A stretch of 64,000 bases of DNA from Candidatus Aenigmatarchaeota archaeon (lineage in GTDB: Archaea > Aenigmatarchaeota > Aenigmatarchaeia > QMZP01 > QMZT01): assembly GCA_026397315.1 (NCBI GenBank), contig JAPLVC010000006.1, forward strand, positions 64,001 through 128,000, read 5' to 3'. The notes under the pieces are model-generated. The model was not told where the DNA came from, made no database searches, and was given only the letters and a program-made list of their open reading frames with translations. This document shows, in pieces, positions 1 to 64,000 of the stretch. A program made the position numbers and the translations under genes. Position 1 is the stretch's first letter; the number at the start of each line of letters is the position of its first letter.

Positions 1-1207
<1,207 letters not shown>

Positions 1208-1343
1208 TTATTAATTCTGCAGGCATGACAAGCAGTTACATACAATACGAGTTGGTGGACAAGATTACGAAAATGTTCGAAATTTATATTAATAATACAA
1301 TATAATTAACTAACTTTGTATGGGTAGTGGGAGAGGTGTGTTT

Positions 1344-2513
1344 ATGAAAAAAGAGATGTTATCGGTTTTCGTGATTGGAGCGTTCATGCTTACAATCATG
1401 TCTTCGGCCTTCGCGGCCACGATGGTGACAGAGGGTCTGCAAATAATACTAACACAGCAGAATCCGTATCCCGTCGAGCCTGGTCAGGTCGTGGACATAG
1501 AAATCTCGCTGCAGAACAACGGTTACGCCGAGGCGCAGAATATAATACTTGAGATAAATCCCAATAACCCGTTCACGCTTTTGCCCGGCCAAGAGAAGAC
1601 CAAAAGCTTTTCCAGAATAGCCGCTCGCGATCACGTTACGGCCACATACAAGCTGCTCGTCGCTCAGGATGCGATATCCGACAACTACGAGCTCGATTTC
1701 AAATATTACCAGCCAGGCAGCACCGACGTGCAGAGCACGGACAAGGTGAGCATACAGGTCCAGGGAAAGCCGAAGCTCGTGCTGGACGGCATAGTAACGG
1801 ATCCGGATGAAATACAGCCCGGCGACACGGTGGTGATAAAGGCTAGAGTAAAGAATCTCGGAACTGGTTCCGCTTCGCTGACAGAAGCGAATCTTTTTTC
1901 CAACACAACGTACATACTTCCGGTTTTTTCAGGCGGCATGTATTACATGGGTGAAATAAATCCAGGACAGACAGCCGAGGCGACGTTCACCATGAGCATA
2001 GACAATTCCGCCGAATACAAAAACTACCCCAGCATGCTCACGCTTTCTTACAAGGATGAAAGCGGGGAAGACCAGGCGACAAATTTCTACGTCGGCATGC
2101 CCGTAAGAGGAAGCCCCGTAATAGAGATATTGAATGCTAAAGTGGAAAGCGCGGACTTCAAGGTCGACCTTGAGAACATAGGCACTGCCAATGCGAAAGC
2201 GCTTAAAATTTCTCTCGTGCAGGGTGGACAGGTAAAGGACTCGCAGATTGCCAGCGAATTGCGGCCGTCAAAGCAGAAGACGCTGCGTTTCCGCGGCTTC
2301 GAGTACGGCAATGCGATAATAAACATTTCCTATCTGGATGAGAGCAACAAATTTTTCAGCAACGAAATTCCGGTTTCCATTGCCCAGTCAGCATACTCCG
2401 AAGAGCAGGCCGGCAACGGCGGCCTTTCGCCGCTAGTGCCGATACTGATAGTGGTCGTGGTGCTGGAAAGCTATTACGTGTGGAGACTACGCAAAAAGTC
2501 CGGCAGCAAATAA
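1344..2513 (+). CDS. COG1361-type S-layer/CARDB-like Ig-domain membrane-anchored protein, associated with ABC exporter
   Basis: Signal peptide, repeated P-x-(V/I)-x-P-G Ig-like modules, C-terminal TM plus basic tail; GGAGAGGTG upstream. Confidence 0.75.
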   Translation: MKKEMLSVFVIGAFMLTIMSSAFAATMVTEGLQIILTQQNPYPVEPGQVVDIEISLQNNGYAEAQNIILEINPNNPFTLLPGQEKTKSFSRIAARDHVTATYKLLVAQDAISDNYELDFKYYQPGSTDVQSTDKVSIQVQGKPKLVLDGIVTDPDEIQPGDTVVIKARVKNLGTGSASLTEANLFSNTTYILPVFSGGMYYMGEINPGQTAEATFTMSIDNSAEYKNYPSMLTLSYKDESGEDQATNFYVGMPVRGSPVIEILNAKVESADFKVDLENIGTANAKALKISLVQGGQVKDSQIASELRPSKQKTLRFRGFEYGNAIINISYLDESNKFFSNEIPVSIAQSAYSEEQAGNGGLSPLVPILIVVVVLESYYVWRLRKKSGSK

Positions 2514-2532
2514 GCCATAGCGCAGGTTTAGG

Positions 2533-3219
2533 ATGGTAAACATGAAAAAAGTATTGTTTGAGCTGAAGGACGTCTGGAAGATTTACTGCATGAAAGGCAC
2601 CGAGACGCAGGCGCTGAGAGACATAAGCCTGAAAATAGAGAATGGCGAATACGTAGCGATAGTCGGTCAGTCTGGCTCCGGCAAATCGACGCTCATGCAC
2701 GTTATCGGATGCCTCGACACGCCCACGCGCGGCAGCGTAGTCGTCGACGGGAAAGAGATATCCCAGCTTGAGGACGACGACCTTGCCAAGATAAGAAGGG
2801 AGAAGATAGGCTTCGTTTTCCAGGCTTTCAACCTTATAGACAGCCTTACTGCGGCCGAGAACGTGGCGATGCCGATGAGGTTCAATGGCTATGGAAAAGC
2901 GGAATCCATCAAAAGGGCAAAAGAGCTTCTCAAGAGGGTCGGCCTGGAGAAGAGGGTCGATCACAAACCAAACCAGCTTTCCGGAGGAGAACAGCAGAGA
3001 GTCGCGATATGCCGCGCCCTGGCGAACGACCCGGAAATCATACTGGCGGACGAGCCAACCGGCAACCTCGACAGCAGGTCAGGCAGCGAGATAATCGCGC
3101 TCATGGAAGAGCTTCACAAATCAGGCAAGACGATAATAATGGTCACCCACGACCAGAACCTTGCAAAGCGCGCGAAAAGGCAGATAAAACTGAAGGACGG
3201 ACAGATAGTGAATGAATAG
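2533..3219 (+). CDS. ABC transporter ATP-binding protein (LolD/MacB family)
   Basis: GQSGSGKST Walker [10 protein letters not shown] signature, [11 protein letters not shown]. Confidence 0.95.
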
Positions 3220-3221
3220 TT

Positions 3222-4349
3222 ATGATCGACTTTGCGCTAAAGGACCTGAAGGGGCACAGGGTTAGAACAATTCTCACGGGACTAGGGATACTCATAGCCA
3301 TAACGGCAATCGTTTCTCTCGGCTCAATATCGGCCGGCATAAATGAAATGGTCACATCAACCACGAGTAAAGTAGGCTCCGACACGATTTTCATCATGAA
3401 AACGTTTGATTTTTCAGAGATGTCCGGCCCTCCCACATCTTGGCAGATAAGCGACATCAGCCAGGAAGATGTCGAAGCCATAAAATCCTTGTCCGGCATC
3501 AAGCGCGCGGTCCCGGTTCTGTCAAAGAGCTTAGGCGGCATCATGGAAGTCGACGCTATCGACATAGACAATCTTGACATTTTCGGCGCTGACGACCTCA
3601 CGTTCAAGGAAGGCTCCATGCCCGGGAACGATGACCAGGGAGCCGCGCTCGGCTATACCGCGGCCAAGATTCTCGGAGTTGGCGCTGGCGACTACATAAC
3701 ACTCAACAAAAAAGAGGTCGAGGTAATGGGCATCATCGAGGAAGGATACGGGTCTTATGACCTTGTCATACTTTTACCTTACAAATACGGGGAGGAGATT
3801 TACGACGCGGAAGGCGAAGCGACTCAAATCATGGTGGAGCCGCAGGACGTTTCTCTTGTCGATGAAATAAAGAACACGGTCGCAGACGAATTTGAAGGCC
3901 TCGACGCCATGACCATGGAGGACGCCCTGTCCATGTCGAAACAGATGACCCAGACCCTCGATATTATGACGCTGGGTATAGGTTTCATCGCATCGCTTGT
4001 AGCGGCCATAGGCATCATAATAACTATGTATACGTCAGTACTCGAGAGAAGAAAACAGCTTGGCATAATGAAAGCCGTCGGCGCGCTAAGAAGGACGATA
4101 ATGAAGCAGATACTCGAGGAGGCGCTTCTGATTTCGCTGATAAGCAGCCTCATCGGCCTCGGCATATCTTTTGTTTTCGTGGACCTGATAAACAACGTCC
4201 TCCTCGGCGGGACGAAAATAGCGGTTATAACGCCGCTCCTTGGCATAGGGGCGGTTGCGTATGGCGTGATGATTACAATCATATCGAGCCTTTATCCCGC
4301 GTGGGTGGCGGTTAAAACCGATCCCATAGAGGCGATAAGAAAGGGTTAG
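3222..4349 (+). CDS. ABC transporter permease (MacB/FtsX family)
   Basis: RTILTGLGI N-terminal TM, large extracellular loop, ERRKQLGIMKAVGA, DPIEAIR C-terminus. Confidence 0.92.
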   Translation: MIDFALKDLKGHRVRTILTGLGILIAITAIVSLGSISAGINEMVTSTTSKVGSDTIFIMKTFDFSEMSGPPTSWQISDISQEDVEAIKSLSGIKRAVPVLSKSLGGIMEVDAIDIDNLDIFGADDLTFKEGSMPGNDDQGAALGYTAAKILGVGAGDYITLNKKEVEVMGIIEEGYGSYDLVILLPYKYGEEIYDAEGEATQIMVEPQDVSLVDEIKNTVADEFEGLDAMTMEDALSMSKQMTQTLDIMTLGIGFIASLVAAIGIIITMYTSVLERRKQLGIMKAVGALRRTIMKQILEEALLISLISSLIGLGISFVFVDLINNVLLGGTKIAVITPLLGIGAVAYGVMITIISSLYPAWVAVKTDPIEAIRKG

Positions 4350-4350
4350 C

Positions 4351-5457
4351 ATGCTTTGGGAAAACATCGTAAGGGAGTTCGGAAGGCACAAGTTCAGGAC
4401 AGCCCTCACGATACTTGGCGTCATGATAGGCATATTCCTCGTGACCAGCGTTTCTTCGTTTTCCGAGGGGATAATCTACTACGTCAACGACCAGATAAAA
4501 ATCACGTCCGGCCTTATCACAGTCCACCAGAGCGACATCGCAGGTTTCAACATCCAGGCCAGCGAGATAGACCAGGCCCTCGTGAGCGACGTGGAAGGCA
4601 TATCCGGCGTGGAAAAGGTCGCGCCCATACTTTACGCTAACATAGACGGCGTCGGCACCGCGATAGGCATATCAAAAGAAGGGGAAAACATACTGCGCGG
4701 CGTTAACATGGAGATAGAAGAAGGACGGGATTTCAGCGAGGGCCAGAAAGAAGTTGTTGCCGGAAAAACCTTCGCGGACAACAACAATTACGTAGTCGGC
4801 GACCTGATCAAGATTGAAAACACGGAATTTGAGATAGTCGGCATACTTCAGAAGACCGGCAGGAACGACATCGACAACGCGATAAATCTTGACCTACCCG
4901 AACTGCAGGATGCCACCGGTAAAAAAGACATGATAACCCTGATGATGATCCAGCCTTCCTCACCAGAAGACGCGGATTTCATCGAGCAGGCCATAAACGA
5001 TAATTTCGACGAGATAGCGGCGATGACGGACAAGAGCATAATGAATTCGGTTAATGATATGCTGGGCCAGCTCAATGCGCTGACCTTCGCCTTAGGCAGC
5101 ATCGCCGCTCTCATTTCCGGCATAGTGATAATGAACGTGATGATAATCGCCGTGCGCGAGAGACGCAGGGAAATCGGGACGATGAAAGCGATAGGAGCGA
5201 CCAACCGTCAGATTCTTCTGTCGATTCTGATGGAGTCTATATCCATAAGCCTTCTGGGAGCCGTGATAGGCGTGGCTCTCAGTTTCGGAGGCGCAGCCTT
5301 CATAAACAGCATACTGTTCAGTCCCATCGCCCTCATAACTCCGCGCCTCATGCTGCAGAGCATACTTTTTGCGACGTTAATAGGCGCGGTCTCGGGCATC
5401 CTTCCCGCAAGGCAGGCCGCAAAACTCGATCCCATAGAATCGCTGAGATATGAGTAG
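4351..5457 (+). CDS. ABC transporter permease (MacB/FtsX family), second paralog
   Basis: RTALTILG, ERRREIGTMKAIGA, LDPIESLRYE. Confidence 0.92.
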   Translation: MLWENIVREFGRHKFRTALTILGVMIGIFLVTSVSSFSEGIIYYVNDQIKITSGLITVHQSDIAGFNIQASEIDQALVSDVEGISGVEKVAPILYANIDGVGTAIGISKEGENILRGVNMEIEEGRDFSEGQKEVVAGKTFADNNNYVVGDLIKIENTEFEIVGILQKTGRNDIDNAINLDLPELQDATGKKDMITLMMIQPSSPEDADFIEQAINDNFDEIAAMTDKSIMNSVNDMLGQLNALTFALGSIAALISGIVIMNVMIIAVRERRREIGTMKAIGATNRQILLSILMESISISLLGAVIGVALSFGGAAFINSILFSPIALITPRLMLQSILFATLIGAVSGILPARQAAKLDPIESLRYE

Positions 5458-5464
5458 TTTCAGA

Positions 5465-6229
5465 TTATTCAGCAACAAGAATTTTTAGTGCAAATATCAC
5501 GGCTATGCCAAGGACTATCGTCAGGAGCTGGACGAATGATTTTTTGGTTTCATAGGCGTCCTTGTGAAGCTCCGGTATAAGGTCCGACGATGCGATGTAT
5601 ATGAAACCGCCGGCTGCGAACGGCACCAGAAAGGCCGTCAGGTTTTCCACGGCATAGCTCGCGATTATGGCGACTATGGTTCCTGCGACAGCGGTAAGCG
5701 CTGTGATGAAGTTCAGATAGAGCGCTTTTTTCCTGCTGAAACCGCCATGAAGCAGGACTCCGAAGTCGCCTATCTCTTGCGGTATTTCATGAAAAACAAC
5801 AGCCAGGGTAGTTACAATCCCAATTGGCACGGATGCCAAATAACTCGCGCCTATTATGAGGCCGTCTATGAAGTTGTGCACACTGTCCCCGACGAGATTC
5901 ATGTAGGCGAACGGGTGCGGGTGGCTTTTGCTCGTCGGGACGTGACAGTGGCGCCAGTGAACCGCTTTCTCCATGATGAAAAACACTATCATGCCTGATA
6001 AAACGGAAACAGATACCATCAGGCCGAAGCCGGACGCCTCGACGGCTTCTGGTAAAAGGTGTATGAAAGCGCCGCCTAGCAATCCGCCTGCCGAAAAACC
6101 GACGAGATAAAGCAGTATTTTTGCCAGTTTTTCTTCCTTTATGGAAATCGTTATTACGCCTATGAGAGAAATGGCACTAACGATTAGAACGCTCGCGATT
6201 GCATAAAGCCAGGTTTCCAGCAAAACCAT
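5465..6229 (-). CDS. ZIP family zinc/metal transporter
   Basis: HNFIDG and HEIPQEIGDF motifs, His-rich loop HWRHCH; probable start MVLLETW at 6229. Confidence 0.93.
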   Translation of the reverse strand: MVLLETWLYAIASVLIVSAISLIGVITISIKEEKLAKILLYLVGFSAGGLLGGAFIHLLPEAVEASGFGLMVSVSVLSGMIVFFIMEKAVHWRHCHVPTSKSHPHPFAYMNLVGDSVHNFIDGLIIGASYLASVPIGIVTTLAVVFHEIPQEIGDFGVLLHGGFSRKKALYLNFITALTAVAGTIVAIIASYAVENLTAFLVPFAAGGFIYIASSDLIPELHKDAYETKKSFVQLLTIVLGIAVIFALKILVAE

Positions 6230-6280
6230 GCAAACTATATTATTTTCTGGTATAAAAGCGCGCTCGAATTTAATATTTAT

Positions 6281-7582
6281 ATGGCCGATAAAGCTGCCCA
6301 TCCCGCGCTTAAAAGGGAGATAACCCTATGGCAGGCGACTCTTACTGGCATAGGCCTGATTCTGGGAGCAGGCATTTATGCGCTCATCGGAAAGGCGTCG
6401 GCAATCGCTGGTAACGGCGTGTGGCTGTCATTCGCACTGTCTGCGCTGGTGGCGATCTTTACGGGCCTGAGCTATGCCGAGCTCAGCTCAATATTTCCCA
6501 AGGCCGGTGCCGAATACGTTTACAGCAAGCATGCGTTCGGAAGGAAGCTTGCCTTCATAATAGGCTGGCTGGTAATAATATCCGGATTCGTATTCTCCGC
6601 AACGGTTGCGTTTGGCTTTGCCGGATACTTTGAAAAACTCTTCGGAGCGCCTTATCTGCTGACGGCAGTTGTGCTCATTTTGCTGCTATCCTTCCTGGTA
6701 TTCTACGGCATCAAGGAGTCGGTCTGGTTCGGAGTGGTGTCCACAATAATCGAGATGACAGGCCTTGTCATAGTAATCATACTAGGTATCCCTTACCTCG
6801 GCAGGGTGGATTATTTTGAATTTCCCAGCATTACAGGCGTCTTCACAGCCGCAGCGCTGGTCTTCTTCGCATACGTTGGGTTCGAGCAGATATCCCGTTT
6901 GTCCGAGGAAACGAAAAACCCGAAGATCAACATCCACAGGGCCACGCTGTTAGCCATCACAGTAACGACAATACTTTACATACTCGTCGCTATCTCTGCA
7001 GTCTCGATACTAGACTGGAACGTCTTAGGCGCTTCGACTGCCCCGATTGCGGACATCGCTTCAAAAATACTCGGACCGCAGGGCTTCATCGTTCTATCCG
7101 TAATCGCACTTTTCGCGACTGCGAACACGGTCCTCTTCATGATGGTGGCGACCGCGCGCATGATTTACGGAGTGGGCAAGTCGTTCTCTCACGAAAGCAT
7201 ATTGGCGCGCGTGCATTCTAAGACACGCACGCCCTGGGTGGCGACAATCATAACTGCCGTCTTTTCGGTTGTCGCATTAGGCTTCGGAAAAATCGACGTA
7301 GTCGCGAACATGACCGACTTCCTGATATTCGTCGTGTTCATAGTCATAAACGCCGCGGCGATAAAGCTGCGCTACACCAGCGAGCGCGAAGCGCATCATT
7401 TCAAGATGCCGCTGAACATCGGACGCTTCCCATTGATACCTGTATTCGGGATAGTGTCATGCATCGCATTGATGGCCCACGTGAATCTCGAGGTAATGGT
7501 TTATTCCGTGATCACGATTGCCGTCGGCTTCGCGATAGCCGAAATCCTGGAGAGAAAAGGCATAAAGGCGAAGTTTGAGTAG
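6281..7582 (+). CDS. APC family amino acid permease
   Basis: GAGIY motif, YAELSS, FAYVGFE, about 12 TM segments. Confidence 0.92.
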   Translation: MADKAAHPALKREITLWQATLTGIGLILGAGIYALIGKASAIAGNGVWLSFALSALVAIFTGLSYAELSSIFPKAGAEYVYSKHAFGRKLAFIIGWLVIISGFVFSATVAFGFAGYFEKLFGAPYLLTAVVLILLLSFLVFYGIKESVWFGVVSTIIEMTGLVIVIILGIPYLGRVDYFEFPSITGVFTAAALVFFAYVGFEQISRLSEETKNPKINIHRATLLAITVTTILYILVAISAVSILDWNVLGASTAPIADIASKILGPQGFIVLSVIALFATANTVLFMMVATARMIYGVGKSFSHESILARVHSKTRTPWVATIITAVFSVVALGFGKIDVVANMTDFLIFVVFIVINAAAIKLRYTSEREAHHFKMPLNIGRFPLIPVFGIVSCIALMAHVNLEVMVYSVITIAVGFAIAEILERKGIKAKFE

Positions 7583-7583
7583 A

Positions 7584-7874
7584 CTAAGTTCGATTTTTTC
7601 GAAGCTTGTTTGTTCTGTCGTATTTTATTTTGAGCGAGATCAAAAAAATAACCATAACCGATTCAATGGTGGCAAATACCAGAAGTGGCAATATGGTGTT
7701 TATTGCAGCATATATCCCATACGATATTAAACCCATCAGGGATACTGCTGTCCACAACAAGGATATGTCTTTTGCCGATTTGGTTTTCCATGTCTTCACG
7801 AGTTGTGGCGCCAAAGCGACGGCAATTAAGAACCCTCCAATATAACCAACGAGTTCCAAGGTCATACCAATCAA
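7584..7874 (-). CDS. SemiSWEET/PQ-loop transporter
   Basis: APQLVKTWKTKSAKDIS PQ-loop motif, 3 TMs; AT-rich relative to flanks. Confidence 0.85.
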   Translation of the reverse strand: MIGMTLELVGYIGGFLIAVALAPQLVKTWKTKSAKDISLLWTAVSLMGLISYGIYAAINTILPLLVFATIESVMVIFLISLKIKYDRTNKLRKNRT

Positions 7875-7943
7875 GTTACATTCTTTTCATGCCAAGTTTT
7901 AAACTTCTTGTTTTTGATTAGGCTTTTTGGGTAAAAAACTTAA

Positions 7944-8027
7944 AGCGGAGGGAGGGAGTTGAACCCCCCTATGCCGGTATCTGCGAATTCGCTGCAGCCG
8001 GCCACATAGCCGCTTTGTTACCTCCGC
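7944..8027 (-). tRNA. tRNA-Cys(GCA) with a 13-nt intron at 37/38 (7979-7991)
   Basis: Reverse complement folds as a cloverleaf (GCGGAGG/CCTCCGC acceptor, GCCGG-CTGCAG^A-CCGGC anticodon arm, GGTTCAACTCC); BHB helix CTGC/GCAG with AGC and ATA bulges. Confidence 0.9.
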
Positions 8028-8236
8028 TTGTTTTCGGCTTTGTTTTGATTCCGGGATGTAATAATGTAATAATTACATAGTATATAGGTTATTAAAAATT
8101 ACATTTTTGTTTTCCCGCCGGTTTTCATCAAAAGCTTAAATCTATTTAAGAGGGCGCCGGGTTAACTTAAAATATCCAGGACAGTTCTTGTCCGGCTGCC
8201 TGGATTGTAATGCAATGATAATCGGCAAATTGCCTG

Positions 8237-9418
8237 GTGAATGAAAATATGTTACTTAATCCTCTGCTTGGTTTGGCGCTGTTGCTTTTCGGGGCAAAAA
8301 TAGGCGGCATTTTATTCGGCAAGCTCAAGCAGCCCAGCGTGATAGGCGAACTGGTGGCGGGCATCGTGCTCGGGCCGTCACTGCTGGCAATAGTGGATAC
8401 CTCGAGCCTCATCACAGAAATATCAAATCTTGGCCTTCTCTTCATGATACTGCTCGTGAGCCTCAGCATAGACTGGAAAATTCTCGAAGGGCGCGCAGAG
8501 CGCTTCAGCTGGATGGAGCTTACGAGAGTCATACTTGTCGTAATCGCAGTTTATGCCATAGGCACTGTGCTGGGCTGGAACATATACACGATGGTAGTGA
8601 TGGGAACGGTGATAGCGATAGCCAGCACGGCTATAGTCGCACGCACGCTCACCGACATGAAGCTTTTCGGTAGTGCGGAGGGGCAGACGCTCATAGGCCT
8701 CGAGGTCGTCGACGAAGTCGTCGCCATAGTCAGCGTGGCCATAATAGCCAACGTGGTGGGAGGCTCGGAGATAACGCTGTGGCCCATACTCACGACGATA
8801 TTCCTTGTGGTCGGGCTTTTCGTCGTAATGGGTCGCGTTGGTTTCAAGTTCGTCAAGAGGGCCACTGGCTCAATCCAGAAACACGGCATAGACGAAGCGT
8901 TGTTCGCTTTCACCTTGCTTTTCGCCTTCTTTTTGGGCAGCATGACTGAGGGGCTTAACCTCGCTTACGTGCTGGGCGTGTTCATTGCCGGCATGCTTCT
9001 TTGCAGGAGCGCGCAGCACCCGATAATAACGCGCAAGGTCAAGGAGATAGGTGAAGGCTTTTTCATACCGATATTTTTCGCCTCGGTCGGCCTTTCCATA
9101 AACCTTTTCTCGGCATACGACCAGATAATCCCGATACTGATGATAATGGGCATAGTGGTCGGCGTCAAGCTAGTCACGGCCATGACGGCTTTCAAGATGT
9201 TCCATTACAATCTCTCGGACGCGCTGAAGCTTTCGTCAGGCTTCGTCACACTCTCCGAGATGACGGCAGTGATAGTTGCCGTCGCTGTAGCGAAGCTTGA
9301 CCCGGTTTTCTACATCGGGCTTATAGCGTCGTTCGTACTGATTAACGCAGTCTCACCGCTTCTGATAAAATTCGCATTCGGCCGCAAGTCAAGCGCAAAC
9401 AGAAGAGGATGGAGCTAA
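8237..9418 (+). CDS. Cation:proton antiporter (CPA2/Kef-like)
   Basis: QPSVIGELVAGIVLGPS, VVDEVV, FIPIFFASVG motifs. Confidence 0.88.
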   Translation: MNENMLLNPLLGLALLLFGAKIGGILFGKLKQPSVIGELVAGIVLGPSLLAIVDTSSLITEISNLGLLFMILLVSLSIDWKILEGRAERFSWMELTRVILVVIAVYAIGTVLGWNIYTMVVMGTVIAIASTAIVARTLTDMKLFGSAEGQTLIGLEVVDEVVAIVSVAIIANVVGGSEITLWPILTTIFLVVGLFVVMGRVGFKFVKRATGSIQKHGIDEALFAFTLLFAFFLGSMTEGLNLAYVLGVFIAGMLLCRSAQHPIITRKVKEIGEGFFIPIFFASVGLSINLFSAYDQIIPILMIMGIVVGVKLVTAMTAFKMFHYNLSDALKLSSGFVTLSEMTAVIVAVAVAKLDPVFYIGLIASFVLINAVSPLLIKFAFGRKSSANRRGWS

Positions 9419-9453
9419 GTTATTTTTAAAAAGCTGAATTTTAAGAATTAATT

Positions 9454-10035
9454 ATGGCCGACCCATCATCAATTATCCCAAGCTTACCTTTCCAGAATAT
9501 AAATGAAATGATAATTTTCGGTATGTTGGTGGTGTCTGGTTTCATCTATCTTTTTTATTGGAGAACTGATAAAAAATTTTCTAAAGAAACTATCAAATTT
9601 GAGTTCGATGTTTTGCTTTTTAGCCTCGTTTTCAGTTCGATTTTCATAATTATAACTCTCGGTACAATCACGACTCTGAATATGATGACTGTGAGTTCAA
9701 TGGGGAAAATGCTGTTCCCTGACGAAAAAATTATCTCATTTGATTTCTTGGCATATGAATATGCAATCGTTCTATTTTTCATTATCTTTCTGAATCAGAC
9801 AAAGGTTAGAAGGTGGATTGACAGTTCCACTAAGAAGTTTTATGAAAAAGGTCTTGGTTTTCATGGTTTAGTAATAGGGATAGTTGTCATGGGGCTTGTT
9901 GGTTTATACTTTTCTAACATGCTAATTAATATCTCAATTGTTATTTTGTTGATAACATTTTGTTTCATACTGATACCACTTCTTATCGTAATCGAAATAA
10001 CTAAAAGATTGCTTAAAAATAAAAGTTTAATTTGA
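9454..10035 (+). CDS. Hypothetical membrane protein (AT-rich)
   Basis: 193-aa ORF with about 5 TMs, low GC, TTTTTAAA box about 25 nt upstream. Confidence 0.65.
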   Translation: MADPSSIIPSLPFQNINEMIIFGMLVVSGFIYLFYWRTDKKFSKETIKFEFDVLLFSLVFSSIFIIITLGTITTLNMMTVSSMGKMLFPDEKIISFDFLAYEYAIVLFFIIFLNQTKVRRWIDSSTKKFYEKGLGFHGLVIGIVVMGLVGLYFSNMLINISIVILLITFCFILIPLLIVIEITKRLLKNKSLI

Positions 10036-10038
10036 TTT

Positions 10039-11517
10039 TCAGTAAGCTTTGGCGAATAGTGCGGTCGCTTTCGCTGGTTTGCCGCAGATGGTGCATTTTC
10101 CTTCGCTGGTTTCGCTTTCTATGCAGCGGATGGTGGCGGTAGTTTTCTCCTTTGTCTTCTCCTCGCATTCCGCGTAGCCGCACCAGTGGGCGCGGACCAT
10201 CTTCCTGTTCTGTATGAGCTTTTCCAGCTCTTCGAAGTTCCTGGCATCCTTTATGTTCGCGGTCATGAACTCTTTCGCTTTTCTGAAAAGGTTTTCCTGT
10301 ATGAGCTCGAGCGTTTTCCCGGCCGCGTGCTCGACCTCGCTTTCCTTGACAGGTTTCTTCTCTCCGGAGTCGCGTCGCACGAAGACGACTTGCCCACTCT
10401 TTATGTCGCGAGGCCCGATCTCTATGCGTAGCGGCACGCCTTTCATTTCCCATTCGTTGAACTTCCAGCCAGGCGAATATACGTCGCGGTCGTCCAAGCG
10501 GACGGAAAATTTACCCTCAAGTTTCTCCCTGATTTTTTCGCCTTCTTTCAGAACTTCAGCTTTCGTGTCGTTGTCGTAAATCGGGATTATGACTATCTGT
10601 ACCGGGGCGACTTTCGGCGGGAGAACAAGGCCCTTGTCGTCGCCGTGGGCCATGGTGAGCGCGCCTATCGTGCGCGTCGTCAAACCCCACGATGTCTGCC
10701 AGACTAGTTTCTCCTTACCCTCGTCGTCCATGAACTTGATGTCGAACACTTTTGCGAAATGCTGGCCGAGTTTGTGCGACGTCGCCATCTGCAGGCCGCG
10801 CCCGTCAGGCATCAGCGCCTCTAGGGCGATGGTGTAGTCCGCGCCGGCGAACGTTTCGCTCCTCGACTTCTTGCCCATGAGGACCGGAATCGCGAGCTGA
10901 GTTTCTATAAGCTCCCTGTATTGGCTCGCGCGGAGGGCGACTTCCTTTTCGCATTCCTCCTCGGTTGCATGCGCGGTGTGACCTTCCTGCCATAGGAATT
11001 CGCGCGTGCGAAGGAATAGCCTAGTCGCTTTCACTTCCCAGCGGATTATGTTGCACCACTGATTTATGCGTAATGGAAGATCGCGCCAGGAGCGTATCCA
11101 TTTCGCGTAAGAATCATACATTATCGTTTCTGACGTCGGGCGCAGCGCGTAACGCTCTTCACCATCGTCTTTCTTCTCGACCCATGCGACTTCAGGCATG
11201 AAGCCTTCGAAATGCTCGGACTCCTTCTTCAGGAAGCGCTCGGGGATGAAGAGCGGGAAATACGCATTCGAGACGCCGGTTGCCTTTATCCTGTCATCGA
11301 ACCAGCGCTGTATCTTTTCCCATATGGCGAAGCCGTAAGGCCTTATGATCATGCAGCCGCTTATCGGAGCGTAGTCGGCGAGACCCGATTTTTGCACGAG
11401 CTGGTTATACCACTCGGAAAAGTCCTCGGACTTCTTGATTTTTAGTATGTCCGCTTCTTCTTTCGTCCCTTCAGGTTTTCTGACTTCGTGCTTTTGAACC
11501 GTTTTTTTGTGCTCCAT
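10039..11517 (-). CDS. proS: Proline--tRNA ligase (archaeal/eukaryotic type)
   Basis: LRPTSET, FLRTREFLWQEGHT, WQTSWG, C-terminal Zn domain and AKAY end. Confidence 0.97.
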   Translation of the reverse strand: MEHKKTVQKHEVRKPEGTKEEADILKIKKSEDFSEWYNQLVQKSGLADYAPISGCMIIRPYGFAIWEKIQRWFDDRIKATGVSNAYFPLFIPERFLKKESEHFEGFMPEVAWVEKKDDGEERYALRPTSETIMYDSYAKWIRSWRDLPLRINQWCNIIRWEVKATRLFLRTREFLWQEGHTAHATEEECEKEVALRASQYRELIETQLAIPVLMGKKSRSETFAGADYTIALEALMPDGRGLQMATSHKLGQHFAKVFDIKFMDDEGKEKLVWQTSWGLTTRTIGALTMAHGDDKGLVLPPKVAPVQIVIIPIYDNDTKAEVLKEGEKIREKLEGKFSVRLDDRDVYSPGWKFNEWEMKGVPLRIEIGPRDIKSGQVVFVRRDSGEKKPVKESEVEHAAGKTLELIQENLFRKAKEFMTANIKDARNFEELEKLIQNRKMVRAHWCGYAECEEKTKEKTTATIRCIESETSEGKCTICGKPAKATALFAKAY

Positions 11518-11634
11518 ACATCCACCAATACGATGACAATTACTAAATTGTTGGTCGAAGTTATTAAATAATCATTCCCGTTTTGTTTTGGGTAAATTAA
11601 ACTATAAATTACTGAAAACAAAGCTGACGGAGCG

Positions 11635-12063
11635 TTATACGCGCTCTTCCTCGTACGGCCTGTAATGGGTCAGTTCCCTGCCGATTATGTATCTGATGTT
11701 CTTGGATACTATATTGGTCGTTATCTTGCCGATTATCTTGCCGTCGCTAACGACCGCCAGTCTTCTTATCATTTTCTTGTCCATGATTTCGCTCGCCTTT
11801 GATACGTCTTCATTGGCGTCGATTGTTATGACTGGCGAGTTCATTATGCGCTTGACGGTCACGTATGCAGGATCCTTGCCCGTAGCCACGACTTTCCTCA
11901 GAATGTCCCTTTCCGTCACTACGCCGAGCGGCGTTCCGTTCTCGAAAACGAGCGCGGAGCCTGTAGCGTGCCTTTCGAGCGTCTTGGCAAGCTCGGTTAC
12001 AGTGGTTTCAGGGCTCACTTTTACCCATTCCTTCATGACGTCTTTTACCCTCAAGGATGACAC
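11635..12063 (-). CDS. CBS domain pair protein
   Basis: VKDVM...GVVTERDIL...IMNSPVITI...IRRLAVV; start uncertain (GTG at 12063). Confidence 0.85.
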   Translation of the reverse strand: MSSLRVKDVMKEWVKVSPETTVTELAKTLERHATGSALVFENGTPLGVVTERDILRKVVATGKDPAYVTVKRIMNSPVITIDANEDVSKASEIMDKKMIRRLAVVSDGKIIGKITTNIVSKNIRYIIGRELTHYRPYEEERV

Positions 12064-12220
12064 CAAAATATATTGGAACTGTAAATCTTTAAAAAGACCT
12101 CCCACATATAATATATGCTCATAGATGCCACAAACTCGGCGGCGCATAACCCTATGTGCCAATGCTGACAGGCATTTATGACGAAGATGTGAGCTTAATT
12201 ACATTCAGAAAATTAAGTTT

Positions 12221-12253
12221 GAAGTAGGAGAACGTGAGAAAAGCAGCGAGATT
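12221..12253 (+). other. 5' arm of the 16S pre-rRNA processing stem (BHB), pairing with about 13882-13914
   Basis: GAAGTAGGAG/CTCCTACTTC; central helix TGAG/CTCA with AAA and ATG bulges; GCGAGATT/AATCTCGC. Confidence 0.8.
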
Positions 12254-12287
12254 TACAAGGAGTTTAAATAAATCCCGCCAATTTTTA

Positions 12288-13877
<1,590 letters not shown>

Positions 13878-13972
13878 ATATAATATCTCGCGCTCTCAAT
13901 GCGTCTCCTACTTCTTTACACAGTCTTCAAAATCGATTGACGTATACTTGGTATGCGTCCTTCGTTAGTATT

Positions 13973-14107
13973 GGGCCGATAGATCAGCGGTAATGCGCGG
14001 GCGCAAGCCTACGATCGCTTGAGATCGCTCGCTTTGCAAGCGAGAGGCCGTGGGTTCAAATAAAGCCTCGGCGTGATCTGGGGCGATTGGAATTCCCACT
14101 CGGTCCA
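13973..14107 (+). tRNA. tRNA-Ala(TGC) in the ITS with two non-canonical introns: D-loop 20/21 (13992-14021) and T-loop 59/60 (14061-14093)
   Basis: Spliced sequence GGGCCGA TA GATC AGCGGTA GATC G CTCGC TTTGCAA GCGAG AGGCC GTGGG TTCAAAT CCCAC TCGGTCC A; BHB helices AGCG/CGCT and TTCA/TGGA. Confidence 0.92.
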
Positions 14108-14131
14108 TAAACGGGAACGAAGCGCGAACAA

Positions 14132-14142
14132 GGTATATAAAG
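14132..14142 (+). promoter_or_regulatory. Putative internal TATA box in the 16S-23S spacer
   Basis: GGTATATAAAG preceded by purine-rich BRE-like GAACAA. Confidence 0.5.
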
Positions 14143-14547
14143 ACCCGGCAACAATATAATAGTTGCTCACGCTTACGGAAAACGCAGGTGATGTCTGCGA
14201 TTTCCAAAACAATGGCTATCCAAAGCTGTTCAGAGCTGTGCCATACGTCGTGACAGGAGAAATGGCATTGCAGTCGGAGGGTGGCGTACGCGAGTACGAT
14301 ATCTGTTTTTCTGGGCAAGCTAAGGCTAGCTACAACCAAATCACCAATATCACGGATCATGATAACCACATCACACCGAACCGATTGCGGTTGATGCAAA
14401 CCCGCTTTCGGCATATGAAGCCCTTCAGCGAACGCTGACGGGTGGATTAGAGAGGAGCGATGAATATCATACAGTCACCTGAACGGGACGCGCAAGCGAC
14501 CGTAATGACGAGGTGAACACCAATTGAGTTCCTTGATGATGAAACAT

Positions 14548-14576
14548 TGGCGAGTTGTCCTGACAAAAAGGATCTG
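14548..14576 (+). other. 5' arm of the 23S pre-rRNA processing stem (canonical BHB), pairing with about 17684-17712
   Basis: TGGCGAGTTGTCC TGAC AAA AAGGATCTG versus CAGATCTTT GTCA AAA GGACAACTCGCCA. Confidence 0.88.
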
Positions 14577-17500
14577 CTACGTTGTGTGGTGGATGGTTTG
14601 GTTCGAGGGCCGAAGAAGGACGTGGCAAGCTGCGATATGCCGGGGGTAGACGCAAGCAGTCTTTGAACTCCGGATCTCTCAATGAGACTTCTTAACTTCG
14701 GTTGTTGGCCTTCGGGTCATCGGTGACGCCCTGAATTGAAACATCTTAGTAGGGGCAGGAAAAGAGAACAATAGTTATTCCCTTAGTAGAGGCGATTGAA
14801 AAGGGAAGAGGACAAACCGAATCTCCTGGTGAAAGCCAGGAGAGATGTGGGGTTCGGACCTGTGCTCATCCTAACTTCTAAGTCCGAAGTGATCTGGAAA
14901 GATCCACGGCAAAGGGTGATAGTCCCGTAGGAGGACGGAAGAAGGTTGATAGCGGGTATCCAGAGTACCAATGGTCGAAGATCCATTGGGAATACGGGAG
15001 CCAGTAACTCCTAATCCTAAATACACCTCGAGTCCGATAGCGCACAAGTACGGTGACGGAAAAATGAAAAGTATCCTTAATCGGAGATTAAAAGAGCCTG
15101 AAACCATGCAACTATAGGTAGACATTGCTTCTGCTTTGCAGGAGTTTTGTCGCCCGTGCGGAAACACGCGTCAAGGAGTTTATTTTTGTGGCGAGGGTAA
15201 TTCAAGTACCCATAGCGAAAGCGAGAACTGCGCAGCGGCTTCGTGCCGTCAGGCAGTCAGGTTTGAAAGAGCCTACAGTCACAAGGATAAGACCTGAAGC
15301 TAGTCGATCTAGCCCTTGGTAGGGTGAAGTCTGGCGAAAGCCAGATGGAGGCCCGGTAGAGATGCTGAGATTCAAATCGCTCACGTAACCTGGGGCTAGG
15401 AGTGAAATGCTAATCGAGATTAGCGATAGCTGGTTCCTCTCGAAATATGCCTCAGCATAGCCTGGTCGGAGATGGATGGCGGGGTATAGATACTGATTGG
15501 GCAACCAAGGACCGAAAGGTCCAGTTGTCCTGTCAAACTCGGAATCTACCATCATCGCAGAAGACTGGAGTGGGAGCGCCGGGGTAAGCTCGGTGTTCGA
15601 AAGGGCGAGAACCCAGCCTAAAATTAAGGTCCCTAAATTCAAGCTAAGTGATAAAAAGCGTCTTCAACCTTATACAATAGGGAAGTTGGCTCAGAAGCAG
15701 CCACCTTTTAAAGAGTGCGTAATAGCTCACCTATCTAGGTTGTGGGCCTTGAAAATGGACGGGACTAAGCTTGGTACCGATATTTTAGATTCCTAAAAGG
15801 AATATGGTAGAGAGGTGTCCTGCTAGGGCAGAAGTTCTCTCGTAAGAGGGAATGGACCTTGCAGGAATAAGAATCTTGATGATAGTAGCAGCAATAGTGA
15901 AGTGAGACACTTCACCACCTAAAGGGCAAGGGTTCCTCAGCAACGTTCGTCGACTGAGGGTTAGTCGGTCCTAAGGCAAGCCCCAATTGGAACTTGCCGA
16001 AAGGGAAGCAGGTTAATATTCCTGCACCATGAGAATACGAGTGGCGACACAAGTTCATTTCCTGACGCTTCTGGATAAATCGATCATTTCGGTGATTAAC
16101 CGGTTAAACCTGTGGAGTACCGTAATGGTGAGAAACAGGCCAAGCCGGCAATAGCTGACGTATGTCAGTTCGGTTGACTTCAGGAGCCCGTGAAAAGGGA
16201 AATGGAATGGATTTTTCATGTCCGTACCAAGAACCGTTACTGGTGCCCCTCGCTGAGAAGGCGAAGGTGTAATAGGAAAATTCAGGTCAAGGAATTCGGC
16301 AAAATCGCCCTGTACCTTTGGTATAAGGGGTGCCTAATCTTCTGGCTCAGCCAGAACGATTAGGTCTCAGTAACTAGTGGGTTGCGACTGTTTAACAAAA
16401 ACGTAGGGGGCTGCTAGGTGGAAACGCTTTGTATAGCTCCTGAGGCCTGCCCAGTGCCGGTGTGTTAAACTGGCTAAAACCAGCCAAGCCCCGGTAAACG
16501 GCGGCGGTAACTCTGACCGTCTTAAGGTAGCGTAATCCCTTGTCGATTAATTGTCGACCTGCATGAATGGCTTAACGACATCCCAACTGTCTTGATCTGA
16601 AGCCTAGCGAACTTAGTTGTCCAGCGAATATCCTGGAGTCCTTCAGCGGGACGAGAAGACCCCATAGAGCTTTACTGCAGTCTGTTGTTGTAGTATGCTG
16701 ATGGTCGCATAGCGTAAGTGGGAGCATCGCACTCAAGTCTTCGGGTTTGAGGAAGGCGTCAATGTAACACCACTCCACCGTCAACATATTGCTTACCTTT
16801 AGGGGGACAGCAATTGATGGGCAGTTTGGCTGGGGCGGTACGCCTCTGATAAAGGATCAGAGGCGCCCTATGGTCGGCTCATTCCGGTCAGAAATCGGAA
16901 GTAGAGTGTAAGGGCAAAAGCCGGCCTGATAGGATTCTGCAAGGCAAAGAATCCTAACGCGAAAGCGTGGCCTAGCGATCCGCTGTGTCTCTATTAGCTG
17001 AGAGCCAGCTCTGTCAGAAAAGTTACCTTGGGGGTAATGGAGTCGTGGCGCGTGAGAGTCCATAACTCATTTCTCGTTCTCGATAAGTCTGAACAAAAAA
17101 CGATACATACCTTGTGTATGTTAAAGCTTTTTGTCAGGACAAGCAGAAAGCAGAATATAATCTGTTGGCTGTTGAGTCACGTGTACCTATGCCCATTCAT
17201 TGGGCTGCAAAGGTGCGTGTGATGATGAAAAATCGAGAAGTGAGAGGTCAAATCGACCGCGCTCGTTGCTTCTCCGCCGTCGGCTCGGCTCTTCCTGGAT
17301 GTGCAGCAGCGTCCAAGGGTGGAGGTGTTCACTCATTAAAGAGTCACGCTAGCTGGGTTAAATACGGTGCGAGCCAGTATGGTCTATATCTGCTGAAGGT
17401 GTTGGTTACCTGAGGGTAGAATGCAATTAGTACGAAAGGAACACTGCGTTGTGGCCTCTGGTGTATCGGTTGTGTCTGCATTGCCGAGTAGCTACGCCGC

Positions 17501-17683
17501 TGAGGATAAAGGCTGAAAGCATCTAAGCCTGAAGCCTCTCCCGAAAATAGGTAACCGTTCATCAAACTGATACGCAAGTATCGGCGCGATGAGGAAGGTC
17601 TCGTAGACGACGAGGTTGATGGAAGCGGGGTGTAAGTACCAAGCTTAGGCGAGGTATTCAGCCCACGTTCCCCAATCACCTGA
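14577..17683 (+). rRNA. rrl: 23S rRNA, interrupted by a 188-nt intron at 17064-17251; ends approximate
   Basis: GAATTGAAACATCTTAGTA, TAGCTGGTTCCTCTCGAAAT, GACTGTTTAACAAAAAC, CTTAAGGTAGCG, GCTGAAAGCATCTAAG. Confidence 0.97.
17064..17251 (+). other. BHB-type intron in 23S rRNA helix 89 loop (E. coli-equivalent U2477/A2478), no ORF
   Basis: Removal restores GAGAGTCCAT|ATCGAC; terminal stem CTCATTTCTCG/CGAGAAGTGAG; relaxed central helix GTCC/GGTC with AT^A and AA^A bulges. Confidence 0.9.
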
Positions 17684-17853
17684 CAGATCTTTGTCAAAAG
17701 GACAACTCGCCATCATGTTTCCTCTATTTTTATTAATGGAGAACAAACATAGCGCAAGCTATATCCAGGTTTTACTTGATTTTGAGTCGGTAAAACCGAT
17801 AACCAGAGAAAGCGCGACTAACCTATAAAAAACTTTGCAGCCCAATAATAATT

Positions 17854-17939
17854 GGTCCACGGTCTGGTCAAAGAGGTGCGGCATTAGCCCCCCGTGATGC
17901 AGGGTTAAAATTCGTGCCCTGATCAGAAGGCCATGGGCT
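17854..17939 (+). ncRNA. Putative small structured ncRNA (possibly a highly reduced 5S-like RNA)
   Basis: TATAAAAA box at about 17824, GC-rich island whose ends pair (GGTCCA/TGGGCT, TCTGGT/ATCAGA), internal hairpins, followed by T-rich tract. Confidence 0.5.
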
Positions 17940-18004
17940 TTGTTTCTAGCGATTTTACGTTAAAATAACCTTTTTAAATTGCGAAACACAAGGAATCTTG
18001 TTGA

Positions 18005-18330
18005 GCCGGGTGGATAGCTCGCCTTGCGCAAGCAGGGAGGTAAGTTCCATACACTCGCGCTGACACCAAAACGTGTTGGCAAAGCACGACGTTGCAAGAC
18101 GATGCCCGAGAGGGCAAGCCCGATCGCAGAAACGACCTTCGCTTCGGAGCCATGATGCCGCAAGGGAGAGCGACGAAGGAGCGGAAGGGTGAAATTGAAC
18201 CGGGCCGTGCGGGTGAAAGCGTAGGGCAAGCGTGCAGGATCGCACGAACCCGATCGCGAGTCAGAAAAATGCTATCGCCACGTTCAGGCTTAGTCGCCTG
18301 CGTGATGACAGAAAATGGGCTATGCCCGGC
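18005..18330 (+). ncRNA. rnpB: RNase P RNA
   Basis: P1 GCCGGGT/GCCCGGC; CR-I GAGGTAAGTTCCAT pairing (P4) with CR-V ACAGAAAATGGGCT; GCAGAAAC, GGGTGAAA, AATGCTATC; TTTTTAAA promoter at about 17971. Confidence 0.9.
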
Positions 18331-18369
18331 ACAACACTTTTTAAATCCAGACTGGATATATGTGATATT

Positions 18370-18531
18370 ATGAGCAAAGAAAGGACAATGATGCCGCAGT
18401 CGACGGCCGGCCTGATTCGCTATTTCGAGGATTCGGAATCCGCGATAAAACTGAAGCCGGAGCACGTCATAGGCGGCGCGGTCGCAATCATAGCGATTGA
18501 AATAGCCCTCAAGTTCCTGATAGTCGTTTAA
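18370..18531 (+). CDS. secG: Preprotein translocase subunit Sec61beta
   Basis: AGLIRYFEDSESAIKLKPEHV plus one TM; real start ATG 18370. Confidence 0.9.
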   Translation: MSKERTMMPQSTAGLIRYFEDSESAIKLKPEHVIGGAVAIIAIEIALKFLIVV

Positions 18532-18750
18532 ACCAGTTTAACAGTTTTCTCGTGCTTGCTCCTGAAAATGTTTTTATCCTGCTTTACGGCCTTGTTGCAA
18601 TATGATTTTATATGCCTTGTTTTTTGTGTGACTATCCGCCAGTTGCGCAGTGGACAGCGTCCGCTTTTATATCATCACTGTTCCCTGCCACTACTTTAAA
18701 TTTGTTTGGCCCGAAAATTATATTAGGGTTGGGAGGGGTTGTATATGGTA

Positions 18751-19398
18751 ATGCCTTTGGTTACTAAGATAAACGACAAGATAACGCTCATTCATCTTTC
18801 TGATCTGGATTCCAATATCTATCTGCTGGGGAAGGATACCGTAATCGATTCGGGCACGGGATCGAACTTCGTCAGGCTATATGACATACTAAAGAAGCTG
18901 AAGCTCGACTTCGAACTGGTAAAGAATATCGTCAATACGCACATGCACTGGGACCACATAGGCGGGAATGGATTCTTCTCGAACGCGAAGATACACATAC
19001 ACGAGAAAGACGCGCTGGTTCTCGAGAAAGGCGACGCGAACATGAGTAACGCCGCATACTTCAGCGGCAAGATGAAACCGGTCAAAGTCGCAGTTAAGCT
19101 CAAGGACGGCGACCAGATTTTCGGCTTCAAGGTCCTGCATACGCCAGGCCACACGCAGGGCTCTATATGCCTTTACGACCCGAAGGACAAGATTCTCATT
19201 TCAGGCGACACGCTGTTCGCGGACGGCGTGGGCAGGACCGATCTCGCTGGCGGCAGCGAAGACGACCTGAGCGCTTCGATAGAGAAACTCTCGTCATTAA
19301 AGATAGATAAGATACTGCCCGGACATGGGGAGCCCGTGCTTAAAGGCGGGGAAAAAGCCATAAAGAGCATAGTTTCGTCTGTAGACGAGGAAGTTTAA
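18751..19398 (+). CDS. MBL-fold metallo-hydrolase (glyoxalase II-like)
   Basis: THMHWDHIGG, HTPGHT, SGDTLF, LPGHG. Confidence 0.92.
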   Translation: MPLVTKINDKITLIHLSDLDSNIYLLGKDTVIDSGTGSNFVRLYDILKKLKLDFELVKNIVNTHMHWDHIGGNGFFSNAKIHIHEKDALVLEKGDANMSNAAYFSGKMKPVKVAVKLKDGDQIFGFKVLHTPGHTQGSICLYDPKDKILISGDTLFADGVGRTDLAGGSEDDLSASIEKLSSLKIDKILPGHGEPVLKGGEKAIKSIVSSVDEEV

Positions 19399-19435
19399 AG
19401 CCAAAAAACAGGCAGTTTGAACCGAGACGTGATGT

Positions 19436-19828
19436 TTATTTCTTCTCTTCTATGAGGACGCCGTTCACGACACCGTGCTGGCCCGGTTTCGACGTCACCC
19501 TCACAGAGCCGATTTCCGTTTTCACAATCGCGCCCTTCGTTATAACGTTCATCCTGACGTAGTGTGGGTTGGCCGGGTTCTTTTCCACGGTAATGATCTT
19601 GAGCTTCCTGATTTTTTTGGTCTTGGGATCAGCCACGTTTATCTCGTTGACTGTAAGCAGGTTGAGCTTGACGTTGCCTCCGCGCGTCCTCGTGACCTTG
19701 ACGCGCTTCTTGACGTCCAGCCTGGTCTCGATGAACTCGCTACCCCTGTCCATTTTCCTTTTCTTCCTGAGCCTCCTGATGAGTTTTCCGGTAGGCCCTC
19801 TCCTTGAACGCAAATGCCATTTCACCAT
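19436..19828 (-). CDS. rps8e: 30S ribosomal protein S8e
   Basis: RTRGGN, NPANPHYVRMNVITKGAIV, VTSKPGQHGVVNGVL. Confidence 0.95.
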   Translation of the reverse strand: MVKWHLRSRRGPTGKLIRRLRKKRKMDRGSEFIETRLDVKKRVKVTRTRGGNVKLNLLTVNEINVADPKTKKIRKLKIITVEKNPANPHYVRMNVITKGAIVKTEIGSVRVTSKPGQHGVVNGVLIEEKK

Positions 19829-19954
19829 ATGCAGCACCGATTCTATATAATTGAAGGCGTTATATTTAAATAGATAGCTGGCTTTTAATTATTATAAGTT
19901 AAGTATACACGGAACTATTTTACCCGATTTTGAATTGGGTTTTGGGAGGAGGTT

Positions 19955-20188
19955 ATGGAAATGCAACAAAGGCCACTGGACGTCCTTGGAAGCGCTGAAC
20001 ACAAGAGGATAATAATCCAGGTCAAGAACAGGGACAAAATAATAGGAATTCTTAAAGCGTTCGATTCTCACCTTAACATATGGCTTGACGACGCAGAGGT
20101 GCAGAGCGCTGACGGCGAAAGGTCGGAAAAGCTTGGAACGGTCCTAGTAAGAGGAGATAACATAGTGCTTATTTCTCCCGGAAAATAA
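19955..20188 (+). CDS. Sm-like archaeal protein (SmAP/Lsm)
   Basis: RPLDVL, GILKAFDSHLNIWL, VRGDNIVLISP; upstream of rpl37e as is typical. Confidence 0.93.
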   Translation: MEMQQRPLDVLGSAEHKRIIIQVKNRDKIIGILKAFDSHLNIWLDDAEVQSADGERSEKLGTVLVRGDNIVLISPGK

Positions 20189-20228
20189 GGCTGCAAGCTT
20201 ATAAATAAACGAACCAAAACGTGATACT

Positions 20229-20417
20229 ATGTCAAAGGGAACGCCCAGCATGGGTAAGAGGAACCAGAAGACGCACATTTTATGCAGACGTTGCGGTCGC
20301 CATGCTTACCATGCTTCAAAGAAGGTATGCGCAGCCTGCGGCTTCGGAGCCTCGAGAAAACTGAAGAAGTTCAACTGGCAATGGAAGACGGTGCAGCGCG
20401 ACAAGAGGACAGAATAA
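20229..20417 (+). CDS. rpl37e: 50S ribosomal protein L37e
   Basis: [26 protein letters not shown]...CAACGFG. Confidence 0.96.
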
Positions 20418-20510
20418 GACAGCTGTTACCCATATAAATAACCTGTTATATATCATATGTTATCGACAGACGACTTGTCAGTTCATTTCAGGTTGTCTTT
20501 CGATAAAAAT

Positions 20511-20674
20511 GGGCCCGTAGCTCAATTGGCAGAGCACCAGACTCTTAGATGTTATGAGGCGCTTGCGCCCGTGACTGCGTGATATCTGGGGGTCGCGGGT
20601 TCGAGTAAGCATTTTACCCAAAAGCCAGCAGCTTACGCTTGCAGGTAAAGCTTTCGAAAACCCCGCCGGGCTCA
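20511..20674 (+). tRNA. tRNA-Lys(CTT) with two introns: 37/38 (20548-20583) and T-loop 59/60 (20606-20660)
   Basis: Spliced cloverleaf GGGCCCG...CCAGA CTCTTAA TCTGG...GCGGG TTCGAGC CCCGC CGGGCTC A; T-loop BHB TTCG/CGAA; the anticodon BHB central helix is poorly paired. Confidence 0.88.
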
Positions 20675-20719
20675 TTTACCATTTTTATGCGTTTGCGGCT
20701 GCCGCAGAAATGAGCAATC

Positions 20720-21136
20720 CTAGATTCTGAAAGAAATGAGATGCTTCACGTGTTTTACGGCTTTGGGCTGGGCGCTTATTATGTCGCTAGCGGTTATTAT
20801 CCCCACAAGCCTGCCTTTACCGTCAACCACAGGGAGCTTCTTGATTTTGTTCTCGTTCATAAGCATCGCTGCCTTGATGATGGGCCTCTTCGGGCCTATA
20901 TTTATTACATAATGAGTCATCACGGCTCTGACTTTCGTTTTCTTTAAGTCTTTAATCTCTTCTGAGGCTATCGCGACAAGTACGTCTCTTTCTGTAAGCA
21001 TGCCGACGGGCTTTCCGCCCTTCGCCACGACCACGCATCCTATGTGGTTGTCGGCCATGATCTGCATGGCTTCAAGAAAACTTGTATCTGGTTTTACGGT
21101 AATCACGTGCTTGTTCATGATTTTTTCAACCAGCAT
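20720..21136 (-). CDS. CBS domain pair protein
   Basis: VEKIMNKHVITV, GMLTERDV, IKKLPVVD, GIITASDI. Confidence 0.9.
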   Translation of the reverse strand: MLVEKIMNKHVITVKPDTSFLEAMQIMADNHIGCVVVAKGGKPVGMLTERDVLVAIASEEIKDLKKTKVRAVMTHYVINIGPKRPIIKAAMLMNENKIKKLPVVDGKGRLVGIITASDIISAQPKAVKHVKHLISFRI

Positions 21137-21207
21137 ACTACCAAAAAACTATTGTGAAAGATGCCTTTTAAATGCGGCCTGATCGAATAAAACTGAAGAA
21201 TTAAAAT

Positions 21208-21525
21208 TTATCTGAGTTCTATGTCTATCTTTACGTCTTCCGGGATGGGAAGGCGCACGATCTGGCGGAGCGCTCTTTCGTTGGAGCCGATGTCTATGAC
21301 GCGCTTGTGTATCCTCATCTCCCAGCGGTCATAAGTAGCGTTGCCATGTCCGGTGCCGTCGCCGCACGGCGTTTTCATCGTAACGACCTTGAGCGTCTTG
21401 GTGGGCATCGGTATCGGGCCGCGTATGGAGACTCCGTATTTCTCGGCGATTTCCTTTATCATGTTGCATATCTCGTCGAGCTTCTGGTAGCTCTTTCCCG
21501 CCAGCTTAATCCTTGCGTATTCCAT
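21208..21525 (-). CDS. rps10: 30S ribosomal protein S10
   Basis: RGPIPMPTK, KTPCGDG, WEMRIHKRVIDI; start uncertain. Confidence 0.95.
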   Translation of the reverse strand: MEYARIKLAGKSYQKLDEICNMIKEIAEKYGVSIRGPIPMPTKTLKVVTMKTPCGDGTGHGNATYDRWEMRIHKRVIDIGSNERALRQIVRLPIPEDVKIDIELR

Positions 21526-21557
21526 GAGCATCACGTATGTTTCCAGTCTTTTTAACC

Positions 21558-22016
21558 TTACCTCTTGGATCTCTGCTTGTATCTCCTCGGGCCCTGAGAT
21601 GATCTCGGTGGCTTGTGAGGTTCCGTCCTTCTCGGGTCGTATACCAGCAGATTCCTGTCGTAGTCCATGAGTTTTTTCTTCAGCACAGCGCCGAATATCT
21701 CGCTGAGGCCGCGCGCAAAAGCCTGGCGGACTGCATCGGATTGCCCGGTAGCACCGCCGCCCTTCGCAATCGCTACAAAATCATAAGTCTTCCAGTCCTC
21801 GCTTTCCATTACTATGAACGGCTCCTGGATGCGCATGCGCAGGATGTCGTTTTTCATGTTCTCAAGCGGCTGGCCGTTGACGCTGATTTTGCCGGAGCCC
21901 GGCTTTATCGTCGCATTTGCAACAGCCTTCCTGCGCTTTCCTATAGTGAATATGATGCCAGTACTCTTCTTTGCGGCTTCCTTCTGATTCGCTTGCGCGT
22001 CTTTCTTTTTCGTCAT
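21558..22016 (-). CDS. rps9: 30S ribosomal protein S9
   Basis: GKRRKAVA, GGGATGQSDAVR, DPRRTEPHKP...QRSKR. Confidence 0.95.
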   Translation of the reverse strand: MTKKKDAQANQKEAAKKSTGIIFTIGKRRKAVANATIKPGSGKISVNGQPLENMKNDILRMRIQEPFIVMESEDWKTYDFVAIAKGGGATGQSDAVRQAFARGLSEIFGAVLKKKLMDYDRNLLVYDPRRTEPHKPPRSSQGPRRYKQRSKR

Positions 22017-22018
22017 GT

Positions 22019-22438
22019 TTACACACCAAAGTTCTTTGAAATGTCCTCTATGCGGACGAATTTGCAGCCCGACTTCGTTTTCGTGCTGCTTATTATTTCC
22101 GCCTTGTCGTTCTTGAATTCAATGGGAACTTCCCTGAAGACCTTGAGCTTCCTGTAAGCCGTCCTGCCCCTCGGCTTGTGGAACGGCAGCATGCCCCTGA
22201 TTATTCTCCTGAGAATCCTTTCGGGCTGCTTCGGGTAGAACGGGCCGTGGTATGGGTCGCCTCTCTTTATCTTCTGCTCGTAATCGGCTTCAGTCGCTTT
22301 CGGGTTCCCCGTTATTATCGCCTTCTCGGCGTTGACTATGACTATTTCCTCGCCGTTAAGCAGGCGCTTCGCTACCGTAGACGCGAGCCTTCCTGCAACA
22401 CAATCCTGGGCGTTTATCACGGCGACCATATCAATCAC
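22019..22438 (-). CDS. rpl13: 50S ribosomal protein L13
   Basis: GRLASTVAKRLL, VNAEKAIITG, IRGMLPF. Confidence 0.95.
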   Translation of the reverse strand: MIDMVAVINAQDCVAGRLASTVAKRLLNGEEIVIVNAEKAIITGNPKATEADYEQKIKRGDPYHGPFYPKQPERILRRIIRGMLPFHKPRGRTAYRKLKVFREVPIEFKNDKAEIISSTKTKSGCKFVRIEDISKNFGV

Positions 22439-22807
22439 TTAAGCTATTATCCTGACATCTTTGCCTTTGGGATTCTTCTCGTAAAGCTCTTCAATCGAAA
22501 GGCAGGTCCCGCCCGCCTTTTCAATCTTCTGGCGCGCGCTTCCGGAAAACTTGAGAGCCGCGACATTCACGTGCTTGCTTATCTGGCCTGAGCCAAGCAC
22601 GATGCCGGGAACGACCAACGTCTCTTTCGCCTGCGCGAGCTTCTCTATGCTGGTAAGATTGACCTCAAACTTCACCCTGCTGGGTCTGTTAAGACTCTCC
22701 GCGACAGCTTTCCATACACCGCTTTTGTTCTTGACGCCGTCCACGTAAAGCTTCTCCACAAGCGCTTTCGTGTAGTCGTTCTTGTTCCTTACTTTCATAG
22801 GTATCAA
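22439..22807 (-). CDS. rpl18e: 50S ribosomal protein L18e
   Basis: VVPGIVLGSG, VAALKFSGSARQKIEKAGG, NPKG. Confidence 0.95.
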   Translation of the reverse strand: MIPMKVRNKNDYTKALVEKLYVDGVKNKSGVWKAVAESLNRPSRVKFEVNLTSIEKLAQAKETLVVPGIVLGSGQISKHVNVAALKFSGSARQKIEKAGGTCLSIEELYEKNPKGKDVRIIA

Positions 22808-22892
22808 CGTAATATCGATAGGATAATCTTATGCTAATATATATTTAAATATTAATTAACCATGCATTTCGCTGGAGTGCCCCGACGCTTCG

Positions 22893-23522
22893 CTATTTTA
22901 GCACCTTTCCGGTTTCCAGATACCACAGGTAAAGATCAAGCTCCGAAAGGTTAACGCCTATCTTTGACGCGAACTTCTTCAGGATCTTTTCAATCTCGAT
23001 GTATTTGTTCCTGGTGAGCGTTTTCGGCCGGACGACCGCGCCCCATCTCTCCAGAATGTCGATTATGTGGAAGTCAAGTATCGCGACGTCGATGAAGCCC
23101 ACGTTTCGAAGGAAATGGCTTGCTTCCTTGTATCCGAGGCCTTTCACGTTTTTGACCAGCCATTCGCGCAGGCTCGCGCCATCCGGCGACGACACTATCC
23201 TTTTCAGCGAGCCGAAGTGTTTTCTGGCTTCCACGATGTATTTCGCCCGGACGTTGGGATATCGGTGGCCCAACTCGCGCAGGCGCAACGCTAGCGTGGC
23301 TTCAGGAAGCGTGACGAAGCCGTTGCCTATCGCCTTCTGTATGCGCATGCCGCCTTCCGCGCTGTAGTTAGCGGTCAAGATACAGAAGCACATCTCGCTG
23401 AATAACGCTCGTTCGTCTTTCCGGCCGAGCTCCGCAAATTCGCTGACACGAGTGTCGACTATCTTCTTCATGTCGCCTGCCATTAGCTCGCACACGCGCT
23501 TTATTTCCCTTTCCATATTCAT
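22893..23522 (-). CDS. ogg: 8-oxoguanine DNA glycosylase/AP lyase (Ogg)
   Basis: FCILTAN, HhH VKGLGYKEASHFLRNVG, ILDFH, LDLYLWY. Confidence 0.92.
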   Translation of the reverse strand: MNMEREIKRVCELMAGDMKKIVDTRVSEFAELGRKDERALFSEMCFCILTANYSAEGGMRIQKAIGNGFVTLPEATLALRLRELGHRYPNVRAKYIVEARKHFGSLKRIVSSPDGASLREWLVKNVKGLGYKEASHFLRNVGFIDVAILDFHIIDILERWGAVVRPKTLTRNKYIEIEKILKKFASKIGVNLSELDLYLWYLETGKVLK

Positions 23523-23577
23523 ACCTGCTAAAGCTGATCCTGAAGCAAATAGTGGTTTGTCCGCAAGAAATAAATAG

Positions 23578-24444
23578 CTACCTGCATTTCTGGTAAGGGT
23601 TTCTGGGCACGATTATCCACAATACGATGTAAAGCAGTATGCCGAAGCCCCATGCGAGCGTCCCGATTATCCAAAGTATCCTTATTATCGTCGGGTCGAT
23701 GCCAAGGTATTCGGCTATGCCGCCGCACACTCCGCCCAGAATCTTGTCCTTGCATGACCTGTACAGCCTGCGGACTTCTTCTGAGTTTTGCGTTTTTACG
23801 GGTTTTGTCCTTTCCACTACACGCTCCTCGTGCTGGTAAAGCGTCTTTTCAGTCGCGATAATTATCGCCAGGACGATGTAGCCCACGCAAAGGAAAAGCC
23901 AGAATACGAGAAATATGCTCTGGCTTATGTATGAAACGAGGCTGGATATGAAAGCTATGTTCAGCGTCGTGTTCATGATTTGCAGCGCGTGCGCCCCTAT
24001 CCAGAAGCACGTCGCTATGCCGACGGCGACCGAAACCGGGGAGAACAGCCTGTAAAGCCTGTAGTTGACCTTGCAGAAATGCGAAGTGTACGAGAAGAAC
24101 AGCATGAGCATGAAGAACACTCCGATGTTGCCTGTAAGGAACGCGTTTATGTCATTGAGCAGCCAGCTCTGGACGTTGTTGTTTATGAAAGATATGACCC
24201 ATGTGAGAAGGACCATTATTATGATGCCTATGACGCTGGTTATGAGGGGCCCCAGCACGCCGAAAGTCTTGCTGAAAGAATTGTCAAATTCATTCCCCTT
24301 TTTCTCCCATTCCCTGCCACGACGTTCCATGTGCCTGCCGAAGCGGTTGCCGAGATCCTCGACTTCGTCTCCGAAATCCCTGAAGCGCTTATCCATGACA
24401 GTTTCTTTTTTCGTTGTTTTGATTGGCTTCTTTTTTCTGGCCAT
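23578..24444 (-). CDS. Membrane protein with C-terminal PspC domain
   Basis: RRLYRSCKDKILGGVCGGIAEYLGIDPTIIR; 4 upstream TMs. Confidence 0.88.
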   Translation of the reverse strand: MARKKKPIKTTKKETVMDKRFRDFGDEVEDLGNRFGRHMERRGREWEKKGNEFDNSFSKTFGVLGPLITSVIGIIIMVLLTWVISFINNNVQSWLLNDINAFLTGNIGVFFMLMLFFSYTSHFCKVNYRLYRLFSPVSVAVGIATCFWIGAHALQIMNTTLNIAFISSLVSYISQSIFLVFWLFLCVGYIVLAIIIATEKTLYQHEERVVERTKPVKTQNSEEVRRLYRSCKDKILGGVCGGIAEYLGIDPTIIRILWIIGTLAWGFGILLYIVLWIIVPRNPYQKCR

Positions 24445-24516
24445 ACAAATATTTCGTTTCCTTTATTTAAACGTCTTTTCGCCTGATTTTTATACGGCTT
24501 CGTCCAAAGTATTAAC

Positions 24517-25257
24517 ATGCTTGAAATGTTCATAGTCAGCCTGCTGGCGGGCCTGGCGACCGCGCTCGGGGGCCTTATAGTCATTTATGTCAGGAAGATT
24601 GGCCAGCGCACGCTGGGCTTTGGCCTCGGGTTTTCCAGCGGCGTCATGATAATAATAGCGTTCCTCAGTCTCTTTTTCAAGGCCGTGCAGTTCGGGACAT
24701 ATGAGCTCGCCGTCATGTCCTTCATGGCGGGCGCGCTGCTGATGATGGCCCTTGACTTCTTCGTACCGCACCAGTATTTCATAAAGGAAGCGCGCTTCGA
24801 AAAGGAAAGCCGCCTGAGATTTCTTAGGGTGGGAATGATGGTTGCCATTGGCATGACGCTGCACAATTTCCCGGAAGGCGCGATAGTCGGTATCGGCTAC
24901 ACCGTGCTTCCCGCCTTCGGTATAGTGCTTGCTATTGCCATAGCGGTTCACAACATACCGGAGGGCGTTGCAATCGCCCTGCCTTTAAGGGCGAGCGGTA
25001 TGAAAAAGTCGAAGACATTTTTGATAACGCTTGCATCGGGTCTGGTGGAACCGTTCGGAGCGCTTGTCTCCGTGGTTTTCCTCTCAGCCGTGGCAGGCAT
25101 AGTGCCCATTGCCCTCGCGTTCACGGCTGGCGTCATGGTTTACCTGGTCGTGGACGAACTCATACCCCTTGCCAACAAGGAATGCGACCTGCACTCGATA
25201 AGCATCGGTATAATTTTTGGCATGGGGCTGGCGTTTATCCTGGAAACTCTGGTGTAA
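24517..25257 (+). CDS. ZIP family metal transporter (ZupT/GufA-like)
   Basis: HNFPEG and HNIPEG motifs. Confidence 0.92.
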   Translation: MLEMFIVSLLAGLATALGGLIVIYVRKIGQRTLGFGLGFSSGVMIIIAFLSLFFKAVQFGTYELAVMSFMAGALLMMALDFFVPHQYFIKEARFEKESRLRFLRVGMMVAIGMTLHNFPEGAIVGIGYTVLPAFGIVLAIAIAVHNIPEGVAIALPLRASGMKKSKTFLITLASGLVEPFGALVSVVFLSAVAGIVPIALAFTAGVMVYLVVDELIPLANKECDLHSISIGIIFGMGLAFILETLV

Positions 25258-25301
25258 GCCCGGGATTCAGAATTTGAAAATTACCACAGCCACGTTTTCT
25301 G

Positions 25302-25910
25302 CTAGTTTTTCAGCAGGTCTTCAAGGCGCTTGTTGACCGCGTTCCAGTCGACGACGTTCCAGAATGCCTCGATGAATTTCGCGCGGTCGTTTTTGTAGTC
25401 AATATAATACGCATGCTCGAACACATCTACCACCATCAGTATCCTGAACATCGGGTAGACGTTTGCGTTGTGTTTCTCCACCTGCATGATTATGGGACGT
25501 CCTGTTTGCCTGCAGAACGTCAGCGCGGCCCAGCCGCTGCCTTCGACGCTCATCGCGGCTTGGGTGAACTCTTTTTTGAAGCGCTCAAAACTGCCGAACT
25601 CGTGGTTTATGGCGTCGAGTATCCTGCCATGAGGCTGCGTCTTATGCGGAGGCGAAAGATTGCCCCAGAACAGCGAATGCATAAGATGGCCGCCGATATG
25701 GAACGACAGCTCTTTGAGCGTCGCCTTCATGTCCACGTCGTTCCCATCAACTCTCGCCTTGTCCAGTTTTTGCAGTATCGCATTCGCGCCGTTCACATAC
25801 GCCTGATGATGCTTCTCGTAATGTATCTTCACCTGCTCCTCCGAAATGTGCGGCGACAAATCGCCGTAGCCGAAATTGAGTTTCGGCAAAGAATATAGTT
25901 TTCCTTCCAT
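25302..25910 (-). CDS. sod: Fe/Mn superoxide dismutase
   Basis: HYEKHHQAYV, HSLFW, GSGWA, DVFEHAYYIDY. Confidence 0.96.
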   Translation of the reverse strand: MEGKLYSLPKLNFGYGDLSPHISEEQVKIHYEKHHQAYVNGANAILQKLDKARVDGNDVDMKATLKELSFHIGGHLMHSLFWGNLSPPHKTQPHGRILDAINHEFGSFERFKKEFTQAAMSVEGSGWAALTFCRQTGRPIIMQVEKHNANVYPMFRILMVVDVFEHAYYIDYKNDRAKFIEAFWNVVDWNAVNKRLEDLLKN

Positions 25911-25931
25911 GCGATCACTCCAGCTATTTTA

Positions 25932-26285
25932 TCATAAACAAGGTTTCCCTTCAAAAGGACCGTACCATCCACCTAGTAATTCTCCAGGCATATCTACTAT
26001 CCAAAAGATGTTTTCATTTCCAGAATAAAAAGCATATCTCCAAGGCTCATCCATTATATTTGGATCATCTGAATCTAAGATAATTTTAGTTAATGTAGAA
26101 TTGTCATTAGGAGATCTAGGATTTTGATCTCCCCACCCTTGTGGTGTCTTGGAAGAGTCAATAATTTTATGAGCATCATCAAGAACAAAATTTGTACAAA
26201 TAATATTTTTTGGAATTAAAAAATATACACCACATATGACAATCGCTACAATTATTAATAATCCAATTAATAATTTGGTTTTCAT
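25932..26285 (-). CDS. Hypothetical secreted/membrane-anchored protein (AT-rich insertion)
   Basis: N-terminal TM, two additional Cys, low GC, own TTTAAA box. Confidence 0.6.
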   Translation of the reverse strand: MKTKLLIGLLIIVAIVICGVYFLIPKNIICTNFVLDDAHKIIDSSKTPQGWGDQNPRSPNDNSTLTKIILDSDDPNIMDEPWRYAFYSGNENIFWIVDMPGELLGGWYGPFEGKPCL

Positions 26286-26353
26286 AATTTCAAATATAGA
26301 CTATTTGTTTTTAAAGATTTCTAAATGCGAGGGCTCAGATTAATATTGCACAA

Positions 26354-26485
26354 TCATTTCTTTTTCTTCCCTTTCTCGAGCTTCATGGGCTGGCCGCAGC
26401 ATACCAGTGTGCCTGCGCCATTCTCGACGACTTTCACGACGTTGCCGCATATGAGGCATCTGTAAGTTTCCCCTACCTTTGTCAT
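26354..26485 (-). CDS. Desulforedoxin-like FeS4 protein (43 aa; not in ORF track)
   Basis: MTKVGETYRCLICGNVVKVVENGAGTLVCCGQPMKLEKGKKKK, with CxxC...CCG motif. Confidence 0.9.
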   Translation of the reverse strand: MTKVGETYRCLICGNVVKVVENGAGTLVCCGQPMKLEKGKKKK

Positions 26486-26519
26486 ACCTATCACTTTCTC
26501 CTTGAATATTTTTCGCTGG

Positions 26520-26804
26520 TCATTTTTTTCTCATGAAAAGGCCGCACCAGCATCGCCCTTCCTTTGACCATATTTCCTGCGCCTTGAAATTGCAGGGGCA
26601 TATGAGTTTTAAGTCGCCTTCCTTCGTCCCGTCCCTCAGTCTGCACGGACAAAGCTTCATGCCGTATTTTTTTTCGTTCATTTTGAGCCCTTTGAAAATC
26701 AGGCCCACGTGATTTTTGTCCGGGTTGAGCGCGAAGTCTTTTTTGTCAGTGAACTTGTTCCAGAGTGCGATCATGTCTTTCAATTCTGCTGCTGCGTTGG
26801 TCAT
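26520..26804 (-). CDS. Ferredoxin-thioredoxin reductase catalytic subunit
   Basis: CPC...CPC...CWC motifs; start MTNAAAELK overlaps the upstream stop. Confidence 0.9.
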   Translation of the reverse strand: MTNAAAELKDMIALWNKFTDKKDFALNPDKNHVGLIFKGLKMNEKKYGMKLCPCRLRDGTKEGDLKLICPCNFKAQEIWSKEGRCWCGLFMRKK

Positions 26805-27322
26805 TTTTTCAGGCGCTCCTCCGAGAGGTGCAGGTGGTCGGTCTCGATTTCGACGAGAGCCTGAAATATTTCTTTCACCCGCGGATTCGCCGATTCGCCA
26901 GCGGCTCTGCTGTAAAATTCGATAGCGCGCGTCTCTCTCGCGTGTGAGTCTTCCAGATTCTCTCGATTCTGCACATGACACTGCTCGCTGCCGTCGGGTA
27001 CTTTGTTGAACTTCAGTATCTTTCTCCATATGGTTGCGTGTTCCGCTTCTATCTTGCCCAGTGCCTTGAATAGCAGGCGTCCCTCGTCATCGTCAGTCTT
27101 GCTGGCCGCGCAGAAATAAAACGTAGCATTGCTTACCTCGACCTTGAGCGCGCGCTCCACGTTTTCCCTGTCTTTTGCGTTGAGCTCCACGTCGAAATTC
27201 GCTTTCGCAACTTTCGCTACCTTTATGTATTTCTGGTGCGCCCCGCAGAACGGGCAGTTCTTGGGCGGCGCATCGCCTATGTAAGGATCTCCGCAAATCT
27301 CGCATCTCCACAGCACTACCAT
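26801..27322 (-). CDS. Rubredoxin-ferritin-like fusion (reverse rubrerythrin type)
   Basis: N-terminal WRCEICG...CPFCG, followed by ExxH di-iron motifs EAEH and ETDH. Confidence 0.88.
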   Translation of the reverse strand: MVVLWRCEICGDPYIGDAPPKNCPFCGAHQKYIKVAKVAKANFDVELNAKDRENVERALKVEVSNATFYFCAASKTDDDEGRLLFKALGKIEAEHATIWRKILKFNKVPDGSEQCHVQNRENLEDSHARETRAIEFYSRAAGESANPRVKEIFQALVEIETDHLHLSEERLKK

Positions 27323-27344
27323 ATTATCACCATCTCAGACAATT

Positions 27345-27608
27345 TCAACCATCAACTTCTTTCCTGCCGTTTTCCAGCTCTTTTGCCAGCTGTTTGTCGA
27401 ATTTGAGCAGCATCGTCTGGAACTCGCCGAAATGCGTTTTCTCTTCCTTGGCTATGTCGAGAAGCCTTTCCTTCAGCTTCCTCTCCGTCGCCATGGTAGC
27501 CATCTGCTCGTAAAGGTTGACTGCGTCGAGCTCGGCTATCATGCCCACGCGTGCTATCTGCTCGTCTATATTTTCCTTGCCAATCCTCTTCGGAATGTCC
27601 GACATCAT
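27345..27608 (-). CDS. Short ferritin-like protein (encapsulin-cargo Flp-like)
   Basis: AELDAVNLYEQMA...DIAKEEKTHFGEF. Confidence 0.85.
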   Translation of the reverse strand: MMSDIPKRIGKENIDEQIARVGMIAELDAVNLYEQMATMATERKLKERLLDIAKEEKTHFGEFQTMLLKFDKQLAKELENGRKEVDG

Positions 27609-27613
27609 ACTCT

Positions 27614-28300
27614 CTACCTCCCCTTATGACCTTTTGGCTCTTCCAGTTTTTTGTGGCACAGCCACCAGTCAAAGCATTGTATCTCGCCCTTGCTGGCCTG
27701 CTCCTTTCTTTCGGCTATCATGCTCTCGCTCACTGCAGGCGGGACAATCACTTCGTCGCCGACAAGCTCGTTGTTCGGCCAGTTCGCAGGGCACGCCACT
27801 TTATGCGCGTCCACTATCTGCAGTCCCTTCAGCATGCGCAGTATCTCATCCATGTTCCTGCCTAACTCTTGAGGGTAGTAAAGCATCGCCCTCAGCGTTC
27901 CGGTCGGGTCTATGAAGAAAACCGCGCGAACGGTGTTCGTTCCCTTGCTCGGGTGTATCATGCCCAGCATCTCGGCTATCTTCCCCCGGTCGTCGGCTAT
28001 GACCGGGAATTTTATCTCGACGCCCAACTTCTCCTTTATCCACTCGATCCATTTCAGATGGCTGAAGACCTGATCTATGCTCAGGCCCACCAGCTCCGCG
28101 CCGAGCGCCCTGAACTGGTCAAACCTCTTCTGGAACGCGACGAACTCAGTAGTGCACACCGGCGTGTAATCTGCCGGATGCGAGAAAAGAACGACCCATT
28201 TTCCTTTGTAATCATGGGGAAAATTGAGCATCCCGTGCGTTGTTTTTGCCTCGAACTCAGGCACCTTTTCGCCAAGCAATGGCATTCTTGAATTTTCCAT
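27614..28300 (-). CDS. Peroxiredoxin (archaeal Prx6 type)
   Basis: [30 protein letters not shown]. Confidence 0.96.
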
Positions 28301-28345
28301 AATCCACCCCTCTTTATTTGAAATCTCTGGGCGCTTTATAAATTT

Positions 28346-28606
28346 TTATAAACCCAATTCCTTGTCTATCGCGGCCCTGTCGAAGCCGACTATAACCTTG
28401 CCGTTTATCTCTATCTGTGGCACTCCGGTAAAGCCGGATTTGGCTATCATTTCCCTTGCCGCGTTCTCATTCGACGATACGTCTATGTCCTCGAATTTCA
28501 CGTTCTTAGCTTTAAGATAGTCCTTTGCCATGTGACAATAAGGGCATGTCGGAGTCGAATATATTTTCACTTTCGCTATTTTTTTATTGGTTTCCATTTC
28601 AACCAC
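28346..28606 (-). CDS. Glutaredoxin-like protein (NrdH/YruB)
   Basis: YSTPTCPYC, GVPQIEING. Confidence 0.93.
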   Translation of the reverse strand: MVEMETNKKIAKVKIYSTPTCPYCHMAKDYLKAKNVKFEDIDVSSNENAAREMIAKSGFTGVPQIEINGKVIVGFDRAAIDKELGL

Positions 28607-28671
28607 TCTCCTATGCTTTCAATATAATAAGTTCAGATAAGTATATAAATATGTTCGAATATATAAACATT

Positions 28672-29097
28672 ATGGTTCGAATTTCAAACTTAGAGCTGGT
28701 CAAGTTATTGAAAGAAAATTCCAGATCATCATATGTCGATATGGCCAGGCACTTCGGCGTGACCGAAACGGCTGTGAGAAAGCGCGTCAAGAACCTTGAG
28801 GTGATTGGCGTGATAAAAAAATACACTATAGACGTAGACCCGAAGAAAATCGGCTTTGACGTCGACACGCTTATAGGCATCGACACGATGCCAGAAAAAT
28901 ATATCCACGTGATGGAGAAGCTCAGACCCATGAAAGAAGTGATGAGACTATGTTCCGCGTCAGGAGATCACATGCTCATGATAGAGTGCTGGTTCCAGAA
29001 CTCGCGCGACTTCACTAAATTCATAAAGATGCTGGAAAAAATGGACGGAGTGACAAAGGTCTGCCCGGCAATAATAAACGAAAAAATGAAGTGCTAG
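28672..29097 (+). CDS. Lrp/AsnC family transcriptional regulator (LrpA-like), divergent from redox operon
   Basis: HTH LKENSRSSYVDMARHFGVTETAVRKRV, SGDHMLM, VCPAII. Confidence 0.92.
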   Translation: MVRISNLELVKLLKENSRSSYVDMARHFGVTETAVRKRVKNLEVIGVIKKYTIDVDPKKIGFDVDTLIGIDTMPEKYIHVMEKLRPMKEVMRLCSASGDHMLMIECWFQNSRDFTKFIKMLEKMDGVTKVCPAIINEKMKC

Positions 29098-29100
29098 GCG

Positions 29101-29889
29101 CTAGAGCTCCGCGCCTTTAAGCGCGCTCGCGCATGCGCACTCGCGCTCCTTTGGGAATTTGGCCACGAGTCTTTCCAGAACTTTTTTAACATTTTCCGTG
29201 CTCTTGTGCATCGCTTTTATGACCTCTTCTGCCGAGACAGCTCCCTCTTTCCAGCAGTCGTAGTCAGTGACCGTCGCAATAGTCAGATAACAGATTTCCT
29301 TTTCCCTCGCCAGTGTGACTTCAGGCACGAGCGTCATGCCGATTACGTCCGCTTTAATCATGCGCCACGCGTTCGACTCGGCCCTCGATGAAAAGCGCGG
29401 GCCGTCGATGCAGATGTAAGTTCCCTCTTCGTGGTGGCGCAGCTTCAGCTCTTTCAGGACTTTCATCGCGGCAGCTCTCATCTCGCTGCAGAAGGGGTCG
29501 GCGAGCGAAACGTGCACGACTTTCGGACCATCGTAGAATGTCGTGCTGCGCATTTTAGTCATGTCTATGAACTGGTCCGGGATGACGATGTCGCCTGGTC
29601 TCATATCCTCTTTCAAAGAGCCGACAGCAGCCATGCCTATGATTCTCTCGACGCCGAGTTTCTCGAGCGCTGCGATGTTCGCGCGGTAGTTTACCTTGTG
29701 CGGCGGAATCGTGTGCTTCTCCCCGTGCCGGAAAATGAATGCGACTTTCACGCCATTGTAAGTCCCGAGTATGATTTTGCTTGAAGGCTTTCCGTAAGGC
29801 GTGGAAACGTCGATCTTTTTCACGTTCTCGAGCATACTTTCAGAATAAATTCCCGTCCCGCCGATGATGCCGATTTGCGCTTCCGCCAT
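29101..29889 (-). CDS. mtnP: S-methyl-5'-thioadenosine phosphorylase
   Basis: IGIIGGTG, RHGEKHTIPPHKVNYRANI, GPRFSSRAES, VTDYDCW. Confidence 0.93.
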   Translation of the reverse strand: MAEAQIGIIGGTGIYSESMLENVKKIDVSTPYGKPSSKIILGTYNGVKVAFIFRHGEKHTIPPHKVNYRANIAALEKLGVERIIGMAAVGSLKEDMRPGDIVIPDQFIDMTKMRSTTFYDGPKVVHVSLADPFCSEMRAAAMKVLKELKLRHHEEGTYICIDGPRFSSRAESNAWRMIKADVIGMTLVPEVTLAREKEICYLTIATVTDYDCWKEGAVSAEEVIKAMHKSTENVKKVLERLVAKFPKERECACASALKGAEL

Positions 29890-30013
29890 ACACATTTTTT
29901 GTTGCTGTGACTTAAATAATTCACTTTTATTGTTTGAAAAGCAAGCGAAAAATTCTTAAATCCAGATATCTTAAAATAAAGATACTTTAAAAGGAATAAT
30001 GTTAATAAAATAA

Positions 30014-31063
30014 TTGATTATGACTGCTAAAGAGATTGCGAAAGAGAAGATTCTCGTCATCAGCGTTGACAGGGATAACGATGTCGGCCAGAAGACGGGC
30101 ATCGAAGGCCCGATTGTCGGGCGCGAGAAGGCGATAGATGCAGCCACGAAACTCAGCGTCAAGGACCCGGAGGAAAGCGACAGCAACGCCATATTCGGCG
30201 CGGTCAAGCTTCTCGACGAGCTCGGTGAGAAGTACGAAGCGGAGGTCGCTGTCATAACCGGCCACAAAAACAGGGGCATAGATGCCGACCGCGAAATATC
30301 CAGGCAACTGGACCACGTCCTCGAAAAGAGGCCGAGCGATTTTGTCATTCTCGTAAGCGATGGTATGGACGATGAATACGTCGTCCCGATAATCCAGTCG
30401 CGCATTCCAATTTTATCAGTGAAGCGCATCGTGGTCCGCCAGGCGGAGCAACTGGAATCCGGCTACTACGCGATAAAGGATTTCCTGAAGGAAACGCTCG
30501 ATAATCCGAAATTCGCGAGGCTGTTCTTCGGCCTTCCGGCGATAGCGCTGCTGCTTTATGCGTGGCTCGGAGATACGGGGTGGCGGCTCATCATCATAGT
30601 TGTGGGAGTGTACCTTTTTGCAAAGGGCTTCAAACTAGAAGATTACCTTTTCGGCGCGATAAGTGAGATGAAGGAGTCACTCGCTCGCAGGAGATTCGCC
30701 TTTTTCATGTACATCGTCTCGATAGCCGTTACCATGCTCGCCATATACAGGGGCTACAATTCGGTAATCGATTTCATAAACCTGGGCATGTTCGAGGCGG
30801 CCGCAGCGTTTCTGGTAGCGTCGATTTATTTCTTCTGGATAGCCGGCACGATAGCATGGCTCGGCAAGAACATACGCCTTAAAGACAAGAAGACTTCGCG
30901 CATAGTTTCAATACCGTTGTTCGGCCTGTCGGCGACGCTCGTCATATACAACGCGTCCGAAATCATACTGGCACCAGAGCTCTCGTCGTTCAATTTCATA
31001 CTCTCGATAGCGGTGGGATTCGTGCTCGCTTTCATGGCACTCATGATAGAAACAATGGACTAA
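30014..31063 (+). CDS. DUF373 family membrane protein
   Basis: VDRDNDVG, DPEESDSNAIF, VSDGMDDE, C-terminal TMs. Confidence 0.85.
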   Translation: MIMTAKEIAKEKILVISVDRDNDVGQKTGIEGPIVGREKAIDAATKLSVKDPEESDSNAIFGAVKLLDELGEKYEAEVAVITGHKNRGIDADREISRQLDHVLEKRPSDFVILVSDGMDDEYVVPIIQSRIPILSVKRIVVRQAEQLESGYYAIKDFLKETLDNPKFARLFFGLPAIALLLYAWLGDTGWRLIIIVVGVYLFAKGFKLEDYLFGAISEMKESLARRRFAFFMYIVSIAVTMLAIYRGYNSVIDFINLGMFEAAAAFLVASIYFFWIAGTIAWLGKNIRLKDKKTSRIVSIPLFGLSATLVIYNASEIILAPELSSFNFILSIAVGFVLAFMALMIETMD

Positions 31064-31074
31064 CGCTAGCGTCG

Positions 31075-31443
31075 CTAACGCGTCTTCTTTTTCTTCCCTG
31101 TTTTCAGCATCTTTGAAATTTCTTTCGCCGCGCCGCCGAACTCTTTCAGGTCGCTGCTGGCGCCGGGGTAATAGACGTTCATAAGCTCGGACATCTTCTG
31201 CTCCATCTCAGTTATCGAGTCTATGTATGCCTTGCGCATGCCTATGTTGAAAAGCAGAATCGCTAGCAAATTGAGCGCGAGCATGGAGACGCGTATCAGC
31301 ATGTCCATCTCGATGTTGTTCAGTATCGTGTATAATATCATGAAAAGATACGCGAACGAGATGCCGACGGCGACGAGGTATTCGTAGGTCAGCCTCTGGT
31401 ATTTGAGGGAAAAGTAGCTTATGTAGTTGGTTGCGTCGTCCAT
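31075..31443 (-). CDS. Hypothetical 2-TM protein
   Basis: ORF with genome-typical codon usage, two TMs, basic tail. Confidence 0.6.
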   Translation of the reverse strand: MDDATNYISYFSLKYQRLTYEYLVAVGISFAYLFMILYTILNNIEMDMLIRVSMLALNLLAILLFNIGMRKAYIDSITEMEQKMSELMNVYYPGASSDLKEFGGAAKEISKMLKTGKKKKTR

Positions 31444-31475
31444 GTTAAAATCTTGTCATGCGTCAAATAAAAGTC

Positions 31476-32438
31476 TTATTTTTTCCTGCCAAGCTTCGTC
31501 TCTATCTCTATTATGCGCTTCTCGAAGTCCTCCATCATGTGCTGGAACGCTTCCTCGGAAAGCTCCTTCTTGTAGAACTTGCGCTCCGTAATTTCCTTGG
31601 CTTTCCTGAGATTCTGCAGGCCCTCGATAAGTTTCTGCCGCTCTTCGTCCTTTGCCGCGCCTTCCTTGAGTTTCTTCTTCTTTTCCTGGATGTCCTTGAG
31701 TTCCATGGCCTCCAGCGCATCCGCCATATCCTTCTGCGTCTGCTTCTTCTGCAGCTCCATCTCAACCTCGCGTTGCATCCGTTCTTTTTCGAGATCTTCG
31801 ATATTGTCGTCTTCGGTAAGGTCAGTCCGCTTCGATTGTGCCGTTGCGCAGGTTTCTGCCACAGCTTCGCACGCGCCATCAGGAACGCTGAACTTGGCGT
31901 AAAGCGAGGTGAGCAACAGCCCCCATGTCTTGAACTTCTTTTTTATCTCGTCCTCTATGGATGAGCGCGCCTTCTCCGCGAATTCGGGACCAGCGAGCTC
32001 ATTGGCGGATTTCTTCTGAAGCTTCGGCAGGATACGGCCGCACACGACGTCCGACATCATCTGGTCCCAGACGTCGCTAAGGAAAACCTTGTCCCTTTCG
32101 CACATCAGGTTTTTTGAGAAGTGATCTGAATTAAAGACCCTGAACTTGAGCATGAGATTGATGCTTATTGCCCTGCCGTCCAGCGTGCAGACGTTCTTTA
32201 TCTCGTTCGCTAGCGACTTTTCCGACTTGTCGACCATTATTATGTCCGTGAAGTCTTCGAGCACGTTGCTTATGACCAGCTTGCCGCGGCCTTTTTCCAT
32301 GTATATTTCGCCGTTCTTCTCCAGGATGACTGATTCGTCGCCGCTGGCCTCGAATTCCTTGTGCAGGAAACCGGGCAGCTCGTCCCTTCCAAAGCGCTCC
32401 GCTATCAGGTTTTTGTCCCTTTTCCAGCCCATCAGCAT
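31476..32438 (-). CDS. SPFH/Band-7-like protein with C-terminal coiled coil
   Basis: ESVILEKNG, TLDGRAISINLMLKFRV, FKTWGLLLTSL, charged coil. Confidence 0.6.
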   Translation of the reverse strand: MLMGWKRDKNLIAERFGRDELPGFLHKEFEASGDESVILEKNGEIYMEKGRGKLVISNVLEDFTDIIMVDKSEKSLANEIKNVCTLDGRAISINLMLKFRVFNSDHFSKNLMCERDKVFLSDVWDQMMSDVVCGRILPKLQKKSANELAGPEFAEKARSSIEDEIKKKFKTWGLLLTSLYAKFSVPDGACEAVAETCATAQSKRTDLTEDDNIEDLEKERMQREVEMELQKKQTQKDMADALEAMELKDIQEKKKKLKEGAAKDEERQKLIEGLQNLRKAKEITERKFYKKELSEEAFQHMMEDFEKRIIEIETKLGRKK

Positions 32439-32550
32439 CGCTTTAGATTTATTATTAAAAGCTTAAAAAGGACAAACCAATATAAATATTACCTATACTA
32501 TTATACCATACCGCAGTACCGGTTAAGCGGGAAGCTGCGCAAAAGGTGTC

Positions 32551-32967
32551 ATGATGATAAATGAAGTCGCAACAGACAAGCTCATTGAGAAGCTGTCGCA
32601 GGAACTGGAAAAGATGGAAGTCATGAAGCAGCCAGAATGGGCCAGATTCGTGAAGACGGGCGTATGCAAAGAGCGCCCGCCCGCCCAGAAGAACTGGTGG
32701 TACATTCGCTCGGCTTCGGTCCTGCGCAGGCTTTACGCTGAAGGACCTATAGGAGTCTCGAGGATGCGCAGGCTTTACGGCAGCCGCAAAAGGCGCGGCC
32801 ACAAGCCGGAGCACCGCTATCCAGCGTCGGGTTCGGTTATCCGCGAGATTTTCCAGCAGCTTGAAAAGGCAGGCTTTATCAAGAACGAGAAACGCAAGGG
32901 CCGCAGCCTGACTGCAAAGGGAAAGCTTTTCCTCAACGAGGTTTCAAAGGGCGTGGCCAAGCAGTAG
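32551..32967 (+). CDS. rps19e: 30S ribosomal protein S19e
   Basis: PEWARFVKTG, WWYIRSASVLRRLY, SGSVIREIFQQLE. Confidence 0.96.
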   Translation: MMINEVATDKLIEKLSQELEKMEVMKQPEWARFVKTGVCKERPPAQKNWWYIRSASVLRRLYAEGPIGVSRMRRLYGSRKRRGHKPEHRYPASGSVIREIFQQLEKAGFIKNEKRKGRSLTAKGKLFLNEVSKGVAKQ

Positions 32968-32995
32968 GCCCGCTTTTAATGCTCAAGGTTTTGCC

Positions 32996-33271
32996 ATGGA
33001 ATATGCCGATTACAACCAGATGAAGCAGATGCAACAGATGGAAGCCATGAAAAAGCAGCTGCTTGGCAAAATGCTTTCAAAGGAAGCGTACGAGCGGCTT
33101 GGCCGCGTGCGCTTCGCCAACCCCGAGCTCGCCGCGCAGGCGGAAATGTACCTGCTGCAGGTCTACCAGACAGGCAGGCTCGGCATGGTTTCGGATGCAC
33201 AGATGAAGGAAATCCTGCAGCTGCTCACGTCGGGCAGGAGGGATTTCAGCATAAAAAGACAGAACGTCTAA
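32996..33271 (+). CDS. PDCD5-like DNA-binding protein
   Basis: LSKEAYERLGRVRFANPELA; conserved rps19e-PDCD5-rpl39e synteny. Confidence 0.9.
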   Translation: MEYADYNQMKQMQQMEAMKKQLLGKMLSKEAYERLGRVRFANPELAAQAEMYLLQVYQTGRLGMVSDAQMKEILQLLTSGRRDFSIKRQNV

Positions 33272-33287
33272 ATGATTAAGTGATTAT

Positions 33288-33455
33288 ATGAGCAGAAACA
33301 AACCGGCAGGCAAGAAACTGAGAATCGCGGCGGCAAGCAAAGTCAGGTCCGCTCCGCGATGGGCTGACATAAAGAAGTTCGGCCTGAAGCGCGCTCGCAC
33401 GAGAAGAATTCATGTTCATGTCAGGACCAGGAGAAGCGGCCCGCTGAGAGTCTAA
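33288..33455 (+). CDS. rpl39e: 50S ribosomal protein L39e (divergent; not in ORF track)
   Basis: MSRNKPAGKKLRIAAASKVRSAPRWADIKK...; lies directly before rpl31e. Confidence 0.8.
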   Translation: MSRNKPAGKKLRIAAASKVRSAPRWADIKKFGLKRARTRRIHVHVRTRRSGPLRV

Positions 33456-33464
33456 GTGATGTTT

Positions 33465-33977
33465 ATGGCAGAAAAAGCGATAGAAAAGGTTTACACGATT
33501 CCTCTTAGAGGGTGGATGAAAGAGCCGCGGTCGAAACGCAGCAACCGCGCCATCAGAGAAGTCAAGATTTTCGTGACGAGGCATACGAAGTCGAAGACGA
33601 TCAAAATCTCAAAGGGCGTGAACGAGCTCATTTTCAGCCGCGGCTTCCAGAAACCGCCGCGCAGGATAAAGGTCGAAGTCAAAGGCGACAAGGAAACCGT
33701 GCAGGTCAGGCTTCCGGGCGAAAACCTCCAGGAGAAAACCGAGAAGAAAAGCTTTGCAAAAGGCATAAAGGACAGGCTTGGCGGCGGCAAGGCGAAGGAT
33801 GTCAAGAAGAAAGAGCTCAAAGAGCGCGTGGAGAAAGAGTTGAGCAAAGAGAAGGTTGACGAGATTGTTGACAAGGCCATAAAGGAAGAGAAGGCGAAGA
33901 AGCCGGAGCCGTCAGCCGACAAGGTCGAGAAAGAGCTGGAAGAAATAGAAGAGGCAGTCAAGGAAGAGGCGGCATAA
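33465..33977 (+). CDS. rpl31e: 50S ribosomal protein L31e with long charged C-terminal extension
   Basis: YTIPLR...RAIREVKIFVTRH...KPPRRIKV; about 80 extra K/E-rich residues. Confidence 0.92.
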   Translation: MAEKAIEKVYTIPLRGWMKEPRSKRSNRAIREVKIFVTRHTKSKTIKISKGVNELIFSRGFQKPPRRIKVEVKGDKETVQVRLPGENLQEKTEKKSFAKGIKDRLGGGKAKDVKKKELKERVEKELSKEKVDEIVDKAIKEEKAKKPEPSADKVEKELEEIEEAVKEEAA

Positions 33978-34015
33978 AGCCTTATTTCTCCTCTGCAAGA
34001 TTATAATTGATTCTT

Positions 34016-34675
34016 ATGAAACTCACAACGCTCAATTTTGAGAATAACCCGAACATAGGGCTTTTCGCCGTCGCTACAGACGGGTTCTGCCTGACGGGCA
34101 AATTCATCCGCGACAAGGATGCGGAGCTCATGGCCAGCGTACTCAAAGTCCCGGTTCACAAGCTCAGCGTGCTGCGCACGGGCTTCCTAGGCATTTTCTG
34201 CGCCGGCAACTCACGAGGCGTCGTCGTATCAGACAAGCTGCACGACGATGAAATCGCGGAACTAAAGAAAAAAACTCAGGTCCTGGTACTCGACAGCAAA
34301 CAAACGGCCATAGGCAACATTCTGCTCGCGAATGACCGTGGATGCATAATTTCGAAGGAGCTGGAACCGCTCAGAAATCAGATAAGCAAGTTCCTGGGCG
34401 TCGAAACACGTGTCGGCACCATCGCAGGCCTGGATTTAGTCGGCTCGCTCGCGGTCGCGAATTCTAACGGCTGCCTCGTCCACAAGGCGATAACGGAAAA
34501 AGAAAAGGCATTAATCGAAAAGACGCTGGGCGTCTCGCTCATGCAGTCTTCAATAAATTTCGGCAACCAGTGGATACGCTCAGGCCTCGTCGCTAATTCG
34601 AACGGTTTCGTTGCCGGCGACCAGACGAGCGGCCCGGAGCTAGGTCTAATATCCGAGACGCTGGGTTTCCTGTAA
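34016..34675 (+). CDS. eif6: Translation initiation factor 6
   Basis: NPNIGLFA, AIGNILLANDRG, VGSLAVANSNG, TSGPEL. Confidence 0.94.
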   Translation: MKLTTLNFENNPNIGLFAVATDGFCLTGKFIRDKDAELMASVLKVPVHKLSVLRTGFLGIFCAGNSRGVVVSDKLHDDEIAELKKKTQVLVLDSKQTAIGNILLANDRGCIISKELEPLRNQISKFLGVETRVGTIAGLDLVGSLAVANSNGCLVHKAITEKEKALIEKTLGVSLMQSSINFGNQWIRSGLVANSNGFVAGDQTSGPELGLISETLGFL

Positions 34676-34695
34676 ATTTTAAAAATTGCATTTAT

Positions 34696-36354
34696 TTACT
34701 TACCAGGGCACTGGCTGGCTATCGAAGGGTTTATTTTCTTCTTCCCGTATGCCTTGTCGAACTTGGCTGAGAATTCGCTGGCGAGCTTCTGCGCGCGCTC
34801 GTCATACGCTTCTTTGTTGCTCCAGGTGTTCCTCGGGTCAAGGATTTCGCTTGGCACGCCGGGGCAGCTCTTGGGCACTAACAAATGGAATGTCTTGTTC
34901 TCCTCGTATTTGACTTTTTCCAGACTGCCGTTGAGGGCGGCAGTCACCATCTTCCTGGTCATGTCTATGTCTATGCGCTTGCCCACGCCGTACGGGCCGC
35001 CGCTCCAGCCCGTGTTTATCATGTAAACATTCGCTTTGTGGTCCTTCATTTTCTGGCCAAGCATGCCCGCGTAGTCGTCAGGGTTCCTCGACATGAAAGG
35101 CTCGCCGAAGAAGCGAGAGAACGTCGTTTTCGGTTCCACAATGCCCGTTTCCGTTCCCGCGAGCTTGCTCGTGTATCCCATCAGGAACCACAGCATGGCC
35201 TGTTTATCATTGAGCTTCGATACGGGCGGTAGGACGCCGTTAGCATCCGCTGTAAGAAATACGATGGTCTTCGGGTGGCCGCCTACTGACGCCGCCTTTA
35301 TGTTGGAAAGGTATTCCAAAGGGTAAGAGCCTCTCGAATTCTCGGTGAAGCGGTTGTCTGAGAAGTCGAATTTACCGTCAGGATAAATCATCGCGTTCTC
35401 GACGATGGCGCCGTGCTTTATGTGGTCGTCCTTGTGCATTATGGCGTTGTATATCTCAGGCTCTTTCTTCGGGTTCAGGTTTATCAGCTTCGCGTAGCAG
35501 CCATTCTCGAAATTCGCGATGCCCTTGTCGTTCCAGCCGTGCTCGTCATCCCCTAGCAACGCGCGCTCCGGGTCGGCCGATAGGGTGGTTTTCCCGGTAC
35601 CTGAAAGGCCGAGGAACAAAGCCATATCGCCTTTCTTACCCTCGTTTGCCGAGCAGTGGAGTGGCAGGATGCCCTTTTCAGGCAGCATGTAATTCATAAC
35701 AGTGAACATGAGTTTCTTGACACTACCGCAATAAGACGAGCCGAACACGACGCCAACTCTGTTGACGAAGTCGATAGCAATGGCCATGTCGGACGTCGCT
35801 CCGTTTTCCGTCGCGCGGAGTCTGCCTTTATACCTCTCGGGATTGAGCTTGTCGTAAGGCACGGCCAACAGAAGAAATTCAGTGTCGGCGAATATGCTCT
35901 TTTCAATGCCCTTCTGCACTGGCCTGAACATATGATATGTGAAAAGCGAGGTCAGCGCGCTGTCCGTGACTATCGTGACCGGCAGCGAATACGACGTGTC
36001 CGCTCCCAGCGTGCGGTTCTTCACGTAAAGTATCTTTTTTTTCGAGAGCGTTTTCAGCGCGTCCTCGACGAGCATTGCAAAAGTCTCGGGAGTCATGATG
36101 TTGCTGTTGGGCGAGTCCCAGTCGACCGTTTTTGACGTTACCCCGTCCTTTACGATGTAAGTATCTTTCGGGCTTCGACCCGTCGATTCGGGCGGAGTCC
36201 ATTTGGCGAGCGCTCCGTTTTCGGAGATGACGGCTTCTTTTTTCTGTATGACGTCTTTTATCAGGTCCTCGCGCCTCGTGTTCCTGCGCACATCCCTGTG
36301 CTTCGCTAGCGCCGCGTCGAGTTTCTGCCTGAAATCCGCCATGAACATCGCCAT
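34696..36354 (-). CDS. pckA: Phosphoenolpyruvate carboxykinase (ATP)
   Basis: TGRSPKD, LHCSAN, GLSGTGKTTLS, GDDEHGW, TENSRGSYP, NTGWSGG. Confidence 0.96.
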   Translation of the reverse strand: MAMFMADFRQKLDAALAKHRDVRRNTRREDLIKDVIQKKEAVISENGALAKWTPPESTGRSPKDTYIVKDGVTSKTVDWDSPNSNIMTPETFAMLVEDALKTLSKKKILYVKNRTLGADTSYSLPVTIVTDSALTSLFTYHMFRPVQKGIEKSIFADTEFLLLAVPYDKLNPERYKGRLRATENGATSDMAIAIDFVNRVGVVFGSSYCGSVKKLMFTVMNYMLPEKGILPLHCSANEGKKGDMALFLGLSGTGKTTLSADPERALLGDDEHGWNDKGIANFENGCYAKLINLNPKKEPEIYNAIMHKDDHIKHGAIVENAMIYPDGKFDFSDNRFTENSRGSYPLEYLSNIKAASVGGHPKTIVFLTADANGVLPPVSKLNDKQAMLWFLMGYTSKLAGTETGIVEPKTTFSRFFGEPFMSRNPDDYAGMLGQKMKDHKANVYMINTGWSGGPYGVGKRIDIDMTRKMVTAALNGSLEKVKYEENKTFHLLVPKSCPGVPSEILDPRNTWSNKEAYDERAQKLASEFSAKFDKAYGKKKINPSIASQCPGK

Positions 36355-36449
36355 TTAACCCCCGTGGAGTTTATTTATAACCAGTTCCAGACTTATAAGT
36401 TTTGGCTCGCTTGTCACATCTTTAAAATTGATTATATAATATAGTTAGC

Positions 36450-37535
36450 ATGGTTAAGATAAAACAGCTTCCGGAGGACTTTGTTGTCCGCGAAATTTTC
36501 GAGAAGCAGCCGCACAGGGAAGGATGGAAGACGGAAGACGAAGCATATATATGGTGCGACCTGACCAAGCGCAATTACGACCTTTTCCGCGCGCTAAAGT
36601 TTCTGTCGCGCAGGCTCGGCGTCTCGCCGAAGCGCTTCGGCTACGCAGGCACCAAGGACAAGCGCGCTGTCACGACGCAAAAGATATCGGTCTGGAACGT
36701 GCCCCTCGAGCGGCTTCAGGCGGTTCGCCTTAAGGATATAGAGCTTTCAAACTTCGAAGAGGCGAGAGAACGCATTACTCTCGGCGATCTTAAAGCGAAT
36801 GAGTTCGAGATAACGGTGAGAGACATCGAAGAGCGCGAAAAGAAAGCGATTGAACACAATCTGGAAAAAATAAATAAAAAAGGTTTCATCAATCTCTTCG
36901 GCGAGCAGAGATTCGGCAACCGGAATAATACTCATCTGGTCGGCAGGGAAATACTGCGCGGCAACCTGAAGGAAGCGGTCTGGATGTATCTCGCTGGCGA
37001 GGGTGATAATGACGAGGAAATAAATGCATTCAGAAAGCAACTGCGCGAGAGCGGCGACGTGAAAGAGGCGCTCAAGAACTGTCCGCGCGTCCTGCGCAAC
37101 GAACTCATCATGCTGAACCACCTCGTGCACGAGCCGAGCGATTATGCTGGCGCGCTGAGGCGGCTTCCGAAAAAGATGCGCACGATGCTAGTTCATGCAT
37201 ACCAGTCATACCTGTGGAACGAGATGGCTAGGGCGTGCGACGAAGCGACGATTCCTCTTGTAGGGATTGACACGAATTTTTCCAAATACACGACTGCCAG
37301 AAAAATGCGGGAAATAATGGATAACGAAGGCGTCAAAAGCGCCGATTTCAAGATAGATTCGATGCCCGAGCTTTCTTGTGAGGGCGCGGAACGAGAGCGC
37401 ATCGCCGTGGCTGAAAAAATGCAGTGGAATTTCGCCAGCGATGAGCTGAACGCCGGAAAAATAAAATGTATCCTGCGCTTCGCGATACCGAAGGGCTCGT
37501 ATGCCACCGTCCTGATCGATGAGGTGTTCGCATGA
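36450..37535 (+). CDS. truD: tRNA pseudouridine(13) synthase
   Basis: PEDFVVRE, GYAGTKDKRAVTTQ, FGEQRFG, KGSYAT. Confidence 0.95.
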   Translation: MVKIKQLPEDFVVREIFEKQPHREGWKTEDEAYIWCDLTKRNYDLFRALKFLSRRLGVSPKRFGYAGTKDKRAVTTQKISVWNVPLERLQAVRLKDIELSNFEEARERITLGDLKANEFEITVRDIEEREKKAIEHNLEKINKKGFINLFGEQRFGNRNNTHLVGREILRGNLKEAVWMYLAGEGDNDEEINAFRKQLRESGDVKEALKNCPRVLRNELIMLNHLVHEPSDYAGALRRLPKKMRTMLVHAYQSYLWNEMARACDEATIPLVGIDTNFSKYTTARKMREIMDNEGVKSADFKIDSMPELSCEGAERERIAVAEKMQWNFASDELNAGKIKCILRFAIPKGSYATVLIDEVFA

Positions 37536-38233
37536 AAGAGAATTTCATTTCAGTTATAGTCCCGACGTATAATGAGAGAGAGAATATAGCGGTTCTCATC
37601 CCGCGCATTTTCTCGTCTCTCGAAAATAACGCCATGCGCGGCGAAGTTATCGTGGTAGACGACAATTCGCCTGACGGGACGGCTGAAGCTGCGGAGAAGC
37701 TGGGCGGCGAATATTCTGTCAGGGTCCTGCGCAGGCCACGCAAAGAAGGGCTTTCGTCCGCAGTCATAGCCGGTATAGCGAAAGCGGATGGCGATGTGAT
37801 AGGCGTGATAGACGCCGACCTCTCGCACCCGCCGGAGGAGATACCAACACTCGCTAGGCCTGTGCTGGAAAAGAAGGCAGACATTACAGTGGCCAGCCGC
37901 TACGTGCGCGGCGGCGGCATAGAAAATTGGCCAGTGAGCAGGAGAATCATATCGAGAGGCGCTGGTTTGCTGGCAAAGCCCATCGCTAACCTGAAAGACC
38001 CGCTTTCAGGATTTTTCTTTTTTCGCAGAAGCGTTATTGAAGGCAAGGAGCTGAATCCGACCGGCTACAAAATAGGCCTTGAAGTGATAGTGAAGAGCGG
38101 TAGCAAGAGAGTGGCTGAGATTCCATACATCTTCCACGACAGGAAGATCGGCAGCAGCAAACTCGGCATGAAACAGAACCTCGAATATCTGGTGCATCTG
38201 GTCAGATTATATTGGCATAAGGCAAGACAGTGA
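37532..38233 (+). CDS. Polyprenol-phosphate mannosyltransferase (DPM1-like GT2)
   Basis: VPTYNERENI, VDDNSPDGT, DADLSHPPE, SRY, R..G.SKL. Confidence 0.92.
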   Translation: MKENFISVIVPTYNERENIAVLIPRIFSSLENNAMRGEVIVVDDNSPDGTAEAAEKLGGEYSVRVLRRPRKEGLSSAVIAGIAKADGDVIGVIDADLSHPPEEIPTLARPVLEKKADITVASRYVRGGGIENWPVSRRIISRGAGLLAKPIANLKDPLSGFFFFRRSVIEGKELNPTGYKIGLEVIVKSGSKRVAEIPYIFHDRKIGSSKLGMKQNLEYLVHLVRLYWHKARQ

Positions 38234-38234
38234 C

Positions 38235-39713
38235 ATGAGCAGAGGCATGAAAAGCACAAAACGGAATTTTCTGAGTAATGTTACGACATGGTTTTTCAAA
38301 TATAGGGATGAAATATGCGTACTCCTGCCACTTGTTCTCGTGGCGCTCGCCTCCGGCATCTATGTTCACTACCCCGTTTCGATAACTAACGATTCTGCAA
38401 TACACAGCGAGATCGTTAACATCATCGTGCGCCAGGGTTACCCGACTTCCTGGCAGCCATATGCTGATAACGGTTTCACGTATCCGCCGCTTTTCCATTA
38501 CATTGCGTCCATCCCAGTTCTTCTCGGCTTGAACCCGGTAGACGCGGTTAGAATAACAGGTATTATAATATGGTCGCTCCTGCCGCTCTGCTTCTATCTC
38601 CTGGGCTCGCTCTACGGAAGAAAAACAGCCATGGTTTCTGCCAGTCTTTCGATACTCGTGCCTTTCCTCTCGAACGTTTTCATCTTCGGCGAATTCCCGC
38701 AACTGCTTGCGATGGAGCTGCTAGTCCTTGAGATGTACTTCCTTAAGCGGGGAAAATATGTTACGTCAGGGATTCTGGCGGGGCTTGGCGTACTCTGCCA
38801 TCCTTTCATATGGATAGTATCTCTGCTCGCATACCTCTATTATGCGCTGCCCGTGATAGCAAGAAACGTGAAGGCAGCATACATCCTTGTGGTTCCGGCG
38901 GCAGTCGCGCTTCCGTGGATTCCTAAATATTTCCAGATTTTGATGAACGTGCTTTCCGGCAGTTGGCAGAACGTGGTTTACAACGAGTATCAGCCCGTCT
39001 TCTGGTTCTGGCCTCCCGAAACGCTCACGACCTACCTTTTCGGCCTGAACTATTTCACACCCGTCATAATCGCGCTTTCCATGTTCGGTTTCCTGAAAGC
39101 GAAGGACAGGTTCATTAGGCTGTTTTTCGCGGCGACGCTGGTTTTTTCCGTTTACCACATACCTTACACGCAGCTCAAGATATTCGACACGCTCGCAATA
39201 CCCGCTGTGATACTAAGCTCGATAGGAATCACCGAGCTTTCAATGCATGTCAAAAAACACGATGTCAGATACGGAACCGCTATCCCGGTAATGTTTCTCG
39301 TAGCGATGGCATGCATACAGGCGTATCATTTCGACTTTGCCAAAACCGCATGGCCTAACATAATGATATCTCCAGACAAACCCCTTTACGATGCTGCGGT
39401 ATGGCTTGGCGCATACGACGGCGAAGAGGTGAAGATATACGCCGAATCGGCTCCGTCCTGGTCCGGCGCGCTCTCGCGAAAAATACCGCTCGAGCCTGAA
39501 ATAACATACCTCGAAAGCTTCTCGGATAGTTACAAAGAGCAAAGCGAAGCGAACAAAATGATAAAAGAAAGGCTTGATGCGGGTGAGGATGTGACGGGTA
39601 TCGTCGAAAAATACAGCCTGAAATACATGCTGACGAAGCAGGAAACGCGCTTTAGAAAGATATACGAAAAGGGCGGCTGGTTTGTTTACGAAACGGCACC
39701 GCCTTCCGTTTAA
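38235..39713 (+). CDS. Multi-pass membrane protein, probable GT-C glycosyltransferase
   Basis: D in first loop, YPPLFHY motif, about 11 TMs, soluble C-terminus; adjacent to DPM synthase. Confidence 0.65.
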   Translation: MSRGMKSTKRNFLSNVTTWFFKYRDEICVLLPLVLVALASGIYVHYPVSITNDSAIHSEIVNIIVRQGYPTSWQPYADNGFTYPPLFHYIASIPVLLGLNPVDAVRITGIIIWSLLPLCFYLLGSLYGRKTAMVSASLSILVPFLSNVFIFGEFPQLLAMELLVLEMYFLKRGKYVTSGILAGLGVLCHPFIWIVSLLAYLYYALPVIARNVKAAYILVVPAAVALPWIPKYFQILMNVLSGSWQNVVYNEYQPVFWFWPPETLTTYLFGLNYFTPVIIALSMFGFLKAKDRFIRLFFAATLVFSVYHIPYTQLKIFDTLAIPAVILSSIGITELSMHVKKHDVRYGTAIPVMFLVAMACIQAYHFDFAKTAWPNIMISPDKPLYDAAVWLGAYDGEEVKIYAESAPSWSGALSRKIPLEPEITYLESFSDSYKEQSEANKMIKERLDAGEDVTGIVEKYSLKYMLTKQETRFRKIYEKGGWFVYETAPPSV

Positions 39714-39737
39714 ATTTCCCTGAACTAATTTATTCCC

Positions 39738-40988
39738 ATGGACGACCCTGTGATGCTTTTTTCAGGAGCACTGTTTTTCCTGCTTTTCTTAATACTGGGT
39801 TTCATGTTCATGGTAGTGACGGTCGCGTTCTTCAAGAGAAAGAGATGGCCGGATGCTTATGAACCGTTCGTCAGCGTGATAATACCGGCCTTCAACGAGG
39901 AGAAAACCATAGGCCCGTGCCTGGAAGCGTTAAGGGAAAGCCACTACCCGCGGGATAAAGTGGAGATAATTCTGGTGGATGATGGTTCGACTGACGGAAC
40001 CGTCGATATAGCCGAAAAGTTCGGCGGAATTAAGGTAGCGAAGCAGCATCACGGCGGAAAAGTCGCCGCGCTCAACCTCGGCCTTTCGGAGGCGAAGAGC
40101 GAGATAATAATAACCATAGATTCCGACGTCAAGGTCGAGCGCAACTTCATAAAAAACATAGTGCGCCCGTTTTCGGACAGCAAGGTCGGCGCAGTCAGCG
40201 GCGCGGCGAAAGCGGCCAACGACAATAAAATGCTCACGTCTTTCCAGGCCATAGAATACGTATATCACTCGCTCGTCATGGACAGTTTTTCAGCCGTCTT
40301 CGGCACGTCGTTCTGGTTCTGGGGAGCCGTCGCTTCATACAGGAAGGAATCGCTGGACCGCGCTGGCGGCTTCAGCAGCAGCACGTCGAGCGAGGACCTG
40401 GACATGGTGGTCAACATAAAGAAGGCGGGATACAAAACGCTCAGCGTCGGCAACGCGGCAGGCAGGACTTTCGTCCCGTCCAGCGTTAAATCATTATTCA
40501 GACAGAGGATACGCTGGTGGAAAGGCACGCTGCAAATGATGCGCAAGAACAGGGGCATGTTCAGGCCGAGTCAGGGCATGACTTTGATGTTCTTTTTCTT
40601 CTCCCAGATGTTCTGGATTATCTTTTCCTTCCTGGCGATACCGCTGATAACGTATCAGGTATTTTACTGGCTGCCTTACAACATGGCCAGCGCTAGCGAC
40701 TTGTTCCTTTACCTTTTCAGGTGGTTCAACATAACGGGTCCGCTGTACGCGCTTTACATGATACCGGAATGGGGCATAAACCCGCTGTCGATATTCGGCA
40801 TACTTTCAGGCGTCATGTCCCTGGTCATGATGATTTTCGCTTTCGCGTTCTTCAGGGAGAAAATCACCGTAAGAAAAGCGCTGGGGATATTTTTCTACTT
40901 CCCATACACTCTACTCATGAACGTCATGATAATGGCAGGAGCGCTTGAATATGCTTTAAATAGAGGCAAAGGAACGTTTATAAAATAG
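39738..40988 (+). CDS. Processive GT2 glycosyltransferase (cellulose/PNAG synthase-like)
   Basis: DDGSTD, DSD, SED, QRIRW and TMs. Confidence 0.88.
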   Translation: MDDPVMLFSGALFFLLFLILGFMFMVVTVAFFKRKRWPDAYEPFVSVIIPAFNEEKTIGPCLEALRESHYPRDKVEIILVDDGSTDGTVDIAEKFGGIKVAKQHHGGKVAALNLGLSEAKSEIIITIDSDVKVERNFIKNIVRPFSDSKVGAVSGAAKAANDNKMLTSFQAIEYVYHSLVMDSFSAVFGTSFWFWGAVASYRKESLDRAGGFSSSTSSEDLDMVVNIKKAGYKTLSVGNAAGRTFVPSSVKSLFRQRIRWWKGTLQMMRKNRGMFRPSQGMTLMFFFFSQMFWIIFSFLAIPLITYQVFYWLPYNMASASDLFLYLFRWFNITGPLYALYMIPEWGINPLSIFGILSGVMSLVMMIFAFAFFREKITVRKALGIFFYFPYTLLMNVMIMAGALEYALNRGKGTFIK

Positions 40989-40995
40989 GTGCATA

Positions 40996-42381
40996 ATGAT
41001 GTTGTTCTGTTTGCCTGAATTACCATGCTGGGACACAGATGCAGTGACGGCATTCATAGACAATGTCATCAAGCCGCCGATATACCATTCCAGCGATTTA
41101 ATCTTCAACACGATCCTGGTTTTCGCGACAATTTTTTCAGCGCTTTTCTACATTCTGGCCATAAACGGCGTTTTCTCCAGGCACAGAAAAAGGGAAGAGT
41201 ATGCCGAAATTCCGGAGAAAAAGCTGCCTTTCGTCACGATACAAATTCCGACTTTTAATGAGCCAGTCGCGCTACGCTGCGCAGAGAAATGTCTCGAATT
41301 CGACTACCCCAAAGACAAGTTCGAAATAATGATAGGCGACGACAGCAATGACGGGAAAACGAGCGACATGATAGACGCCTTCGCAGCGAAGCACAAGGGT
41401 CTCGTCAGGGTGATGCGCAGGCAGGACAACAAAGGCTACAAGGCGGGCAATCTCAACAACATGCTGCAGCATTCGAAAGGCGAGATAATAGCGATATTCG
41501 ACTCGGATTTCATCCCGACCAAGGACTTCCTGAAGAAAATATCCGCGCCATTCCAGGACAAGAACGTCGCCGGCGTCCAGGCGCGCTGGGAATTCATGAA
41601 CGCGGGCCAGAACCTGGTTTCCCGTCTATCCTCCAGCATTCTCATCGTTTACCACCACCTGACGCTGCCTCTCATAAACAGGTTTGGCATTTCCTTCATA
41701 TGCGGTTCCGCCGAAGCCGTAAGGAAAGACGTGCTGCTAAGACTGGGCGGATGGCAGAACGGCAGCCTGACTGAAGACACTGAATTTTCGATAAGAATAA
41801 TGGAGATGGGATACAAGAACGTCTATCTTCCGGACCTAGTCACACCAGGTGAAAGTCCGTTCACGTTCAAGGGTTTCAGGCGCCAGCAGATGCGCTGGGC
41901 ATATGGCACGATACGCGCTTTCATTGACCACAGGAAGCAGATATTTTTCAACAAGAACTTCGACATCAAGCAGAGGCTAATGTTGTTCTTCGTGCTCCTG
42001 GGCTACGTCACCGCGCCGCTACTGGCATTGCTTTTCGTCTCCGGTTGCATATCCTTCATCACCAACGTTCCGGGCCCCATAGACTGGGTCGAATTCACCA
42101 GGTCGATGAGCAGGAATATCGCTCTAACGTCCGGATTCATAGCCGCCAGCGTCGTGGCGCTTAAAAAGAACAAAAGATTGTCCATGTTTCCCCAGCTGCT
42201 CGTATCATCCTTCACGGTAGGCATACTGATTACATTCTCGGTATCGCTAGCGATATTCAAGGCTGTCGTCAAAAGGCCCATGGAATGGTACATGATACAG
42301 AAAACAGGGAACCAGCAATACTCGCTGATTAACGCCGACGCGGCAGGCATGCCGTCCATAAAAGGCACATTATCAAAATGA
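40996..42381 (+). CDS. Processive GT2 glycosyltransferase (cellulose synthase/CslA-like)
   Basis: QIPTFNE, DDS, KAGNLN, FDSDF, TED, QQMRW. Confidence 0.88.
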   Translation: MMLFCLPELPCWDTDAVTAFIDNVIKPPIYHSSDLIFNTILVFATIFSALFYILAINGVFSRHRKREEYAEIPEKKLPFVTIQIPTFNEPVALRCAEKCLEFDYPKDKFEIMIGDDSNDGKTSDMIDAFAAKHKGLVRVMRRQDNKGYKAGNLNNMLQHSKGEIIAIFDSDFIPTKDFLKKISAPFQDKNVAGVQARWEFMNAGQNLVSRLSSSILIVYHHLTLPLINRFGISFICGSAEAVRKDVLLRLGGWQNGSLTEDTEFSIRIMEMGYKNVYLPDLVTPGESPFTFKGFRRQQMRWAYGTIRAFIDHRKQIFFNKNFDIKQRLMLFFVLLGYVTAPLLALLFVSGCISFITNVPGPIDWVEFTRSMSRNIALTSGFIAASVVALKKNKRLSMFPQLLVSSFTVGILITFSVSLAIFKAVVKRPMEWYMIQKTGNQQYSLINADAAGMPSIKGTLSK

Positions 42382-42430
42382 CTGCGCTGCTATTTCATGT
42401 TATTTTAAAACGCGCCTGCAAATTTATACC

Positions 42431-43804
42431 ATGGAAGATTTTTCCAGATATTTGATTCTCTCGTTGATTGCCGTCTCTTTCATCGCCAAGGTAATCCTTG
42501 TTTTTGCAAACCAGGGCTTGTGGTGGGATGAAGCGGTTTACATGGGTCTGGGCAGGGGGATAGCGAACGGTTTCTACTCGCTCGATCAGGGCACCAACAT
42601 AGAATCGTTCAGGCCTCCGCTGTTCCCGTTTCTGATTTTCCCGCTTTCAGAAAGCATACTCGCCGTCAGGTTTTTTGTCGTCTTGATGTCTGTCATCTCC
42701 GTTCTGGCGGCTTACTATCTGACAAAGGAAATGTTCGGCAAGGACTGCGCGTTATGGACGTCGCTATTCGTTTCAGCGAGCCAGCTGTTCGTTTTCTTCA
42801 GCACGAAAGCGCTTACAGAGCCGCTTTTCATATCGCTGGTTTCGTTTTCGCTCCTGTTTTTCATCAAAGGCGGAAAGGGATACAAAACTCATGCGTTGTT
42901 GTCGGGAGCGCTAGCAGGCCTGGCGCTTATAACGCGCTATCTGGGCACAATTCTTCTGCTCGCGTATGCGCTTTATCTCGTTTTCCTTCTCTGGAAAAGG
43001 GACGATATCAGAAAAGCGCTCGCAAAATATGCGCTTTTTTGCCTCGGCCTTTCGCTAGCGACGGTGCCGTGGCTGGCCATGAGCTACGCCTATTACGGCA
43101 ATCCGCTGGGCGCATACTTCACCAATATGGCGATATACGCTTCGTCGATGCCATCCGGCCTGTTTGATTATCTGGCCGGTTTTTACGAGTTTTCCGGGCC
43201 GATGGTAGTGTTTTATGTTCTCGGTCTCTATGCCATGCTAAAAGTGAAAAGAAAGGACAAAATCCTGCTATTCCTGCTGTTCTGCCTGCCCATAATATTC
43301 TATGTCCTAGCGCCTCACAAGGAGCCCAGGTATATGCTCTCATATGCCTCGGTTTACGCGCTGTTCTCGGGCCTGGCGCTGACGCACAAGTTCAAGTTTG
43401 CAGGCAAAAGCATACAATATCTCGCTATCCTTGCGTGCATTGTATGCCTCGTTACTGGCATAAGTTTCATATGGAATGACAGGCAGAACGGCGAAGGTCT
43501 CGTGACGGCTGCGAATTACCTGAAAGGCATTACGGGCGCGAAGGACATGGTGATGACGGAATCCTATCCCTATACATATTATTTCTCGGAAAGAAGGACC
43601 ATAAGGTTCCCTGCAAATGCTGAAGACGTGAATAAAACGATAGAGTCAAATGACATAAAATACGTTCTGCTTTACAAGTTTGAGCCCGGCAATCCAGCGT
43701 ACGTGACGAGTTATTTCGAAAGCGATGCTAGGTTTTCCCGTCTTATGTCGTTCAGCCAGTGGGGCGACCAGGAGGCCGTGGTCATATACAAAGTCATTAA
43801 ATAA
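42431..43804 (+). CDS. GT-C (ArnT/PMT family) glycosyltransferase
   Basis: WWDEAVY, RPPLFP, KEPRY, multiple TMs. Confidence 0.82.
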   Translation: MEDFSRYLILSLIAVSFIAKVILVFANQGLWWDEAVYMGLGRGIANGFYSLDQGTNIESFRPPLFPFLIFPLSESILAVRFFVVLMSVISVLAAYYLTKEMFGKDCALWTSLFVSASQLFVFFSTKALTEPLFISLVSFSLLFFIKGGKGYKTHALLSGALAGLALITRYLGTILLLAYALYLVFLLWKRDDIRKALAKYALFCLGLSLATVPWLAMSYAYYGNPLGAYFTNMAIYASSMPSGLFDYLAGFYEFSGPMVVFYVLGLYAMLKVKRKDKILLFLLFCLPIIFYVLAPHKEPRYMLSYASVYALFSGLALTHKFKFAGKSIQYLAILACIVCLVTGISFIWNDRQNGEGLVTAANYLKGITGAKDMVMTESYPYTYYFSERRTIRFPANAEDVNKTIESNDIKYVLLYKFEPGNPAYVTSYFESDARFSRLMSFSQWGDQEAVVIYKVIK

Positions 43805-43836
43805 AATCTTTTAAATCCAATTTTGAATCCTAATTT

Positions 43837-43959
43837 ATGGACTTTGTACATTTTCTAGCCCCTTTCATGATGTCCAAACAATGTCCAAAATGCCATGCAT
43901 TGCATCCTAGTTGGTGCAACAAATGTATGTGGTGCGGTATCGATTTAGAAAAGCGATAA
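43837..43959 (+). CDS. Putative 40-aa zinc-ribbon microprotein (not in ORF track)
   Basis: MDFVHFLAPFMMSKQCPKCHALHPSWCNKCMWCGIDLEKR; TTTTAAA box about 25 nt upstream. Confidence 0.55.
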   Translation: MDFVHFLAPFMMSKQCPKCHALHPSWCNKCMWCGIDLEKR

Positions 43960-44045
43960 ACCCTTCCTTGCAGACTAACGTCTGAATAGAAAAAATAAAA
44001 GAAAAGGGAAGGGGCAAATGCCCCAATTAATTTACGTCGGTTAAA

Positions 44046-46388
44046 TTACGCTGCGCCTTTGTACTGAGCGACTGCGCCAAGCGCCTTGAACTCGGTCGGC
44101 TTAATAGCTTTGTTGGCTATCAAGTTTCTCGTGTCCTGAGCACTCGTGCCAGCGACGATCAGTGCTTTCTTGCCGGAACCGAAGATGTTCTCAACAACCT
44201 GGATCAGACCCTTTCCGTTGTCTTTAAGGTCAGCGTCTGCAAGCCAAGCTGCACAAGAGTCTGTCGAGCTCCACGCAGTGTCAAGCAAAGTCTTCACAAG
44301 CGCGTTCGCGCATGGACCACCCACAAGGATAAGATCCTTGTCGAGAGCGGCTGTCTGCGTTACCTCGCTCGGGAACTTCGCTATCGGGTTCGTTACAGGG
44401 ACTGCCGCATTGTATGTTCCGCCTGCAGCTCCTGCGCTTGTTGATAGCACTGGATTCGTTCCGATGGCTATGTTTGCCGGTGCAGGTCTCTGATATGGGG
44501 CGTACAAGGAAACGCTGTTCTTGCCGTTGTTGTCTCCAGATACATAGACATAGCTGCCGTAATTGCTTATGCTTTTCCACTCGTTAGCAGTTCCAACCTG
44601 CGTCGGGTCTGGCGTAACGGTGAATTTTACACCGGAAGTTGTGCTGTGTGTCGCGTTAACCCAGAACTTCGTTGCTGTCGGGTCGTTGCCGCCTGTCAGC
44701 GAGTACAACGGTACTTCGTCTATGTACGCTGCGCCTACGTGCGTCAGGTCTATCTTCGCGCCGCCCTCGGTCGTTATGTTCACCTGTGCAAGGTTGTATG
44801 TCGAACCACCGTCAAGGCTTACACAAAGCGTCTTGTCGCCGTATATCTGGACGTCGAAGCTCGTGGAGCCTATCATAAGGTCCTCTGAGCTCGGGTATAC
44901 CTTGTAGTTTTGGTTTGACGAAAGGTCCGTTAAGGTCACGTACGTTTTTGACGAATCCGAGTTGTCGTAGCTGTAAGAGGCGTATTTCAGTATGTATGAG
45001 TAATCGCCGCTCGAAGCTACGAAGTAGTCGCCCTTCGTTATGTTGTTGGCCGTAACTGCGCCTGTGGTGTTGCACTCCTGTGTCCAGAACTTGTATGCGC
45101 TGTTGACATATTTGGACATCAGTCCAGATGCGCCGTAGAACACTGGTATGTTCGTGTACTGCATGCCGTCCTGGTTCTTGAACGACAACTTGACATTCGA
45201 AGAGTCCGAAAGTAACTTTATCAGGTCTCTTGAACTGTCCGTTATGCTAGGTGTCATTCCGCCAAGCACTGTCTTGAACGAACCGAAGACTGGATCCACA
45301 AACGGCACTCCTTCCGCCACAGCCACGTCGTCGTCCGGGTAGACTTGGAATGTTATCGAGTTTATCTTGGTCGTGGTGTTCGTGAAGTACACATATGTGT
45401 TCTTCGTCACGTCGTTCTTCTCTATCGCTGCGCCGTTTTCCAACTTCAGCTTGTCTGTTCCGACGAAAAGTTTTACCATACCTGTCGAATCTGTTCCGCC
45501 AGTTTGTATCACGTCAATAGACTGCACGTAGAATTTGACGCCACCTACCGTGTAAGTGCCTGCCTCGTTCCACGTGTATGAGACACCGTTGACTACTATG
45601 TATGCCTTGTCTACTGTTCCAGCGTACCAGCCGTTCAGTTTTATGGTGAACGATGTTCCGCCGACGTCGACAGTTTTCTCGTCGCCTGCTCCGCTAAGGT
45701 CAAGAACCTGCGCTCCTACCGAAGAGTACATCTCAAGCGTGTTGATGTCGTGTGTGTTGCCGAACGTGTAGTCCTTGCCGAACAGCTTCATGCCGTATGT
45801 CGTGTCTACTGCCGACGGGTCAAGACCACCGATGAACGTCACTGTCAGGTTGTACGGGGTTGTCGACATTGATATCGGCATGTACAGAATCGGGTCTGTT
45901 TCTCCGCTTGGGACGCCGAATGTCGCGTATACCGCTGTGTTAGGCACTATCTTCTGCGTTACTGTCGAAGTCGTCGAGTTCGAGTCAGTGAACGTGCTCT
46001 TTACCAAAAGGTCCGGAAGGTCCGTCTCTGTTATGACACTCTTGGCGGCGCTAAGGTTGCCCGGTGCACCAAGGTATGTTTTCTTAAGATCGCTGTCTAT
46101 CAGCACACCACCAGTCACGCCTGTCGCTGCGCCTGTTGAAGGTATTTGCTTAATTTCGATGGCATAGTTCGAGACCAAGCTCGCTGCTATGTCCGCTGCA
46201 CCAAGAACGTCAGTCGTGTCCACGCCAGCTCCGACCACTATGACCGGAGATGTAAGTGTACCGCCGCTCACGGTTACGAACTCGCCCATGCCTTTATCGA
46301 AAGTTGTCGCTGCCAATGCTCCTCCTGCTATTATTGTAGCTCCTATTACTGCAGTTATTCCTCCTGCAATCAATCTCTTTATTTTCAT
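44046..46388 (-). CDS. S-layer protein
   Basis: MKIKRL signal, VVGAG...DVLGAADIA N-domain, LILVGGPCANALV and LIVAGTSAQDT C-domain, many NxS/T sequons; TATA upstream, T-rich terminator. Confidence 0.9.
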   Translation of the reverse strand: MKIKRLIAGGITAVIGATIIAGGALAATTFDKGMGEFVTVSGGTLTSPVIVVGAGVDTTDVLGAADIAASLVSNYAIEIKQIPSTGAATGVTGGVLIDSDLKKTYLGAPGNLSAAKSVITETDLPDLLVKSTFTDSNSTTSTVTQKIVPNTAVYATFGVPSGETDPILYMPISMSTTPYNLTVTFIGGLDPSAVDTTYGMKLFGKDYTFGNTHDINTLEMYSSVGAQVLDLSGAGDEKTVDVGGTSFTIKLNGWYAGTVDKAYIVVNGVSYTWNEAGTYTVGGVKFYVQSIDVIQTGGTDSTGMVKLFVGTDKLKLENGAAIEKNDVTKNTYVYFTNTTTKINSITFQVYPDDDVAVAEGVPFVDPVFGSFKTVLGGMTPSITDSSRDLIKLLSDSSNVKLSFKNQDGMQYTNIPVFYGASGLMSKYVNSAYKFWTQECNTTGAVTANNITKGDYFVASSGDYSYILKYASYSYDNSDSSKTYVTLTDLSSNQNYKVYPSSEDLMIGSTSFDVQIYGDKTLCVSLDGGSTYNLAQVNITTEGGAKIDLTHVGAAYIDEVPLYSLTGGNDPTATKFWVNATHSTTSGVKFTVTPDPTQVGTANEWKSISNYGSYVYVSGDNNGKNSVSLYAPYQRPAPANIAIGTNPVLSTSAGAAGGTYNAAVPVTNPIAKFPSEVTQTAALDKDLILVGGPCANALVKTLLDTAWSSTDSCAAWLADADLKDNGKGLIQVVENIFGSGKKALIVAGTSAQDTRNLIANKAIKPTEFKALGAVAQYKGAA

Positions 46389-46621
46389 AATTTCCTCCTA
46401 GTTTTAAACATCAAACCCCAAATGAAAGCCTATTGTTAGACCTTCTTGGGTTCGAGTCTTGAAATTACTTTGCCGAAGGGGGTATATATAAGTTGTATGA
46501 AACAGTTGCGAAACAATGAAAACACTATCTTTAAACCGTTTTTATCGTTCCAAATATGATAAAAACATATTTTTATCGTTCCAAAAGGCCTAAAAATGCT
46601 TTATTTTTAAAAATAAGTCAT

Positions 46622-47464
46622 TTAAACGAATAAAAATATAAGATCTCCACAGAATATCGTTATGACTATGGTGATTACGAATACGGGGGCGAATCTCACG
46701 CCTTCCTTTATCCACACGTGCTTGCTTTTCTTCCTGAGCGCGGCTATATCCTTTTTGTTCAGGCCTTTCCATCTCCCGTCAAGCGCCACGTCGCCTTCCC
46801 TGAGTTCGGAAGTCCTGACTTTTTTCTTGAAAAGGTGCTTCTCGACGACCTTTGCGTAGTATGAGAACAGCAGCACGAACGTGAGCAGGAAAGGCAGGAA
46901 TATGAACTGGGCCATGCTGACAGGGTTTGCGCTTGCGGAAGGCATTGTTGTCATGAAGAAAGCGAAGGACCACGAGAACACGAAGAAAAACGCCACCATT
47001 GATATTAGCTTTATTTTATGTTCCTTGAGATGCTGCACGTATTTGCTATTGACGGACCTGTGCCTCAGGCCCAGGTAAACGGAATATGCTATAAGATATA
47101 CAAGTGAGACCAGCAGGAAGTTGAAAAGCATCGCTAGCGGGAACGGGAGCGCGGTAGCGACGCCGAATTCCAGCTGCTCCGGCAGAAGGAAGCCCATTGC
47201 CCCGAGCAGCCATGCGTCACCGTCGCCCCATTGCCTGGCGAAATACAACAAAAGGCCTATCGCTAGAAACGCGAGGCCTATGAATATCGAGCTAGTCAGT
47301 ATCATCCAGTCTCCCGTAACGAAAGAGAACACACTCCTCACACACAGAGACAATATTATTATAGAATATGGTAGCCAGTCCGGGAACTCTGTCGTCTTTA
47401 AATCCCAGTAGGCTCCTAGGCCGAAGCCCGCCAGGCCTATCGCCAAAAGTATAATGTCGAGCAT
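46622..47464 (-). CDS. A24 family prepilin/prearchaellin peptidase
   Basis: WDLKTTEFPD, WGDGDAWLL, EGVRFAPVF. Confidence 0.88.
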   Translation of the reverse strand: MLDIILLAIGLAGFGLGAYWDLKTTEFPDWLPYSIIILSLCVRSVFSFVTGDWMILTSSIFIGLAFLAIGLLLYFARQWGDGDAWLLGAMGFLLPEQLEFGVATALPFPLAMLFNFLLVSLVYLIAYSVYLGLRHRSVNSKYVQHLKEHKIKLISMVAFFFVFSWSFAFFMTTMPSASANPVSMAQFIFLPFLLTFVLLFSYYAKVVEKHLFKKKVRTSELREGDVALDGRWKGLNKKDIAALRKKSKHVWIKEGVRFAPVFVITIVITIFCGDLIFLFV

Positions 47465-47530
47465 AATAATGTTACCGTGTTTTTGATAAACCTTTTATTA
47501 CGTTTTTCGCTAAAGCCCTTTTAAGACTCG

Positions 47531-47563
47531 TTTTCTGCTTAAGCTCTTTCCTAAAGAGCTTAA
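47531..47563 (-). repeat. Truncated copy of the palindromic element, immediately 3' of tRNA-Pro
   Basis: Minus strand TTAAGCTCTTTAGGAAAGAGCTTAAGCAGAAAA. Confidence 0.85.
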
Positions 47564-47723
47564 TGGGGTCGCTGAGATTCGAACTCAGGTCGCAGGCTCC
47601 CGAAGCCTGAATGCTAAACCATTGCAGAGCCCTTTTCACTTGGAAGCGAAAGCAGCGAAGCGGATTGAAGCTCCTTTCTGCTTAAGCTCTTTCTTGAAAA
47701 GAGCTTAGCTACACCACGACCCC
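47564..47723 (-). tRNA. tRNA-Pro(CGG) with an 85-nt D-loop intron (47622-47706, position about 17/17a)
   Basis: Spliced GGGGTCG TG GTGT AGCT|TGGTTTA GCAT T CAGGC TTCGGGA GCCTG CGAC CTGAG TTCGAAT CTCAG CGACCCC A; helix GTAG/CTGC, bulges CT^A and AA^T, stem AGCTCTTTTCA/TGAAAAGGGCT. Confidence 0.9.
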
Positions 47724-47797
47724 GTGGCGTCGTCGCGCCTATTGATAGATAGTATTGCAATTATAATATTAAAAATAAAAGGGGAAGAAAAGGCGCT

Positions 47798-49981
47798 TTA
47801 CTGGTCTGTTATGCCCTTTCTCTGCTTTATCTGGCCTATGACCCTGGGTTCGAGTTCCCTGGGCATCGGCTCGTAGATGACGTCTATGAGCCAGTAGAAG
47901 CCCTTGCCGCCTGTCGATGACTTGAGGGCGGAGTTGAAGCCGAACATCTCGGCGACGGGCAGTTTTGCGGTAATCGTAGTCGTGCCGCGTTCCTCGCTCA
48001 TCTCCAGTATCTGGCCTCTCCTGTTCTGGACCTCTTTCATGGCGCCGCTCATCTGCTCCGAAGGGACGTCTATCCTGATCACCTGCTTGGGCTCAAGTAT
48101 GAAAGCCTTCGCAGCGATCATAGATTCTCTTACGGCAGCTCTGACAGCGGGTATGACCTGCGCCGGGCCTCTGTGTATGGCGTCCTCGTGAAGCTTCGCG
48201 TCGACAATTTTTATCTTCACTGCATCGCACGGCTCCTTCGCCAGCGGGCCCTCGTCCATCGCTTCCACAAACGACTCCTTGAGCATTTCCATGACTTCAA
48301 GGATCGAGTGGACTCCTCGCGTCGCGTCCACGAACATGTTCCTGTTGTGTATGAGCTTGATTTTCTTCGCCTCGTCGCGGTCGAAGCCGAGCTTTATGAG
48401 CTTGTCTTGGATTTCGACTTCCTTTTTCTTGAGTTCCAGCGTCGAGGGAATGTCGCCTCTCACCATGGCCTCGTGTATCTTCGGGTCGAGCGGCTCTGCC
48501 ATGATATAGAACCTGTTGTGCTTGTTGGGCGATTTGCCTTCGACTGCCTCAGGGCTTGTGCTCCTCACGGATTCCCTGTAAATGACGATGGGCGGAGATA
48601 CATCGACTTCTATTTCCGCGTCCTTTAGCGGGCGCTCTATCTTCGCGTCAATGTGCAGTTCGCCCAGGCCGGAAACGAGATATTCGCCCGTCTCCTCGTT
48701 AATCTTGACCCTGAGCGTCGGGTCTTCTTTGGCGACTCGTCTCAGGAAATCGATGAGCTTTGTCAGTTGCTGCGGCTTCTTGGGTTCTATCGCCTTGACC
48801 ACGACCGGTTCGAAGATGTGCGTTATCGACTCGAAACCTGGTATGGGGTTTTCAGGGTCGCAGATGGTTTCACCGGAGAACGAGTCTTTCAGGCCGACTA
48901 TGCCGACGATGTTGCCTGCGTCGACCTCTTCCATGCTTATTCTCTGCGCTCCCTTGTAAACGGAAACCTGCTGGACCTTCTGCGACTTTGCCATGCCGAC
49001 CAGATAAACTTCCTGGCCGACTTTCATCTTGCCCGAGAAAATCCTGACAGTTGCGACGTAGCCTGCATGCGGGTCCGGGTAGAGTTTCGTCACGATAGCC
49101 GCGAGCTTGCCGTTCGGGTTGCAGCTTGCCATGTCTTTCCCTACCTCGGAATCCTTCTCGCCCGGCCATATCCTCGGTATCCTGTATTTCTGCGCGTTGA
49201 GCGGGTTGGGCAGGTGCGTGATTATCATGTCAAGGACAATGCTGTGGAGCGGGGCGAGCTTCGCCAGCTCCTTCTCGCCTTCGGGACCCTTTTCAGTGTA
49301 GTCGATTATGTCCTTGAAAGTCATCTTGGACTTCATCATGAACGGGACGGAAATCGCCCAGTTCTTGACAGCCGAACCGAAGGCGACGCTGCCGTCGTTG
49401 ACGTTCGTGACGCACTTGTCGGCGAACTCTTTCTCCGCGTATTTCTGGATGAGAGCATTGACGTCAGTGATTATTTTTTTGAACCTCTCCTGCATCTGCT
49501 CTGGCGTGAGCTTGAGCTCTTTTATCAGCCTGTCGACTTTGTTGATGAAAAGAACCGGTTTTACGCGTTCTCTAAGCGCCTGGCGGATGACAGTCTCCGT
49601 CTGCGGCATCACGGCCTCGACTGCGTCTATAATCACTATTACGCCGTCGACCGCGCGCATCGCTCTCGTCACGTCGCCGCCGAAGTCCACGTGACCCGGA
49701 GTATCTATAAGGTTAATGAGGTAGTTTTCGCCGTGGAACTCGTGAACCATGCTTGCGTTGGCAGCGAATATCGTAATGCCACGCTCCTGTTCCTGCTCGT
49801 CGAAGTCCATAGCCAGCTGCTTGCCTGCAAGTTCCTGCGATATCATGCCCGCGCCTGCGAGCAGGTTGTCGGAGAACGTAGTCTTGCCGTGGTCTATGTG
49901 GGCGACGATGCCTATGTTGCGGATTTTTTCCGGCTTAAGCATAAGGTCCCTGATTGTTGAAGTCACATCTTTTGTTGCCAT
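47798..49981 (-). CDS. fusA: Elongation factor 2
   Basis: AHIDHGKTT, RGITI, DTPGHVDF, NKVD, diphthamide loop HEDAIHRG. Confidence 0.98.
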   Translation of the reverse strand: MATKDVTSTIRDLMLKPEKIRNIGIVAHIDHGKTTFSDNLLAGAGMISQELAGKQLAMDFDEQEQERGITIFAANASMVHEFHGENYLINLIDTPGHVDFGGDVTRAMRAVDGVIVIIDAVEAVMPQTETVIRQALRERVKPVLFINKVDRLIKELKLTPEQMQERFKKIITDVNALIQKYAEKEFADKCVTNVNDGSVAFGSAVKNWAISVPFMMKSKMTFKDIIDYTEKGPEGEKELAKLAPLHSIVLDMIITHLPNPLNAQKYRIPRIWPGEKDSEVGKDMASCNPNGKLAAIVTKLYPDPHAGYVATVRIFSGKMKVGQEVYLVGMAKSQKVQQVSVYKGAQRISMEEVDAGNIVGIVGLKDSFSGETICDPENPIPGFESITHIFEPVVVKAIEPKKPQQLTKLIDFLRRVAKEDPTLRVKINEETGEYLVSGLGELHIDAKIERPLKDAEIEVDVSPPIVIYRESVRSTSPEAVEGKSPNKHNRFYIMAEPLDPKIHEAMVRGDIPSTLELKKKEVEIQDKLIKLGFDRDEAKKIKLIHNRNMFVDATRGVHSILEVMEMLKESFVEAMDEGPLAKEPCDAVKIKIVDAKLHEDAIHRGPAQVIPAVRAAVRESMIAAKAFILEPKQVIRIDVPSEQMSGAMKEVQNRRGQILEMSEERGTTTITAKLPVAEMFGFNSALKSSTGGKGFYWLIDVIYEPMPRELEPRVIGQIKQRKGITDQ

Positions 49982-50006
49982 AAAAACACCTGCCTATAGA
50001 AAAATT

Positions 50007-50603
50007 TTACCTGGCACCTTCCGCTTCCTTCTCGAGCCTCTGGCGCTCTCGAATTACGTTGCTTCTCTGGTCGTTCGCGGCTATCTCAATCAGCGAATCC
50101 GCAAGCACATTGGCAAAAGTTTTTTTGTTGTGGAAGGATTTGAAGAAAATTTCCTGGGCAATAAGCCTGAGGGCCATGTCCAGGCGTCGCTGAGGCGATA
50201 CGACGACCGCTTTTCGCGAAATCATGCCGCCGACCCTGTAGCCCATTACTTCCTCGTACATGGCGCCATTCTCTATGGCGTCGACGAGGACCTGTATCGG
50301 GTTCTTTTTCGTCTTGATCTCTATTATTGCGAAGCCGTCCCTGACGGAGCCGGCGATGTTCTGGTAGGTTCCAACCACATGGCCTGACGTAAGTTTATGC
50401 TTCTTGCCCTTGTGGCCCGGGACGAAAAGTTTTGTGATGAAACGCTCCACGATGCTCATCTTGACCTTGTGAATCGACATTGTCCCGTATTTGCCGTTTG
50501 TCTTCGGCACTACAATAGGCACGAGATTAACGTATTTCTTGAGGCCCTGGTCTTTTACCTGGACCGGGGAGAAATCCCACCTGTTGAAAAGAAGAATTGC
50601 CAT
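50007..50603 (-). CDS. rps7: 30S ribosomal protein S7
   Basis: LFNRWD, NPIQVLVDAIEN, VSPQRRLD. Confidence 0.95.
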   Translation of the reverse strand: MAILLFNRWDFSPVQVKDQGLKKYVNLVPIVVPKTNGKYGTMSIHKVKMSIVERFITKLFVPGHKGKKHKLTSGHVVGTYQNIAGSVRDGFAIIEIKTKKNPIQVLVDAIENGAMYEEVMGYRVGGMISRKAVVVSPQRRLDMALRLIAQEIFFKSFHNKKTFANVLADSLIEIAANDQRSNVIRERQRLEKEAEGAR

Positions 50604-50605
50604 AT

Positions 50606-51034
50606 TTATCCGCTTCCCTTACCCTTTTCCTTCTTGCCCTTGAGAATCTCCGGCAAAGAAACGCCGTTGACTGCTATGACCCTGAACTGCACGCCGTGCA
50701 TCGAACCGATCGCGCCGCCCTGCGATGCTCCCAGTCCCTCTATCAGGACTTCGTCGTGCTCGTCTATGTGCTTTATGGAGCCGGTCTTCGGCGTGAAAGC
50801 CGTTACCTGGATGCCGTTCTTTATGAGCTGGCACCTGACGGCCTTGATTATGCCCGAGTGCGGCTGCTTTTGCTCTATGCCTTTCTTCTTGAGGACCAGA
50901 GCACGTCCCATGGGCGCTCCCTTGAGCGGGCCTTTCCTCCATAGCTGCAAAAGCTTGCGCTTTTTGTGGTCAGCCTTCCATCTAAAGCGCTTCCTTTTCT
51001 TCTTCAGATTCCTTGCAGCGAATGTGCCTGGCAT
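50606..51034 (-). CDS. rps12: 30S ribosomal protein S12 (divergent)
   Basis: QLIKNG.QVTAF, IDEHDEVLIEG, NGVSL; located between nusA and rps7. Confidence 0.95.
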   Translation of the reverse strand: MPGTFAARNLKKKRKRFRWKADHKKRKLLQLWRKGPLKGAPMGRALVLKKKGIEQKQPHSGIIKAVRCQLIKNGIQVTAFTPKTGSIKHIDEHDEVLIEGLGASQGGAIGSMHGVQFRVIAVNGVSLPEILKGKKEKGKGSG

Positions 51035-51062
51035 AGTTATCACGTATTAATCCTTAGATATA

Positions 51063-51467
51063 TTATTTGAGCCTTAAATTCTTGATGTCGAAGTGCCTGT
51101 CTAGGAACAGCCTTATGATCTTGATGTTCTTGCCGCTTTTGCCTATGACAGCCGACCTATCCGACGCAGGGACGGAAACCGTCACTACGCCGTTGCTTAT
51201 GTCAAGCGAGTTTATGTTTGGTATGAGACTCCTGACGAGCTTCTCGGGTGTGTCTGCGTATTCGAATATCTTGACCTTCTTGCCGAGCGTTCCTGATATG
51301 TTTTTTATGTTCGCTCCGTTCCTGCCTATGGCAAGACCCATCTTGCCGGGCTCTATCAGGAAATATACAGTGTCGTCGTCCACGATGCAGTCCTTTACGT
51401 GCACGCCTATTAGGCGCTCGAAAGTTCCGACTATGCGCACGTCTTCGGTTGTAAGTTTTATGGTCAT
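51063..51467 (-). CDS. nusA: NusA-like KH-domain transcription factor
   Basis: GLAIGRNGANIK, VIGKSGKNIK. Confidence 0.93.
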   Translation of the reverse strand: MTIKLTTEDVRIVGTFERLIGVHVKDCIVDDDTVYFLIEPGKMGLAIGRNGANIKNISGTLGKKVKIFEYADTPEKLVRSLIPNINSLDISNGVVTVSVPASDRSAVIGKSGKNIKIIRLFLDRHFDIKNLRLK

Positions 51468-51477
51468 GTGTGTCAGC

Positions 51478-51741
51478 TCACTTTTTCACGCCGAGCAGCA
51501 TTATATTGAATGGCTTTCCGCAGATTTCTCCGAGCTGCCTCGAATTGCCAGTGAACTTCTTTACCTCAAGGCCGAAGTTCCTGTTGTAGTAATCCAGATC
51601 GCTTCTGACTTCCTGGCTGCAGTTCTCGGGGCAGATGACGTATTTTATCGCCTCGTCCTTTATGCCCTTCATGACCATCCTGGTGCCGATTATCAGTTTC
51701 TCTTCCCTCATCGCTTCCTTGACTTCTTTATCTATGGTCAT
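51478..51741 (-). CDS. rpl30e: 50S ribosomal protein L30e
   Basis: IIGTRMVMK, GNSRQLGEICGKPF. Confidence 0.92.
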   Translation of the reverse strand: MTIDKEVKEAMREEKLIIGTRMVMKGIKDEAIKYVICPENCSQEVRSDLDYYNRNFGLEVKKFTGNSRQLGEICGKPFNIMLLGVKK

Positions 51742-51757
51742 ACGATCACATGCAACA

Positions 51758-52144
51758 TCAATATATGAATCCCAGCAGCGCGCCGCCGACGCCTTCCTTT
51801 TTCGCGGTCCTGTGGTCCAGCAAACCCTTGGACGTGGTTATGAAAAGTATGCCTACGCTCACCGAAGGCAGGTATCTCTTCTCCCACGTTATGAATTCCT
51901 GCTTGTTTATGTAGAACCTTGGCCTTATGGAGCCGCAGTCGTTTATCCTGCCGAGCAGCTCTATCTTGAAATGCCCGCTCTTACCGTCGTCCATGAACTC
52001 GAATGAGCCGATGTATTTGTTCTTCTGCATTATCTTGAGTATGTCCTTCACTATCTTTGAGCTCGGGACTATGCACTCCTTCAGGCCAATCATCTCCGCG
52101 TTCTTTACGATGGCAAAAATGTCGGATAAAGTATCATGTCTCAT
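51758..52144 (-). CDS. rps8: 30S ribosomal protein S8
   Basis: GRINDCGSIRPR, WEKRYLP, TTSKGLLDH, GGALLGFIY. Confidence 0.95.
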   Translation of the reverse strand: MRHDTLSDIFAIVKNAEMIGLKECIVPSSKIVKDILKIMQKNKYIGSFEFMDDGKSGHFKIELLGRINDCGSIRPRFYINKQEFITWEKRYLPSVSVGILFITTSKGLLDHRTAKKEGVGGALLGFIY

Positions 52145-52155
52145 AATCAAACCTC

Positions 52156-52377
52156 TTACTGGTATTTTTCAAAGCCAAGCTCCCTGGCAATCTCCCTGAA
52201 GCACTGCCTGCAGTAGCTGAGGCCGTACTTGTGCACGACTCCTTCAGTCTTCCCGCAGCGCCTGCATGGCTTTACAGCCTTGCCGAATTTTCTGGGTTTT
52301 GAACTGTTGAACTTCATGAACCTCGCCAGCTTTACTGGTTTCGCTTCAATCTGTTTCTTGGCATTTTCGAAACTCAT
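52156..52377 (-). CDS. rps14: 30S ribosomal protein S14
   Basis: CRRCG...[13 protein letters not shown]. Confidence 0.95.
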
Positions 52378-52399
52378 ATGAACACCTTTTGAATATGAC

Positions 52400-52918
52400 T
52401 TATTCCTCCACCGTCGTTGTTATCTTCACGTTGAACTCTTTCTGGACCCATTCCTTCGCCTCTTCCGGAGTGATTCTGTGAGCCTTGCCTATCTTGCTCG
52501 GACGGATTTTTTTCCTGCTCACCCTGTATCCTGGCCTTGTAAGAGTGGCGCAGACATCCATGCCCATTATGCCTATCTCCGGGTCGTATTTGATGCCCGG
52601 GAGGTCTATGTATTCCTTTATGCCGAATGAAAAGTTGCCGTGCTTGTCAAACTGCGTCGGCTTGATTTTATTCTCGATTGCCTTGAGTGCGTTGATGAGG
52701 AACGTTCTCGCCTTCTCGCCGCGCATCGTGGTCTTGACTCCTATGGGTTTGTTCTTGGCACCGCCGAAAGTCGAGCGTTTATGAGTGGTAGTTATAACGA
52801 TTTTCGTGCCTGAGAGTTTTTCGATGAGCCTTTTCGCCATCTCCAGCTTCGGGCCTGCTTCTCCTGCGCCTATGTTAATCGTGATCTTCTCCAGCCGGAT
52901 TTCTCTCATGGGATTCAT
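52400..52918 (-). CDS. rpl5: 50S ribosomal protein L5
   Basis: [39 protein letters not shown]. Confidence 0.96.
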
Positions 52919-53592
52919 TTGAGCTCACCAACAAGCAAATATTCTTTTACGGTTTCTATATCGCCATCTTTCGTTTCCAGCACTATTCTGTTCCTGCCTA
53001 TCATGGTCTTGCGGTCGAATATTTCCTTGACCTTGCCATGCAGGCCTATGTTTTTGCCGGACATAATCATGGCGGATGAATTTTTCTCGAACTTGAAGTG
53101 CTGCAGGATTTTCTGGCTCGGCAGTTCTATGAGCAACGAATCATTCGTCCTGAACTCGTTCTTGTCGGTCAGGATATTCCTGCCGTCGTGCAGGTTCAGC
53201 TGGAAGTTCCCGCCCTTCACTATTTTCTTGTCCTGTATCCTGCAGAGTTTTTTGTCAGCCTCTTCAGCTTTTATGTCGTTGAGAAAAAGGCCGCTCTTGT
53301 TGACCATGACCCTGTAATGCTTGTCTATGCTCGGTATCTCGACGATGTCCATCAAGCCGACCGGGTAATTCGGATCCTTCCTGACTTTCTTGTCGACGAG
53401 AATCTCGCCTTTCTTTATGACCATCGACGCCTCTTTTGCGTTCCTGCAGACCTTGAGGACGTCCCTCAGGACGACCAGAAGCGGTATGCACTCAAGCTTT
53501 TTGTGAGGCCCCGGTCTGGGAGCTATGACGAACTTGCGCTCCTTTTTTGACATGTGCCAGTATTTCGGCATCGAGTATCTCTTGAGATGCAT
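52915..53592 (-). CDS. rps4e: 30S ribosomal protein S4e
   Basis: HLKRYSMP, PRPGPHK, PVGLMD, LHDGRN. Confidence 0.96.
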   Translation of the reverse strand: MHLKRYSMPKYWHMSKKERKFVIAPRPGPHKKLECIPLLVVLRDVLKVCRNAKEASMVIKKGEILVDKKVRKDPNYPVGLMDIVEIPSIDKHYRVMVNKSGLFLNDIKAEEADKKLCRIQDKKIVKGGNFQLNLHDGRNILTDKNEFRTNDSLLIELPSQKILQHFKFEKNSSAMIMSGKNIGLHGKVKEIFDRKTMIGRNRIVLETKDGDIETVKEYLLVGELK

Positions 53593-53594
53593 AA

Positions 53595-54038
53595 TCATTC
53601 ACCCTTCGCTTTATCCGTGTCTTTTACTGCCTTTGTTTTTTCAGCCTTGTTATTTGGCCTCGAGCGCTCCACAATCATCTGCCTTCTCTTGTCGTCCATC
53701 TTGGGATCGACCAGCAGGATGTTGGACGGATGAACAGATTTCATGATTTCGGAGCCGTCGACTTTCTTGACAGTGTGGCCTTCTATGTAAATCTTGCTGT
53801 GTTTCAGGTCAACCCTGTCGACCTTGCCCTTGTGACCAGCGTTGGAGCCGCGCATTATCTTTACCTCGTCTCCTTTCCTGATAGGAAGCGAACGCTTGCC
53901 GAACCTGTTTCTCAGTGCTTCGGAAAGATGGGCCGAGACGAATTTCTGCCTGATGTGCAGGGGAGCGTTGTACACATATTTCCTCTGCTTCCTCGGCTGC
54001 GTGCTCGAGACCCACTTGTTTGACCATGCTTTTTTCAT
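53595..54038 (-). CDS. rpl24: 50S ribosomal protein L24
   Basis: QPRKQRK..YNAPLH, IRKGDEVKIMRG, HPSN. Confidence 0.96.
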   Translation of the reverse strand: MKKAWSNKWVSSTQPRKQRKYVYNAPLHIRQKFVSAHLSEALRNRFGKRSLPIRKGDEVKIMRGSNAGHKGKVDRVDLKHSKIYIEGHTVKKVDGSEIMKSVHPSNILLVDPKMDDKRRQMIVERSRPNNKAEKTKAVKDTDKAKGE

Positions 54039-54039
54039 A

Positions 54040-54438
54040 TCATACCACTATCGTTGCGATTTTGCCGACGGACGGGAAGCGCTCGACCGCTTCTTTAGCG
54101 ACCGGTCCCTTTATCTGCGTTCCCTTCGGCTCGCCTTTATCGTCAATTATGACCGCGGCGTTGTCCTCGAACTGGATGCGTATGCCGTCTGCCCTAGCGA
54201 ACTCCCTTCGCTGGCGGATAATGACAGCTCTGAAGACCTGATGACGGACCTTTTCATCGCCGCTGTAAACCCTGCAGAAGATGAGGTTTCCTACGCCGGC
54301 TTTCGGGCGCATCCTTCTGCGGCCCTTGTAGCCACTGGCTGCTATCATTTCCAAAATCTTAGCTCCGCTGTTGTCAGCGCATTTGAGCTGCGTCTTCGTG
54401 AAGACGCCGTAAGTCATCTTGGATGTTAAGCCTTTCAT
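54040..54438 (-). CDS. rpl14: 50S ribosomal protein L14
   Basis: CADNSGAK, FEDNAAVI, GPVAKE. Confidence 0.97.
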   Translation of the reverse strand: MKGLTSKMTYGVFTKTQLKCADNSGAKILEMIAASGYKGRRRMRPKAGVGNLIFCRVYSGDEKVRHQVFRAVIIRQRREFARADGIRIQFEDNAAVIIDDKGEPKGTQIKGPVAKEAVERFPSVGKIATIVV

Positions 54439-54439
54439 T

Positions 54440-54802
54440 TCATTCCCCTTTCGCTTTCTGCACGTTGACTATGACGAAATTTTTGGTTTTCGAGAGCGGC
54501 CTGCATTCCGCGACCGTGACGAAATCGCCTTCCCTAGCCTTCATGCACGGAGGGTTGTGGGCGACTATGCTGGACCTTCTCCTCTCGAATCTCTGGTATT
54601 TTTTGACGAACCTGTGGTAGCCCCACTCGATGATGGCCGTGTTCTTTGCTTTCGTCGATTTTACCTTGCCTTCGAAAATTCTGCCGCGCACAGGAAGCTT
54701 TCCGTGCCACGCGCACTTTATGTCAGAACATGATTCCTTTGGCTGGGGCAAACCGAGGCCGATATCTCTTTCTTTTGTTTTACCGGACGTCATAATATTC
54801 AC
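54440..54802 (-). CDS. rps17: 30S ribosomal protein S17
   Basis: CAWHG.LPVRGR, KYQRFERRRS, ECRPLSKTK. Confidence 0.96.
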   Translation of the reverse strand: MNIMTSGKTKERDIGLGLPQPKESCSDIKCAWHGKLPVRGRIFEGKVKSTKAKNTAIIEWGYHRFVKKYQRFERRRSSIVAHNPPCMKAREGDFVTVAECRPLSKTKNFVIVNVQKAKGE

Positions 54803-54921
54803 ATAGATGGATGTATTATTTAAATATTATATATTAATAGTTTTGACATATTCTTACAGATTATATAGGTTTATGGATTATACTAATAGCGTGAAATACT
54901 TATAAAGCCACTGGCTCGTGA

Positions 54922-55200
54922 CTACCAAGTCCTGAGCTTCTTTTTTATCCTGTCTTCGGGCCGGCCGACGATGATTCTTCCGTCAACCCTGACCCATGCG
55001 GAGCCTATCTGAAAGGAGAAAATGCCCGTTTCTTTCGCTATCGAAATTTCGCTGCCATCAGCCTTTTCTATGACCAGCATGTTCCTCGTCTCGTTAATCA
55101 CTTTTCCGGCCAGGCCAACCAGTTTCCTGTCGGTATCGCCGACTATTTTTATTTTGAGGCCTATGAGTTCGTGCCTGACCAGGTTTTCCGGGGTTATCAT
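54922..55200 (-). CDS. rnp1: Ribonuclease P protein subunit Rpp29
   Basis: MITPENLVRHELIGL, G.VINETRN, GRPEDRIK. Confidence 0.93.
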   Translation of the reverse strand: MITPENLVRHELIGLKIKIVGDTDRKLVGLAGKVINETRNMLVIEKADGSEISIAKETGIFSFQIGSAWVRVDGRIIVGRPEDRIKKKLRTW

Positions 55201-55262
55201 AAATAGAATATATTCTCCTGTTTGTAAAAAACTTCCTGTCCGTTGTCCCAGCGACTTTGCTA

Positions 55263-55568
55263 TCAGGAGACTTCTATTTTTTCCGTCGGGAAACCGATTC
55301 TTACGAGCAAGTCCTTTATCTTCTTCCTGTGGTCTCCCTGCAGCTCTATGACGCCGTCCTTCAGCGTGCCGCCGCATGCCAGCTTCATTTTAAGCTCTTT
55401 TAGGACGTTCTTTACGTCGACGTCCTTGCTTATGCCCATGACAGTCGTGACGCTCTTGCCGAATCTCTTCTTTATCGAGGATATCCGTATCTTTTCCTCT
55501 TCCTTGGCTATTGTCTGGCATGCGCATATGTCCTTTGGCAGGCCGCAATTGGGGCAAATTTCTGTCAT
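55263..55568 (-). CDS. Translation initiation factor SUI1 (aIF1)
   Basis: CPNCGLPKDIC, LACGGT, IELQGDHR. Confidence 0.94.
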   Translation of the reverse strand: MTEICPNCGLPKDICACQTIAKEEEKIRISSIKKRFGKSVTTVMGISKDVDVKNVLKELKMKLACGGTLKDGVIELQGDHRKKIKDLLVRIGFPTEKIEVS

Positions 55569-55657
55569 TTCCTTAAAACACCCTCCGCTATTGAGAAAAT
55601 GATGCTTTTTGTGTCCGAGAGAATAAGGCCTTTCGCTGAGTTGGAATAAGCCATCAT

Positions 55658-55861
55658 TCATTTCTTCCTTTTCTCTCTTTTAATAGTTTTTATCCTGGCA
55701 AGGGTCCTGCGCACTTCCCTTATCCTGCCGGGCGACGTGACGGATGCACCGATGTGTATGTTGGCGCGCTCCTTCGCGAGTTCGAGGTTAAGGTCCCTCG
55801 TCTGCTTTTCGAGTTCCTTTTCGTCCATTTTCCTGATGTCTTTCGGCCTGAGAATCGCCAT
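55658..55861 (-). CDS. rpl29: 50S ribosomal protein L29
   Basis: MAILRPKDIRKM, PGRIREVRRTLARIKT. Confidence 0.95.
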   Translation of the reverse strand: MAILRPKDIRKMDEKELEKQTRDLNLELAKERANIHIGASVTSPGRIREVRRTLARIKTIKREKRKK

Positions 55862-55866
55862 AAGAA

Positions 55867-56523
55867 TTACTCCTTCGTCGCTTCCTTTTCCTTCGCCTCT
55901 TCCTTGGGTTTTGTCTCGTGCTTTTTCGGCTTTTCTTTTTTCGTCTCCACCTTGTCGGTCGCTAATATCGGCACGGACTTCATTATCTTGACCTTGACGC
56001 CTATCTTGCCGGGCTTGGTCTGCGCTTCCTCGAACGCCGAGTCGACGAGCTCCTTCGCCGGCTGGCCGCAGTGTTTCAGGTAGCCCTGAAGGAACTTGCC
56101 AGTTCTCGATTTCGAGCCGCCCAGCTTGCCGGCTATCACTATCTCGACTCCGACCGCTCCTGCGTCCATGATCCTCTTGAGCATGATGTTGCCGATTTTC
56201 TTGTAGTTGTATCCCTTCTCGAGCGCGGTCGTTATTTTCTTCGCCATGATTTTTGCGTCGAGGTCCGGCCTGTTTATCGACTTGACGTCGACCTGCGGGT
56301 TCTCCAGCTTGAACTCGGCCTTCAGCCTGTCGGTCATCTCGTTTATCTTCCTGCCGCCGGAGCCGATTATCCTGCCCGGTCTGTCCGTGTGGATGATTAT
56401 TTTTATGCCGAGTGGCGTCCGTTCGAGCTCGATTTTCGAGTAGCTCTCCTCCGGGAAGTATTTCTTGATGAACGCCTCTATTCGCATCTTCCTTACAGAG
56501 TAATCCACGAAGAATTTTTTCAT
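55867..56523 (-). CDS. rps3: 30S ribosomal protein S3
   Basis: RTPLG, RPGRIIGSGG, GKLGG, GKIGVKV. Confidence 0.95.
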   Translation of the reverse strand: MKKFFVDYSVRKMRIEAFIKKYFPEESYSKIELERTPLGIKIIIHTDRPGRIIGSGGRKINEMTDRLKAEFKLENPQVDVKSINRPDLDAKIMAKKITTALEKGYNYKKIGNIMLKRIMDAGAVGVEIVIAGKLGGSKSRTGKFLQGYLKHCGQPAKELVDSAFEEAQTKPGKIGVKVKIMKSVPILATDKVETKKEKPKKHETKPKEEAKEKEATKE

Positions 56524-56540
56524 CAACATAACATCATACC

Positions 56541-56924
56541 TTATTTCTGGTGCAGGACAATCTGCACGTTCGTCACCTTTTTCTGCATCCTCTTCATTTT
56601 AGTTCGCCTTGGCCTGTAGAAAGTGAAACCCTGGTGCGCCGAAGCGTAAATAATCATCCTTGTCGTGTCGAGGCCCTTGAACTCGGCGTTCGATTCAGCT
56701 GATTTCAGGAGGCTGAGAATCTCCTTGGTCGTGTTCGTGTAGAACTTACCCTCGAGATTCCGCTTGCCATTCAGCAGGTCATCCAAAAGGCTCTTGCCCT
56801 TGATGAGATTCATGCCGGAAATCACCCTGCAGATTATGACGGAGCTCTTCGTTGAAATCGAGAGCGACCTGCCATAGGCTCTGGCCGACTTCTTCGGATT
56901 CAGTTCAAGAGCGTATTTTAACAT
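56541..56924 (-). CDS. rpl22: 50S ribosomal protein L22 (short)
   Basis: ISTKSS..IC, LLKSAESNAEFKGLD; synteny. Confidence 0.92.
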   Translation of the reverse strand: MLKYALELNPKKSARAYGRSLSISTKSSVIICRVISGMNLIKGKSLLDDLLNGKRNLEGKFYTNTTKEILSLLKSAESNAEFKGLDTTRMIIYASAHQGFTFYRPRRTKMKRMQKKVTNVQIVLHQK

Positions 56925-56935
56925 ACAGTATCACT

Positions 56936-57316
56936 TTACTTGAGCGGCACGAACTTCGAGGATCTAGTCGCGCCGAAACCGGGGGCAGAGTGCTTTACCT
57001 GCTTCCTGGTGGGCGAAAATTCTCCGAGCCTGTGGCCCAGCATGTCCGCCTTCATCTCGAGTATCACGTACTCGCGTCCGTTGTAAACGCCTATCTTTAC
57101 GCCTACCATTTCAGGCAGTATGAGCATGTCCCTTTCGTGGGTGCGGTGGAATTTCTTGGGGTTCTTCCTTATCTTCTCGAGCAGCTTCTTCTGCTTCTCG
57201 GTCATTCCCCTCTTAAGACTTCGTCTTTGTCTCGACTTCAGCAGGTTGCTGAACTCTTCCATGTTGAGCTTGCTTATGTCTTCGAATTTTTTCCCGCGGA
57301 ATTCAAATTTCGCCAT
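56936..57316 (-). CDS. rps19: 30S ribosomal protein S19
   Basis: RTHERDMLILPEMVG, GHRLGEFSPTRK, GATRSS. Confidence 0.96.
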   Translation of the reverse strand: MAKFEFRGKKFEDISKLNMEEFSNLLKSRQRRSLKRGMTEKQKKLLEKIRKNPKKFHRTHERDMLILPEMVGVKIGVYNGREYVILEMKADMLGHRLGEFSPTRKQVKHSAPGFGATRSSKFVPLK

Positions 57317-57349
57317 ACAGCATCACATTAAGTTATCCTTATTCTACTT

Positions 57350-58024
57350 TTATATCTTACCTTTCCTGCGGCCCGTTCTCCTCGCGCCCCATGCACCGAC
57401 CTTTTGTCCCGGTGGAGCGTGCCTGCTGACAGTCTTGGGCCTTCCCGGCCTGGTGGCGCCTCCGAACGGGTGGCACAGCGGAGTCATGGCGCCTCCTGAT
57501 GTTCGCGGATACTTTTTGCCGCGCGTGCGCATGGCCTTGAATCTCTTGCCTGCCTTCAGCCACGGCTTGTCTTTAAGGCCATCGCCTGCCGGCGTTCCGA
57601 TGCTTGCCCTGCAGTTTAGGTCGAATTCTTTAGTCTTTTTCGAAGGCAACTGGACAATGCATCTGTCTTTCGCCTTCGTGAGAAGGATTGCGAACGTCCC
57701 CGGCGTGTTGCAGAGTTTCGGTCCGGAGTGCGGGAACAGCTCGATGCCGAATATCTGGGAACCCAATGGAATGCTGGAAAGCGTCTGGATGTAGTTGGTT
57801 GTGCTGTCGCCGACCTTTATGCCATGGGGTGCGATAAGGTAGCTTATTTTACCGTCCGAATACTTGACTTTCGCGACGGGCGCGTTTCTCCCGGGGTCGT
57901 CGACTATGTCGATGACATTACCGCCGAAGTTCCTGTATTCAACGTTTATCCACTTGCCTCTCCTGGGGACCCTGTAAGTAGGCGTTCCCCGTCCCTTTCT
58001 TTGCGACCTTATCCTTTTTCCCAT
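57350..58024 (-). CDS. rpl2: 50S ribosomal protein L2
   Basis: MGKRIRSQRKG, DPGRNAPVA, HPFGG, APPGQKVG. Confidence 0.96.
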   Translation of the reverse strand: MGKRIRSQRKGRGTPTYRVPRRGKWINVEYRNFGGNVIDIVDDPGRNAPVAKVKYSDGKISYLIAPHGIKVGDSTTNYIQTLSSIPLGSQIFGIELFPHSGPKLCNTPGTFAILLTKAKDRCIVQLPSKKTKEFDLNCRASIGTPAGDGLKDKPWLKAGKRFKAMRTRGKKYPRTSGGAMTPLCHPFGGATRPGRPKTVSRHAPPGQKVGAWGARRTGRRKGKI

Positions 58025-58040
58025 GTTAAACCAACATAAT

Positions 58041-58385
58041 TTATATCATGCCAAGCTTTGAGGCGATGTCCGCCGCCGAGAACTCGGGGCTTATCTTGAT
58101 ATACGCCTTCTTCTGGCCGCGGGTCGTTATCTCCGTCTTGACCCACTTGACCTTGACGCCGAACTCGCTTTCTACCGCTTCTTTTATCTCCTTCTTGTCG
58201 GCGTCTTTGCTGACTATGAAAACAAGCTTGTTCTCAAGCTCGACCATGTTCATGGATTTTTCCGTAAGGTGCGGGTAGCTTATGATTGACCACGCATCCT
58301 TCGTCTTTGGTGATGGCTTTGCTTTCTCAACTTTAATATCCCTTTCTTCCTTTTTCGGTTTAGCAGCTTTACTTTGCTCTGCCAT
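58041..58385 (-). CDS. rpl23: 50S ribosomal protein L23
   Basis: PHLTEKSM, NKLVFIV, KKAYIK. Confidence 0.95.
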   Translation of the reverse strand: MAEQSKAAKPKKEERDIKVEKAKPSPKTKDAWSIISYPHLTEKSMNMVELENKLVFIVSKDADKKEIKEAVESEFGVKVKWVKTEITTRGQKKAYIKISPEFSAADIASKLGMI

Positions 58386-59184
58386 GGACACCAAGCTCCT
58401 TCATTTCGTTTATGGCTGATTTCGTGTAAATAGCAAACCGTCCGGGCACAGTTCCTGGAGCGAGCATGCTGACTTTAAGATCCTTCGCCAGCGAGACGTC
58501 GACTCCCCGGATGTTGCTTATCGCCTTCATAACGCCTTCGTCCTTCCCTATGATTATGACCGGGCCTTTCTTGCCCCTGTAGCGTCGGCCGCGCATCTTG
58601 CCCCTGCCGGCGCGCACCTTCTTTTGAGAGCATCGCGTCAGCTCCTGTGCAAGGCCAAGCTTCATAAGAATCGCGACGACTTCGGACGTCTTGTTTATCT
58701 TCTGGAAATCATCTTCTATAACGATGGGAACGTGCTTCGCTTCGGTTATTATGTGGCCTCTCTGCGTGACCAGCTCCTTTACGAGCGTCGCGGAGAGCGC
58801 GGACATGAGCGCTTTCATGTGCTCTTTCTGGTTCATCTTCATCGCCCAGACTCTCTCGATTTTCGGCGGGTGAGCTCTTCGTCCCTTTCGGGTGCGCGGG
58901 TTGAACCTTGCCGTCATGTTAAGATTACCCTGGCTGTGGATTCTTTTCTGCCTGGCCATTTCCCTGTTCATCTGCGAGTAGCGCGAATGCCTCATGCCGT
59001 GGTAATGCGCAGAAGTGCGATGGCCTGCAAGCGGGTCGCTCGCATATGGTTGACGCGTTTTGCTCGCTTCGACGACGACAGCTTTCTGAATAAGGTCTTT
59101 GCGCACTTTTTCGTCGAAAGCCTTGGGTAAGGAAATCTTTTCTTTCTCCTTCCCTGCCATGTCGAATACGGGCAACGTGTGCAT
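58369..59184 (-). CDS. rpl4: 50S ribosomal protein L4
   Basis: GRRAHPPK, RAGRGKMRGRRY, LAPG. Confidence 0.95.
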   Translation of the reverse strand: MHTLPVFDMAGKEKEKISLPKAFDEKVRKDLIQKAVVVEASKTRQPYASDPLAGHRTSAHYHGMRHSRYSQMNREMARQKRIHSQGNLNMTARFNPRTRKGRRAHPPKIERVWAMKMNQKEHMKALMSALSATLVKELVTQRGHIITEAKHVPIVIEDDFQKINKTSEVVAILMKLGLAQELTRCSQKKVRAGRGKMRGRRYRGKKGPVIIIGKDEGVMKAISNIRGVDVSLAKDLKVSMLAPGTVPGRFAIYTKSAINEMKELGVHGRAK

Positions 59185-59271
59185 AAAGCGTCTCTTATTT
59201 TATTATTATCCTATATATACGGTCAATGTAATGACACTTATTTATGTTAAACTAATTTAAATATATATAGT

Positions 59272-59341
59272 AAGCTCTTTTCAGGAAAGAGCTTAAGCAG
59301 AAAGGAGCATCGCTCCACTGCGTTTCGCTCGCTTCCTGGTG
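59272..59341 (+). repeat. Free-standing copy of the ~70-nt palindromic element that forms the tRNA-Pro intron
   Basis: AAGCTCTTTTCAGGAAAGAGCTTAAGCAGAAAGGAGC...CGCTTCC; 58/70 ungapped identity to the intron by manual count. Confidence 0.88.
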
Positions 59342-59404
59342 TCCAAAATCCGTCTTAAAGGCGGTGTTGGCAAAATGGTTTAAGGAAGCCGATATATAAA
59401 CCTT

Positions 59405-59641
59405 GTGGTTACCTTGGCGTTCAAGAAAGACGAGATTCATGTGAAGGAGCTGAGCAGGAAGACCAAGGTCATCGTCGCGTTCCTGTGTTTTGCAGCTATC
59501 CTGCTGCTTGTTTACCTGACCGTATATGCATATAACAACGTGAGCCCGTTCATTGCCCTGCTGCTGATGCTGGTCCTGCTCATAGTGGCGGTGGTGGCGA
59601 TTTTCGCGCTCGACGTCGCTCTTTACAGGGAAATATCGTAA
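59405..59641 (+). CDS. Small 2-TM hypothetical protein
   Basis: Hydrophobic ORF; start uncertain. Confidence 0.55.
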   Translation: MVTLAFKKDEIHVKELSRKTKVIVAFLCFAAILLLVYLTVYAYNNVSPFIALLLMLVLLIVAVVAIFALDVALYREIS

Positions 59642-59673
59642 TCAGGAAAAAGAAGATTCAGACCTGTTTCTGC

Positions 59674-60405
59674 TTACGGTTTATCGAGTGTTTCGAGAAA
59701 CTCTTTTTCAAGGAAGTGCAGCTTGCCCGGGATTATTATGACTGCAGGCGCGGGCAGTTCTATGTCCGCCAGGTCGCTGGTTTTGCCGTAAATGACGCGC
59801 TCGTTCTCGGAGCCGAGCGCCGAGCATATGACCGCCTCTTTCAGCAGGCTGCTCTTCTTCGCACTCTCGATGGAGAACAGGATGTCGAAAGCCTGCTTTG
59901 TTCCCATGTTTACGTCCAGCAGCATGAGCGTGTGCAGTCCCTGTTTCTGGTTCTCGGCAAGAGCGTCGTAGAAGCCTTCGCTAGCGTAACCCTTCGCAGG
60001 CGTTATTACGGTCGCCGTCCTGCCGAACTTGTACAGCTGAAGGCCGCTCTTCGCGATGGCAGTGTAAATCGATGAAGCATGCACGACTTCGTAATCAACT
60101 TTCTTCTGTTTGCATTCCATCACCAGATGGACGTGCGTCGTCGCAGTTAGCGGGTCGCCAGGCGCTAGCAACGCGACGTGCTTCGTCTTCGCTTCCTCGA
60201 TGAGCTTGGCTGAATCGTCTTCGACGTCGGAGCGCTCGACGACCTGAATTTTTTTACCTACAAGCTTCTCCAGCTTCGCCAGGTCGCCTCCCCACGCGGC
60301 CGTGTAGAGCTCGCAGTAGAGCTTGTCCGCACGCTTGCAGGCTTCGATGCCGCGAATCGAAATGTCACGCTCGTCCCATATGCCAAGGCCTATCAATGAA
60401 AGCAT
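59674..60405 (-). CDS. dph5: Diphthine synthase
   Basis: LIGLGI, GDPLTATTH, SGLQLYKFGRT, GLHTLMLLD, PGKLHFLE. Confidence 0.95.
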   Translation of the reverse strand: MLSLIGLGIWDERDISIRGIEACKRADKLYCELYTAAWGGDLAKLEKLVGKKIQVVERSDVEDDSAKLIEEAKTKHVALLAPGDPLTATTHVHLVMECKQKKVDYEVVHASSIYTAIAKSGLQLYKFGRTATVITPAKGYASEGFYDALAENQKQGLHTLMLLDVNMGTKQAFDILFSIESAKKSSLLKEAVICSALGSENERVIYGKTSDLADIELPAPAVIIIPGKLHFLEKEFLETLDKP

Positions 60406-60461
60406 GAATAGAATTTCATTCGCGATTTTAATAGTTTTAAACCTTTGAGTGAAATCTGAAT

Positions 60462-61748
60462 ATGGCAGCTCACAACGATCTTTTCATGGCGACTCTTGAC
60501 AACGACGCGGGTTTCGACCTGGGCGATTTCGCCAGGAAAAGCGGCAAGAAAGCTTATTTCACGTGGCACGTCGATGAAGGCGGGGGCAGCATAAACTCCT
60601 CACCTGTCATAAAGGGCAGTCACGTTTACATCGCCTCTCTCGACGGCTACATTTACAAACTTGAAAAAGCAGACGGAAAACTGGTGTGGAAATTCAAGGC
60701 TGGCGGCATGTTCAGTGACGCTCATCCTGTCATAAAGGACGGCATAATCTATCTCGGCTGCTATGATCACAACATGTATGCTATCGACGAAACGACGGGC
60801 GAGGAGCTCTGGAGGTTCAGGACCGGCGGCAAGATAGACGGTTCGACCGTTCTACTGATTGACGACATGGCGATATTCAGTTCAAGGGATTATTACGTTT
60901 ATTCCATACACCGGAAAACCGGCAAGATGATATGGGCTTTCAGGACCGGCGGCTGGTCGTATTCCTGCCCAACCGAACACGAAGGTAAAATATTAGTCAG
61001 CTCCTCGGACGGCAACATGTATTGCCTTAGCAAAGAAGGCAGAGAGATCTGGAGATTCAAAACGGGCGGCAATATTTTCATGCAGGACAGGCTATGCATA
61101 CGCGATGGCGTAGCTTATTTCGGTTCGGATGATTTCAACGTATACGGCGTGCGGCTTTCGGATGGCAAAGAAGCCTGGCGCTTCAGGTGCGGCAGCTACG
61201 TGAATGTCATGCCGACAATACATGACGGCATTATTTACATATCATCTGACGACGAGAATTTCTATGCAGTCGACCTGGCCACGGCAAGAACAATCTGGAA
61301 GTTCAGGATGGGCGAGCGTGCGGCCGGCAGCATGCCGGTCATACTTGGAAACAACGTGATATTCGGCTCCGCCGACCACAACGTGTATTGTCTTGATGCA
61401 AAGACCGGCAAAGAGGTCTGGCGCTTCAAAACTTACGGCCACATTTTCGGTGAGACTGTGATTGAGAACGGCAGAATATACGTGCCTTCATACGACTGCC
61501 ATCTTTATTGCATCACTATCGATGGCGAACTGATATGGAAGTTCCGCACGTCCACCATTAGGCAGAGCACATACAAATACGAAGAGGAAACCGTCATCGA
61601 ATTCAACGCGCCCAAATTCGAGGAAACTGCAGACGAGAAAGAAGATAGGTATGCAGTCAGTGCTGAAAACGTCGTGAGCCACGATTACGCCTTCAAGAGC
61701 GAGTACTCTTTCAAATCAGAATATCAGACCAAGAGCGAGTACGCCTGA
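60462..61748 (+). CDS. PQQ-like (BamB-type) beta-propeller repeat protein, no signal peptide
   Basis: About 8 repeats of G..(I/L)W(R/K)F.(T)GG...SP....G.(I/V)Y..S.D...Y. Confidence 0.88.
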   Translation: MAAHNDLFMATLDNDAGFDLGDFARKSGKKAYFTWHVDEGGGSINSSPVIKGSHVYIASLDGYIYKLEKADGKLVWKFKAGGMFSDAHPVIKDGIIYLGCYDHNMYAIDETTGEELWRFRTGGKIDGSTVLLIDDMAIFSSRDYYVYSIHRKTGKMIWAFRTGGWSYSCPTEHEGKILVSSSDGNMYCLSKEGREIWRFKTGGNIFMQDRLCIRDGVAYFGSDDFNVYGVRLSDGKEAWRFRCGSYVNVMPTIHDGIIYISSDDENFYAVDLATARTIWKFRMGERAAGSMPVILGNNVIFGSADHNVYCLDAKTGKEVWRFKTYGHIFGETVIENGRIYVPSYDCHLYCITIDGELIWKFRTSTIRQSTYKYEEETVIEFNAPKFEETADEKEDRYAVSAENVVSHDYAFKSEYSFKSEYQTKSEYA

Positions 61749-62951
61749 TTACTTGCTGAACAGTATCTCTATCACGTCGCCGTCCTTCACTTCGTGCTCC
61801 GCGCCCAACTTGCGTTTCGTCTCGAAATCGACGCCGCCGATGAATTTGGCCGCCATCTCGCTGTGAACCTTAGCTGCAAAATCCTTGAGCGTCGTTCCTC
61901 TCGGCACGAGCAGCGCGTCGGGAAGAACGGTCCCCTTTTTATCCGTCATTTTATTCACATTCGCTACCGGATAGACGACGATGTGGTCGAGCAGCTCGAA
62001 CACCGCTTTGTCCACGCATTCCTGCACGCCGGTCGAGCCGAACTTTTCCAGTATGTTGTGCTTCACGAATTCCAGCGCCTTCTTCTGCCTGTCGCTGAGC
62101 TTGTCCGGTTCGAGTATTTCAAAACTATTGCATCCTGGAAGATATTTTATCAGGTCGTGCTTGTCCGCCTCCCTGAGGGCGAGTTCGCTTTCGGCTGAGC
62201 ACGGTATTATAGTATAATTAGGAAACTCCTCTTTCAGGCACTCTATGTTTTTGTCCGCGCCCGGCATGTCTATCTTGTTCGCCGCGATTATCATGCGCTT
62301 CGAAAGCTTGCGCAGCTCGAAGGCGAATTTGCAGAGGTCATCGTCGCTCCACCGTGTGGGCGAAGTTTCATACAAATTGAATTTTTCAAGCACCTTCAGT
62401 ATCTGATCCTCTGTTATCTTCAGGCCTGAAAACTGCTGGAAAAGCGAGTCGAGTATGTTTTTTTTGTTCATCTCCACGTCTTTCGAGAATTTCGACCAGT
62501 TCTTTTTCAGCATGCCGTAAAACCAGTAGCCTATTTCCTCCTCGAGAAAGCGGACGTCGTTAGCGGGGTCGTAGCTGCCGCAGGCGACGGATTCGCCGTT
62601 CTCGTTCGTCGAGCCTGACGCGTCTATGACGTGGATGAACGCGTCCGCCTGTCTCAGGTCATCGAGAAATTTCAGGCCGAGGCCTTTGCCGGCGTGCGCG
62701 CCCGGGACGAGGCCAGCGACATCAAGAAGCTCGGTAGGCACGAAGCGCATGCCCTGTTTGCAATAGCCGACCTTGGGCTTGCACTGCGTCGCTATTTTCA
62801 CGTCCGGACATTTGACCTTGACGTATCCCATGGCGTGGTTAGGTTCAATCGTCGTGAAAACACGGTTCGATATTTCGACGTCCACGAGCGTGAGCGCCTT
62901 TAGAAGAGTTGATTTGCCAACGTTCGTTTTTCCCACAATCCCAATTAGCAT
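61749..62951 (-). CDS. Obg-family YchF-like NTPase with TGS domain
   Basis: GKTNVGKST, FTTIEPN, DVAGLVPGA, ANKID. Confidence 0.93.
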   Translation of the reverse strand: MLIGIVGKTNVGKSTLLKALTLVDVEISNRVFTTIEPNHAMGYVKVKCPDVKIATQCKPKVGYCKQGMRFVPTELLDVAGLVPGAHAGKGLGLKFLDDLRQADAFIHVIDASGSTNENGESVACGSYDPANDVRFLEEEIGYWFYGMLKKNWSKFSKDVEMNKKNILDSLFQQFSGLKITEDQILKVLEKFNLYETSPTRWSDDDLCKFAFELRKLSKRMIIAANKIDMPGADKNIECLKEEFPNYTIIPCSAESELALREADKHDLIKYLPGCNSFEILEPDKLSDRQKKALEFVKHNILEKFGSTGVQECVDKAVFELLDHIVVYPVANVNKMTDKKGTVLPDALLVPRGTTLKDFAAKVHSEMAAKFIGGVDFETKRKLGAEHEVKDGDVIEILFSK

Positions 62952-63058
62952 GAAATCACTAAGAATAATCGGATTCGGGTTTAAAATGGTTTACATAGAT
63001 GTCAAATGATAATCAGGAAATTATTGAGCATTTTAAATACTAAAAATATCAGATAAGT

Positions 63059-63454
63059 ATGAAAAAACACGATGAAAATAAAGAAATGGAAAGTCATTTA
63101 AAACAATATAACATTTATGCTGGAAATTTGAGAAATTGGTTTGTTGGTTATGGTATCGGAGCATTGGTTCTGTTCATAACACAAAAAGAATTTTTTTCTA
63201 CGCTTAGCCTTTCTGAAAAAAATTCAATATTAATATCCATAGCGATTGGAATTTTTTTGCAAATATTCATTTCAATGTGGAATAAATATACACAATGGTT
63301 AAGTTATCAACAAATACATCGTTCTCTTGTAAATAGCAAATTGCACAAAATAGCAGGACGAATCACGAGAGTGTGGCAGATTGATTTTATTTGCGATGCA
63401 CTCACATTAATCGCGTTTGCCTATGCTCTAATCGTTGCTCTTAAAATTATTTGA
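63059..63454 (+). CDS. Hypothetical 3-TM protein (AT-rich)
   Basis: Low-GC ORF with own TTTTAAA box. Confidence 0.6.
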   Translation: MKKHDENKEMESHLKQYNIYAGNLRNWFVGYGIGALVLFITQKEFFSTLSLSEKNSILISIAIGIFLQIFISMWNKYTQWLSYQQIHRSLVNSKLHKIAGRITRVWQIDFICDALTLIAFAYALIVALKII

Positions 63455-64000
63455 CTTTGCCGTCTATCTTCTTGTCGACTTGGATTTCACCATCGCTCGT
63501 CTTGAGTGGCTTGTCCTTGTAATACGCTTTTCCATCCTTTGCTACGAGTTCGAATTTCGCGAAGTCCTTGATGGTCAGCTCTTTCGCCGGCCGCTTTTCG
63601 ACGTCGTCGATGACGACGTGCGCGCCCGGCTTGTCTTTCGAAAAGAGAACTCCGACGTCTTTCCCGTCGTCCGCCGCCAGCAGCATGCCCTCGGATTCGA
63701 TGCCTTTCAGATTCGCTTTCTTCAGGTTGCACACGACGACGATGTGCTTGCCTTTCAGGTCGCTTTTCGAATACTTGTCTTTCAGGCCCGCGACAAGCGT
63801 CCGCTTTTCGTCGCCCAGGTCGATAGTCAGAATGTAGAGCTTCTCCGCCTGCGGATGGTCTTCGACTTTCTCGACTTTCGCCACTCGCAGGTCGAGCGTC
63901 GCGAACGCGTCTGAGAATTCGACTCTCTCAATTTTCCGGAAAAGGATTTCCGGCTTGTTTATCTTGTGGTTTTCCAGCGTCTCCCTGAAGTCGTCCCATT
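63447..64000 (-). CDS. metG: Methionine--tRNA ligase, C-terminal part (5' end outside window)
   Basis: KPEILFRKIE followed by Trbp111-like domain FATLDLRVAKV...HPQAEKLY...NLKKANLKGIESEGMLLAA. Confidence 0.88.
   Translation of the reverse strand, partial: WDDFRETLENHKINKPEILFRKIERVEFSDAFATLDLRVAKVEKVEDHPQAEKLYILTIDLGDEKRTLVAGLKDKYSKSDLKGKHIVVVCNLKKANLKGIESEGMLLAADDGKDVGVLFSKDKPGAHVVIDDVEKRPAKELTIKDFAKFELVAKDGKAYYKDKPLKTSDGEIQVDKKIDGKVK

Follow-up and report, generated by a model that had tools for sequence, protein, structure and literature searches.

A dispersed hairpin module makes up most of a tRNA-Pro intron and recurs in tRNA introns, tRNA flanks and intergenic DNA of an Aenigmatarchaeota lineage

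The tRNA-Pro(CGG) gene of a Candidatus Aenigmatarchaeota genome contains an 85-nt insert, which we interpret with moderate confidence as a protein-spliced intron whose first 68 nt belong to an order-wide family of hairpin modules; these modules would be exchangeable, copy-prone intron content that is spread by host recombination or template switching. The gene lies in a stretch of 64,000 nt (the window, G000:C7:64001-128000) that is part of a genome of 1.05 Mb in seven contigs (G000). The genomes compared here are metagenome-assembled genomes (MAGs) with a completeness of 77-96%.

The tRNA-Pro(CGG) gene spans 47564-47723 on the minus strand and is the sole gene for this isoacceptor in the genome. 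Removal of 47622-47706 leaves a canonical 75-nt tRNA-Pro(CGG) cloverleaf (ARAGORN). With default settings ARAGORN called no tRNA anywhere in the window, the tRNA-Pro included, and Rfam detected only the 3' part of this tRNA. The intron mode of ARAGORN mis-called several genes, for example a tRNA-Glu as tRNA-Trp. For annotation this means that such intron-split tRNA genes escape standard tRNA finders. The gene and its intron were divided into the following parts.

47707..47723, minus strand: 5' exon of tRNA-Pro(CGG), positions 1-17, which gives the canonical cloverleaf together with 47564-47621 (ARAGORN)
47564..47621, minus strand: 3' exon of tRNA-Pro(CGG), from ARAGORN on the joined exons and the Rfam tRNA match to the 3' part
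47622..47706, minus strand: D-loop intron of 85 nt between positions 17 and 17a, from deletion and folding, with orthologous introns at the same site in G001-G004
47640..47707, minus strand: 68-nt module, in which an 11-bp hairpin is followed by a purine stretch and then by a variable hairpin before the terminal GCTTCC (covariance model R1, 87.7 bits)
47683-47707 and 47673-47682, minus strand: partners of the register covariation, present in all module copies
47628..47638, minus strand: intron-specific tail, which pairs with the left arm of the module (47695-47705) in an 11-bp helix beside the 5' splice bulge (fold, duplex energies)
47624..47627, minus strand: gene-specific adaptor CUGC, forming the central helix of 4 bp with exon bases 12-15 (GUAG) (constrained fold)
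47622-47623, minus strand: AA, forming the 3' bulge with the first exon U (constrained fold)

In the minimum-energy fold of the intron, the left arm of the module pairs with the tail over 11 bp and not with its own right arm. A fold constrained to contain the CUGC:GUAG helix has an energy of -66.7 kcal/mol against the minimum of -67.4 kcal/mol, a difference of 0.7, and places CU|A and AA|U in bulges, with cuts after the second bulge base on each side. The tail, CTGC and AA had been read as parts of the splice motif in the initial annotation, and the constrained fold shows the same arrangement. The predicted motif is a relaxed one, with an 11-bp helix, the CU|A bulge, an exon-intron helix of 4-5 bp and AA|U at the helix end; its outer exon-exon helix is weak. 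The insert is thus predicted to be a protein-spliced archaeal intron of the BHB type in its relaxed (hBH/BHL) form; the strict form has bulges of 3 nt on either side of a 4-bp helix. Neither a C box (RUGAUGA) nor a D box (CUGA) of a box C/D guide RNA was found within the 85-nt intron. The assembly was checked using Logan contigs: one contig of the likely source run spans 47562-48049, covering the whole tRNA-Pro gene and its intron, with zero differences. Source-run contigs end at 47557/47562, inside a 32-nt repeat, and do not bridge the join between tRNA and flank independently; we accept this join since the other copy of the 32-mer lies only inside the tRNA-Thr intron, where its continuation is confirmed by G002.

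The genome encodes one EndA protein of 395 aa (G000:C1:34559-35746, minus strand; L099:1189-2376), which is of the three-unit epsilon2 type and has a full-length match to 4FZ2 (ARMAN-2 epsilon2, E 3e-104). Relatives of G000 carry EndA at 67-95% identity. EndA of the epsilon2 type cuts non-canonical, relaxed motifs (PMC5829648, PMC3239211). As of 2018 this type was listed only from Micrarchaeota-like genomes (PMC5829648); here it is present in an Aenigmatarchaeota MAG and its relatives.

The tail and the left arm together are predicted to form a relaxed bulge-helix-bulge site for the epsilon2-type endonuclease. The duplex between left arm and tail had a median energy of -13.8 kcal/mol in 15 D-loop introns, compared to -4.1 in solo copies and -4.3 in the copies behind tRNAs (trailer copies), showing that D-loop introns have such a tail and that solo and flank copies lack it. 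Across the family the tail is restricted to introns, directly follows the module and co-varies with the type of left arm. The bases between tail and 3' splice site vary by gene, being CUGCAA in Pro and others in Glu and class II tRNAs. This gene-specific adaptor pairs with the 5' exon in the constrained Pro fold and, by reading, would do the same in Glu and class II tRNAs. The right arm and the remainder of the module are, according to the predicted structures, dispensable for splicing, since the G003 Pro intron consists of left arm, short loop and tail only.

A match between the intron and an intergenic sequence at 59272 had already been counted by hand in the initial annotation, and the recomputed counts are exactly the same: 36/37 bases are identical in the core formed by the first intron bases (47670-47706, minus strand, against 59272-59308, plus strand) and 58/70 in the ungapped comparison; 0/100 shuffles gave such a core match. 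The repeat proper is the 68-nt structured module, and a short form of it consists of the hairpin and an A-rich stretch. No Rfam family matched the module at either locus (tRNA-Pro, 59271). The covariance model R1 was built from seven copies. In an alignment of 69 distinct copies, which was fitted to this covariance model, compensatory changes on both sides were found in 9 of the 11 hairpin pairs, 98% of the cells were paired and 0/500 shuffles matched the score. A further covariation is locked in register: the G of the purine stretch behind the hairpin occupies the same position as the C of the pyrimidine run in the left arm. The agreement was 0.98 compared to 0.75 in shuffles (0/2000 reached it), with four classes of 16, 15, 7 and 7 distinct copies. 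The purine stretch is the mirror image of the right arm of the hairpin, and because the tracts are nearly symmetric it is also a near-direct partial repeat of this arm. It is therefore a possible second Watson-Crick partner for the left arm, the tail being the third. Mirror (triple-helix) and direct-repeat readings scored alike, with 5.4 and 5.5 of 8 identities, respectively, with 180/1000 shuffles as good (sliding identity, duplex energy).

BLAST against the whole G000 genome found five copies, and an exact pattern search detected the core in three genera of the family. Model R1 matched in 19/23 family genomes, with 11 matches in G000 and up to 19 in one genome. In a class sample of 151 genomes, strong matches were confined to this family and its sister families f3 and f5 of the same order (at most 25 per genome), and beyond the order only weak matches were obtained, one to three per genome. 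The number of matches thus ranges from 0 to 25 in genomes of about 1 Mb. Elsewhere the exact core was found only in uncultured archaeal MAGs, one of them from a Candidatus Aenigmatarchaeota. The introns of the G002 tRNA-Glu (L034:1536-1570) and the G001 tRNA-Pro (L024) each contain, at an identical point inside the module, a hairpin of a second family (TGACGCA ... TGCGTC, then TTCG), and members of this family make up introns of their own in G013, G009 and G006. The introns are built as mosaics from several families of blocks.

The contexts of 65 R1 matches were classified by eye.

15 copies: module starts a D-loop intron
7 copies: module starts a 37/38 intron
17 copies: module starts a T-arm intron
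7 copies: module inverted at the 3' end of a T-loop intron
6 copies: module 0-2 nt behind a tRNA 3' end
13 copies: module elsewhere (solo)

Copies in introns therefore account for 46/65, and in all 39 sense-oriented ones the first base of the module is the 5' splice junction. Altogether, 52/65 copies (80%) are located in or abut tRNA genes, and the first module base coincides with a 5' splice site or with a tRNA or rRNA 3' end in 46/65. The dispersed palindromic family that had been proposed from two loci and a flank copy is hence represented by many copies in introns, tRNA flanks and intergenic DNA. The module occurs in Pro, Glu, Thr, Val, Asp, Ser and class II tRNAs and at D-loop, 37/38 and T-arm positions. 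The 11 matches in G000 comprise four introns (Pro, Thr, Glu and a T-loop intron on C3), three trailers (Pro, Lys and Ile) and four solo copies. In other families, one long T-loop intron is a tandem array of modules and one copy lies behind an apparent 23S rRNA 3' end (G160:C41, L096:540-720), so that the module family is not restricted to tRNA genes. In G000 the unit is present at only about 5/24 tRNA 3' ends, most of the others being followed by T-runs; trailer copies are thus optional, and a general terminator or processing signal was ruled out as an explanation of the flank copies.

Some further observations were made at individual sites. The solo module at G020:C145 (L023:389-456) has one and the same 58-nt sequence, directly oriented, to its left and right, which may result from a tandem duplication or represent a very long target duplication. 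Two solo modules of different genera (G000:C1:23074-23213, L078:125-137 and 253-264; G006:C72, L058) are bracketed by the palindromic motif GAAAC-N-GTTTCA, of which G000 contains only five. Since the motif recurs beside solo copies in two genera, it is not a duplication made by insertion; possibly a protein binds to this motif beside some of the solo copies. Within the window, the 23S rRNA match at 14565-17695 has 3131 nt compared to the 2987 positions of the model, and this gene may hold an insertion or an intron.

Three features of the window belong to the flank of tRNA-Pro and to the solo locus.

47527..47563, minus strand: short-form module copy directly behind the tRNA-Pro 3' end (R1, 33.5 bits)
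47475..47526, minus strand: two decayed half-units (right arm and A-rich stretch), which fill the spacer to the ATG of the downstream ORF at 47464 (by reading)
59271..59338, plus strand: solo long-form module in AT-rich intergenic DNA, about 75 nt upstream of a small plus-strand ORF and without a tail (R1, 90 bits)

The trailer copy (47531-47563, minus strand) has its first base one position past the discriminator and agrees at 30/33 bases, with a 2-nt loop deletion. It had been described as a truncated third copy; its presence directly behind tRNA-Pro is correct, but it is a member of the short-form subfamily and not truncated. Its 32 nt are identical to the start of the tRNA-Thr(GGT) 37/38 intron (G000:C7:132781), 21 kb away. 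Half-unit arrays similar to 47475..47526 were found behind the tRNA-Pro(TGG) of G003, and the array of about 95 nt behind tRNA-Pro(CGG) is missing in G003, G002 and G004. The distance from the end of tRNA-Pro to the start of the downstream ORF (window 47464-47563) is 3 nt in G003, about 50 nt in G002 and G004, and about 100 nt in G000. As the 3-nt spacer has no room for a promoter, the arrangement in G003 suggests that the ORF is co-transcribed with tRNA-Pro and that a leaderless mRNA would be freed by tRNA processing.

The 59271 locus is filled in four of the five congeners (G000, G003, G001 and G002), and these four account for 4/13 solo copies. Contigs of related strains from two other sediment studies have 119 other bases in place of 59270-59368. 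The 11.6-kb stretch between the two copies was considered as an integrated element and rejected, as the copies are inverted and no tRNA-derived direct repeat is present. The sequence at 59272 was also considered as a leader or trailer of a split tRNA; no tRNA half was seen downstream.

To follow the intron within the genus, orthologous sites were compared. A D-loop intron is located at the same site of tRNA-Pro(CGG) in all five congeners, with the same first bases, tail and adaptor, and with the following lengths and interiors.

G003 (closest relative, EndA 95% identical to that of G000): 38 nt, consisting of left arm, short loop and tail
G002 and G004: about 74 nt, with a different inner hairpin
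G000: 85 nt
G001: 128 nt, containing a hairpin of another type plus a nested one

In related strains from two other sediment runs, 47639-47689 are skipped and a single base stands in their place, so that the intron is the short form. In G001, tRNA-Pro additionally contains a T-loop intron, and the hairpin unit of this intron recurs verbatim behind the 3' end of the tRNA. The same gene (G001:C8:3700-4300, L064) extends across a stretch of N that has identical sequence of ~55 nt at either edge; this repeat is a scaffolding artefact and no real duplication. Judged from the aligned sequences, the copy now present in the tRNA-Pro(CGG) intron did not create this intron and the slot is ancestral, since in all five species this site is occupied by an intron, with shared ends and differing interiors. 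In our preferred explanation it is the content of the tRNA-Pro(CGG) intron that moves, and the present module would be an interior that was swapped in or retained. Gain of a whole intron is seen only indirectly, in other Pro isoacceptor genes.

The tRNA-Thr(GGT) gene shows four intron combinations within the genus: no intron in G001, the D-loop intron only in G003, the 37/38 intron only in G004, where its module is of another type, and the two together in G002 and G000. Precise loss or replacement could account for most presence/absence differences within the genus. The only tRNA-Thr(GGT) gene of G000 (G000:C7:132734-132873, L011:1453-1592), 4.7 kb past the window end, was parsed by comparison with orthologues, exhaustive segment deletion with ARAGORN having given only spurious calls. 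It lacks 30 nt that are present in G002 and G003, including exon positions 22-27 (the 3' strand of the D-stem); either this gene is apparently defective or wrongly assembled, or unassembled DNA contains a second copy.

Comparison between genes and organisms gave evidence of copying. The tRNA-Pro intron is closest to the D-loop intron of the G002 tRNA-Glu (78/86 identical); its own orthologue in G001 matches at 74/85 and the solo copy at 68/86. At the corresponding site, the tRNA-Glu genes of G000 and G003 contain a short module of a different kind, combined with the same adaptor, and a Glu gene from a metagenome combines the long module with this tRNA-Glu adaptor. A module of 66 nt is identical (66/66) in the D-loops of a Pro(GGG) and a Pro(TGG) gene on two metagenome contigs, whereas the 5' exons of these two genes are identical to those of G000 at 14/17 and 15/17 positions. 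A match in the coding flank was obtained for one of the two contigs only (about 75% identical to G000). The same D-loop site is empty in the Pro(GGG) gene of G000 and in the Pro(TGG) genes of three congeners. For the solo and trailer copies, the nearest neighbours are found in introns of other genera, with identities of 0.91-0.96; for comparison, EndA of these genera is only 76-78% identical to that of G000. The stronger conservation of the module than of the adjacent exons, together with the empty sites, supports copying and would not fit slow vertical descent. Part of the cross-genus identity could be explained by strong purifying selection without transfer, because the orthologous Thr introns of G000 and G002 are 50/52 identical (96%) including a compensatory pair of changes, so that selection on the sequence contributes too.

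The explanation we prefer has a step at the RNA and a step at the DNA level. In the precursor RNA, the left arm would pair with the intron-specific tail over 11 bp and the next four intron bases with exon bases 12-15, leaving CU|A and AA|U as cleavage bulges for the epsilon2-type EndA. At the DNA level, the module would be copied by homology-driven events, either gene conversion or template switching at the palindrome, without a transposase of its own. Among the three Pro isoacceptor genes such copying could use the shared exon homology, and between any two module-bearing introns it could use the homology of the module; trailer and solo copies might be off-target products. Unrelated tRNA genes have only about 5 nt of 5' homology in common that gene conversion could use, and the trailer and solo copies require something else.

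Movement by a protein encoded elsewhere would be an alternative to host recombination: a non-autonomous DNA transposon of the MITE/REP kind, moved in trans by a hairpin-recognising transposase, which survives in or near tRNA genes only where it can be spliced. The dispersed family with its 0 to 25 matches per genome, the tandem arrays, the coexistence of empty and filled sites and the near-identical copies across genera all agree with such an element, as do the seven T-loop introns with two inverted modules, which resemble terminal inverted repeats. Inverted-repeat-like features, namely left arm and tail (11 bp) and the inverted module pairs of the T-loop introns, are needed for the splice helix as well, and solo copies do not have them. 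Five genomes of 81-91% completeness (G000, G003, G006, G009 and G013), among them the two with most matches in the family search, were screened for enzymes. The initial annotation had suggested looking for a HUH/Y1 (TnpA/RAYT) transposase with the same terminal hairpin; the Y1_Tnp (HUH) profile matched the control genomes but none of the five, and the TnpB domain reached only 17-19 bits in them, below the cut-off of 26.3. A gene-bearing version with the same ends was absent from 12 metagenome contigs containing the core, from five genome records and from viral contigs, which gave no match. Target-site duplications were found neither at the Pro flank nor at the Thr 37/38 site nor at solo copies. 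Furthermore, an element with fixed ends would not bring the gene-specific 4-nt adaptor of each intron, and 52/65 copies lie in or abut tRNA genes. We therefore regard a transposon as unlikely.

Mobility could also be apparent only, the module being a functional RNA element, such as a signal for the processing or stability of discarded RNA (introns and trailers), placed at its 5' end, or a regulatory leader, that is inherited vertically under selection. Strong covariation of the hairpin and the fixed-register covariation of left arm and purine stretch would be expected in this case, and so would the filling of the 59272 locus in 4/5 congeners, the 96% identity of orthologous Thr introns and the position of the module start at RNA cleavage sites, including one apparent 23S rRNA 3' end. 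This reading is quite unlikely, however, since the module is dispensable in the G003 intron (left arm and tail only, with splicing predicted), is found at only about 5/24 tRNA 3' ends of G000 next to mostly T-runs, differs in presence between genomes with 95% identical EndA, is more conserved than neighbouring tRNA exons, and is matched by no Rfam family. Spread at the RNA level would explain why the first module base is at a 5' splice site or at a tRNA or rRNA 3' end in 46/65 copies: excised introns, with a 5'-OH at the first base of the module, would be ligated by tRNA ligase to cleaved RNAs such as 5' exons and tRNA 3' ends, followed by reverse transcription and recombination. But RVT_1 had no match in the same five genomes, the flank copies have no encoded CCA or other marks of retro-copies, and solo copies in promoter regions do not fit, making this route highly improbable.

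Taken together, a mobile source of the intron, as initially proposed, is only partly supported. The mobility of the hairpin has support. The copy now in tRNA-Pro(CGG) did not create the intron there, whose slot is old, and no HUH transposase, TnpB above cut-off or reverse transcriptase was found in the five genomes screened, nor any target duplication at the sites compared. None of the outcomes that the initial annotation gave as refuting was observed: copies are numerous, a source-run contig agrees with the assembled gene and intron, and free-standing copies exist as well as empty or polymorphic sites in relatives, namely at Pro(GGG), Pro(TGG), Thr(GGT) and 59270-59368.

Large-scale transposition of tRNA introns has been described for Thermoproteales (Fujishima et al., 2010, as cited in PMC4090602 and bioRxiv 10.64898/2026.10.13.758758), where these two sources give the mechanism as unknown and presume it to act at the DNA level. 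As summarized there, the transposed introns resemble the module in that the same sequence occurs in different tRNAs and positions of hosts with broad-specificity endonucleases. The similarity of the introns beyond that of their host genes (66/66 against 14/17 and 15/17 in exons) is likewise found here. Compared to the Thermoproteales case as it is cited in these sources, the lineage is a DPANN one (Aenigmatarchaeota MAGs), the shared unit is a 5'-end module with gene-specific adaptors and not the whole intron, copies are found also behind tRNA and rRNA 3' ends and in intergenic DNA, and modules can exceed the adjacent exons in conservation, with identity across genera. On the basis of these comparisons, DPANN lineage, modular build, trailer and solo copies and cross-genus identity would be the new aspects. 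ARMAN-2/Ca. Micrarchaeum (PMC3239211, PMC3488258; PDB 4FZ2) is similar in having a three-unit EndA of the same length with a full-length match, and D-loop and T-loop introns with relaxed motifs; unlike here, no repeated module family or free-standing copies are described there (PMC3239211, PMC3488258).

With MITEs, REP/RAYT and IS200/IS605-derived repeats the module shares its short, palindromic and dispersed nature, the variable copy number and the occasional inverted pairs or arrays. It differs from them in the lack of a detected cognate transposase and of target duplications, in its extreme bias to sites of tRNA processing and in the context-specific tail and adaptors. For Caldiarchaeum a model has been put forward in which tRNA-Thr(GGU) gained its intron through an integrating element (PMC3293823). 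There, too, presence and absence differ between very close genomes and recombination is invoked. That model needs an integrase-bearing element with an att site containing the intron, whereas no integrase, direct tRNA repeat or cargo was seen around the sites compared here.

A bolder version of our explanation holds that the module itself is a self-propagating, protein-free intron seed, which creates new tRNA introns and trailers across species through the recombination or the splicing and ligation enzymes of the host, solo and trailer copies being its reservoir. We consider this possible but doubtful; if true, a mechanism by which archaea gain tRNA introns would be visible for the first time. 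A 2014 review called it unknown how introns transpose (PMC4090602), and for the spread of archaeal tRNA introns to new sites the module provides a concrete, not yet mechanistic, handle. One genus and its sediment relatives offer filled and empty sites, near-identical donors, a separable module, tail and 4-nt adaptor, and copies outside genes. These features make the arrival of introns testable in this lineage by comparative genomics, metatranscriptomics and in vitro cleavage with one recombinant enzyme.
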